This document shows, one piece after another, positions 1 through 64,000 of a stretch of 64,000 nt of DNA (position 1 is the first letter of the stretch; every line of letters begins with the position of its first letter). Below the pieces are notes generated by a model. That model had not been told where the DNA came from. It worked only from the letters and a program-made list of their open reading frames with translations, and made no database searches. The translations under genes and the position numbers were made by a program. Source of the DNA: Eledone cirrhosa (taxonomy: Eukaryota); contig OZ024741.1 in the NCBI GenBank assembly GCA_964016885.1, positions 286,130,001 to 286,194,000 on the forward strand, read 5' to 3'.

Positions 1-60
1 TGGAGGAACATCGCAAAGTGTTCTCTCTGACGTTCTAATAACTCTACCAATCCACCGCCT
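1..60 (-). mobile_element. tRNA-derived SINE, 5' head (runs off window)
   Basis: Reverse complement AGGCGGTGGATTGGTAGAGTTATTAGAACGTCAGA matches the head of the SINE at 17511. Confidence 0.65.
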
Positions 61-339
61 ATACCACTACATGGATCCATTTAAACTATTACGTTTCTCA
101 GCTATAATAACTTTACTGATCTGCTCATAAACACCCCTTGATTTGATTGATCCCTCGCCATTAACGCTGAAGGAGCCGCTTGTTTTAGATGTTTATGATG
201 ATAACGATTATTATGTTGCAGAATATGAATATTTCAAAAGAAGAGGGAAAGCATATGCAATAAGGAAATCAAGTGATTTGAACCACATTCTTACATGCAA
301 ATCAAGATCTGTCTGCCAGAACTAATCAAAAGATTTAAA

Positions 340-640
340 TGCATGTGACTAATCTTTCTAACAGGAGGTTCTCTACGCCTGCAATCATTTCTGATAATCA
401 GGCTGCGAATTGGTACAGCAGAATGCTTGGCGGTATTCGTTTCATCTCTGCGCTGTGAGTTCAGAACCCGCTGAGGTCGATAAAATAGTAATGGTGTGGT
501 ACTGGGATCGATTCATCTTCTATATCTCTCTCTCTCTGGAAGAAATCGGTATTTAGGCCTGAAGTGGGGATCAGCACTGTCAGGTTTAATAATGTCCAGG
601 AAACGTCGTATTTCAACATGGCATCCGTACGTTGCCATCA
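340..640 (+). mobile_element. Decayed tRNA-derived SINE
   Basis: GAATGCTTGGCGGTATTCG...GAGTTCAGAACCCGCTGAGGTCGAT box-B-like head; tail similar to the 17511 copy. Confidence 0.6.
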
Positions 641-946
641 AGATTTACTTATCCATCTATACACACAACCACAACGCTAATATTATCCCTCAGAAGTTAG
701 ATTAACATTGTTGTAGGCGACAATAGAATGATAACACTTCAAAGAGACGCATTAAATGGTGAACAAGCAATTAACCTGTTACAAGTCCTTTAACAGTCAT
801 TAGAAATACATTTGCTATGATTATATTCTGCTACACTATCCTGAGTACTGCATTCTCCTACTAATTCCTTCCATCTCGACGCCTCTTCTCCCCCTCTCTT
901 CCCTATCTCTCTTTCTTCCTCCTTCATATTCTCTTACTTCTCTTTC

Positions 947-1000
<54 letters not shown>

Positions 1001-1515
1001 GCTATCTCCCCCTTTCTCTCTCTCTTCTCCCCTCTCTCTCTCTATATATATATATGTGTGTGTGTGTATATATATATATACACACACACACACATATATA
1101 TATACCGAGATCTATCATTCTTTCTTCTGTTCTCCACTTGGTTTAGCCATTGACCAATTTGTAAGAACATTGTGCATATAGGCAAAACAACATTTTCTTA
1201 AAAGTTATATCCTCCCCCAATTGAACACTTCCTCCTCCCCTAGTACTACTACTACTACTACATTTTCGTTAATTACGACAATCTACACAACTTTACCTCA
1301 AGTCTTTCTGTCACTACAATAGCAATGAAAAACTATTACAACCACCTTTAACTCTGTCATATATTTTCTTTTCATTGGCAAGTGGAACTGGAATGGAGTT
1401 TTCTTACAATGTCGATGTTGTTCCTCCTCTGTTAATATTTACATGCTCTCATTTATTAAGAATATACGTAGTTGGTTTGGCTACTGTTTCATATTATAGG
1501 TCCAGTTTAGGACAG

Positions 1516-1730
1516 TGTATTGGTAGAGTCGTTAGTGCTATAAAGAAATGATAAGCAATATTTGCTCTCGCTCTTTACCGTCCGCGTTCAAATCTCATCG
1601 AGATCAACTTTGCATTTAATCCTTCCGGGGTTGATAGAATAGAGTACCAATAAAGTACTGGGTTGGTATAATCTACTTTACTTTACCCACAAAAAAAATT
1701 GTTGCCTTTATGCCTAAAATAGAAACCATA
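1516..1730 (+). mobile_element. tRNA-derived SINE with Nin/I-domain-like core
   Basis: TTGGTAGAGTCGTTAG box A, GTTCAAATC box B, CAACTTTGCATTTAATCCTTCCGGGGTTGATAGAATAGAGTACC core. Confidence 0.7.
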
Positions 1731-2299
1731 ATAGATCGGCTTGACCAAAGTATTTAGTGTGTTATCTACGGAATTTATTATATAAATTTTAACGTTTAAA
1801 ATATCTAAAATGTGTTCATTGATAAAGACATCTATATATAGGTGTAAACATTAAAATTAAAGTAATAGTATATACCGGACGGAGATAGAATAGGTGGGGG
1901 AGGAAGATACAATAGAAAATGTATAATAGAAAAGAAGGAGAAATAGCGATTAAAAGACGAAAACGAAGAGATGTTGAGAAAGACATAGGGAAGATAAACG
2001 ATGGAGGAACAAGAAACAGAAGCCAGAGATGAAATATAAAGTAGATTTTAATTTACAATTTTTTGATAAGCAACATCTTTTCTGTTTCTATTGTATTTTG
2101 TAGACTATATTACTTTCAGTTGCAGCTCCCCCCCCCCCCGTCGTGTCTATAACTACGTCTCCCAGTACCTTTCTCGTTCTACTTCCTTTTTATATTACTG
2201 TGCTTTGTGTTTTTCTCTCTTTTCCTTTCCTTGGGTGTTTTCAACACTTTCATGTATTTCTCTCTGCCATGAAGACACGTAGCTTAGTTGAAAAGGTGT

Positions 2300-2550
2300 T
2301 AGGTCGTGATGTGCATTCTTGGCTGTGCATGTGTTCTTGATCAAATGACTCATGCTGCTTCAACCTGCTCAGCTGAAAATATTCAGTTGTATCTGTAATT
2401 CAAATGGCTAGCACTGAATCTCCCTGATAATTGCGTTAAGGGTATACGTCCTTGTGGAATCCTCTGCTACTTACACCTTAATTCCACGAGCAGGTTCTTC
2501 CCTTGATCGAATAGCAATAATATTCGTCGTTGAAAACGATGGAGGCCCAA
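2300..2550 (-). mobile_element. Decayed SINE-like interspersed repeat (second family)
   Basis: Similar in inverse orientation to 30475-30600 (GATC...CCTG..CGTGGAATT.A.GTGTAAGT). Confidence 0.45.
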
Positions 2551-3106
2551 TGTTTCTCTCTCCCTCGTAAGCTTTAATACATTTACAGATGTTTGCAAAT
2601 ATGCTCATTAGCATTGATCTTAGATAAACGAAATGAAATATTTAGAACTAAATTATTCCTGATATATTATAGTGGTTAGATAACCTATTTATATAATTAA
2701 GGGAATCATTTGATTTGAAGTAGAGACAGTATATGACATATGGTAGTTTAAATGTAATATCTAATTAATTACCTATAATAGATTTAGTGTCCAGAGTTAT
2801 GCATGAATCAAATTCCTTGAAACAATTTTGGAGGACTTTCCTTATTAAATCGATATAAGGCGAACTGAAATTTGTGACATGAAGCAATCCATCATCATAG
2901 GTTTTATATTGTGATAACAAAATGTTCATATTAAATATTTGAGCAGCTAAATACCATTGCACACAACTGTTAAATCTTCGGTAGCACAATTATATCTATG
3001 GTATACCCTAAAGATTTAGTAAGTGTTTGTTGAAATATTTTCTTTGCCTCCCCTTGCTTTAAAAAAGCCGTTTTTGCGAGTAATACTCATTATTTATATG
3101 CTTCCT

Positions 3107-3871
<765 letters not shown>

Positions 3872-4458
3872 AAAATTTAGAGGGAAAAACCGCAGGTGTA
3901 TATTTAGAGATTAAAAAGTAGACAAATTCTGGACAATTTTAAACTTTATTTTATCATGAGTTAAGGCTCTATTGATTTTTCCCTGGATTTCACTAAATTC
4001 TGTGGATGAATCTATATCCTGATTCTCTTTGAGATGAGTTTGAATTATTTTTCCCACATCTTACGTTAACTATTTTTCCCATTTTGACGCTATAGTCACT
4101 TATATATTATGGAATACTGTTGGCTCTTTGCTACAATGTTTTCTATACCTTTCATTTATATATTTATACTCGGATTTCTTTCCTAGAGTGCTTAAATTAT
4201 TTGTGACTAATCCCGGTATTTTTTTATAAAAAACCGCGATAATATTGCATTTGCTGAACTCCTTATTGTAGAGTTTTTTTCGGAATGTTTCTTTACTGTT
4301 GTTTCTTGTAAATAAACATTCGTCTCATTCTGACGTCAGCAGCCCTGTCTTTCCTCATGTGCGTTTTATTTTTCATAATCACGCATGATTGTGAACTAGC
4401 CTGTTTTAAATTCCCTTTTTGGCATATTAATCTGTGAGAATTTTGGTTATCGAGTTGA

Positions 4459-4538
4459 GCTCTGCTGAGGATCGAATTCCAACCGTGACCATCTCCACTG
4501 AAAGTTTTCGTGAAATAGTCTTTAATACTATACAGAGC
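4459..4538 (+). ncRNA. Type I hammerhead ribozyme
   Basis: GCTCTG-CTGAGGA-TCGAA...TTCGT-GAAA-TAGTC TTTAA TACTA-TA-CAGAGC; one stem III mismatch. Confidence 0.8.
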
Positions 4539-5094
4539 ATTTGAAGTTTTTCCAAATTGAAGGATGAGTATTTTAAACTTTATTTTATCATGAGTTAAGG
4601 CTCTATTGATTTTTCCCTAGATTTCACTAAATTCTGTGGATGAATCTATATCCTGATTCTCTTTGAGATGAGTTTGAATTATTTTTCCCACATCTTACGT
4701 TAACTATTTTTCCCATTTTGACGCTATAGTCACTTATATATTATGGAATACTGTTGGCTTTTTGCTACAATGTTTTCTATACCTTTCATTTATATATGTA
4801 TACTCGGATTTCTTTCCTAGAGTGCTTAAATTATTTGTGACTAATCCCGGTATTTTTTTATAAAAAACCGCGATAATATTGCTTTTTGCTGAACTCCTTA
4901 TTGTAGAGTTTGTTTCGGAATGTTTTTTTTACTGTTGTTTCTTGTAAACAAACATTCGTCTCATTCTGACGTCAGCAGCCTTGTCTTTCCTCATGTGCGT
5001 TTTATTTTTCATAATCACGCATGATGGTGAACTAGCCTGTTTTAAATTCCCTTTTTGGCATATTAATCTGTGAGAATTTTGGTTATCGAGTTGA

Positions 5095-5174
5095 GCTCTG
5101 CTGAGGATCGAATTCCAACCGTGACCATCTCCACTGATAGTTTTCGTGAAATAGTCTTTAAGACTATACAGAGC
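5095..5174 (+). ncRNA. Type I hammerhead ribozyme
   Basis: Stem I GCTCTG/CAGAGC, CTGAGGA, stem II CGAA/TTCG, GAAA, stem III ATAGTC/GACTAT, AUA site. Confidence 0.85.
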
Positions 5175-5420
5175 ATTTGAAGTTTTTCCAAATTGAAGGA
5201 TGAGTATTTTAAACTTTATTTAACATGAGTTAAGGCTCTATTGATTTTTCCCTGGATTTCACTAAATTCTATCCTGATTCTCTTTGAGATGAGTTTGAAT
5301 TATTTTTCCCACATCTTACGTTAACTATTTTTCCCATTTTAACGCTATAGTCACTTATATATTATGGAATACTGTTGGCTTTTTGCTACAATGTTTTCTA
5401 TACCTTTCATTTATATATAT

Positions 5421-5616
5421 ATTAGAAATTATAAGCTTTCACCGTATTTTAGACTAAAGAAATTTCTAGCCTGATAGTGGGGTTTATAACCCTCGGAGAA
5501 ATGGAAAAAGATGAGCGTTGCCGTACGGCAACACTCATCTTTTTCCATTTCTTCGAGGGTTATCAGGCTAGAAATTTCTTTAGTCTAAAATACGGTGAAA
5601 GCTTATAATTTCTAAT
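5421..5616. repeat. ~100-bp-arm fold-back palindrome
   Basis: Arms invert around CCGTACGG (apex 5524/5525); right arm has a ~12-bp deletion. Confidence 0.9.
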
Positions 5617-5663
5617 TTCTAATTTCAAACTCGCGCACCGTTTCAAAAACATACTTACATATT

Positions 5664-5871
<208 letters not shown>

Positions 5872-6229
5872 TATATATAAAGAGAGAGAGGGAGAGATAG
5901 AGGAGGAGGCGAGAGAAAATTATATATACATTACAGGTAGAACATCTCCAATCAAAGTCTTTAATATAGATGTATACAGAAAATAAAAGATATAAACTTC
6001 AATAACTGATCAGAGTAAAAGAAGAACAACGAAGTAATAGTTATTAGTTAGGTTGTAAGTATGAATATATCAACTAAATTAAGCAAAGTATTTGGTAATG
6101 CTGATTATAGACTTCTATTTGTACTAATGGAATACTGATGTAGTAGCTAAACGTGGCAAATGTTTAAGACAAGGCTTGGAAACCTGGCACTATATTGGTG
6201 AAAGAGAAGAAACTCTGCTGTGAAGTTAA

Positions 6230-6308
<79 letters not shown>

Positions 6309-6348
6309 TCTCTCTCTCTCTCCATCTCTCTCTCTCTTTCTATCTCAT

Positions 6349-6410
<62 letters not shown>

Positions 6411-6474
6411 TATATGCATATGCATATATATGCATATATATATATATTGATAGATATATGTATTTATATATATA

Positions 6475-6553
6475 CAGGGTGTCCCCAAAAAATGTATACA
6501 TACTTTGATTAGAATGCTGTTGAAGTTTGTATACAATTTTGGAGGACACCCTG
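6475..6553. mobile_element. Tc1/mariner-type MITE (79 bp)
   Basis: TIRs CAGGGTGTCC.CAAAA..TGTATACA / TGTATACAATTTTGGAGGACACCCTG flanked by TA. Confidence 0.8.
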
Positions 6554-6704
6554 TATATATAATCGCTGAGGTGTGAATATTATCTTTGATCTTTCTGCTG
6601 TCGATTAAGTGATTTTCTATTCAACTGAGTAATTTAATTGACTAAATCCTATACAAGCGAACGCGCACACACACTCACACACACACACTGAGAGATACAC
6701 ACAT

Positions 6705-6737
<33 letters not shown>

Positions 6738-6757
6738 AATATATATATATATGTATG

Positions 6758-6871
<114 letters not shown>

Positions 6872-6966
6872 CAAAAACATATAGTTTTAGAATTAGCTCC
6901 GTGTGTTTATATATCATTGCTCCGGCGAGAAAGGAGCTGGGTTAAAATATGTGTAAGGGATTAATA

Positions 6967-7013
6967 ATGATTTTTAAAATAATTTTTCCGTCTGTATATT
7001 TGGGTATGTGTGA

Positions 7014-7073
<60 letters not shown>

Positions 7074-7113
7074 ATAGCCAAATATACAGACGGAAAAATT
7101 ATTTTAAAAATCA
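6967..7113. repeat. Inverted repeat (~40-bp arms) around a (TA)n spacer
   Basis: TGATTTTTAAAATAATTTTTCCGTCTGTATATTTGG and its reverse complement. Confidence 0.8.
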
Positions 7114-7124
7114 TTATTAATAAT

Positions 7125-7317
7125 GCGGTGAATTGGCAGTATCGGTAGAGGGTCGGACGCCATGCTTTGACGCTTAGAGTTACGGCCCTTGCCATTCTGA
7201 GTTCAAATCCTGCCGAGGTTAACTTTGCCTTTCATCCTTACGGGGGGTCGATAAAATAAAGTACTAGTAATGTATTGGGTAATTGCTGGCCTTGTGCCAA
7301 AAAAGAAGAAACAACTA

Positions 7318-7318
<1 letters not shown>
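7125..7318 (+). mobile_element. tRNA-derived SINE, subfamily A
   Basis: TGGCAGTATCGG box A, GAGTTCAAATCC box B, GCCTTTCATCCTTACGGGG.TCGATAAAATAAAGTAC core, GGCCTTGTGCCAAAA tail. Confidence 0.85.
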
Positions 7319-7376
<58 letters not shown>

Positions 7377-7382
7377 TGTATA

Positions 7383-7479
7383 TAACAAAGAAGGTTAGAT
7401 AAGAAACCAGGTAAACCATAACGCACCATAGTACTCGATAGTTAGTGTAGTAGAGTGGGTAATAGGAAAAGAGTATTTT

Positions 7480-7483
<4 letters not shown>
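7383..7483 (-). mobile_element. Short diverged copy of fold-back family B
   Basis: ACCATAACGCACCA.AGTACTC...GTAGTAGAGTGGGTAATAGGAA shared with 18296; mini hairpin ATAGGAAAA/TTTTCCTAT. Confidence 0.75.
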
Positions 7484-7570
<87 letters not shown>

Positions 7571-7749
7571 AGTATATTTACCAACATATGCGTACAGATG
7601 TACACTAATGCTAGCAAATACATAAGTTATGTCATAGTACCTAGGTGGTTCTATGCAGGGGGATGCAGAACAATTATAGGAAAGACGTAAAATAAGAAAA
7701 TTTTAAAAATTAACTTACTTACTAAATATATATATATGAGAGAGAGAGG

Positions 7750-7876
7750 GAAGAAGAAGAAGAAGAAGAAGAAGAAGAAGAAGAAGAAGAAGAAGAAGAA
7801 GAAGAAGAAGAAGAAGAAGAAGAAGAAGAAGAAGAAGAAGAAGAAGAAGAAGAAGAAGAAGAAGAAGAAGAAGAAG
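7750..7876 (+). repeat. (GAA)n microsatellite
   Basis: Direct reading. Confidence 0.95.
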
Positions 7877-9050
7877 GAGGAGGATAGATGGGAGGAGGGC
7901 GGAAGGAGGAAGAGAAGAATAAGAGTTGTGGGTGTAGTAATAGGAATTATGAGTACGATACTGTGATAGGATATCTGAAAATATAAACATACATATTAGC
8001 CTTCCCGTGAAAAGAAGACGCAAAAGAAAACCACAGGATTCCTAGGCGAACCTCGACTCCCACCCACCCTACGAGAAGATCGATCTGCTTAGTTTCAGCG
8101 TTTATTACTGATTCGTCAGAAATCGATTATTTATTTCCTGATCACAGACTAAATATTACCTGTAAGCTATTTGTAGTATTAACTGATATTTCTTTAGCAG
8201 AATACAAGCAGAAGGGTTAAAATAAGTCTACTACATACATACACATTGTAAGTTTAATTACGTTTTTAATCATTTTCACACCTTCAATTATTTAATTCCT
8301 TCGCGTTATCAACGCCCACACTTTCATGCAAATTAGCCAAACAATCCAGTTCTGCTAGATTTTGCGCATGCTATGAATATTTATAAGCTAGTATATTTTC
8401 AGTGGTCAGAAAATGAGTTAGCGATCTCTCATGTAGCAGTAATAAACACTGAAATTATTTGAACTATTTTTTTCAATCCCCGGTGACTGGAAAAGAAAAC
8501 AGTTGTTTATCTATAGGGTTTACGTTTTATAGAGATATTTTACGACAAACGCTATCATGTACGAGGCAGAACACATCACCGGTTTAAAGCAAGATATACT
8601 AAACATCTCCAATTCTTTTAGACATTGGGAAAAGCAAAATTCAAAGAACATCTCCGTTTATTTCTCTAAATTATAATAAATGATCTTCATATTACCGCCT
8701 CAACTGCAGGATATTGGAAAAATACAGCCTTCGTATAAACGGTAAAAATCGTGTGGCTCTTTTTTAAAAATCTCACTAGACCCGAGCACTTGATTACACA
8801 TAAAATGTGCAACTTTCGGAGCTTGCCCGCATACGAATGAATATTTTCTGCGTGTCTGGTCACTGTCACATGGATAGGAGAGCCGCGGCCGGATACCCTT
8901 CCTCGAACCTTGATCAAGCTGCCCAGTCCACCCCTTATCATTAATATTACTTTTTCCTCCTTCTCTATTTCTGTCTTTACCATTATTTCAAACTTCAATC
9001 AACAGCACGCATACACACATAAACCGATCCCATTGCACACCCATACACAC

Positions 9051-10199
<1,149 letters not shown>

Positions 10200-10500
10200 T
10201 GAAACAAAATGAAAACGAAATTTCATTTCTCACTCTTAGTATGGCACTTACTTAAATGTAAGTATGCATGTATACGTACATACATATATGTATACAGACG
10301 TACAGTAGCATGCACATATATATATATATACATATATACATACATATGCATACAGGTACACATACATATATGCACGTATCAGTTTAGCGGCGCTTATTAT
10401 AACGTCACTTTGTTCGTTTGTAAACAAACTGAACAGCCTGAATTTATGCCATACGGTGTTAAGGCAACCACGTCACCTTTTTGTTCAACACTGACACAGG

Positions 10501-10545
10501 AACGATGTACTAGTTTCAAGCTTGTTAGCTATCATCAGCACCGTT
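10501..10545 (-). ncRNA. Minimal type I hammerhead ribozyme
   Basis: AACGGTG-CTGATGA-TAGCT AACA AGCTT-GAAAC TA GTA-CATCGTT; palindromic ACTAGT stem III. Confidence 0.85.
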
Positions 10546-10970
10546 TACCCATCTGCCAGATAGTTGAACGTTCGAAAGTATATACTTTCCTTATGAAAAT
10601 TAACGGCTGAGCAGCCTAATTTGCATATTGAGTGAGTTAAATCGGTCAGGCATACCGAAAACGATAAATTGAAACAAAATGTTTTTTTTTTGTGTTTCTT
10701 ATTTTCTTTTTATCTCTTTAAGTTTCTCTCCTCAGTTGTTTTGTTGTCCTGTCTGATCACTGAGTATGTACCAGTAGCATGCACATCAATATATATATAC
10801 ATATCTACATCCATATGCAACCAGGTCACACATACATATATGCACGTATCAGTTTAGCGGCGCTTATTATAACGTCACTTTGTTCGTTTGTAAACAAACT
10901 GAACAGCCTGAATTTATGCCATACGGTGTTAAGGCAACCACGTCACCTTTTTGTTCAACACTGACACAGG

Positions 10971-11015
10971 AACGATGTACTAGTTTCAAGCTTGTTAGCT
11001 ATCATCAGCACCGTT
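10971..11015 (-). ncRNA. Minimal type I hammerhead ribozyme
   Basis: Identical to 10501-10545. Confidence 0.85.
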
Positions 11016-11085
11016 TACCCATCTGCCAGATAGTTGAACGTACTGTACGTCTGTATACATATATGTATGTACGTATACATGCATA

Positions 11086-11126
<41 letters not shown>

Positions 11127-11794
11127 ATATAGACAGAAGTACACATAGAGATAAGTGTTCAAACATAGGGAATTAAAAATCACCAGAGTGTAAACGTATT
11201 AACTACGAAAGGAAAGTTGAATACAAATCAATTAAAAGAATAAATTAAAGTGAACTAACCATCCAATAATAACTATAACTCCCGGATATGCTCAAATTAG
11301 AGTGTTTCGCTATAAAAAGTGAAGAATACATACTGTAGATGGTTCATCAGCGGATGTCTAGCAGTACGATCAGCACTTCTAAAAATATATCAGATGACTA
11401 AGAAAACACGCATGGTATAGAGAGAAGACATGTGCGTTTTATAGCCCATGGTGGTGTGATTAGAGCAGAAGACCGCTAAAAACAGCAGCTCAGAACCATT
11501 CAACTTAAGAAGCTCTACTTACATATAGAAATGAAATAGGAGCCAATATATCAAATTAATAAAAGGAGCTAAAGACTCATATTAATCCCCTATAATTTAA
11601 TTGTTTCTACGTTTGGCACAAGGCCAGCAATTACCTAGTACATTAGATTCCAGGTTCTTTATAAACCAGCATATAGAGAGACGTACACATAAAGATATGT
11701 TTTCAATCATAGGGGATCAAAAATAGGTTCATAACTCTAGTGGTTTTCCATCTTCTATGATTGAATGCATATCTCTATGTATATATATATATAT

Positions 11795-12305
11795 GGAGGA
11801 AGTTATAGTTCACTTGAAGCATTGTGTAATGAGGTATAAACGTTTGTATATGTATAATAAAGCCAAAACAATGCAGGTATGGACATAGAATAAAGAATGC
11901 AAATACAAAAGATATTGTTGACAATTAGTCTTTTACCTTAGATTTATTTAAATGTCCTTAATTTTTTAGATAATATCTCTTCTTCGGAGGGAAGTAAAGC
12001 GGTTAAACCAGTGTTCTAAATAGCTTGCCAAGTCATGCTGATAGGAAATGGTATAGAGTATCTGTTCTATCTCTAATGTCAAAGAGTTAAGGTTAGGTGG
12101 GTAAAGAGTAGTCTAAAAGGGTTTTGTTTTGTACAATCCTGTTTAAATGTGTGGGAGAATGCGTGAATATGTAAGTATTGTGTGTGTGTATATGAGTGTG
12201 AGAAGATATGTCTATACGTAAATGTGGGGGGTAGATGTTCTCTCGTGTTAGAACTGGTCTTTGTGTGTGTATGGTTGTGTGGGAGAGAGAATAAGTGGAG
12301 GTGTA

Positions 12306-12362
<57 letters not shown>

Positions 12363-12800
12363 GCGTGTGCGTGTGCGTGTATGTGGGAGGGGGTGTAAAT
12401 ACGGGGTAGATGCTCTATCAAGTTATAAATTGAGTGTTGAGTTCTAATCTATTATTGATTGGTGGTTGTGTTTTGTCTATAATTAGTGCTTCCTTAATTC
12501 TAAGATTGCCGAGGTTTCTTTCCTTAGTTTCTATCCTAACTGTTATGGTTTTGTCGTTTTTTTGCATTTAACTAGGTGTTTCTTAAATGAGGAAGCGTTA
12601 GTATTGAGGTGTTCTTTTATTCTTATGTGGAGTGGTCTGGAGGTGCTACCTGCGTAGAAGTTGCTGCATTTGTCGCACTCTAGTCTGTATACAACGTAAG
12701 CCTGGTGGCATAGGTCTGTGTCGTTGGTGGGGCAGTTAGCTAGCCTGCAGCGGTTGTCATTTCTGTCGGAGTGTCTTTTCGTTAGCTGTCCGCGTAGATA
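11795..12800 (-). mobile_element. Penelope-like element 3' fragment with GIY-YIG endonuclease
   Basis: CRLANC...LCHQAYVVYRLECDKCSNFYAGSTSRPLHIRIKEH, continuing after a frameshift as LRIKEALII...PPIN; long 3' UTR ending at (TA)n. Confidence 0.85.
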
Positions 12801-12807
12801 TATATAT

Positions 12808-13129
<322 letters not shown>

Positions 13130-14212
13130 TTACTATACTTTGGGAGAGTCATGCTGCCATTAAAAACAAACGGACCGGTTGGTTTTCACATTATTACTTT
13201 ATTACAAATGTCCGGTTTGTTGGTTCAATAACGGGATGGTTGTGTATTGATTGTCAAAGATCTTTCGTCACACATTGTGTGAACCCCTCACTGACTGATT
13301 TGTTGTTTTGTGTCTCTCTTCTCTTCTGTCCTACACCATTTTGTTTTTGTTTGTTGTGTGCTGTGTACTTGGTTTGCAAATGCGTTATATCCGGGTGTGT
13401 GTGTGTGTTTTTATTTAATTATTTATATGTTTATTCATTTGTCACTAGTTGGTTGCTTGTTCTATCTGTGCGTGTCTGGTTTGTTTTATTAGTTTGATTC
13501 TTATGTATCTCTGTATGTCTTTATCTCATCCTTAATTAATAGTTGTGATATTGTTGCGATTCCACTCCTGTTTTCTACTTAATTTTGGTTGGTGTTCGTT
13601 TATGTTTGTCACTTCTGTAATCTGTCGGAGCATTCCGTCTTTTTGGCTTAATTCTGGTTGAAGTTCGCTTATGTTTGTCGCTTTTGTAATGTGTCGGGGC
13701 ATTGGGTCTTTTGTGTGTGTGAATATAATTATATCCACACATAGAAAAGACGATTCCAACTAAAATGAAGCAGAAAACACGAGTGGAATAGCAACAACAT
13801 CACAACTAGTAATTAATTACAAGACACAAATATGAAGTGGTATCGATTTGATTCAATAACTCCTTGAATGCAGTCCATTAATATGGCCGCAGTTCAACGA
13901 CAGAAAACAGCAGACAAATATAGTCATAGAATTTAGTGATGTATAAACGGTTAATTTTGGAGAGTGTAAATTTCGAATTGAGGAAACAACTTTGTTCGAC
14001 AATACTAGCTCTGAAGTTTCCAATACTCATCCAATCAAGTACCGCATTTAGTCTACGTTAAAACCCAGTGTGCGCGCGCCCACGTTCTTTTAAGAATCTG
14101 TGAGAGTTTTTTCGTGTGAGATAGTGGGTTAGGTATAATTGTGAAACGTTCGGCACTGGTTTTGATGAATAAAAACATTCATGAAATAGTCCGTCATATT
14201 ATTCTTTATATG

Positions 14213-14556
<344 letters not shown>

Positions 14557-14557
14557 A

Positions 14558-14820
14558 TATCCCGGGTTTAATCGGGGGTAGCCTCAGTAAATAAGGTACT
14601 CAATACATAGCAGAGTATTAAATTTTTAATATAAAAATGGCTTTCATTCGAAGGAAATCATCAGGAAAGCCGACTGTCAATGTGATATGGTGCTATTTAT
14701 ACATTTTCTGGTGTATAAAATGAATAAATACCCCATATCCAATTGACAGTCGGCTTTCCCGATGACTTCCTTCGGATGAATCAGTTCTAGTCATGTAGAA
14801 GCCATTTCTATATTTTAAAA
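14558..14820. mobile_element. Fold-back family A copy with decayed HHRs
   Basis: TTGACAGTCGGCTTTCC(T/C)GATGA in both orientations; tail matches 27064-27146. Confidence 0.8.
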
Positions 14821-14879
14821 AAAAAATATATATATATATGTGTGTGTGTGTGCATGTATGTGTATGTATGTGTATGTGT

Positions 14880-14952
<73 letters not shown>

Positions 14953-16077
14953 GACAAAGAGAACGTGAATTAGATGAAACAATGATTTCTTAAATTAACA
15001 GAAGGCCCAAATGTGTATTTCAATATGTATTTAGTTGATTCAATCAATAGCAATATATTAATAGCGCTCATTCCCTCGACCCTGGATAAATCTGAGTCGA
15101 AGTCACGCCCTGGTGAGATTTGTAATTTAAACAAAATGTAATGGCGAGGGGGCAACTTTGAAAATAGAGAAAAAGAAACAATTGGGAAAGTGAGTCTTAA
15201 ATGAACGAGAGACGGAAAATCAGAGAATTGGGAAAAGAGTAAAAAAAAAAAAAATTAGTAAATGACATGTAAAGAGAGCGCAAACATAGCGATATGAGGA
15301 TTTAAAAAGCAACACAGAGAAAGAAAGAAAGATTTGGAAGGGTGGAGAGAGACGAATGGACAGCAAAATAGAAGAAAAAAATACAGACTTTACATTTTGA
15401 AACCATACTTTATTAAGCTGCATCACAATAAGAAAAATAATTAAATTAGTTGATCTTATGCAACAGATTAGAATTGTTCCTTTGAGATTAGTTTTTCATT
15501 TTCTTTTTTCTGTTTGTGCTTTTTTATTACAATCATATTCAAATGTGCACAGAGACAAAAGGACAAACGGTCCGCAGTTTATAGATTTTAGATATAAATA
15601 TTTATACTTCTTAATTAATTTCCTTAAGATTAGATTGAATTTACCCGATGTACTTGTAGAGACAGAGATCATTATTATTATTTATGATTATTATTGTTAT
15701 AATGGTTGTCATTGTTTGTTTGTATTTGCTGTTGTTTTGTCCATTTCTTCATTGCAAATGTTAAAAGTTAACCTAAATCTTTCATAGAAAAGGAGTTGGC
15801 GGAAGAGATAGAGATGATATGGAGGGTGGGGATAAATTTGGAATACAAACCACTATTAGGCGCATTTTCTATGTATTTTATTTTCACTTATTCTCTGAGT
15901 GTATGATGTTTTATAAGCTGCTATATCAAAATTGAAAGCGCTGATTCACGATATATATTGTAGTATTCATATGAATTTCTACACTAGAGAAATGAAATGA
16001 CCTAGCTAAACATCAAAATCATGTATTTAACTTTTGTACAGTTTAAAAAATAATACATAAAACAACGTTTTGGTATA

Positions 16078-16413
16078 TACCGTATATACTCGAAATTAAG
16101 CCGATCCTAAGATAATCCGACCCCTATTTTATGTCTGAGAAATAGGCAAAAAAAAGAGAATCCAAATTCCCTCGACCATCCGAAACACGTAATTAACACA
16201 TTATGTTTATATGGCACGGTTTTAAAATCCTCATGAGTGGGGAATATAATTTGATATTTAAACTGTTTTAAGTGTCATTTAGAGTATAGTTTTTGTTTCA
16301 CAATTCCATTATGTAATGGGTTTTTTTTACCATTTTTGGACCATTTTGAAGGCCATATTCTTTCAAAACACATCAAGGGCAATAGAAATTTGACCTCCAA
16401 AGTACAACCGGTA
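16078..16413. mobile_element. Decayed Tc1/mariner-pogo-like non-autonomous element
   Basis: TACCGTATATACTCG...TAAGCCGA start typical of Tc2/pogo-type TIRs; CGGTA end; similar pieces at 40900-41018. Confidence 0.4.
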
Positions 16414-16429
16414 TAATATTTACTACCCA

Positions 16430-17045
16430 ATTAAAATACATGAGAGTGGAGTCCACTAAAGCAGGTGGAGAACTTGAAATATCTCGGAGTCGTATTCACG
16501 AATGATGGAAGGCCGGTGGCTGAATTAAGTGCAAGAATTGCACGAGCTGGTGCAGTAATGCGGTAGCTTATGCCTTCGGCCATCAAAAGGGAGGGAGGTG
16601 TAAGAGCCAAACTCGCTATCTTCAATTTGTTATGAGCCTTGGATAATGATTGAAAGTATACGATCGCAAATACAAGTGGCCGAATTGGGGTTCCTCCGAA
16701 AGGTCTTTAAAGTAACGTTACACGATAGCGTACGCAGCTCGAAGATCAGGGAGCCATTTCGGGTAGAATTGAGAGATCAGGGAGCCGTCCCAGGTAGAAT
16801 TTAGAGATCACAGCTCCGATACTACGGGCATCTGGTCAGATGTGTTGGGTGGATTTAACGGTCAAAACCAGCCTGCAAGAACCCCAGAGTAGATCCCAAG
16901 CAAGACAGTTGGATAACATCCATGAGTTCGGCAAGTCTCGCTTGGGGATCCAGACGGATCAAATAGAGACGGTTGCTTCTGATAGGACCCACTGGAAAGG
17001 GTGTTTGAGGACCGACCCGGCTCCACACAGAAGAAGAATATGTTG
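16430..17045 (+). mobile_element. RTE-clade LINE 3' fragment (decayed)
   Basis: LKQVENLKYLGVVFTNDG...ARIARA; QVAELGFLRK; QLRYYGHLVR. Confidence 0.8.
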
Positions 17046-17510
17046 GGAATTCACATTGTATTATATAGTATAAAATATTAATATATATTATTTGCCTATT
17101 GTATAAATGTAAGAAATAATGAGGTGCACCCCCTTTGAAGATCAAAGCTATTTACAACATAGTATTATCATTCAACATATGTATAGGCATCCATCAACGG
17201 GTTAGGTTACTATCACAATGTTTATGAATCCATAGAGAAAAAATTCATGCTTTTGAAATGAAAGAGGCAATATTAAATTGTAACTACTTCCTTGATGACG
17301 CTCATATAAAATTTAATAATTATATATCGATAAGATAATATTGGTATTAATGATTTATTGAAAACATTTAGCAAATGCAAAAACATACAATAATGAACTT
17401 TTTTTAACCAACGAAACAACATTCCTATGATATTTGATTATATTTATCATGGCTACTACCATGATAAATAAAATCAAAGCAATCGATTAACCATCATATA
17501 TTTAAAATAT

Positions 17511-17722
17511 GGCGGTGGATTGGCTGAGTCATTAGAACGTCGGATAGAATGCTTTGCGGTATTCGATTCGGCTCTCAGCTCTCTAAGTTCAAATCCCACC
17601 GAGGTCAACTTTTCCTTTCATTCATTCGAGGTCAATAAAAACAGTACCAGTCAAGTTCTGGGGTCCATTCTTCCTCTATATCTCTTTCTTACTTCCATTC
17701 TTTCTCTCTCTCTCTATCCCCC

Positions 17723-17789
<67 letters not shown>

Positions 17790-17905
17790 TCTCCCTCTCT
17801 CTCTCTCTCTCCCTCCCTCTCTCTCTCTCTCTCTCCTTCTCTGGAAGAAATCTGCCGTATTTAGACCCGGATATGATTTGGCTTCACCAGGTTTTAAAAT
17901 GCCCT
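17511..17905 (+). mobile_element. tRNA-derived SINE, subfamily B, with internal (CT)n
   Basis: GGCGGTGGATTGGCTGAGTCATTAG head, AGTTCAAATCCC box B, core, tail shared with 530-600, 20945-21000 and 29826-29885. Confidence 0.8.
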
Positions 17906-18246
17906 ACAAACGTTCTATCTCAATACGGTGCACCTACGACTCCATTACGGGACAATACATGCATACATTAAATATATCGGCTATTTATACGCATGTGTGA
18001 ATGTAGGTGTGTTTTTCTAAAGGTTTATCAGAATATGTTTCTGGAAGAGTGTATAGATGAGTTCCTGTTCGTCGTGTATCGTGTGTGTGTTTCTGTGTTT
18101 CTGTGTAATATATCTTAACGTTGTATCTAACATAAACCTCAGTTTTTCCTTTATCTAGTCTACAGAAACGCTTGACATTACATATATAGATAATGTATAT
18201 ATATATATGTGTGTGTGTGTGTATGTGTGTGTATGTGTGTCTATAA

Positions 18247-18295
<49 letters not shown>

Positions 18296-18296
<1 letters not shown>

Positions 18297-18484
18297 CGAA
18301 GGAAAAGTGGTAAGGAACCAGGTGGACCATAACGCACCGAAGTACTCAATACTTAGGGTAGTAGAGTGGGTAATAGGAGTAAGTAAGACCCCCGACGGCT
18401 GAGCTCAAGCCGTTTTGACGGCTAATTCTATACAGAATTAGCCGTCGAAACGGCTTGAGCTCAGCCGTCGGGGTCTTACTTACT

Positions 18485-18488
<4 letters not shown>
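18296..18488 (-). mobile_element. Fold-back family B (HHR 3' half) between (TA)n tracts
   Basis: ~56-bp inverted arms containing GAAACGGCTTGAGCTCAGCCGTC. Confidence 0.9.
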
Positions 18489-18563
<75 letters not shown>

Positions 18564-18981
18564 GTGTGTATGCATATATAATTATACACACACACATACA
18601 TACATATAAATATATATATAATATATACATGTATACATATACATATAAACATATGTGTTTGTATGTGTATGTATATGTATATGTAATTATACACACACAT
18701 ATATATGGGTGTGTGTGTGTGTGTATATATGTATATTTATATATTACGTATACGTACCAATATATCCATATATAAATAAATGCACACATACACACATATA
18801 TATGGGTGTGTGTGTGTGTATATATGTATATTTATATATTATGTATACGTACCAATATATACATATATAAATAAATGCACACATACACACATATATATAT
18901 GCGTGTATGTGTGTGAGCATTTACTTACATACATACATGCAAACATACATACATACATACATACATACATACATACATACA

Positions 18982-19012
<31 letters not shown>

Positions 19013-19410
19013 GGATTTTCCTAGTACAGAATCTAGAACCATTTTAAATGTATACTTGATGTATATTAATATATTTAATCTGTAAGAGATATATTTTTTG
19101 TCAAAGGTTTAAGCTGTACGGAATCTATTCTCGAATCACTCAGAAGCGAGGATCAAGAGTTGCTTGCCGATGATCTCTTCAGAATGAAACAAAAATATGT
19201 TTAGTACAGCTAAAAGCTATGACAACACACACACTCACACTCGCATAAACAACCACGCTCGCGCTCACACACATATGCACACACAGACACACACGTATAC
19301 ATATATGTATACAAACATACATTCATTCATAAATATACACATACATTTAGGAATTCATATACTTACATACATGCATACAGATATACATACATGTGTGTAT
19401 GTGTGCTTGC

Positions 19411-19495
<85 letters not shown>

Positions 19496-19853
19496 CGTAC
19501 GTGTATGTGTTTATGTGTGGATGAGTATATGTGGGTGTGTGCGTGAGTATTTGTGACCTGGAGAGGGATGGGCTCCGTCAGGTTTAAGAAAAGAGTGAAC
19601 TTGTTACGCCGTATGTCAATACGTTGACCCTACAATTCCTTCAGTAGTTACATGATCCTGCATTCATGCATATATACCACTATATGTATATACACTCACG
19701 AATCAAATGTGGCCTTCCATCAAATGTTTAAATAGCAGAGTTGATTAGAAGATGGCTTTGTTCTAATTTCTTGTAGACCGGTTGGAGAAGCTCCGTCATT
19801 AGCCACTTTGGTTAGTTTGTTTCTCCGTTGGTTGACCTGTACTTTGCTGTCAC

Positions 19854-19914
<61 letters not shown>

Positions 19915-19916
<2 letters not shown>

Positions 19917-20076
19917 GTAATAATAATAAATTTGAAGACTAAAATCCAAAGAGGGCTCTATAAGGAGAAATATATATCAAATATATAAGAACCGTAGAGC
20001 AAATATTTATTAAAATAACAGATTAAAGTTTAAGCAAAGAATCACTGCTTTCACCCCCAACGGGATCTTCTGAAAT
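19915..20076 (-). mobile_element. Family C fragment with variant HHR (20027-20076)
   Basis: TTT-CAGAAGA-TCCC GTTGG GGGT-GAAAGCA...TGCTT-AAACT; matches 23321-23480. Confidence 0.8.
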
Positions 20077-20078
20077 AA

Positions 20079-20135
<57 letters not shown>

Positions 20136-20149
20136 TATAGATATATATA

Positions 20150-20801
20150 TCAGTGTTGAACAACAAAAATGTGACACGGTTGCCTAAACACTGTACGGCG
20201 TAATTCGGCCTGTTTGTTTGTTTACAAACAAACAAACCGAGTATTATAATAAATGTTCGGTAAACCGATACATGCATATATATATGTGTGCATGTATGTA
20301 TGTATATACATACTACTGTACGTCTGTATACATATATGTATGTACGTACAAATACATACTTACATTTAAGTAAGCGCCGTACGAAGAGTGAGAAATGAAA
20401 TTTCGTTTCATTCTATTCCATTTATCGTTTTCGGTGTGCCCGGCCGCCTGAACTCACTCGATATGCAAATTAGGCTGCTCAGCCGTTAATATGCATAAGG
20501 AAAGTATATACTTTCAGATGTTCAACCATCTGGCAGGAAGGTATACGATGCTGACGATAGCTAATAAGCTTGAAACTAGTACATCGTTCCTGTGTCAGTG
20601 TTGAACAACAAAAAGGTGACGTGGTTGCCTAAACACTGTACGGCGTAATTCAGGTTGTTTGTTTGTTTACAAACAAACCGAGCATTATAATAAATGTTCG
20701 GTAAACCGATACGTGCATATATATATGTGTGCATGTATGTATATATATACATACTACTGTACGTCTGTATACATATATGTATGTACGTATACATACATAC
20801 T

Positions 20802-20805
<4 letters not shown>
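20150..20805 (+). mobile_element. Retrozyme-like family E, ~1.45 copies of a ~445-nt unit
   Basis: CAGTGTTGAACAAC at 20151 and 20596; HHR at 20545; (TA)n both sides. Confidence 0.85.
20545..20587 (+). ncRNA. Minimal type I hammerhead ribozyme
   Basis: ACGATG-CTGACGA-TAGCT AATA AGCTT-GAAAC TA GTA-CATCGT. Confidence 0.9.
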
Positions 20806-20874
<69 letters not shown>

Positions 20875-20934
20875 AGAGGGAGAGAGAGAGACCCGTAACC
20901 TCTGAGTGAGTTGTAGCGGCACTGTATTGACATA

Positions 20935-21140
20935 CAGCATCTCTTAAACTTGGAAGAGCCTATCTCTCTCCAGGTCGGAATATAGCAGATTTCTTCTGGA
21001 TAAGGATAGAGGAGTGAGAGAATTGAATTGAGAAAAATATATAGATGAAGAATCGCCCCCAGTACTAGAACGGATGGAAGGCAAAGTTGACCTTGGCGGG
21101 ATTTGAACTCAGAGAGACCACAAACGAATTCCACAAGACA
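20935..21140 (-). mobile_element. Decayed SINE subfamily B
   Basis: GGCAAAGTTGACCTTGGCGGGATTTGAACTC is the reverse complement of box B plus core. Confidence 0.65.
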
Positions 21141-21305
21141 CTTTATTTCATGTTTCTCCTTCCGCCTGGATTGTGACCGGTAGATAGTATTATCAATTGG
21201 AAAGACAAATGGAAACATTGTTTCCTCGGTCCGATTTGATGAGGTCTGGGACCTGTCGATCGACTCTCAATATACATACATATACATACATATATATGCA
21301 TATAT

Positions 21306-21361
<56 letters not shown>

Positions 21362-21367
<6 letters not shown>

Positions 21368-21495
21368 AATAGAATGAAACGAAATTTCATTTCTCACTCT
21401 TAGTACGGCACTTACTTAAATGTAAGTATGTATGTATGTATACGTACATATATATATGTATACAGACGTACAGTAGTATGTATATATATACATAC
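21362..21495 (-). mobile_element. Family E fragment
   Basis: Reverse complement of 20290-20422. Confidence 0.8.
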
Positions 21496-21496
21496 A

Positions 21497-21733
<237 letters not shown>

Positions 21734-21764
21734 CACATATATATATATATACATATATATATAT

Positions 21765-21794
<30 letters not shown>

Positions 21795-21811
<17 letters not shown>

Positions 21812-22636
21812 AAAGTATATATCCCTACACGCAAAAAGCGTCCAGGGACACATGTATTGTCCAACCATATGCCAATGTGGTTCAATGGCAGGTTAATAAA
21901 TTAACGAGCGAGAACATATATAATCAAGGTTTAGCAAATAAGAAAAAGTTTCAAAATAAATTTCAAAAAATTCACTGTATTCACTATAATTACCTTTACC
22001 AAATCGATTTCGAGTCTCAATGGAAGGCCGCAAGGACTGTCCATTTACTTTTGAGACTTGAAACCGATTCGGTAAAGGTAACCATAGTGAGTACAGTTAA
22101 TTTTTTGAAATTTATTTTGAAACTTTTTCTTATTTGCTAAATCTTGATTATATATGTTCTGGCTCGTTAATTTATTAACCTGCCATTGAACCACATTGGC
22201 ATATGGTTGGACAATACATGTGTCCCTGGACGCTTTTTGCGTGTAGGGATATATACTTTATTATTATTAGTCTCCTCTTGGTCGAGATAAAATTAGGTCG
22301 TTCTGACTGCTGCTATTTATAGTGGGAGTAGACTGACCTCCCTGCCTCTGCTTCTATCTTTACACACGGCACTGGACAGAATTGCTTCCACTTCATTCAT
22401 TCTCATCTCGGGAACAATTTTGATTAGCGCCAGTTCGTAATTTGAACTCGGGAATTTTATATTCTCCGAGTGAAAAGAACCTTCTGACGAGAGTTTATCT
22501 TTTCAATGGAAGGCGGCAAGGGCTGCCCATTTATTTATGAGACTCGAAACCGATTCGGTAAAGGTAACCATAGTAAGTACAGTGAATTTTTTGAAATTTA
22601 TTTTGAAACTTTTTCTTATTTGCTAAACCTTGATTT

Positions 22637-22640
<4 letters not shown>
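21795..22640 (+). mobile_element. Retrozyme-like element: inverted 5' arm plus ~1.3 copies of a 486-nt unit
   Basis: 21800-22020 is the inverse of 22050-22268; CAATGGAAGGC at 22018 and 22504; GUA sites at 22074 and 22560. Confidence 0.9.
22479..22565 (+). ncRNA. Canonical type I hammerhead ribozyme with extended stem II
   Basis: ACCTT-CTGACGA-GAGTTT...AGACTC-GAAACCG ATT CGGTA-AAGGT. Confidence 0.9.
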
Positions 22641-22706
<66 letters not shown>

Positions 22707-22719
22707 TATAACAGATTAA

Positions 22720-22770
22720 AGTTTAAGCAAAAATTCGCTGCTTTCACCCTTAACGGGATCTTCTGAAACT
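22720..22770 (-). ncRNA. Variant hammerhead ribozyme (CAGAAGA core)
   Basis: AGTTT-CAGAAGA-TCCC GTTAA GGGT-GAAAGCA...TGCT-T-AAACT. Confidence 0.6.
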
Positions 22771-23320
22771 AACAAAGTCAATCTGTCAAGATAATACGTC
22801 ATATGTGGAGCGGGAAGAACAATTGCACACAAAAACAAAACCACGTAAATGGTATAACTGAAGTCGTAGACTAAAATTCTAACTAGGAAACCGAATGATT
22901 CTCGGCTTCAGAGTTAAGAATAAAGTAAATAAAATACAGAGGTAATTGAAATTAAATAAATACATACACGAATCCATATACGACTTCAGTTATACCATTT
23001 ACGTGGTTTTGTCTTTGCGTGCAATTGTTCTCCACGCTCCACATATGACGTATTATCTTCGTTTTTTCCGTTCATTGCCAGAGAACGTCTCTATGAACCA
23101 CCTAAGAGAACATTAGTCTACGACCTCTTTTATACCATAAACGTGGTTTTGTCTTTGCGTGTAATTGTTTTTCACCGCACCAAATAATGACGTATTATAT
23201 TTGATTTTTCCCGTTCTTTGCCAGGAAAGTTTCCACTAACCAAAGTATCGTCTTTCGGTCTTCCTCCGGTTGCAACGTTTTTTGAAATATTCACTTCTGC
23301 GTTCACAGATTGACTTTGTT

Positions 23321-23371
23321 AGTTTCAGAAGATCCCGTTAAGGGTGAAAGCAGCGATTCTTTGCTTAAATT
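23321..23371 (+). ncRNA. Variant hammerhead ribozyme (CAGAAGA core)
   Basis: Same fold as 22720-22770. Confidence 0.6.
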
Positions 23372-23478
23372 TTAATCTATTATTTTTATAAATATTTGCT
23401 CTACGGTTCTTATATATGTGATATATATTTATCCTTATCGAGCCCTCTTTGAATTTTAGTCTTCAAATTTATTATTAT

Positions 23479-23543
<65 letters not shown>

Positions 23544-23750
23544 AGCCGTGTGAGAGGTACGTTACGATGTTGAGAGGGGTGGTAATAGTGTGTGAATGTG
23601 GGAAAGAGAGAGAGAGTGGGAGAAGGGAAAAAGAATGACAATAGTGGTTGTGGTGTCTATGTTCTTTTGTTATAATTCGTTTTCTTAACCGATGCTCTAC
23701 AAAAAATATTTTTTTGTCCTTAAACTATAAATGACTGGGATATATTATTT

Positions 23751-23938
23751 GTGGTGGATTGGCAGTATCGGTAGAGGGATGGACGCCATGCTTTGGCGCA
23801 TAGAGTTACGGCCTTTGCCATTCTGAGTTCAAATCCCGCCGAGGTTAACGTTGCCTTTCATCCTTACGGGGTCGATAAAATAAAGTACCAGTAATGCACT
23901 GGATAATTGCTGGCCTTGTGCCAAAAATAGAAACAATT
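23751..23938 (+). mobile_element. tRNA-derived SINE, subfamily A
   Basis: Near-identical to 7125-7318. Confidence 0.85.
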
Positions 23939-24329
23939 ATTTGGGTCATTCCCGTCATTTGTTAAGTTTATTCGATTTATTTTGTTATGTTGTATATATA
24001 TATATATATATATAATTAAGTACTATATCTATTACTGAATACATATATCTTATAGCTGAATGGTTCAAAACGTCATATTGATTATTAACGCGTGGTCGTT
24101 GTTTCTAATTAAATCGTGGAATTTGCATGAAGGAGAGCTAGTTCATATAAATAAGCATATATATGTACATGTGGCGAGTATGTGTGAACGTGTGTAAGTG
24201 TGTGTGTGTATGTGGATGTATGCATGTTCTGAGTGTGTGTATGTAAAACACAACAGAGCAAAGTGCATGAAAATAAATCAATTTTACATATTCTCTGGGT
24301 TATATTTTATTTCAGCAATAATGCTAATA

Positions 24330-24367
<38 letters not shown>

Positions 24368-24438
24368 GTATATATGGGGTGGTTTATGCGTGTATGTCTA
24401 TGTGCAAGTATATGTCTACTTTTACACACAGAAACATG

Positions 24439-24473
<35 letters not shown>

Positions 24474-24552
24474 GCACAAACCTCACATCGATTAATATGT
24501 ATTTATATATCTATCTACACATCTATACACACACACACACATACATACATAT

Positions 24553-24680
24553 ATGATGATTTCTCCCGAATGAAACAGTTCTAGTCCTGTAGAAGCAATT
24601 TGTATATTAAATAGTTATACTCTGCTATGTATTGAGTGCCTTATTTACAGTGGTTACCTCCGATTGTACCCGGAATAAAC
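24553..24680 (+). mobile_element. Family A fragment starting inside the HHR core
   Basis: TGATGATTTCTCCCGAATGAAACAGTTCTAGTCCTGTAGAAGC plus family A tail. Confidence 0.8.
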
Positions 24681-24701
24681 TTATCTATCTATCTATCTAT
24701 C

Positions 24702-24750
<49 letters not shown>

Positions 24751-24787
24751 ATGTGAGAAAAACCACAGACCCTCCATCTCAACTGTA

Positions 24788-24823
24788 CTTTTGAAAAGCA
24801 GAACAACTGCGAAACCGGTAAAG
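24788..24823 (+). ncRNA. Minimal type I hammerhead ribozyme with U3-A8 core (family G, element 24748-24962)
   Basis: CTT-TTGAAAA-GCAG AACAA CTGC-GAAAC CG GTA-AAG. Confidence 0.65.
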
Positions 24824-24955
24824 GAACCAAATAAATATATATATTTAAAAAAAAAATAAGACTCCAGTTGCATTTTCGATTTCATCTTTTTTTCTTTATA
24901 ATTTCACACGTGTAGGACACCTCGGTTATTTTTCATTTTGTAAAGAAAACCTCAC

Positions 24956-25015
<60 letters not shown>

Positions 25016-25493
25016 ATATAATAATATATATATATATATATATATGAAGCGGTGCCCTAACAGCCGATGAAGTTATATACAGAGCGGGAAACCGAGACAA
25101 CAGTGTGTATAAAAATAAACACAATTTTAATGTATAATCATGTAGACTAGCCAGAACATACGAATTTCCCTGTAAATTGAAGAAATAGTAAATACCATCA
25201 ATCAATCATCGGACCTAGTTGGTTGGAGTCTTAAAAGAAAGCGTATATATCATCTAAACAACGAGAAGGAAGCACATATTTTAAGGGCTTATATGCACAT
25301 TCTATCTTAGTATTATTCTAAAATGGACGTACAATTCAGTATATAATTAGCGTTCATGTCGGTAGTATATCAAAATATAAATTAAGAGGTGCGTTAGCAT
25401 CCGAAGTGTTGGAGAAAGGTGTATATGTATACAGAGAGTGAATTGGTATATTGGTATATTGGGTTTCCTTGTAGTTGTTGGAATGATACACAT

Positions 25494-25539
25494 GACTTCT
25501 GATATGGACCAAACTAGGTCCGAAAATTAATTAAATGTC
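25494..25539 (+). ncRNA. Degenerate hammerhead ribozyme
   Basis: GACTT-CTGATAT-GGACC AAACTA GGTCC-GAAA ATTAATT A-AATGTC; diverged inverted copy at ~25140-25225. Confidence 0.55.
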
Positions 25540-25696
25540 TTTATCATTTTTTTCTCAATATAAATGTAAATTAGTATTTTCTTGAATGTTTACATGCCTA
25601 CATATTAAATATGTGTATATTTATATACGCATTGGTAGAGCTTCTATTACACATTCTATATGCATACAGATGCAACGTTATACATTACATATATAA

Positions 25697-25791
<95 letters not shown>

Positions 25792-26101
25792 TTGTTGTTT
25801 ATACATATGCACGCATTTATATAACTACATATAGGTACGTACAGATATATGTGTATACATATATATAAATAGACACGAATAAATAGATAGATTGATAGAA
25901 ATATATATATATATAAAGTGTGTGAGTCTGTGTGTGGGCGTAAGTTTACGTGTGTGTGGGTGTGAGTGTTTGTGTGTGCTTCAGTTAAAATAATTCAATA
26001 AGAGAAGAGTACATTGAGGTTACGGTGTATCTATATACATACATACGCACACACACACATGTACTTATTGCACTTATACATTTATGTATATATATATCTG
26101 T

Positions 26102-26164
<63 letters not shown>

Positions 26165-26165
<1 letters not shown>

Positions 26166-26390
26166 TAGTAATAATAATAAATTTGAAGACTAAAATCCAA
26201 AGAGGTCACGATAAGGATAAATATATATCAAATATATAAGAACCGTAGAGTAAATATTTATTAAAATAACAGATTAAAGTTTAAGCAAAAAATCGTTGCT
26301 TTCACCCTTAACGGGATCTTCTGAAACTCCCGTTAAGGGTGAAAGCAGCGATTCTTTGCTTAAACTTTAATCTGTTATTTTAATAAATAT
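26165..26390 (-). mobile_element. Family C fold-back copy with variant HHR (26278-26328)
   Basis: Inversion starts right after stem I of the HHR. Confidence 0.85.
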
Positions 26391-26400
26391 ATATATATAT

Positions 26401-26589
26401 AGGAACAAGTAAGAGCCAGACGGCAGAGCTCAAGCCGTTTCGACAGCTATTTCAGTTCAGAAATAGCTCGAAACGGCTTGAGCTCTGCCGTCGGGTTCTT
26501 ACTTGTTCCTATTACCCACTCTTCTACCCTAAGTATTGAGTACTTTGGTGCGTTATGGTCCATCTGGTTCCTTACCACAATTCCTTCGT

Positions 26590-26590
<1 letters not shown>
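26401..26590 (+). mobile_element. Fold-back family B
   Basis: Inverted arms plus family B tail; both arms share the CTCTG variant. Confidence 0.9.
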
Positions 26591-26621
<31 letters not shown>

Positions 26622-26949
26622 AACATAGTCATTATGACGCATTAAAACTCTACTTCAGTACTATTGAGTACTCCTTTCCCTCAGCTGTCAACCACAGAAA
26701 GATACGTATATATATGTGTATGCATGTATATATATATATATATGTATATGTGTGTGTTTGTGTATGTATGTATATATATTTATGAATTTATGTAAATGTA
26801 AATGTATATTTTTTTTAATTATGTAATATCAATACATATATATATGTATATGCATTTATGTGTGCATGTGTTATATATATATATATATATGTGTGTGTGT
26901 ATGTGTGTGTGTTATATAAATGTGTTACATATATATATATATATATATA

Positions 26950-27265
<316 letters not shown>

Positions 27266-27427
27266 CATTGGGATCCACTTAATGTTTTCACGGATAAGGA
27301 TATCAAACGATTAGTCTATTGTTATATTATAGGCTTCTCTCCAAATTTATCCAATATGTATCTCCACCTCATATATACATATAATTGTGTGTATTTGCCT
27401 GTGATTGAGTCTTTAAGCGTGTATTCA

Positions 27428-27516
<89 letters not shown>

Positions 27517-27609
27517 GAGAGAGAGAGAGACAGAGAGAGAGAAAGAAGGGGCGAGAGAGAGAGCTAGATAGATTAAGAAGAATCGAAGACAGTACATGCA
27601 TAGATATAT

Positions 27610-27813
27610 ATGAAAAATTCGGGACCCCGTCGGTTGAGCTCCGGTCGTTTCAATAGCTCGGACCTAGCTGTTGAAACGGCCGGAGTTCAGCCGACGGAGT
27701 CCCGAATTTTTCATATTACACACCCTACTACTCCAAGTATCGAATACTCTGGTGAGTAATGCTCTAACTAGTTTTTACCGCCTCTATTATATTAGCCGTC
27801 GGGAAATGAATTT

Positions 27814-27873
<60 letters not shown>

Positions 27874-28060
27874 GTTAAAATTTATTTCCCGACGGCTGCA
27901 AACCCACCGTTTCAACGGCGAGTGATATCCGCTCGCCGTTGAAACGACATGAGCTCAGCCGTCAGGCACTAACTTTTACTCATATATACACTCTGCTTTC
28001 CCAAATATCGAGTTCTTAACTGAATATGGTCTTATTAGTTTAACTAGTTACTCGCAAACT
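27610..28060 (+). mobile_element. Two diverged fold-back family B relatives separated by (TA)n
   Basis: TGAAACGGCCGGAGTTCAGCCGAC and TGAAACGACATGAGCTCAGCCGTC with inverted arms and related tails. Confidence 0.75.
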
Positions 28061-28137
28061 CTCTCTATCTCTGTCTATGTATTGGGTCGTCAAGTATGAA
28101 ATTTGTAGAACTTTTTGAAAAGAAAACAAATATATAA

Positions 28138-28297
28138 GGTCAGCAATTACCCAGTGTATTACTGGTACTTTATTTTATCGACCTCGTAAGGATGAAAGGC
28201 AAAGTTAACCTCGGCGGAATTTGAACTCAGAATGGCAAGGGCCGTAACTCTATGCGTCAAAACATGGCGTCCTACCCTCTACCGATACTGCCAATCC
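28138..28297 (-). mobile_element. tRNA-derived SINE, subfamily A
   Basis: Reverse complement of 7125/23751 copies. Confidence 0.85.
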
Positions 28298-28388
28298 AAA
28301 GAAAATAATGATAATTTATCTTTGCTGTAATGTACACAAGAATATACACACACACACATACATGTGTGCGTGCGTGCGTACGAGTATG

Positions 28389-28423
<35 letters not shown>

Positions 28424-28537
28424 CTGTGTGTGTGCGTTTGTGAGTGTGTGTGATACATATATATATATGTAACATACATAAGTAAATGCATATATATATA
28501 TATATATACACATATATATATATATATATATACATAC

Positions 28538-28568
<31 letters not shown>

Positions 28569-28571
28569 CAC

Positions 28572-28628
<57 letters not shown>

Positions 28629-28644
28629 TTATATGCATGTAATC

Positions 28645-28711
<67 letters not shown>

Positions 28712-28770
28712 TATATGTATATATGTTTTATCGCATGTGTGGACATAATATATATATATATTATGTATAC

Positions 28771-28810
<40 letters not shown>

Positions 28811-28811
<1 letters not shown>

Positions 28812-28865
28812 CGCGGTGCCCCAGCATGGTCTCAGCCGGATGGCTGGAACAGGTGAAAGAGTAAA
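28811..28865 (+). mobile_element. Isolated LINE 3'-tail fragment in (TA)n
   Basis: GCGGTGCCCCAGCATGGTCTCAGCCGGATGGCTGGAACAGGTGAAAGAGTAAA matches the end of the LINE at 40764-40822; also 31405-31463. Confidence 0.75.
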
Positions 28866-29825
28866 TATATACATTTACCAGTGGTTTCTTGAAAACATGG
28901 TCTGAAAACAGACACTTTATATATATATACATTTATATAGATATATAAATGTGCGTGTTTGTGTGTGTACATACAAACACACATGCATCCAAACATACAT
29001 ACCTGTGTGGCCCAAATGTTTTCGTACCATTGGCCTCCTTGACGAACTTATTTATCTACATATGTAAAGCTTCACGTAACGTCATGCTTTCCTGATTGCT
29101 TTGCTCTTCGTCAGATGTGGTGATGAGTATTCAATAATTTGTTTAACTGTTCTACCCCTGCATGAGTGTGTAAATTACTATGTATTTTGGCAGAGTCCTC
29201 ACGATACACACTCTGACAAGGTAGATCTACCCAAGAACCTTCTGCGCAGTTTCTCTACTTGACCTACAAGTGCTGGATACACTGTGTTATGTTATATGAT
29301 GCGTCCCTGTAATTGCAACGCAACCTGCGTATATATATATTTTTTTCGTTATTACAAACTTATTTCATATTCATTTGCGCACTTTTAGCACAAGAACTTA
29401 TTGAGTATTTTTTTGTACCAGAACATAAACTAAACTTATATCATCCCATATAATTCTATAATTATTTAATTCTATAACAATTTATATGCAACTGACATTA
29501 TATGAAATGGCACTATAGCTACAGACGATTTTCTAGAATATTTATTGCACATTACGTAGAGGCTATCCTAGTTTACGAAATAAAGGGGATTTCTTACTAG
29601 GATAATGATATATTAATTAGAAAATTATAGACGAAATATTAAATGCTGTTAGTTGCAGGACAAAAATCCACCTCGCCTTAGTTGGATTGGAACAGAAAAT
29701 ACATTGAAATAAAAATAGGTTTTGTGAGACATTTTTATGCATGCATGGTCCCAGTATCTCCTGATGGAGATGTATGAACGCCGTCTTGACATACTAGTTG
29801 TTTTTTGTTGTTGTTGTTGTTTTTT

Positions 29826-30070
29826 TACATTTTAAAACCTGGCGGACCCCCATCCCTCTGCAGGTCTGAATGCAGAAAATGTCTTTCATAGAATGATAGA
29901 GAACGTGAAACAATGGGAGCGTGAAAGAGATATAGAGGAAGAATTGCCCCCAATATTAGGCTGGTACTTTTCTTATCAACCTTGAATTGATGAAAATCAA
30001 AGTTGACCTCGGTGGGATTTAAACTCAGAGAGCCAAGAGCCACGTTCTAACGACTCTGCTAATTCATCGT
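29826..30070 (-). mobile_element. SINE subfamily B
   Basis: Reverse complement similarity to 17511-17905. Confidence 0.7.
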
Positions 30071-30474
30071 CTAGACATTTTTATGTTTGACTAAATATTA
30101 AATTCTTTATTGTTTCTATATAATTTCATCCTAGAAATATATTTCAGTATTTTGAAATAAAATAATTTGACCAATTTCTTAAATAACATTTAATCGGATA
30201 TCACAACGACCTCCATCAATCAAGCCTGAACTGTAACAATAGGTTAAAACGATAGATCGGCAGCCATGTTCTTAACTTTGCCACTGTTGTTTCAACTATT
30301 AGAATCCACTGTTCATTTTGATAGAGTAAGTGCCAGTGATATTTTGGGGATTGATTCAAAGAACTTATGTCCCCCACCTCCGCCCGTAAAGTAAACTAAA
30401 TACTAAGAAACTTTAATTCACCTGAATGCACTTTCATCGATTTCGGGGAATAGTGTTCTAGTTGTTTGATTAAT

Positions 30475-30885
30475 GGATCAGCCTGTTCATGAAATTTATG
30501 TGTAAGTGACTGAGTATGCCACAGACACGTGTAGATTTAGCATAAATCTCATGACGATTCACATTTTGTGACCAAGCTGGCTCTTTAAATTACTCGTACT
30601 CTCCATATAACGGGCTTCTAATCAGTTTCCCCTCTACTAAATTTCAACTGCAAGGCATGGGTTGAACCGAGCTATGGTAAATTATATTTGCCCATGATTT
30701 CGCGCAGTGGGATTGAACACGGGATTTAATGATAGTGGAGCGAACTTCTTAACCAACTTGGAATGTTTCGCCCACATTAGGATAATTCAAGACAGTAATA
30801 ATTGGCACAAGGCCAAGAATTATCCCAGTGCATTACTGGTACTGTATTTTATCATCGACCCCGTAAGGATGAAAGGCAAAGTTTA
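30475..30885. mobile_element. Cluster of decayed SINE fragments
   Basis: 30475-30600 related to 2300-2550; 30610-30755 has GGGATTGAAC reverse box B; 30800-30885 subfamily A tail. Confidence 0.55.
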
Positions 30886-31025
30886 TGAAAACAAGGAACC
30901 TGCTTGTCGAAATAAACAAACTAGTCAACGATACGCCATCAGCCAGGGACATCTGTGAAATGGTCATAACATTTTCGCAGGAGAAACACCCCAATCAGTT
31001 ATATATATATATAAATATATATATA

Positions 31026-31088
<63 letters not shown>

Positions 31089-31185
31089 TATATATATATA
31101 CATATATTAATCGCACAGTCACACGTCTTAAGCCACGTGCCTTCGCACATATAATTATGTTTATATATATATATATATATATATA

Positions 31186-31384
31186 TCCCGGGTTTAATCG
31201 GGGGTTACCATAGTAAGGTACTCAATACATAGTAGAGTATATACAATGTTTAAAATAGAATTTAATATAGAAATGGATTCTACAGGACGAGCAGCGTTTC
31301 ATTCAAAGAAAATTATCAGGGCTCTCCTGATGATTTCCTTGGAATGAAAGAGTTCTAGTCCTGTAGAACCCATTTCTATATTAG
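31186..31384. mobile_element. Fold-back family A; HHR at 31319-31371 with stem III mismatch
   Basis: CTGATGATTTCCTTGGAATGAAAGAGTTCTAGTCCTGTAGAACCC and inverted arm. Confidence 0.85.
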
Positions 31385-31610
31385 ATATATATATTTATAT
31401 ATGTAAAGGGCGGTGCTCCTGCATGGCCTCAGCCGGATAGCTGGAAGGGGTGAAAGAGTAAAACAGTATATATACATATGCGTGTTTTGTGTGTGTACCT
31501 GCAACTATATGTGTATGAGTACATATATATATATTTATATGAATAATTATATATATATTATATTATATTACATTATATATTCATATACACTTGCATGTAT
31601 ATCTATGTAC

Positions 31611-31697
<87 letters not shown>

Positions 31698-31746
31698 TTA
31701 CATATACGTACTCACATACGCATGTGTGTGATTAAATACATGCACA

Positions 31747-31796
<50 letters not shown>

Positions 31797-31908
31797 TATG
31801 TATGTATGTGTGTATATATAAGTATATATATATATATATTATATATATATGTATATACATATATATATATGTATATATATATGCCTATATATATGTGTGT
31901 GTATAGAT

Positions 31909-31951
<43 letters not shown>

Positions 31952-32765
31952 CAAACTCTCACAGGATATCCCAAGTGTAAAGTGTATAGAAGTAAAGAGG
32001 TTTTCTTAATATTTCAAACCTGACATACTTATATGAGACATTATAGAAGCATGTTTGTGCGTATGTGTATGTATGCATGTGTATGCGTGTGTATCCGTGT
32101 GTCTGTATTTTGCCATGTGTTTGTATCGATCCGTCCATTCTCTATCAATTATATACGGATTTCATAACTTTATCTCACTTCTTTTATAGGGTTTCCCTTA
32201 AAAGGCAATGAGTAAATAATATATCCAACTTTATTTACTGTTGCTGTTGTTTCTACTACTTTTACTCTCATGTGCCTCTCGGATGTGCTCCATATTAAAT
32301 ATATTTGTTTACATATATAACAAAACTTAATTTAATCAGCTAAATCAATGAACATATTGATTATTCTTTAGATGGATAATTTAAGGAAATTGTCACATTA
32401 TAAAATTCATTATATCTTTTGTGTCTCTACATATTGGTCATCGGCGATAAAGCTTTTTATTTGAAACCAACCAAAATTAAATAAAATATATTCTCGTTAA
32501 GTAGTGATCCTATACAACGGGCAGTTAGCATAGTTTTCATATTATATACATATATAAACTGCAAAAATTAATTAAGTCAAATCAATGTACACCCTCGTTT
32601 GAAAGTAGTTTCTATATAACAAACATTATGTGAAAATGTACATGTAATATATATATATATATATATATGATATGTAATGCAAGGACGATTTGTTAAGTCT
32701 TCATTAGGTTTATAGATTGGTGACGCGCGTTTCCCTGGATGTATATATATGTATATATGCATATA

Positions 32766-32808
<43 letters not shown>

Positions 32809-32840
32809 GTTTATACATATATTTATGTATATATGCATTT

Positions 32841-32889
<49 letters not shown>

Positions 32890-32906
32890 CTCTCTCTCTC
32901 TGTGTA

Positions 32907-32992
32907 TCCCGGGTTCAATCGGGAGTAACCACAGTAAGTGAGGTACTTCGAATGAAACAGTTCTAGTCCTGTAGAAGCCATTTCTATATTAA

Positions 32993-32995
<3 letters not shown>
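32907..32995. mobile_element. Rearranged family A fragment
   Basis: Inverted tail joined directly to GAATGAAACAGTTCTAGTCCTGTAGAAGCC. Confidence 0.75.
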
Positions 32996-33045
<50 letters not shown>

Positions 33046-33046
33046 A

Positions 33047-33091
<45 letters not shown>

Positions 33092-33128
33092 AATATGTAT
33101 ATATATATATATTTATATATATATATAT

Positions 33129-33167
<39 letters not shown>

Positions 33168-33173
33168 AATATG

Positions 33174-33204
<31 letters not shown>

Positions 33205-33223
33205 ATATATTTATATAAATATG

Positions 33224-33254
<31 letters not shown>

Positions 33255-33606
33255 ATATATACACATATATATATATGTGTGTGTGTGTGTGTATGCATGT
33301 ATGTATATATATATGTATATATATATATATCCACGTTACATTTCTTTTAACGGATTGGCATTATACAATGGACAATCAATGAACATACTTTTTAGTCTAT
33401 ATAATTGTCAGTGTTTACAAAAATATGTTTAATATCGCTTACCTTGTTGATGCTAGTGGTTAGCCGTTTTCGATGTGGATAACCCGAAATATATATAATC
33501 TCACCCGGAATGCTTCAATTTCATTTATCGATTCCAGTTTAATTTTTTTATAATATGTATTTCTGTCTTGAGGATATATCTATGTATACGTGTACATATA
33601 TGTGTA

Positions 33607-33660
<54 letters not shown>

Positions 33661-34519
33661 GGTGTGTGTGTGTGTGCGTATATATATATATATGTGTGTG
33701 TTTCTATCTAATAATATATTTTCTCTTCAATATTGTGGTATTTTAAATATTAGTATATTTTTTATATATAATACCTTTTCCTGTGTGCAACATTTAACTT
33801 TTTTTTTTATGTTATTACCGTTGTTGTTTTATTGCTGTTGCTGTGTCGCCAAGGATATTCTTGTAGTTTTTGATACAGTTGGTTGTTGTTATTGTTGTTT
33901 TTGTTGTTGTTGTTGTCCTGCTGCGTCTGCTGCTGCTGCTACGGTTGTTATCAAGTTTAAATTGTGTCCAGTTGTTTGATAAATCATACAGATAAACTAT
34001 GATGGTGCTTGCTACAGAAAAACACTATATACAAACGAAAAAGTATTCTTTTTTTATGTTGTTTTTGTTGATGTTATTGTTATTATTATTATTGTTATTA
34101 TTATTGTTGTTGTTGTTATTAATATTGTTGTTGTTGTTGTTGTTTTTTTTGTTGTTGTTTTTGTTTTTGTTGTTGTTTTTGTTGTTGTTGTTGTTATTAT
34201 TATTACAATGTTTATTACCTAGTAGAAAAAGGCTATAGAAATTGCTTCCGTTTTTCTAAACTTCACGTTTCATCTAGTTAGGCTTTAATCTTTTTTGTTT
34301 CTTTCTTTCTTTTGTATATTTTTTCTGTTTCTTATACTAAAGCCTGATTTTTAAATTGTTGGTGTTGAGTGGTCTGATAACATGGGTTGTTAAGAGACCC
34401 AATGCAATGCACTACATAGATAGATAAAATCAGATAGACTAACAATATTTATAGAAGTTAAACTAAGTGTGTATATATATATATATACAGAGAGAGAGGG
34501 GGGGGAGATATAGGTAGAT

Positions 34520-34554
<35 letters not shown>

Positions 34555-34573
34555 GAGATAGATAGATAGATAA

Positions 34574-34604
<31 letters not shown>

Positions 34605-35454
34605 TTGATAGATAGATATTGATAGATAGATAGAAATGTGTGTATGTGCGCGTCAGTGGGTGTATGTTGTATGCATGTAAGTAAGTATATATATATATAT
34701 ATATATATAATAGACTTGGGCTAGTTGTTTCTTCCTTGTTAAAGTATTAGAAAGTATGTTGTGCCTGGATTAGAATAAGATAGAGAGTTGGTGGAGTGAG
34801 AGACGCCAGATGTTTGCTATTGGAACAGTAGAGTATCATCAGTCGGAATCGGTGATTGTTGTTGTATAAGCATATTTTCCTGGCTTGTCCCGCAAGGTTA
34901 GTAAAAAATTATTCCGTGTAAAATCGAAGTGCTACTGATGTCGGGGAAAGAATCTTATGTTTTTTTTATTTATTTTATTTTTACTTTATTTTATTTTACT
35001 TTATTTATTTATTTTATATGTAGTCAATCCCGACAGAGACAGCAGAGTTTAATAAACGTCGCCAATCATGGATATTGGGTAAAGGAAAGCGAGTTGTTCC
35101 GCTTTAAACTACACTACACTACACAACAGTTGCTGGCTTTTGCTTGCGGTCGCTTTCGTTAACAACTCTGAGAGACGTTGCACCAATGCCGGCGTTACCG
35201 CTGGTGCCGACGATGCCACGCTGGTGCTGATGTTGCGATATTATTTCAAGAACCTGAAACTATAACAATATACTGTCAAACAGACAATCGCATTACATAA
35301 ACACAGGGACACGCTCACTCATGCTCGCACATAAACGCACTGTCGTACAAACGTATACATCGTCCCACAAATCAATGCACAGACACATACGCGCACACAG
35401 ACACAACGTAATCTTAAATAATTATTTCTTTATGTTTGTGTGTGTATGAGTGCC

Positions 35455-35562
<108 letters not shown>

Positions 35563-35971
35563 CGTGCGTGTGTTATATATGTTTGTGTGACAATACAATT
35601 ACACGTGCATTGAGATACGCATTCATACTGACACACGTATGTACATGTTTGTATACAACCTTGTACACATGTTTGCAAATACATGATAAATAAAAAAAGT
35701 AGCCGGCTACTGACGTTCACACATACACACTTTAAAGTTGTCTGATGCACAAACCATTGCATGGGTGTACTCTTTATTTATGAAAATGTAAGTATATATA
35801 CGTGAGATAGTATGGGAACGAAGGTGTCTTTAGTAAGCAAGCATCAGTCGATAAATACATATATTCATACATACACATACACACAGATATATATATTTCT
35901 ATACGTATGTATGTATGAATATATATATATGTATGTATATATGTATGCAGGTATGTATATGTATATATATA

Positions 35972-36060
<89 letters not shown>

Positions 36061-36075
36061 ATATATATATATATA

Positions 36076-36160
<85 letters not shown>

Positions 36161-36165
<5 letters not shown>

Positions 36166-36322
36166 AACCGGTAAGACCCCGACGGCTGAGCTCAAGCCGT
36201 TTCGAAACGGCTTGAGCTCAGCCGTCGGGGTCTTACCGGTTCCTATTACCCGCTCTACTACCCCAAGTATTGAGTACTTTGGTGCGTTATGGTCCACCTG
36301 GTTCCTTACCACATTTCCTTCG

Positions 36323-36325
<3 letters not shown>
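36161..36325 (+). mobile_element. Fold-back family B (perfect 86-bp palindrome plus tail)
   Basis: 36161-36246 palindrome with apex TTTCGAAA. Confidence 0.9.
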
Positions 36326-36401
<76 letters not shown>

Positions 36402-36654
36402 TAATAATAATACATACATATATACATACAAATATATATACAAACATAGAATATATATGTATGCATTTATTCAAAAAAACACAAACACACGCGCCCACAA
36501 ATATATATATATATATGATGCACCTAATTCTATTTGTATACATAGTTTGTGTATATTATACCTCTATACACATTCACTTTTTTCAATATACCCATCTATT
36601 CATTTCATTCTCTCTCTTTCACGCTTCTTCTTTCTCATGTTCTCACACTTTCTT

Positions 36655-36792
<138 letters not shown>

Positions 36793-37150
36793 AAGAGGGA
36801 GAGAGAGAGAGTGAGAAAGAGTGAGGACATGAGACAGAAGAAGCGTGAAATGCACTCTGTAAGTGTATGTATGTATGTATGTATGTATAAGTGAATGTAT
36901 CTATGTATATATATATATATTATATATATATATTTGTATACACACACACACACATATATATATGCATAGATACATTCACTTATGTATGTATATATACATA
37001 CATACATACATACACTTACATGCGTGTATTTGAATATGCTGGGACTATGTATGTTTTGTGTGACTGTGTATGTCTGCAATATGTATGTGTGTATAAATAT
37101 AAATATATATATATTGGGGTCCTGACTCTTTTCATATATATATATATGTG

Positions 37151-37285
<135 letters not shown>

Positions 37286-38260
37286 GCCTGTGTGTCTGTG
37301 TGTTTTGTAATTGATTTTTCTGTCTATGTGATAGCAGTTTCTCTCTTACCACCATAACTGTAACACAACTTTCATCACAATCTTTGTTTCAGTGCTTTGA
37401 ACCACTCGTTATCCCTGTTCAACCATTTCTATGAGACAACTTCTTTCACAGTTCATTCTTCACTACTATTAAACAACGTCCGTCATAGGTTGCTACTACC
37501 ATTATGAAAGAACGTCTGTTACAGTCTTATTACAACTGTAATATGCAATGTCTGCCAAAACCCTGTCAAGTAATGTATGTCCTTCAATGTCTGTCATATT
37601 ACGTGTCATAAAACGTCCGTCGCAAAACGTATGTCAGACAGCCTTCTTTACAAGCCGGTCTCCGACACTTATATAAGGTCTTTCACATTCCTTTGCTAAT
37701 CATTTATAAACTTCTGTACCACAAAGTCGTCCCTATCCTACTATCTCCATTTTCACATTACAGCGTTCCCTCGCCATCCATTACGCATGTCACATAACAG
37801 CCATCCTCCCCCTCCTGAGACATAACAGCTATCCCTCTCCATCTATCGCTCCTGTCATCTAACGGCCGTGCCTTCTGATGAAAGCCCAACTTGTCCCACG
37901 GATATAGTACTCTCCCAACTTCTTCATATTCTTTACCAAATTACACTCACAATATATATCGGATCTAGCTGTCAAAACGGCCGGAGCTCAGCCGTCGGGA
38001 TCCGTATGTATGTATGTATATATATATATATATATATATACAATATATTCTAAAATGGAAACTATATTTATAAAACCATATTTATTTCATTATACATATG
38101 TCAAGGGCCACCAAGGTAGATTATGGTGCGCTTTCATCAGATAAAATATAATACAGATTAGTTTTATAAATAAATATTGACATACCCTGAAAAAATGCAA
38201 CCTTACCGGTTGGAGCTTCCTGGGTAGCTTGTTGTATCCCAACAAATTAAATATAACCTC

Positions 38261-38312
<52 letters not shown>

Positions 38313-38315
<3 letters not shown>

Positions 38316-38494
38316 CGAAGGAAATGTGGTAAGGAACCAGGTGGACCATAACGCACCAAAGTACTCAATACTTAGGGTAGTAGAGTGGGTAATAGGAACG
38401 AGTAGGACCCCGACGGCTGAGCTCAAGCCGTTTCGACTCGTCCAGAATTAGCCGTCGAAACGGCTTGAGCTCAGCCGTCGGGGTCCTACTCGTT

Positions 38495-38498
<4 letters not shown>
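38313..38498 (-). mobile_element. Fold-back family B
   Basis: Near-identical to 45190-45381. Confidence 0.9.
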
Positions 38499-38581
<83 letters not shown>

Positions 38582-38588
<7 letters not shown>

Positions 38589-39032
38589 AAAGTAAGTCCA
38601 TAGAATCATTTGATAAAATCAAAGTTAGAAGAAAAAGTGTACATAAACGTACCAAAATCATGTTTCATTTTGGTATGTTTATGTACATTTTTTCTTCTAA
38701 CTTTGATTTTGTACCTAATTGTGTATGGTTAGCTATATGTCTAGTCAATTTCTACGGGCCATTAGAAATACTAGGTAAATCTTCTGTGGCTGTGGAACGC
38801 GGATAAAATAGCGATCATTTAGTTATCTATTGTTTCTTCATAGGTACATTTTAAACTTATAGCCTCGTTTAATTGATTTTTTGTGTGGTTGATTATGCGG
38901 ATGGGAGAAGAAATACTGTATATATTTTATCAAATGATTCTATGGACTTACTTTCTTATATATTGCTCTGATTGTTGATTTATCTAATTAATTAATTCGT
39001 CATTGAGCCACACCGTGAATGGTTGCCAAAAA
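38582..39032 (+). mobile_element. Fold-back element with discontinuous inverted 5' arm
   Basis: 38582-38619 inverse of 38924-38961; 38614-38659 inverse of 38668-38710; TA flanks. Confidence 0.75.
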
Positions 39033-39365
39033 CATATATATATATATATATATGGCTCTGTCTAGTTTATGTATATGTAAACCTCTATATTATATATATA
39101 TATATCCAAATTATTTGTCGAGCAATATTGGCCAAGACTGCTGCTATGGTAGCAGGCAGGCCGCTGTCTTCTTAACAAACCACTGTCCACTGATTGACCT
39201 CGATGTCACGTGATTAATTCTTTTTGAATTTGCCACCGACGCAGTAGGCAGTGATTTTTCAATGGCTAGGAATTCAGTCCACGCTTTGCTATTTTCTATC
39301 CAATGAATTATTTTTGTATAAGTTTCCAGAGTCCACGCTTTGCCTGGATACTTAGCTGAGAATAG

Positions 39366-39447
39366 ACTTCCCTGACGACGAAATGATTCTCTATATTTTC
39401 TTCGGAAAGTATATTTATTCCATTTCAGAAACTAATTAGTTGGGAGT
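39366..39447 (+). ncRNA. Type I hammerhead ribozyme
   Basis: ACTTCC-CTGACGA-C GAAATG...CATTTC A-GAA ACTAATTAGT T-GGGAGT; palindromic stem III, GUU site. Confidence 0.75.
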
Positions 39448-39492
39448 GAAATTTTAGTAAGTAAGTTAATTTTATAATTTTCTTATTTTACG

Positions 39493-39538
<46 letters not shown>

Positions 39539-39539
39539 G

Positions 39540-40820
39540 AAGAAGCTACCTTACATAGCTGCTACAACACTACAACTGGGTGTACTGAAACAACTGCTAG
39601 ACAGCGCACATGTGGACGTGATATATCTTGACTTTGCGAAGGCATAACTGGAAAAGTAGGTGAGTGGTTGCATGACTTCTTAAAAGACAGAAGCCAGACA
39701 GTTGCAGCAAATGAGGCCCCCTCAAAGGAAACATCAATAACAAGTGGGGTGCCCCAGGGCACAGAATTGAGACCACTACTATTTTTGGTGGCTCTCTCAG
39801 ACATGCCCTCTGTCGTCCATACAACCTCCCTCACTAGCTATGCTGATGACACTAAGTAGGTAGACAGGCAATCAAAAACCCGGCTGACGCTGCCCTTTTA
39901 CAACAAGATCTGGATGCCACATACAAATAGGCTGAAGAAATGCACTTTAATGCTGGAAAATATCAAGCCTTACAATACAAACCTGCAATCACAAATACAG
40001 TACAACACGGCTACACCTGACCAGGAGGGATCGAAATTCCCGTGTGGAATTCGATACGAGACCTGGGAATAGACATGAGCGACGATGCATCTTTTTCCTC
40101 ATACATCATGAAGGCAACCATAATACGCAGACGACTCGCTAGGTGGATCTTGAGGACTTTCCGGACAAGAGACCGAGACACCATGTTGACACTATGGAGG
40201 ACATTTGTCCTAAGACGCCTGGGCTATTGCTCCCAGCTGTGGTCACCCCATAACATCAAACTAACCACGGAGCTGGCGGCAATCCAGCGAAGCTACACCA
40301 AGAGGATTGCGACGATGAAGGAGATAAGCTACTGAGAGAGGCTAAAAGAATTGAACCTCTACTCCTTGGAACGAAGACGGGAGAGATACGCAGTGATATA
40401 CATGTGGAAAATCCTGGAGGGACTAACACCAAACTTTGGCATTGGGAGCTGGACCAAACCCCAGAACAGGACGTCACTGTGTGGTGCCAAAGGTCCCGTC
40501 TTCCACATCTAGAATAAGGAGCAGATATTGCAATAGATTGGGGTTCAAGGGCCCTCAACTCTTCAGCAAGCTGCCGAGGGATTTGAGAGATCTGCATGGT
40601 GTGGAAGTGGATGTCTTCAAGAAACATCTCGACACCATGCTATCCAGGATCCCGGATGAGCCCACAGCACGACACGGGGGAAACCTAAGGGCAGCAGCAA
40701 CGAACTCCCTCTTGCACCAGTGGCCAACCAATACAAGCTGGAGATAGAATGTGTAGCATCAAAGGCGGTGGCGCAGCATGGCTTCAGCCGGATGGCTGGA
40801 ACAGGTAAAAGAGTAAAAGA

Positions 40821-40822
<2 letters not shown>
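39540..40822 (+). mobile_element. CR1-group LINE, 5'-truncated and decayed
   Basis: SGVPQGTELRPLLF, SYADDTK, RDLGI, LGYCSQLWSPH, LYSLERRRER; 3' end GTAAAAGA repeats then (TA)n. Confidence 0.85.
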
Positions 40823-40899
<77 letters not shown>

Positions 40900-41296
40900 T
40901 ACCAATGTACTTGAGTAAAATTCTATATCATGTAGAAGCCGATCTCCTGTTTTGGGGCAAAAGAATCTAGAGGTTTCCATAGACCTCGTATAAAGTCGAC
41001 CCTAGTATTTCCCGGTAACAGGTGGGTCAATGTATCATCCTGGACGCAGAAATAACATTGTTACAAAATGAAACAAAGAAATTGTTACTCCCTAATCTAC
41101 CCATGAAGAAGACAGCGTTTTGGTGGAAGATGGTGGAAGAGAATGTTAGTGTTATTGCGTTTCTACATCTTTTATCAGTTTTGGTATTTAACACCTTAAG
41201 TTGCACTGAATTAATTGTAAATAAAAATGCACCACTAATATGCTATATCATAACACACATGTGATGTGTGTGACTTTAACCACGAATATGAAAGTA

Positions 41297-41468
41297 ATTG
41301 TTTCTACTTTTGTTACAAGGCCAGCAATTATCCCTGTGCATTACTGGTCCTTTATTTTATCGACCCCGTAAGGAGTAAAAATAAAGTTGACCTCGGCGGG
41401 ATTTGAACTAAGACCATAAAGGGACGTAACTATATGCTACAAAGCATGGCGACCAACCCTCTACCGAT
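41297..41468 (-). mobile_element. SINE subfamily A
   Basis: Reverse complement of 7125 copy. Confidence 0.8.
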
Positions 41469-42037
41469 TGGAGAGTTGGGATGCAAAACACGTCGAGCAG
41501 ATATCGGCCATGTGCACAATAATACGGGTAGATATATTACTCATGGTAATATGCAGTAATAATAAGATATAAATTGATTGCACTAAGCTAGTCTGTTAAC
41601 TTTGATAGATACGGGTAAAAGAGCAGCGTGCAGATATATATAAGCGCCACGCAGCCTTACTTATGGATTCTGTTATTTACTAGGACGTATGTTCTAATAC
41701 ATAGAATCGGTAATATTACTGTAATTCATTGCGCTTTAGCTTTTACTCGTTTAGAGACATTTGGATTCTAGCTTGAATTCCAAGCCCTTCAAAAGTAGTA
41801 TCCATGTAATAGTTGACCCGATAAATTTAACCTTAAGAAATGGGGAAAAAAATTCGATTTTACGTGATTATATACAATATGGCTATGCATCAAAACGTGT
41901 GTTTTGGTGCATAGTCACAGATGCTTTGAGAAAGCAACACCAAATATTAGCCCTGGGCAGATCAATGAATTGAAACAGCAGGAAATAATTTATATTTCTC
42001 CATCGTGCTTTTCTGGAATTTTTTTGTTCAACTTCCA

Positions 42038-42096
42038 GCTGTCTGATGAGGTCATAACTGTTGCGTAACAGTTATCACCATAATATATATAACAGC
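42038..42096 (+). ncRNA. Degenerate hammerhead ribozyme (GAAA mutated to ATAA)
   Basis: GCTGT-CTGATGA-GGTCATAACTGTT GCGT AACAGTTATCACC-ATAATATATATA-ACAGC. Confidence 0.6.
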
Positions 42097-42261
42097 AGTT
42101 ATGAATAAATGAAGTAAGTTCTAACCTGTTGACTTGTACTTCATGATTATAATTATACTCCGGAGTAAACAGACCCACTTGTCTACTTCGTCCAGGGCTC
42201 TATCCCACTACATACAATAGTGTCGGTTATTAACTAACTCATACTTTACCATATATATATA

Positions 42262-42594
<333 letters not shown>

Positions 42595-42922
42595 GGAGTG
42601 TAACTTGGAGTTACTGTAGGTTCACCCAGACGAGCACTCGATGTTTAGGTTCAATTCAGTGTCGAGGTGTAGAGCTAGACAGAGTGTATTATAATGAAAT
42701 AAAATAACAAGGACGATTGGTTACTCTTTCATTACGTTTATTGGTTGGTCACGCGCGTTTCCCTGGATATATATATATATGTATATATATATCGAGGGAT
42801 ATGCCACTGATCAGCTCAAGGTTCGATCTGTATCAATCTATCCCGAATCTGTAATCTGCGGCTCATCAGACCACTTATAATGGTAATTACCATGTTATTT
42901 TATTTCACTATATATATATATG

Positions 42923-43452
42923 TATAGCTATATATATATATGAATGTATATATAGTGTATTTTGCAATACACTGTATGCTTAATTAAAAGCATTTCCAAG
43001 TGAGTCTGTAACTACTCTTAAACAATAGAATAAGGTCTTCGAAATGCTTTTAATTAAGCATACAGTGTATTGCAAAATACACTATATATACATTCATATA
43101 TATATAGCTATTTCAGAGCACCAATTCTAATTTTCAATTTCGGCTTGACCGGCAACCGCTCTCTATAATCAGTTCCTGATTATTTACTAGAATTCTATAA
43201 GAACCAAACGTCCATGTTTTCAGCAAACAGGAGGAGTAGTTGGCTTTGATAAGCATCAATAAATGCGAAACAAGGCCTTGTCAGCTTTATGTCCCCTGTT
43301 TGCTGAAAATTAAAGTAAGTGAGTCTGTCACTACTCTAATACAATAGCATAAGGTCTTCGAAATGCTTTTAATTAAGCATACAGTGTATTGCAAAATACA
43401 CTATATATACATTCATATATATATAGCTATTTCAGAGCACCAATTCTAATTA
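42923..43452 (+). mobile_element. Retrozyme-like element: inverted 5' arm plus 1.4 copies of a 319-nt unit
   Basis: AAGTGAGTCTGT at 42998 and 43317; 42923-42996 inverse of 43041-43110. Confidence 0.88.
43217..43309 (+). ncRNA. Type I hammerhead ribozyme with U3-A8 core and extended stem I
   Basis: GGCT-TTGATAA-GCAT CAATAA ATGC-GAAACAAGGCCTTGTC-AGCT, closed by 15-bp TTTTCAGCAAACAGG/CCTGTTTGCTGAAAA. Confidence 0.8.
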
Positions 43453-43458
43453 TAAATA

Positions 43459-43947
<489 letters not shown>

Positions 43948-43948
43948 A

Positions 43949-44004
<56 letters not shown>

Positions 44005-44010
44005 TTATTT

Positions 44011-44069
<59 letters not shown>

Positions 44070-44070
44070 A

Positions 44071-44125
<55 letters not shown>

Positions 44126-44146
44126 TATTTATATATATAGAGAGAT

Positions 44147-44177
<31 letters not shown>

Positions 44178-44246
44178 TATTTAAATTTAGATTTTAATTT
44201 TAAAATTTTAAAATTTTAATTTTAATTTTATTTATTTATTTAATTT

Positions 44247-44286
<40 letters not shown>

Positions 44287-44847
44287 TTACATTTAATTAC
44301 ATTTAATTATACATATAATTAGAATTATACATTTGATTTTAATTTTAATTTAGTCTATGTTATTTGATTTTAGTTTACCTTATTTTATCTTATTTTACGA
44401 TTATACTATATTATGTTCTATGTATATAATTTTTAATTTTTAATTGTATATTATTTTATCTCATTCCTTATCCTATATTTTATATTTTATATGTAAGTTT
44501 GTTATGTATTTCTTTGTATTTCTTTTTATATATATTATAAGTCTGTTTTTTACCTATTTTTTACCTATTTTTTACCTACTCTTACCTAATCCCATTATCT
44601 TATCTACTCTTGTCTGTTCTCTTATCCATGTGTCTACTCTTGTCTGTTCTCTTATCCATGTGTATGCTTGTATGTAACTATATGTTGACAGCACACCGCC
44701 CAACTGTGACTGATAGCACCCCTTATTTTTATTTTTATTTTTACTTTTATTTTTATTTTTATTCTTATCCTCTATCGTCTATTATTACCTTTCATTCTTC
44801 AATGTCTTGGATTTGTTATTGCTTGTATGGTATGTAATTAACCTTTA

Positions 44848-44893
44848 TGCTCTGATGAGTCCCACTTATAGTGTGGATGAAACAATGTTAGCA
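44848..44893 (+). ncRNA. Type I hammerhead ribozyme at the 3' end of a PLE-like UTR (~44400-45035)
   Basis: TGCT-CTGATGA-GTCCCAC TTATA GTGTGGAT-GAAACA A TGTT-AGCA. Confidence 0.8.
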
Positions 44894-45037
44894 AGTAAAG
44901 ATATGCATATGCTATAAGCGTTCTTTGTTATTTATTTATTATATTACGGCTCTGTCCTCAGACATTGAGCTAACCTCATACTGCCTGCTGGATAAGTGGA
45001 GTGTTATACACCCCTGATCCTTTCCCTAGCATACTAT

Positions 45038-45068
<31 letters not shown>

Positions 45069-45072
45069 AATA

Positions 45073-45427
<355 letters not shown>

Positions 45428-45664
45428 CCTATAATGAAACGAGACGTCCGTCTGGGAAGAGATATATTCGATATGTCTCATATGAAATAATACAGCCAAT
45501 TTTCCACACAATACATTTAGTTAGCACCCCGAACGCTTAATTAGGAATATACTCACTTATTTCCTAATGTTTGTTGAGTGAGTTGGAATTTGGCCGGAGT
45601 ATCGCTAAAAAGCTTTCTCCGATAATGTATTTATATATATATATATATTATATATATATATATA

Positions 45665-45756
<92 letters not shown>

Positions 45757-46530
45757 TGGAATACTGTTGGCTTCTTGCTACAATAACATCTATACTTTTC
45801 ATTTATATATATATATACGTTTGTGCATTTATACATATAAATCTATATGTGAATGCGTACATATATTGTATATGATATATGATTTAAATTTTAGAATCGA
45901 TAGAAATAATATTCTATAATACATTTAATGGAGTGTTCATTCAATTATTCAAGTTCGTGTCTTACGTCTGTTGCTACCTTATGTTTGGCGCAAATCTGTT
46001 AAGCCTTAGGTTCAAATTTAGGAGTATATCTGACTATTCTATTGTTATTTATTATAGAATTTCCAACTACCAACAGGCTACAATATTTAATTTCCTCCGT
46101 ATTGTATTTGCCATGTAAGTTGGTCATTTAATTTTAACAAAGCAATCATGTATTATTAAAGAATGTGAAATAAAAGCAGTTTCTTTTACTTACTTATGTT
46201 TTACACAAGAATACATCAGATAATTTGGGTTAGGGTAAATTAATAAATGTGTCATTTATTTTATAAGGGTTTTGTGATTAATAATTAATGAAATCTCGGT
46301 ATACTGCTGGCTCTTCATATATCAATAACTTTACGAATATTTTTTTTCTAATATTATCACGCTATTGCCATACTTGATTCGTTTAAGTGATCGATTCAAG
46401 AGGCTACTACTACGACTATTTCTACTACTACTACTACTACTACTACAACTACTATTACTGATGGTGATGATGATGCTGTTGTTGCTGCTTCTGTTAATGC
46501 TGCTACTAATATTATATATAACAGCAGTAA

Positions 46531-46665
46531 TAATTGTTTCTACTTTTGGCACGAGGCCAGCAATTACTCCAGTGCATTACTGGTACTTTATTTTATCGAC
46601 CCCCGTAAGGATGAAAGGCAAAGTTAACCTCGGCGGGATTTGAACTCAGACCATAAAGGGCCGTT
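46531..46665 (-). mobile_element. SINE subfamily A, 3' part
   Basis: Box B, core and tail; head missing. Confidence 0.8.
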
Positions 46666-47398
46666 ATTTTTTTTATTAGCCACTAGAGCCGACACATAAA
46701 TGACAGTTCAAAAACGGGGATTTACATGAAGTGTATAAAATAGATAACAGGAAATAACTAACAGTAAATTAACATCAATAAAAATTCCCCTGTAAGGGGA
46801 CCACCATCCATGGGTAACTTAGGAACCCTAGAGATCCTAAACCACGTTGATCTCTAAGAGCACCATCGGAAAATGACTCTTTCCTCTCAGCTTTCCAGCC
46901 TCTTGGCACATGGTCAGGGAAGGACCATTCATTTGTGCCATTCTCGCTACAATGACTTACCTTTTAACAAATGTACTGGATGACAACATTTCCCTCTCCA
47001 TCCTCACTTTCCTTTCCAAGTGGAACTAGAAAACGTTGATGAAGAATTGGCCAAAGAGAAAAGTCTCTATCTTAAGTCGTTTCAGCCGTGTCCGGCACAC
47101 AACCTCGTTCACTATAGCCACCTGACAGAAAACGGTGGGGTGATCTTCACGATGGACTCGGTCGAGAGCCGGATACGACCTACACACGACAATAGCTGTT
47201 CGACAACACTACACAAGTGAACAGTGCTCAGACACTGGCTAAGTACATACAGAACAGTTTCATCACTCCGCCCGTATCCCAGACAGGTTCGTCTGACAAC
47301 ACGCCCATGCGTATAAAATTTGTCTCTAACCGACAATGCCCACCGGTAGGCCTGCAATTCCTGGGATTTCTGAAAATCGTCCTTGTCTCCGGGCCGAA
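46666..47398 (-). mobile_element. Tx1-like LINE 3' fragment (diverged, A-rich end)
   Basis: QAYRWALSVRDKFYTHG...TCLGYGRSDETVLYVLSQC...VEQLLSCVGRIRLSTESIV is homologous to the ORF2 C-terminus at 56392-56900. Confidence 0.85.
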
Positions 47399-47500
47399 AG
47401 GATGATAGGCAAAGTTGACCTCAGCGGGATTTGAACTCAGAGGGTAGAGAGCCGGAACGAATACCACAAAGCAGTCTATCTGAAGTTCTAATGACTCCCT
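47392..47500 (-). mobile_element. SINE subfamily B head fused to the Tx1 fragment
   Basis: GAGTCATTAGAAC...GAGTTCAAATCCCGCTGAGGTCAACTTTGCCTATCATCCTTTCGG. Confidence 0.8.
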
Positions 47501-48229
47501 TTAGTTTCAGTGTAAGTTTCATTAACACTGAAAAGGAAAATCAAAGATTAAAAAAATATTCAACCCAATGATGTGGAATTTCATTTTGAAATTTTGAAAA
47601 AGAAACACTTAAGAAAGGAATATGGAAGAATATACCGCAGTTCTAGACTTTCCACATCACAAAACGAATTATAAAGATAGCGCAACAAGACTTCAACGAC
47701 TGCGTCAATGAATACCAGAATACCACAATCGCAAAATACTGGATTATTTAACGTCATTAGTGATAATTTGGTTTTTAAGAATGTCTTTACTTTCCACCAA
47801 CTTAAAACATTTTTATCTTTTTGCAGCTCTTTTTTGGCGGTTCTATCTTTAAAAGTAACTTTGATTTGTTTTCACGGACATATAGAGTATATTTTATTGG
47901 AATACTTTCATCCCACCAATTTCTTTTTCATCGTTAATGAAATGCGACGTATTTACACTGTGAATAAAAACTCAAAATAATATTTACTAATGTATTTCCT
48001 CTAAGGATAAAAAAAATACCAATAAATTCTTGTACAATGTATTAGCTTACGCTAACCCTAAAGCTAACCCTTCATGTAAACCTAACCTTAACCTTAAACC
48101 ATCACTGACCTTAACCATTAAGATGAAATTTTTCAAGTGATCTTACTGCTATGTAATTACCTGGATGAGTATGTATGTCTCTCGTATGTATGTTTCTCTC
48201 TCTCTATATATATATATGAGTGGGGTGCT

Positions 48230-48314
<85 letters not shown>

Positions 48315-48539
48315 GAAGAACGGAACATTTTCGTTGGATATATTTTCTTAGGTGTTTGACACAATCTAATGTATTACCCACAGGATGTTATAAACAGTTT
48401 ACTTTAGTAAATTGGACACATTTCTATTGTGAACTATGAGTAATATATAATTGAATGAAATAAACAATATAAGGGACAAAAAAAGGGGAAAGAAAAGACA
48501 AATGAGTGAATTAAAATTGAAGCAAACAGAGGTAGAAAG

Positions 48540-49490
48540 TTGCTTATGTATGATTAAAAAGTGGAAGTAATATTGGTATGAAAGATAGAATGGAAGAATG
48601 AAAGGAAGGAAAGAAAGAAGGGAGAATGAAGGAAGGATGAAAGAAAAGGGAAGGAAGAATATAAAAATGAAAGAAGAAGGAAAGATAAAAGAAAATTAAA
48701 GAGAAGAATAAAAAATGAAAGAAGGAAGGAAAGAAGCAAAAAAAAATGAAAAAGAAAGAAGGAAAAAAGAAAAAAAGGAAGGAAGAAAAATAAAGGAAGG
48801 AAATGAGAAAGAAAAATGAAAGAAGAAAGAAGGAAGAACGAAAAAAGGAGGAAGAAAGGAAGGAAGAAAAATAAAAGAAGGAAAGAAGAAATAAAAAGGA
48901 AAGAAAGAGGCAGGAAGAAAGAAGGAAAAAGAAAAGAAAGAAAAAGGAAAAATGGGAAGTGTAAAGTCTGAAAAGGGTGTGTGAAGGAATGAAAGAACGA
49001 ATGAAAGAAATAATAGGGAATAGGAAGTAATAAAGAATTGTATAAAGAAAGAAAGAATTCAAGGTTGATTAAGGAAGGAATTGGAAAAGAAAGTAACGAT
49101 GAATAACGAAAATCAGAAAAGAATAGAAAATAGAAGGAATGTATTGTAGAAAGAAAGAGGGAAGGATAACTAGGTGGATGGGGAATAGAAAGAAAGAACT
49201 ATGAAAGAAAAGAGGATAAAAAGGAAGGGAAAAGAATGAAAGAAAGAAAGAACCGAAGAAGGAAATAACGAAAGAAAGACAGAAAGAAAGGAAGGAAGGA
49301 AGGAAAGAAGGAAGAGAGAAAGAGGATAAAAAGACAGAAAAAAGGAAGATTGAATGAAAATGAAGCACTGAAGGAAGGGAAGAAGGGAGAAAATGTATTT
49401 GTGATGACAAAAGATAGAAAGAACGAGTGGAAACTATAGAATGAAAGGAATGATTATTTAAAGAACTAAGATGACAAAGAACGAGAGAAT
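48540..49490 (+). repeat. ~950-bp purine-rich low-complexity tract
   Basis: Degenerate GAAA/GGAA repeats. Confidence 0.9.
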
Positions 49491-49510
49491 AATAGATAGA
49501 TAGATAGATA

Positions 49511-50142
49511 TATTTCTTTATTTGCCACAAGGGCGTACAAGAAAAAGGGACAATACAAATACATATGCCGGGGATTTTACATACAATCGTGTAAAAATAT
49601 TTTTAAAACAAACAAATTCAACAATCGAAATCCCCAATGGGTTGTTTAATACCCCGTAGATAGAACAACACTCAACTCCAGGAGCATGTTGTGCAAGGGC
49701 CCCTGTCTTCCTTTTGCTCTCTTCTTCAACCTACAGGCTTATATACAGAGAGGGCCCAATCACTCGGGCCATTTTAGTGGGGTGCAGTGCCTATGTCACC
49801 ACTCGGATTCTCCTTCTAAAGTGGTACCTAAAGAAGAGAATGAGTTGTTGTCCGGAGAGAAAGGCATCTGTCCTCAGTCCTCTCAATCTCGTCCACCATA
49901 TAACCTCTTTTACCATACAGAAGAAAACCGCCTCTCTTTCGTTTTACTATGGACTTGGCAGTCAACTGGATTTGTCCCATACGCGACAGCAGTTGTTCTG
50001 CGTAGTTCCACAGGTCGGTTACGCCAGGGCAGTATAGAATTGCGTGCAGGACGGTTTCAATGTCCTGATTGCATCTTGGACACGTCCTCATGGAGAGATC
50101 CCTGCCGGGGCGTCCGTGCCTGTAGATCTTGTCTCGAACTGG
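49511..50142 (-). mobile_element. Tx1-clade LINE, 5'-truncated copy
   Basis: LPVRDKIYRHGRPGRDLSMRTCPRCNQDIETVLHAILYC zinc finger; 3' end abuts (TATC)n. Confidence 0.9.
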
Positions 50143-50377
50143 TAGATAGATAGATAGATATATTTCTTTATTTACCATAACGGCATAAAAAGAAGGGACA
50201 AATACAAAGGGGGAGTTTACATACAATCGAGTAAAAAGGGTATAAAATGAAAATAATCGAAAACAACCTCAAAAGGGAGGGGACGTGATGGGGGTTGCAC
50301 ACACCCCCGAAAAAGTGTGCAATCCTTTGCCCGGGGAGCACATGGAGAAGGTGCTCCCCTCTCCTTCACTTCTTTAC

Positions 50378-53300
50378 CTACAGGATGGTATACAGAGAAG
50401 GCCCATTTACACGAGTCATTCTCGCCACTATCACCCACCTTTCATAAAACTGCCTGTGGCCAAGCACCTCTCTCTCCATTCTTATCCTTCTTCCGAAGTG
50501 ATATCGGAAGAAGTAGACCAGACTATGGCCAGAGAGGAAGTTGCCTGACCTCAGACCTTTCAATCGTGTCCACCAAACAACCTCTTTCAACATGGCTATT
50601 ACGCACAGAAAAACCGCCTTTGCTTCCTTTGTGAAGAGGGGAGGCGGTTTGATTGTCATCACAGACTCGGCGGTCAATCGAATCGGCGCCACCCGCGACA
50701 GCAGTCGTTCGGCGTAGCCCCACAGATTAGCCACGCCCGGACATTGCACCAATGCGTGCGCAACGGTTTCTTCGTGACGCACGCATCTAGGGCAAATCTT
50801 TTTCGAGGGATCCCTGCCCGGGCGCCCGTGTCTGTAGAGCCTCTCTCGAACGGGTAAGAGCCCCCCCCCCCCGGTAGCACTGCCAGGCTAGTGACTTCTG
50901 GAAGTTGTCCATTGGTCCCGGGCCGAAAGTCCTACCGAACAGGCAGGCCAGTTCGTCCTCTTCCATGTCCAGCGACTCTCCAAGGGTGTCATCGCCCCTT
51001 GCTAGCCACCAGCCCTCTATAGAATGATGAGGTGGATTCTCCACCGATGGCCTGGCCCGCTTTCCAGAGAGCTCTGAGCGCCTGGGCACACTCAGTGTGC
51101 CAGTCTCCCAGTTTCCGGATCTTTGCTTGACCCAGGACTGCAGCTCGGTGAGCGAGACGAGTCTCGGAAAGGCTCGTTTCACGAACGAAGCCCGCACCGG
51201 TTGACCAGTGAGGAATACCTGTAGGTGCCGTAGCCTTAATGCGTGCCTACGCATCATCAACCACGGCATCCCCAGCCCTCCTTTCGAAGGTTGTTGGCAG
51301 CAGATGGATCTTCTCACCATAGGAGGGCGCTTCTTCCAAAGAAATTGGAAGAGCATGCGTTCGATTGTGGTGAGTGTTTCCTTAGGGCAAGGCACGACAG
51401 TCAGGCGGTAGTAAGTGACGGACGCTATGTAAATGTTCGCCACCTCCGCCCGACCTTTTAGGGACAGCTTACACTTGGCCCATTTCTGGGTTAGTGCAAA
51501 CACCTTGTTCGTAACCTCGTCCCAGTTCTTTTCCACCTGGAGGTCCGGTCCAAACCAGACCCCAAGCAACTTCACCGGGCCCTCCGTCCAGTGTCCTACG
51601 ACACCGTCGGGAGGCATCGATCTGCCTCTCCACGTTCCGAGTTGCACCCCGATGGATTTTTCCCGGTTCAGTTTCGCTCCTGACAACCTTTCGTAATCCT
51701 CTAGTAAGGTACCGATCGCCTCGATCTCCGAGTCGGTCGATACCATTGCTGTTACGTCATCGGCGTAGGCCGACACCGCTTTGCTCAATCCTGGTTCCAG
51801 GGGGATACCCTGCAACAACTCCAACTTCCTCAGTAAAGGCTCGAGAGTCAATACGTACAGAAGGGAGGAGAGAGGGCACCCCTGTCGAATGGATCGTGTG
51901 ATTTCGAACGGCTTCGAAAGGTAGCCGCTCACCTTGATCCTAGAACAGATGTGGTTGCTATGTAAGGCAGTGATCCAGCCTCTAAAAACAGGACCGAACC
52001 CAGCCGCCGCTAGCACCGCATCCAGGTAACCATGGTCGACCCTATCGAAGGCCTTAGACTGATCCAAGTTGATCAGGGCCCCACCGAAGCCGCGTTTGTT
52101 GCCAACCCTCTCTATGATGTATCGCATGAGGTGGAGGTTATCGTGAATGGACCTGGATGGGATAGCACATGTCTGCGCATCTCCAACCAGGCCACCCACG
52201 ACAAGCGCCAACCTCTTTGCTAACACATTGGCCAAAATCTTTAACTCTGTGTTTAGCAGGGTTATGGGCCGAAAATTATTTATATTATCCTCCTTGTTCT
52301 CGTCCTTCCTCACCAGCGAGACTACGCCCTTGGCTACAGAACAAGGAATTCTCCCGTTCTGCTGCCAATTGCAGTAGACCGCTTCGAGGAGTTCGGAGAA
52401 GAAGACCGGCATTGCTAAATAAAGTTCGTAAGGTATACCATCGAGACCTGGAGATTTGCGTCTGCTGCATTGGCTCAGCGCATCCCCGATCTCATCAGCC
52501 GAGATTGGTTCCTCGCAGGACTCTGCCTCTTCGCTCGAGAGACGCGGCAGGCCGTCGAGGTATGGACCGAAATCCACGTCCCCGCCCGGACCCTCGCCTC
52601 CCCCGAATAATCAGGCAAAGTGCTTTTGAAAGGCCTCGCACATCTGCTTAGGCTCCCGGATCACCCGTCCATCCTCGTCTTGCAAAGACCGGATGGTGGA
52701 TCGATTTCCACTCTTAGCTTCTGTCACGCGGGCCCAGCCAACGGCTTTGGCCCCCTCATTACCTAGAGCACGTATTTTACTTCGAATGATGCAGCCTTCG
52801 TGCTTTGCATCGAAAAAACTGGTTCAAGGCCGTCCTCGATGCCAGCACTCTGGCCACATCTTCGCTCTTGATTGCCTCTTCTAATTTACCTGTTAATTCT
52901 TTCTCGTTTCTATTCCTATCGGCAGCTAACATCTTGCTATAACTTATTGATTCTGTTCTAATCTCTCTTTTGAGAGATGCCCACCATCGGTTGTTGACGA
53001 TTGCACCCGTCAACCTCTCCTCAACTAATCTGCTAATCCGGTTTCTGTAAGTCTCTGTTGCCGGTAAAGACAAATTAAGTTTCCAGTAACCGGGACCCTG
53101 TTTATGTGTTTTCTCGAGATTGACTACGCAGGTCACTAATTTGTGATCCGTATAGCCAACCGTGAGCATTTCTGGACAGCTTAATATGTCCCTATCCTTA
53201 CTTCTAACTAAGAATCTATCTAAGTACGATCTAGATTGACCACTGTGGTTCGTCCAAGTCCAGGTTGGCACAGTTGGAAAATCTAGTCGATATCTATCGA

Positions 53301-53826
53301 CCAAGTTAAAGCGGTCGAGTAACCCCTTGAGGCTGTTACACGCCCCCCCTCTATTAGGACATGCTCCTGCATAGTCCCAACGTGCATCTAGGATGTCATT
53401 CCAATCCCCCGCTAGAAGCAGGGAACGCGACGTTCCCAGAAAAGTCTCCAAACGCTGGAAGAAGTCGGGCCGTTCAGCTCCGAAAGGGGATTAGACGGCG
53501 ACCAGTCTCAAGGCCGCACCTTCACTACTGCCAACGTCTAGCACCAACAAACGACCCTCCGGGTCCGAGTGAACAACCTGTACGGCAAGACCCAGGTGTT
53601 TTTGCAGCAGTACGACAACCCCACCCCCACCTCCAGGTTGACAGAGAGATGCATGCACCTCAAAGTCATCGAAGGTAGGGGCCAGCTGCCGCACGACGCT
53701 GATCCGAGTCTCACAGATAACCATTACATTTATACCACATGACCTGAGGTCATTTAGAAGCTTTCCTTGCTTCCAAGTTGAGCCCAGGCCACGTGCATTC
53801 AAACATCCTACTCTTAACACATCCAT
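50378..53826 (-). pseudogene. ORF2: AP endonuclease + reverse transcriptase + C-terminal zinc finger, disrupted
   Basis: CLNARGL, CETR, AGDWN, SYLDRF, TDHKLV, GPGYWKLN, KSPGLDG, FRPITLLN, DQSKAFDRV, RQGCPLS, AYADD; frameshifts near 53480, 52815, 50870 and a stop near 52612. Confidence 0.93.
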
Positions 53827-54101
53827 GTGGGCGGCAAAGCCAAAGGAGAGTGTAGAGACCTACCTTTCTGCTTCCCGGGGTTCGGGTGGCAGGACTTCCA
53901 TGGGGTCGGGGTGTTAGGTGAAGGTGTGTCTTGTGGTGGTGTGGGGTCGTCAGTGTGTGGTGGGGTTGGGGTGTTTGGAGTTGTGTTGGGGAGGGGAAGG
54001 GGAGGGGGAAAGCTTTTTAGCAGGACGTGGTTTATGGGTTTGACAGAGGGTGGTCCTACGTCTTCATTAAAATCCTTTTTTAGTTTTTGGTAGAGGTTCA
54101 T
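53814..54101 (-). CDS. Pro/Thr-rich ORF between ORF1 and ORF2, probably frameshifted ORF1 C-terminus
   Basis: ATG overlaps ORF1 stop (ATGA); stop overlaps ORF2 start. Confidence 0.45.
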   Translation of the reverse strand: MNLYQKLKKDFNEDVGPPSVKPINHVLLKSFPPPLPLPNTTPNTPTPPHTDDPTPPQDTPSPNTPTPWKSCHPNPGKQKGRSLHSPLALPPTWMC

Positions 54102-55621
54102 TGGATCTTTATTAATTTTAAATGTGGGTAGTTTTCTGAAGAAACAAAGTTTACACCTTCGGTTTGTACCGAAGGATTATTGTTTATGAGTTCATTTAAT
54201 TTATTATTGTTTCTGTTGATGTAAGTATAGTGTAATGTCTTTTTTTCGGATGGTGTGAGTGTTTCGAAGAGGGGATGGGCAGGTTTGGTTTTGTTTGTTG
54301 CTGGAGGGGTGTTTTGTATTTTGTTGGATTGTGTTGGCATTTGGGTGGGGGTTGTTTGGCCTTGTGTGTTTTGCACATGTTTTCTTTTTTTCCTTTTAAT
54401 CTGTCTGAAGGACTCCGTTTCTTCCTCCGAATTCGTTGGGTTATATTCAGTGTTGGAGGGAAGAGGTATGTTTGCTGGTAATGTTTCCGTGTTGGTTTTC
54501 TTTGTGGGGGAGATGGATGTCACTATGTTAGACTGTGTTGTGTGTTGTGGCTGCGGTGGTTGTGTTGTTTTATTGAGTGAGGGGTTGGGTGGGCCTGTAT
54601 TTTGTTTTGGGGTAATGTGTTGTGACTGTTTGTGTTGTGGTGGTGGTGTAGTTTTACTGAGGGACGGGTTGGGTGGGACTGAGTTTTGTTGTTTGTTTAT
54701 CTGTTGTGGTGGTGGTGGTGGAGCTGGTGTTGGTAGCAGGGTTTTCTTTTTGTTGAGTTGGGGACAAGCCGCCTTCAGGTGCCCTCTGCCTGCACAGATA
54801 TGACAGGACGGCCTTCTCCCCTCCACGCTAATGTTTATATACCCGTGGCCCTCTAATAGGATTCTGTCGGGTATTTGGGCGATGCGTTCAGGCTTCATTT
54901 GCACTACAAGTTCTATACCTGTTCCACTGAACGCATTGCCTGTGGTTTTCCCAATGGAAATCACGTTGTCATTCGCTGGATCGATGAAGCCAGCTATGAG
55001 CCAGCAGCAGTCCACATCTGGCATCATTGCATCCAGCCATATGCGTTGAGTTCTTTTCCCCATATAAGATGGATAAAAGGTAAAATTTTTCGAACGAATC
55101 GGTGACAAAGCACATTTTTTTGACGCCGATTCCTCCTTCATAATAATCGCTAGGCTTCCATACCGTCTGTCTTTTCTTATGAAAGTGGTTTCATTAAGTA
55201 CTTCCGTAAGTACTGTTTTGATTTCTGTTTGAGTTGGTTGTTCAGGTTTTTTAGAAATGTTGTTGATGGTGCGGAAAACGACCGTTCGACTTTCAATGTC
55301 TTTGGTGAGTTCTTGAGGCATTTTTACCGATAAAATACCATTTTCTCTTTCAGTTATATATTGTTTGGCGTCTGTAATTCTTTGTGCCACATCTGAAATA
55401 TTTTCAGGTATATATGTCAAAGATTTCTTTGTTGTTTGTGCAAATGAAATATTATTGGTGTTGACTTTGTCGTCTGCTTTGCTTTCTGTTATGATGTTGT
55501 TTTCAAATGTTATTTTTGTGTTTGTCGTGTCTTTGTTTGTGGTATTAATATTGTCATGCAACTTTTCAAATTTTTTTTTTTTCGTTGTTGGAATCAATGT
55601 CCAGATTTGTGTTTTCGTCAT
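54098..55621 (-). CDS. ORF1 gag-like nucleic-acid-binding protein (507 aa)
   Basis: CHICAGRGHLKAAC zinc knuckle then Pro/Gln/Thr-rich region; homologous to 58650-59300. Confidence 0.85.
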   Translation of the reverse strand: MTKTQIWTLIPTTKKKKFEKLHDNINTTNKDTTNTKITFENNIITESKADDKVNTNNISFAQTTKKSLTYIPENISDVAQRITDAKQYITERENGILSVKMPQELTKDIESRTVVFRTINNISKKPEQPTQTEIKTVLTEVLNETTFIRKDRRYGSLAIIMKEESASKKCALSPIRSKNFTFYPSYMGKRTQRIWLDAMMPDVDCCWLIAGFIDPANDNVISIGKTTGNAFSGTGIELVVQMKPERIAQIPDRILLEGHGYINISVEGRRPSCHICAGRGHLKAACPQLNKKKTLLPTPAPPPPPQQINKQQNSVPPNPSLSKTTPPPQHKQSQHITPKQNTGPPNPSLNKTTQPPQPQHTTQSNIVTSISPTKKTNTETLPANIPLPSNTEYNPTNSEEETESFRQIKRKKRKHVQNTQGQTTPTQMPTQSNKIQNTPPATNKTKPAHPLFETLTPSEKKTLHYTYINRNNNKLNELINNNPSVQTEGVNFVSSENYPHLKLIKIQ

Positions 55622-56003
55622 TTTTCTCCGCAGATTCGTCTGTTTTTATTTTATTTTTTCTTTCCTTCTCTATGACGTTAGTTGGGAAGGAAGGGGGGAC
55701 TAAAGCGTGCGAACTTACAACTCTTACCACTGTCCCCCCACCACTATTTTAGTTGGCTTCGTTTAACATTTCTGTCAGACGATTGAAATTTTTTATGCCA
55801 CAAAATTTTTAAAAACAGGTTTTTCACCCCTAGGAGGGGTAAAGATGAGCTGACCCACCGCCTGACAGTTCAGACGGGGGGTCAAGCTACACAATAGTAT
55901 CAAAATTAAAATTGAACTTACAAAATTTCCGCAATAAATTTGAACAAAACTTCTGCGCGAAGTGAATTACATCTACACTGTAGAACAGACGACAGCTAGA
56001 TTA

Positions 56004-56004
<1 letters not shown>

Positions 56005-56076
<72 letters not shown>

Positions 56077-56085
56077 CAGATAGAC

Positions 56086-56126
<41 letters not shown>
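56005..56126. repeat. (GATA)n between two Tx1 elements
   Basis: Direct reading. Confidence 0.95.
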
Positions 56127-56127
<1 letters not shown>

Positions 56128-56391
56128 GTTTCTTTTATTTGCCACCAGGGCATCAAAAGTGGGACAAGTACAATGGGGGGGGTTTACAAAACAAGGCGTC
56201 CTCAATAAGGAGGAGGCAATAACAATATATAAAAATAAAATAAAATATAACAAAAAATAAAATGTATAACAAAGTCCTCAATAGAGAGGAGGCGCCTTGG
56301 GGGGTCGCACACACCCCCGAAAAAAAGTGTGCAACCCTTCTCCTCAGGAGCACAGAGAAGGGGTGCTCCCTTGGTCTTTCATCTTCCTCAC

Positions 56392-58317
56392 CTATAGTCT
56401 GATGTAGAGTGAAGGCCCATTCACACGGGCCATTCTCGCCACTTTCACCCATCTTTCATAAAAGCGGCTGGGGTGCAGCACCTCTCTCTCCATCCTGATC
56501 CTTCTTCCGAAATGATATCGGAAGAAACGGACCAGTTGTTGGCCAGAGAGAAAGGTGTCTGACCTCAGTCCTTTCAGACGCGTCCACCATACAACCTCTT
56601 TCGCCATGGCTATTACGCACAGAAACACCGCCTCTCCTTCGTTTTTGAAGAGGGGAGGCGGCTTGATCGTTACAATAGACTCGGTGGTCAACCGGATCGG
56701 TCGCACCCTTGACAGCAGTTGTTCGACATAGCCCCACAGATCGGCAATGCCCGAGCAGTGTACCAATGCGTGTGCAACGGTTTCCTCGTCGCACACGCAT
56801 CTGGGACAGATCTTTTTCGATGGGTCCCTACCCGGGCGCCCGTGTCTGTAGAGCCTTTCTCGAACGGGCAGAGCCCTTCTGTAGCATTGCCAGGCCAGGG
56901 ACCTCTGGAAGTTGTCCATCGGTCCCGGGCTGAATGTCCTACCGAACAGGTTGGCCAGTTCGTCTTCCTCCATGCCTAGGGCTTCTCCGAGGGCGTCGTC
57001 GCACCTGCTAACCACCAGCACTCTATAGAATGACGAGGTGGATTCTCCACTGACAGCCGGGTCCGCCTGCCAGAGAGCCGTGAGCGCCTGGGCACACTCG
57101 GTGTGCCAGGCGCCCAGTTTTCTCGGTCTTTGCTTGACCCAGGATTGCAGCTCGGTGAGTGAGACGAGTCTGGGAAAGGCTCGCCTCACAAACGGGGCCC
57201 ACACCGGTTGACCGTGGAGGAATACCTGAAGGTTCCGTAGCCTTAATGCGTGTTTATGTATCATTAGCCACGGCATCCGCAGCCCTCCTTTCGAAGGGTG
57301 TTGACAGCAGATGGATCTCCTCACCATAGGAGCCCGCTTCTTCCAAAGGAATTGGAAGAGTTCGCGCTCCATTTTGGCGAGCGTTTCCCTTGGGCAAGGC
57401 ACAACGGTCAGGCGGTAGTAGATGACGGACGCTATATAAGTGTTCGCCACCTCCGCCCGACCTTTCAGGGACAGTTTGCACTCGGCCCACTTCTGGGTCA
57501 GTGCAAACACCCTGTTTGTTACCTCACCCCAGTTCTTCTCCACCTGGAGGTCTGGTCCGAACCAGACCCCGAGCAACTTCACCGGGCCCTCCATCCAGCG
57601 CCCGACGACGCCATCGGAGGGCGTCGATCTGCCCCTCCACGTGCCGAGTTGCAGACCGATCGACTTGTCCCGGTTCAGCTTAGCCCCTGTAAACCTTTCG
57701 TACTCCTCCAGTAAGGTGCCGATCGCCCCGATTTCCGAGGCCGTCGACACCATTACTGTTACGTCATCGGCGTAGGCTGACACCGCTTTCCGCAATCCCG
57801 GTTCCAACGGGATGCCCTGCAACAACTCCAACTTCCGCAGCAGTGGCTCTAGAGTCATTACATACAGAAGAGAGGAGAGAGGGCACCCCTGTCGTATGGA
57901 CCGCACGATTTCGAACGGCTCCGAGAGGTAGCCGTTCACCTTGACCCTAGAGTAGATGCGGCTGCTGTGCATGGCATTGATCCAGCCCCTGAAAACGGGT
58001 CCGAAGCCTGCCGCCGCTAGCACCGCATCCAGGTAACCATGGTCGACCCTATCGAATGCCTTAGATTGATCCAAGTTGATCAGGGCCCCACCAAAGCCGG
58101 GTTCGTTCCCAACCCTCTCTATGATGTATCGCATGTCCCTCTCCTTCTTTCTAACTAGAACCCTATCTAGGTACGATCTAGATGTTCCGCTGCGATTAGT
58201 CCACGTCCACAGTGGCACAGTCGGAAAATCTAGTCGATATCTATCGGCCAGGTCAAATCGGCCGATTAACTGTTTGAGGCTGTTACACCCCCCCCCTCTA
58301 TCGGGACATTTTCCCAC
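56392..58317 (-). pseudogene. Internally deleted ORF2 (EN remnant fused in frame to RT and C-terminal zinc finger)
   Basis: SYLDRVLVRKKERD|MRYIIERV junction; DQSKAFDRV, RQGCPLS, AYADD, CPRC...H...C. Confidence 0.9.
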
Positions 58318-59297
58318 ATAGTCCCAACGTGCATCTAGGATTCCATTCCAGTCCCACTCTAACAGCAGGGAGCGGGACGTTCCCAGAAAAGTCTATAGAC
58401 GTTTGAAGAAGTTTGGCTGCGGTGTCCCGGATGAGCATATGATGACACCAGCCTGAAGGCTCCACCTTTACTACTGTCAACGTCTAGGACCACCAGTCGA
58501 CCTTCCGGGTCCAGATGTACCGTCTGCGTTACGAGGTCCAGGTGTTTCCGCAGCAAAACGGCAACCCCACTTCCCGGCTGACAGAGAGATGCGTAGATCC
58601 CAAAGTCGTCGAAGATGGGGGCCAGTTGTCGCCCGCTGTGGATCAGGAGGCTCTCAGGTGACCCCTGCTTAATCAGTGGTAACATGAGGGCCGCCTACCT
58701 TCGACCGTAATGTTTATGTATATAAGCCCATCCAGCAACAGACGTTTCTGGATCCTAGCTATTCGTTCTGGTGTCATTTGGACCAGAACTTCCAGGCTAG
58801 TTCCGCTGAACAGGTCGCCGGAGGACTTACCTACCGATATTATATAGTCTGTTTCGTTGTTTAAAAATCCACATAGTACCCACTAAATGTCAATATTTGG
58901 TGTGATACTTTGTATTTTTATTTTCTGTGTTCTTTTCCCCATTGGCGACACAGAATATTTATGTGCCGTCAATTGGTCTTTCATTAGAATGGATAAACTC
59001 CCGTAGAGTCTACCCTTCTGAATAAAAGCAATGTCTTTTAAGGCATTTTTTAAAGCCAACTCAATTTGGCCTTGTGAAAGTTGAGTCGGTTTTCGTGTTT
59101 TATTTGAGATTGTCCTGAAAATCACAGTTTTCAAGGCAGCTTCTCTTCGCAAATCTGGGGGAGAGTTTATGGAGAATGATCCGTTCTCCCCAAAAGTTAC
59201 ATATTGTCTGGCGTTATTCAAAAGCTCATTTGTATTTGAAATATCTACTTACCGTTTTCTTTACGGTTTGCGCAAATGATATTTTGTCGTTTACTTC

Positions 59298-59497
59298 NNN
59301 NNNNNNNNNNNNNNNNNNNNNNNNNNNNNNNNNNNNNNNNNNNNNNNNNNNNNNNNNNNNNNNNNNNNNNNNNNNNNNNNNNNNNNNNNNNNNNNNNNNN
59401 NNNNNNNNNNNNNNNNNNNNNNNNNNNNNNNNNNNNNNNNNNNNNNNNNNNNNNNNNNNNNNNNNNNNNNNNNNNNNNNNNNNNNNNNNNNNNNNNN
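59298..59497. other. Assembly gap (200 N)
   Basis: Direct reading. Confidence 1.
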
Positions 59498-60010
59498 TGT
59501 TGTCGGGGTGGGTTTTAAACATATCGAAGTGTTTCAACGAGGCGGTGCGAGCTGCTTCTTGGCTTGACAGTTTTACCGTCCCTCCACCACCTCTGTCTAA
59601 TTGTTGGCTGACAGATGTGATGTTGTTGTTGTTTTTGTTGCTGTTGTTGTTGCTGTTGTTGGTGATGGTGGTGATAGCAACAGACAGGCAGCCTTCACCT
59701 ACTACTAGTACTGTGGAAGGTGATATTAACAGCCCATCTCCACAATTCTCTGATGTGTTTTTTGTGAAGATGAGGTCAAAGAATTTGGCCATTTTGGCTA
59801 TATTCAAAATTCCGGTAGAAATTTTGTGGAATTTCTCCGTTTTTCGCCCTGATGGGCTTATTATTTGGGGTTGCGACCACCTGCAAAGTGTAGGGTGGCA
59901 GCTTATCTACAAAATGGTGTAAGAATGTAGATTAAGTTAATGCAATTTCCAATGAAATTAAAACATTTACTCACCAGCGCGTTTTCCACGTGTTAGACAG
60001 AAGATAGATA

Positions 60011-60035
60011 TATTTCTTTATTTACCATAAAGGCA
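60011..60035 (-). mobile_element. 25-bp Tx1 3'-terminus insertion with 17-bp target-site duplication
   Basis: TATTTCTTTATTTACCATAAAGGCA (24/25 identical to 50161-50185) flanked by TAGACAGAAGATAGATA at 59994-60010 and 60036-60052. Confidence 0.85.
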
Positions 60036-60042
60036 TAGACAG

Positions 60043-60044
<2 letters not shown>

Positions 60045-60140
<96 letters not shown>

Positions 60141-60146
60141 GATAGA
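60045..60146. repeat. (GATA)n microsatellite
   Basis: Direct reading. Confidence 0.95.
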
Positions 60147-61250
60147 TTTTAAAAAAACTATAAATCAAACAAATCAAGAAAGACGACAAAACTAGAAAAT
60201 TTGTAAAAATAAATAATTAAGCAAATAAATGCATAAATATATGAAAAGAACAACAAAAGAAAATGAAAATGAAAAAAATCCTCGAGTCAAACGTTTGTGT
60301 TCAGTTAATTGTAAATAGTGGCTGAACCGTAACATAATGGGGAAGCAAGAGCATTATTAATGTTACAACTGATTCGCTTTTTTATGTAGTACACGCTGTA
60401 CCGGTGTTTCAAAGAAATCAATGTAAAATTGTTAACTGCTTTATTAAGCGCTTCTATTATCACATCAAATCCGATACAGCCCCACACGAATTCAGCAATG
60501 CGGACTTATAGAAGAAAACTAAAGTCAACTTTACATTCTAACCTCTGTACTTTGACGTTGAAGTATAGGGACCGTGGGGCGGCCAGTGCGTGGACCACTG
60601 TTTGCTTACTATAGTGAGAGATGGGGGAGAGCGGGAGAGACGGAGACAGTGACAGTGGGAGCTTGGTTCTTTTGTGTTCGGACCTGGTGTATATGTATAT
60701 ATTTCCCGAACACACACATCTACTCGAGGTGGAGTGGCTGTTCCAGTGCGTCTCTCCCAATGTCCTCAGGACCAATGTATCATATTTTCCATCCTGTCGG
60801 CTGTGTCTAAGAGGTAGAGAGTAAGATAGCTGGTGGTAGAGGATACCCACTTGGATGTCATGCATATACATACATACATATATGATGGCTTCCCACTCGT
60901 TATCGAGTATGGCCATTGCACGATATAACATTATTAATAATTATCAATTAATGCTATCGTGCAATGCCTGTGCGTGAAGATTCTTTTTTTAAGTGAGGAA
61001 AGTCTGTGCACTGAGCCAAACCCACTCTGTGAGCGACAGTTGCTATAACCTCAAAAGAAAAAAATATGAACATCATCGGAAACTACTGAGCCGCAGGTTT
61101 TATGTCGGAGTTATCCCAGTTTCCTGAGTTGCCTTTTCCTAGAAGAATGCCCTGACAAAGGCTAGAGTTCCTTCACTCCCAGTGGGTTAACTGCGTGATC
61201 GGGTGTCCAGCCCGATTATTTCTATGTCCCCGCGCATATACATTCACATG

Positions 61251-61307
<57 letters not shown>

Positions 61308-61399
61308 GCATACATATTTACACATTTTGGGATGGCCGTTGACTCTTATGCATACATTAGTCGCATATTTTGGTGTGGGAGACTATTCATTAAATTTAA

Positions 61400-64000
61400 G
61401 ATGAATACTATCTCTGACAGTAATGTCACAACTACCAGTTATGTTGAATAACTGGGTATTCTTCTAACTATATCTACTGAAGACACCTTTTATTAGAATT
61501 CGTAGGGATATCCGACTAAATACATCATTCATTTTACAAGGTTTTGCTACAAACAGCATGGCTGAACACAACATCAACAACAACGACATTAAGGAAGTAC
61601 TGAAGAAAAACAACGAGAAAGGTAAACACAATTTATTCAGTTGTAGCTACAGAAGAAACCGAAATTATAAATTGCATTTCTCTTAGAGTTGCGAACTTAA
61701 TGATGATTTATTTAATTGTTATAAAATGGCAAAAAACAACCCCTCCATTGGCTATATGAACAGAATGCAGCTACACTGGGACGAAATACACCCAAAGCTA
61801 AATCACTTCACAGCGAAACAATTACGCCCAAGCCAACGTTTGTTGAAATATTATTAATTGTAAGTCCCCCATAACAAACATGGGATCAAAAACACGTGCT
61901 ACAGGTTGCCATGATATTAGACTTCCTAGCAGCCGGGTCGAACTGTGCCTTGAAACAACTATGCCTGTAAGAAACTTGACACCACCTGTACCATCTAAGT
62001 ATACCTCGAATGCTGGGGAAAAAACTATCGATAATAATAATAATCGAAGAAATTTTACACCATGTGTACCATCCGAGTCTATCTCGACTATTGTGGAAAA
62101 TACTATCGATAATGATAATAATTGTTTCTACTTTTGGTACAAGGCCAGCAATTATCACAGTGTATTACTGGTACTTTATTTTATCGACCCCGTAAGGATG
62201 AAAGGCAAAGTTAACCTCGGTGGGATTTGAACTCAGACCATAATCAAAAGAATAAACAATTGAAAATTTCCCTCAACGAAATCTTCCAGAGAGAAATTAA
62301 TTCATGTATAAATATTTCTCTTGCTAAACGTATTAAAACAACAATATTTAATTTAAAAAAAAAAACAAATAATGAAATATTACGTGTTATTGATGAAATA
62401 GGGGATGAATATTTACGACGGATCAAAACTTGAACATTTTGGCAAATCAACGCCTGTTTATATGCCTTTGCAATGACAGTGAAACAGTATCTTGGTGATA
62501 GAAGAGATATTAACCAGAACAAAACACCACCAAAAATACCATCATATATAACTAAAATATAAAAAAAGATTGCTGACCTACAAAAAACCATGGGATATGT
62601 GACAATGCTCCTTACATGCAAACAAACACAAAAAAACCTCACTCCTCACCAACAAAGAGTGAAAAATGAAATAGAGACGATGTTTGGTAACAGTAGAACT
62701 AGAACTCTTCAATGTAAGCTGATCATCCTCAAACAAGAATAGAGAGCTGTTAGTGAAAAACGCCGATACCTGAAGAAGGTAGATGAAAGAAAAGTGCTTA
62801 ATAAAAGATTCAGACGAAACCAAACATCAGTCTATAGAGATATGAAGGGCAAAATAATAAGTGTCACTGAGGCCCCATCCCAGAAAGACATAGATTTCTT
62901 TTGGGGTGAAAAGAAGAATTTCAACCATGATGCAGTGTGGTTAAAAGAAATCCGAAAGAACTATTGCTCCTACACTACAACAAAAACATACGAAATAAGT
63001 GAGGGTACCCTTGAGACTGTGATAGGAAAACTCCAAGAAGAAAATACCAGCTACTGGTACAAAAAATTGCTATTCGATCGGAGGTATCTTACTGACATCT
63101 AACAACAATTCTTAAGGGAGATACACTTATACCAGAAGGTTTGGCATTAGCACAAACATTACTGGTCCCCAAGAACAAAGACACCCACTTGGCAAAAAAC
63201 TACCAACCCATTGCAACCTATTGATGTATAAGATATATACAGCCTGCCTCAACCTATTCCTCGAAGATCACTGTGAAAATAATAACATCATCACAGATGA
63301 ACAAGCAGCTGGAAAGAAAAGGGTTTGGGGATGTGCTGAACAACTCCTAATCAACAAAACTGCGATGTCGGAGGAGCGACAACTTAGGAGGAATATGGCT
63401 ACAGTCTGGCTGGTCTACAGGAAAGCTTTCTATTCTGTTCCCCATCTTGGATGATAGAGGCCCTGCAACTTGCTAATGTCCCAGACATTATTATCAGAGC
63501 CATAGAGAAGCTGTCTTCTTCTTGGGCTACTATCGTAAGGATAGAGGGAGGACTCTATTTTCGCTGATAAAATAAAATATCGTAGGGGTATGTTTCAGGG
63601 AGACAGTCTCACTGTCATATTATTCATCCTGTCATTAAACCCCTTGTCCTTTCTACATTGGCTCACATGAGAACAGAAATACAAACCTAACCCATAATTT
63701 CTTTGCGGATGATCTGAAACTCTATGCCAACAACATGGATGGGATGAAGAAAAATCTTGACCTGGTTACAACTTTCTCAAAGGATATAGGAATGGAGTTT
63801 AGCCAAGGTAAATGCTCATACATGACTGTAAAGCGGGGAAATCAACAACCCAATCTAGCAACATTGTCATCAATGGCCTAACTGTTTCACCGATATCTGA
63901 TGAGGACTGCTACAGATACCTAGGGATAGTTGAGAACACATCCTATAATGATATCTTGAATGTCGCATCATATCCCTTCGACAACATCTACGAACCTCGA
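61400..64000 (+). mobile_element. R4/Dong-like non-LTR retrotransposon, decayed, runs off window
   Basis: AKNYQPI, MYKIYTACL, EQAAGKKRVWGCAEQLLIN, VWLVYRKAFYSVPH, RGMFQGDSL, FADDLKLY, DIGMEF, YRYLG; many stops. Confidence 0.8.
62118..62240 (-). mobile_element. SINE subfamily A 3' part nested in the R4/Dong-like element
   Basis: Matches 46531-46655. Confidence 0.8.

Follow-up and report, generated by a model that had tools for sequence, protein, structure and literature searches.

A LINE lineage of the L1/Tx1 group that probably inserts into pre-existing (TATC)n repeats, where its copies stack head to tail

Within the 64,000 nucleotides of genomic DNA analysed here, referred to as the window, four pieces of LINE sequence from three subfamilies lie head to tail on the minus strand inside a single (TATC)n tract (49492-60146). 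The locus raises the question of whether such elements seek out the repeat as target DNA or make it themselves upon insertion. The earlier note on this DNA had placed the four 3' ends at 49511, 50161, 56127 and 60011, and all four positions are right. Each piece ends in AATAAA(A)GAAA plus two further nucleotides and then passes, without poly(A), directly into TATC. TATC also adjoins every 5' end (50143-50160, 56004-56126, 60003-60010 and 60045-60146), and the other GATA tracts that had been called empty (13023, 31906 and 34510) are indeed free of lineage sequence within 1 kb, as is a further tract at 24682 scanned over the same distance.

The stack, all of which is read on the minus strand, opens at its 3' side with a (TATC)n tract (49492-49510) that represents a target remnant together with a copy of the target-site duplication (TSD). 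Copy A (49511-50142) is a 632-bp, 5'-truncated 3' end of an older subfamily with about 80% identity to the L320/L321 group, and contains the 3' UTR and the end of ORF2 with a zf-RVT-like finger (Pfam zf-RVT, E=0.005). An 18-nt, TSD-sized TATC spacer (50143-50160) forms the boundary to copy B (50161-56003), a full-length LINE of 5.84 kb. Its ORF1 (about 54098-55645) has a single CCHC knuckle and its ORF2 (about 50378-53835) follows the order endonuclease (EN), reverse transcriptase (RT) and zinc finger, with Pfam matches to RVT_1 (E=4.5e-26), Exo_endo_phos (E=3e-6) and zf-RVT; stops and frameshifts break the ORF2 reading frame in copy B, and an intact copy, L068, is 95.5% identical to it. A (TATC)n tract with two GACA-type interruptions (56004-56126) separates B from copy C (56127-60002), which belongs to a second subfamily about 85% identical to B over the RT, has its head end at 60002, carries an internal deletion near 58135 that fuses EN to RT and spans a 200-N assembly gap (59298-59497). 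Copy D is a B-type 3' stub of 26 nt (60011-60036), enclosed by a 16-bp direct repeat (59995-60010 and, identically, 60037-60052) consisting of two TATC units and 8 non-repeat bases from the head of C. The (TATC)n tract 5' of the whole stack occupies 60045-60146. A single 21-bp TSD enclosing A and B together was considered and rejected, as the extra bases are the head of B.

The elements are composed of a gag-like ORF1 with a CCHC knuckle, followed by an ORF2 with an N-terminal APE-type EN, the RT and a C-terminal CCHC finger. An ORF2 of this EN-RT-finger order behind an ORF1, together with 5'-truncated copies and TSDs, the footprint of target-primed reverse transcription (TPRT), is what characterises the L1 group. 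ORF1 contains one CX2CX4HX4C knuckle, a feature of the Tx1 clade, and gave no match in a Pfam search. The EN and RT catalytic motifs are intact, and an open ORF2 of 1,150-1,156 codons is present at 13 of the 100 loci sampled below. In phmmer searches ORF2 scores 331-564 bits to TX1-named proteins of catfish (P0065) and turtle (P0027) and to U2- and 5S-flanked elements. Human L1 ORF2p (PDB 8sxt) shares the EN-RT-zinc-finger organisation, aligned over residues 8-855, as well as TPRT with TSDs, but it scores only 175 bits and inserts with poly(A) at T-rich sites. A 206-row FastTree of the RT, built without named Tx1L, Kibi, Koshi or Keno sequences or a verified L1 outgroup, groups the lineage with the U2-flanked, 5S-flanked and TX1-named rows (support 0.84-0.86). 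Membership of the L1/Tx1 group is thus supported, the Tx1 placement being suggested by scores and tree neighbours rather than by named Repbase references. The copies had been described as one Tx1-clade family; the lineage comprises six or more subfamilies. The nearest proteins (P0001-P0026) are 37-41% identical over ORF2, the clusters of 10 hits carried no name informative for the group, and a metagenome scan contained no close relatives, its best long matches being about 30% identical.

Genome-wide counts were made with 3'-end patterns free of TATC, because a query containing the repeat is biased. These patterns gave 1,698 + 16,282 matches, or about 18,000 exact 3' ends. Within the set of 16,282, 11,262 (69%) continue as NN-TATCT, and the GATA orientation (GATAGAT) follows in only 5 rows from 4 places. 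When a variable gap was allowed the figure was 618 of 832 on the forward strand, the only valid one since the reverse strand was counted twice. A blind sample of 100 B copies, chosen without sight of their flanks, was compared with a background of 200 kb of random DNA. The earlier note had proposed scoring the 3' junctions for strand and phase; both are fixed, with TATCT following in 85 of the 100 copies against 0.25% of random positions and lacking in the other 15. TATCTATC, that is two or more perfect units, follows in 54 (background 0.019%), (TA)4 in 4 (2.2%), (TC)4 in 2 (0.08%) and poly(A) in none of the 100. The insertion site is approximately TATC^TATCTAT, a short motif that is strongly but not absolutely preferred, a few copies residing in (TA)n or (TC)n.

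TATC confined to the 3' side, with random 5' flanks, had been named as the pattern of an element-made tail. Two TATC units are instead found within 40 nt of the 5' junction in 77 of 100 copies and in 60 of the 68 full-length ones, compared with 0.5% of background; in older subfamilies TATC was present at only 18 of 40 crude 5' alignment ends, many of which are internal breaks. Informative TSDs, of 13-23 bp and including non-repeat bases, flank 33 of 100 copies, against a mean of 1.5 and a maximum of 3 in 30 permutations, and 32 of the 33 measure 16-23 bp. They begin at the first TATC and extend into unique sequence that is identical on both sides. Where the first 8 nt depart from TATC, the two TSD copies share the deviating bases in 19 of 23 anchored cases. 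The remaining 67 copies mostly have pure repeat on both sides, and 16 of the 100 gave no TSD call. Since TATC borders the 5' ends and the duplications carry non-repeat bases, the repeat is pre-existing target DNA and not a tail made by the element. At L095/L096, inside a 33-bp minisatellite, adjoining units show the unfilled site. Reads at L155 and L143 included no joint that skips the element, and hence no empty allele, but they are uninformative: X1-X3 may derive from the very sample that was assembled, and the flanks lie outside the coverage of the RAD runs.

Copies of this large, young lineage of the L1/Tx1 group thus occupy (TATC)n that was already present, always on one strand and with TSDs of 16-23 bp. 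The likely cause is that its own APE EN nicks the GATA strand, leaving a free end from which reverse transcription is primed. The nick would fall at 5'-GATA^GATA-3', in either of two neighbouring registers that would account for the A or C preceding TATC. The RNA probably reads past AAUAAA by a few UAUC bases, which would pair with the primer and leave no poly(A) to be copied, and second-strand cleavage about 19 bp away would produce the TSD. TATC would remain on both sides of each insertion and the site stay usable, allowing later copies of any subfamily to stack head to tail.

In the RT phylogeny a subclade sitting in a satellite of about 72 bp falls inside the TATC clade, whose sisters are (ATT)n-flanked; sister lineages have their other repeats on both sides of the copies. 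Target class changes 5 times on a 53-row RT tree compared with 20 when shuffled. Target choice thus appears to be heritable along the tree, with shifts between (ATT)n, (TATC)n and the satellite. An Rfam search matched neither the satellite-flanked loci nor two intact copies. The junction base, A or C, changes 8 times on a 68-copy tree against 23, none of 2,000 shuffles being as clustered, and is C in all 25 youngest copies; a nearest-neighbour test over the last 1.5 kb found no signal (49 of 97 versus 47.9).

The inherited junction base of the youngest clade would also suit a different, less probable arrangement, in which insertion is likewise into existing repeats but the EN is only loosely specific. 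Specificity would then come mainly from base-pairing between the nicked strand and the UAUC of read-through RNA, and the target would shift whenever a master copy inserted into a different flank. The best-kept positions of the informative TSDs, +1 to +7 (T33 A33 T33 C27 T33 A27 T33; n=33), are those a primer would expose, the site used in the satellite is similar to the TATC motif and the EN loops differ little, the hairpin loop failing to separate TATC from ATT lineages cleanly. Within the EN domain (residues 1-240) the TATC, satellite and ATT types do differ around residues 60-66. However, positions -1 to -8, although looser, also favour TATC (19-29 of 33 each), a bias that pairing alone would not produce unless long tracts merely have a higher chance of being hit. 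Moreover, mismatched targets such as TATATGT or TATCTTT were accepted without correction, and PMC4494074 credits the EN with targeting in the Tx1 clade. A test for correction of the 3' TSD copy from the RNA template was null (1 versus 1), which leaves pairing of the RNA, in either arrangement, a supposition.

A wider picture may be drawn, if tentatively, in which a single animal genome houses an undescribed Tx1 radiation that is probably still active and has changed its EN target two or more times, first from (ATT)n to (TATC)n and then to the 72-bp satellite. It would include the first GATA-targeting LINE and form a natural series for APE-EN specificity, with enzymes 55-80% identical and intact copies of both the GATA and the satellite type. 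Related enzymes with different targets and intact ORF2s would make a change of specificity testable by swaps; loops grafted from one EN to a distantly related one did not behave as modules (PMC1950540).

GATA is among the commonest animal tetranucleotides, and 15 tracts of at least 12 nt in the 200-kb random sample correspond to about 75 per Mb; a count of 53,610 tract starts covers one start phase only. A GATA/TATC tract start lies directly behind a 3' end of the 16,282-match set in 17 of 100 cases. The lineage hence adjoins a considerable fraction of all GATA tracts in the genome, shaping their distribution, and would confound GATA markers. A second lineage copy lies within 150 nt of 55 of 100 copies, compared with 12 of 380 random windows, and 70 of 71 neighbours share the same orientation. 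Random insertion followed by selection, or tandem or segmental duplication, is very unlikely to have created the association and the stacks: repeats may be tolerant sites, and L009/L010 and L095/L096 are duplicated pairs, but strand and phase are fixed, the stacks mix subfamilies of 67-85% identity in which each copy has its own TSD, and (TA)n, 100-fold commoner, is used only about twofold over background. It is hardly conceivable that the TATC behind every 3' end in the window, and behind so many tract starts, is a tail seeding microsatellites, as is reported for CR1-L3 beside ATAG/AATAG repeats in snakes (PMC8303610), given the 5' TATC, the TSDs that reach unique sequence, the duplication of C's head by stub D and the different repeats that border sister lineages at both ends. 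The case also shows that a LINE may be associated with GATA without having seeded the repeat.

Dong, Waldo, Mino and Togen are of other clades (R4, R1 and NeSL-related), and the (ATT)n-flanked sister would parallel Dong. As described in the texts of PMC3812793 and PMC4640811, they are non-LTR elements specific for other microsatellites, namely (TAA)n, (ACAY)n, (AC)n and (TG)n, respectively. Closer counterparts are two teleost Tx1 families, Kibi in (TC)n and Koshi in (TTC)n, and the crocodilian Tx1 elements of (TTCC)n/(TTTC)n repeats (PMC4494074 and PMC3812793), which like the present lineage are APE-type Tx1-clade LINEs specific to a microsatellite. The hosts of these elements are vertebrates, whereas the present host presumably is not, and Kibi and Koshi differ in target from the lineage, which occurred in (TC)n in only 2 of 100 copies. 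Where more than 20% of flanks in one sequence class marks a target-specific element (main text of PMC4494074), the lineage stands far above, with 54-85 of 100 at the 3' side, 77 of 100 at the 5' side and 69% of the 16,282 matches. A (TATC)n target is absent from the main texts of PMC4494074 and PMC3812793, and a literature search found no GATA-targeting LINE, although the supplements and Fig. 3 (Tx1 targets) of PMC4494074 may contain a GATA-type entry. GATA is thus missing from the published lists found, which cover TC, TTC, TTCC/TTTC, AC, ACAY, TG and TAA. In Octopus vulgaris 13 recently active L1-Tx1 families with 421 listed insertions are reported (PMC13282606), in a main text that describes no specificity and lacks the words "target", "GATA" and "nested"; if the present host is an octopus, these families could include the lineage.

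Long branches separate the RT from that of the fish/turtle Tx1 group, with a sister support of only 0.51. Keno, which targets U2 snRNA, Mutsu, whose target is 5S rRNA, the U2-flanked L229/L230 and the 5S-flanked L232 have the same ORF2 layout as the lineage (351-466 bits), but elements of the Keno/Mutsu type are about 29-30% identical, belong to another subclade and target genes rather than microsatellites. The 3' flank of the U2-flanked L230 likewise starts with N-TATCT.

A single interrupted (TATC)n tract, at window positions 49492-60146, contains four minus-strand LINE pieces, which bears out the stack of same-orientation insertions described in the earlier note. These are a truncated copy A (49511-50142), a full-length copy B (50161-56003), copy C (56127-60002), which has an internal deletion and spans a 200-N gap, and copy D (60011-60036), a 26-nt stub of the B type. 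A, B and C are 67-85% identical; Pfam detects reverse transcriptase (RT), exo/endonuclease and zf-RVT domains on the stack, and ORF1 has one CCHC knuckle. D is flanked by a 16-bp direct repeat composed of two TATC units and 8 bases from the head of C and, because this repeat includes both, D was inserted where the repeat and C already existed. The other GATA tracts (13023, 31906 and 34510), noted previously as empty, were so when inspected. Directly adjoining the stack is about 900 bp of low-complexity, purine-rich sequence (48550-49490).

Within the 3.0-Gb assembly, a 19-nt pattern from the B 3' end, lacking TATC, has 1,698 matches; other subfamilies, searched with a degenerate pattern, give 16,282. 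The strand and phase of TATC, which the earlier note had proposed to score, are marked: two bases and then TATCT follow 11,262 of the 16,282, the equivalent ATTATT follows 2,207, and GATAGAT lies within 5 nt of the end at 4 places only. Among older subfamilies TATCT follows in the same way at 32/40 loci, and TATC is present at 18/40 of their crudely placed 5' ends. The 1,698 matches were sampled by taking the first 100, which are on contig C1 without exception and were picked irrespective of flanks, with 7.5 kb around each; they were compared with the share of positions in 200 kb of random DNA. On the 3' side, TATCT is found in 85 copies (background 0.25%), TATCTATC in 54 (0.019%), (TA)4 in 4 (2.2%) and (TC)4 in 2 (0.08%); poly(A) is found at the 3' junction of none of the 100. 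Two B-type 3' ends, L132 and L135, are followed by the same non-TATC sequence, which suggests a common later insertion or duplication.

Such 3' repeats could be a tail made by the element itself. However, two TATC units lie at most 40 nt from the 5' junction in 77 of the 100 copies (background 0.5%), including 60 of 68 full-length ones, with GATA orientation in a single copy. Target-site duplications (TSDs) of 12-25 bp with at least three non-TATC bases are carried by 33 copies, against a mean of 1.5 and a maximum of 3 in 30 permutations that re-paired the 5' and 3' flanks; L095 and L096, both among the 33, represent one duplicated insertion. All but one (32/33) are 16-23 bp long. The site reconstructed from this subset, which over-represents short or broken tracts, is approximately TATC^TATCTAT, with +1, +2, +3, +5 and +7 invariant. 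Over the first 8 bases, non-TATC deviations are identical in both TSD copies in 19 of 23 anchored cases; a tail cannot produce these, and that reading therefore fails. L095 and L096 are identical full-length copies within a 33-bp minisatellite containing the target motif, the unfilled site is visible in its other units, and the pair was duplicated after insertion. Against this, no TSD was detected in 16 of the 100 copies and no allelic empty site was seen at two loci examined. In a RAD read run from a different sample, 359 reads (loci uncounted) broken at one internal position run into GATA repeats. Insertion of this L1/Tx1-group lineage into (TATC)n as a target is real, strong, and strand- and phase-specific.

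Every TSD would restore TATC on both sides of the insertion and, with the target renewed at both ends, the site could be reused and stacks would form. A lineage neighbour lies within 150 nt of 55/100 copies compared with 12/380 random windows, and 70 of 71 neighbour junctions are in the same orientation, although a few may be fragments of one rearranged copy.

The lineage is young. ORF2 is open (1,150-1,156 codons) at 13 of the 100 loci with endonuclease (EN) and RT motifs intact, and the closest full-length neighbours, the duplicated pair aside, reach 99.7% identity. AATAAA is located 6-7 nt ahead of the element end. On the ladder-like tree of 68 copies, 35 have A and 33 have C as the base preceding TATC, with C in 25/25 of the youngest clade and sporadically elsewhere (8/43); this base changes 8 times compared with 23 when shuffled (0/2000 shuffles). 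A nearest-neighbour test over the last 1.5 kb gave no signal for this base. A one-way A-to-C ratchet would be consistent with RNA reading through into the flank, but also with a young enzyme whose nick register has altered.

Sister lineages occupy other repeats. An older related 3' fragment in the window (46660-47330, minus) has SINE-like repeats either side, and that at about 46560-46660 presumably resembles a SINE from Octopus genomes. Together with the abundance of microsatellites and the assembly size, this would suggest an octopod host. Relatives of this fragment (L162-L185, L296-L306) have the same end signal followed by (ATT)n, or in a few (TAA)n. A further subfamily, fetched at seven loci (L307-L313), has a ~72-bp satellite in its flanks, and a 36-mer of this satellite is matched 22,925 times. 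Open ORF2s occur in the subfamily, and some of its copies are arrayed ~5.9 kb apart (4.229-4.259 Mb of contig C1, assembly G000). A 53-row RT tree, including the window row and six random B rows to the exclusion of other B rows, places the TATC rows, a class that includes TA-, TC- and one-mismatch variants, in one clade (SH-aLRT 95). The satellite rows (100) are nested within the TATC clade (98), and target class changes 5 times compared with 20 when shuffled. Since the two ATT groups outside this clade form an unresolved fork, ATT may plausibly be the ancestral target. The EN is ~55% (ATT type) and ~75% (satellite type) identical to that of B. A segment near residues 60-66 distinguishes the ATT type from the others; the beta-hairpin loop implicated in PMC1950540 gave no clean separation of ATT from the remaining types in the EN comparison.

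The best protein matches are unnamed (44-49% over the RT), followed by fish and turtle elements, one TX1-named. Among the elements from a metagenome scan, L229 and L230 have U2 snRNA flanks and L232 has a 5S rRNA flank, presumably a Mutsu-type target; L229, L230 and L232/L233 are full-length Tx1-type elements on metagenome contigs. A U2 flank is the Keno-type target (PMC4494074). The 3' flank of L230 starts G-TATCT, resembling the N-TATCT junction of the lineage, and a U2-like match lies within the 5' part of L216, L222 and L230. ORF2 scores 331-564 bits to the fish, turtle, U2- and 5S-flanked elements compared with 175 to human L1. The lineage groups with P0001-P0026 (support 1.0) among Tx1-type rows of a 206-row RT tree, which is without named Tx1 references or a verified L1 outgroup. 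The Tx1 assignment proposed at the outset is favoured by ORF2 scores and tree neighbours, and membership is likely, not proven.

No GATA-targeting non-LTR element was found in the full-text literature searched, including passages of PMC4494074, PMC3812793, PMC4640811, PMC8869645, PMC3747384, PMC8303610 and PMC1950540. Active L1-Tx1 families are counted in Octopus vulgaris, with targets unmentioned in the text seen (PMC13282606). The mechanism is of the known TPRT kind, and the (TATC)n target was not found in the print searched. The lineage sequences may well be catalogued already, and the target may have been noted in Repbase, Dfam, the 2004 Kibi/Koshi paper or the PMC4494074 target figure or supplements.

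An element of 150-210 bp that carries a long palindromic arm occurs about eight times in the window (~7360-7468, 18274-18479, 26399-26611, 36161-36345, 38293-38499, 42251-42468, 43611-43761 and 45169-45383), mostly with (TA)n on both sides; it looks like a TA-targeted, non-autonomous element. Broken ORFs at 40021-40747 (plus strand) presumably resemble the C-terminal part of the RT protein of another LINE.
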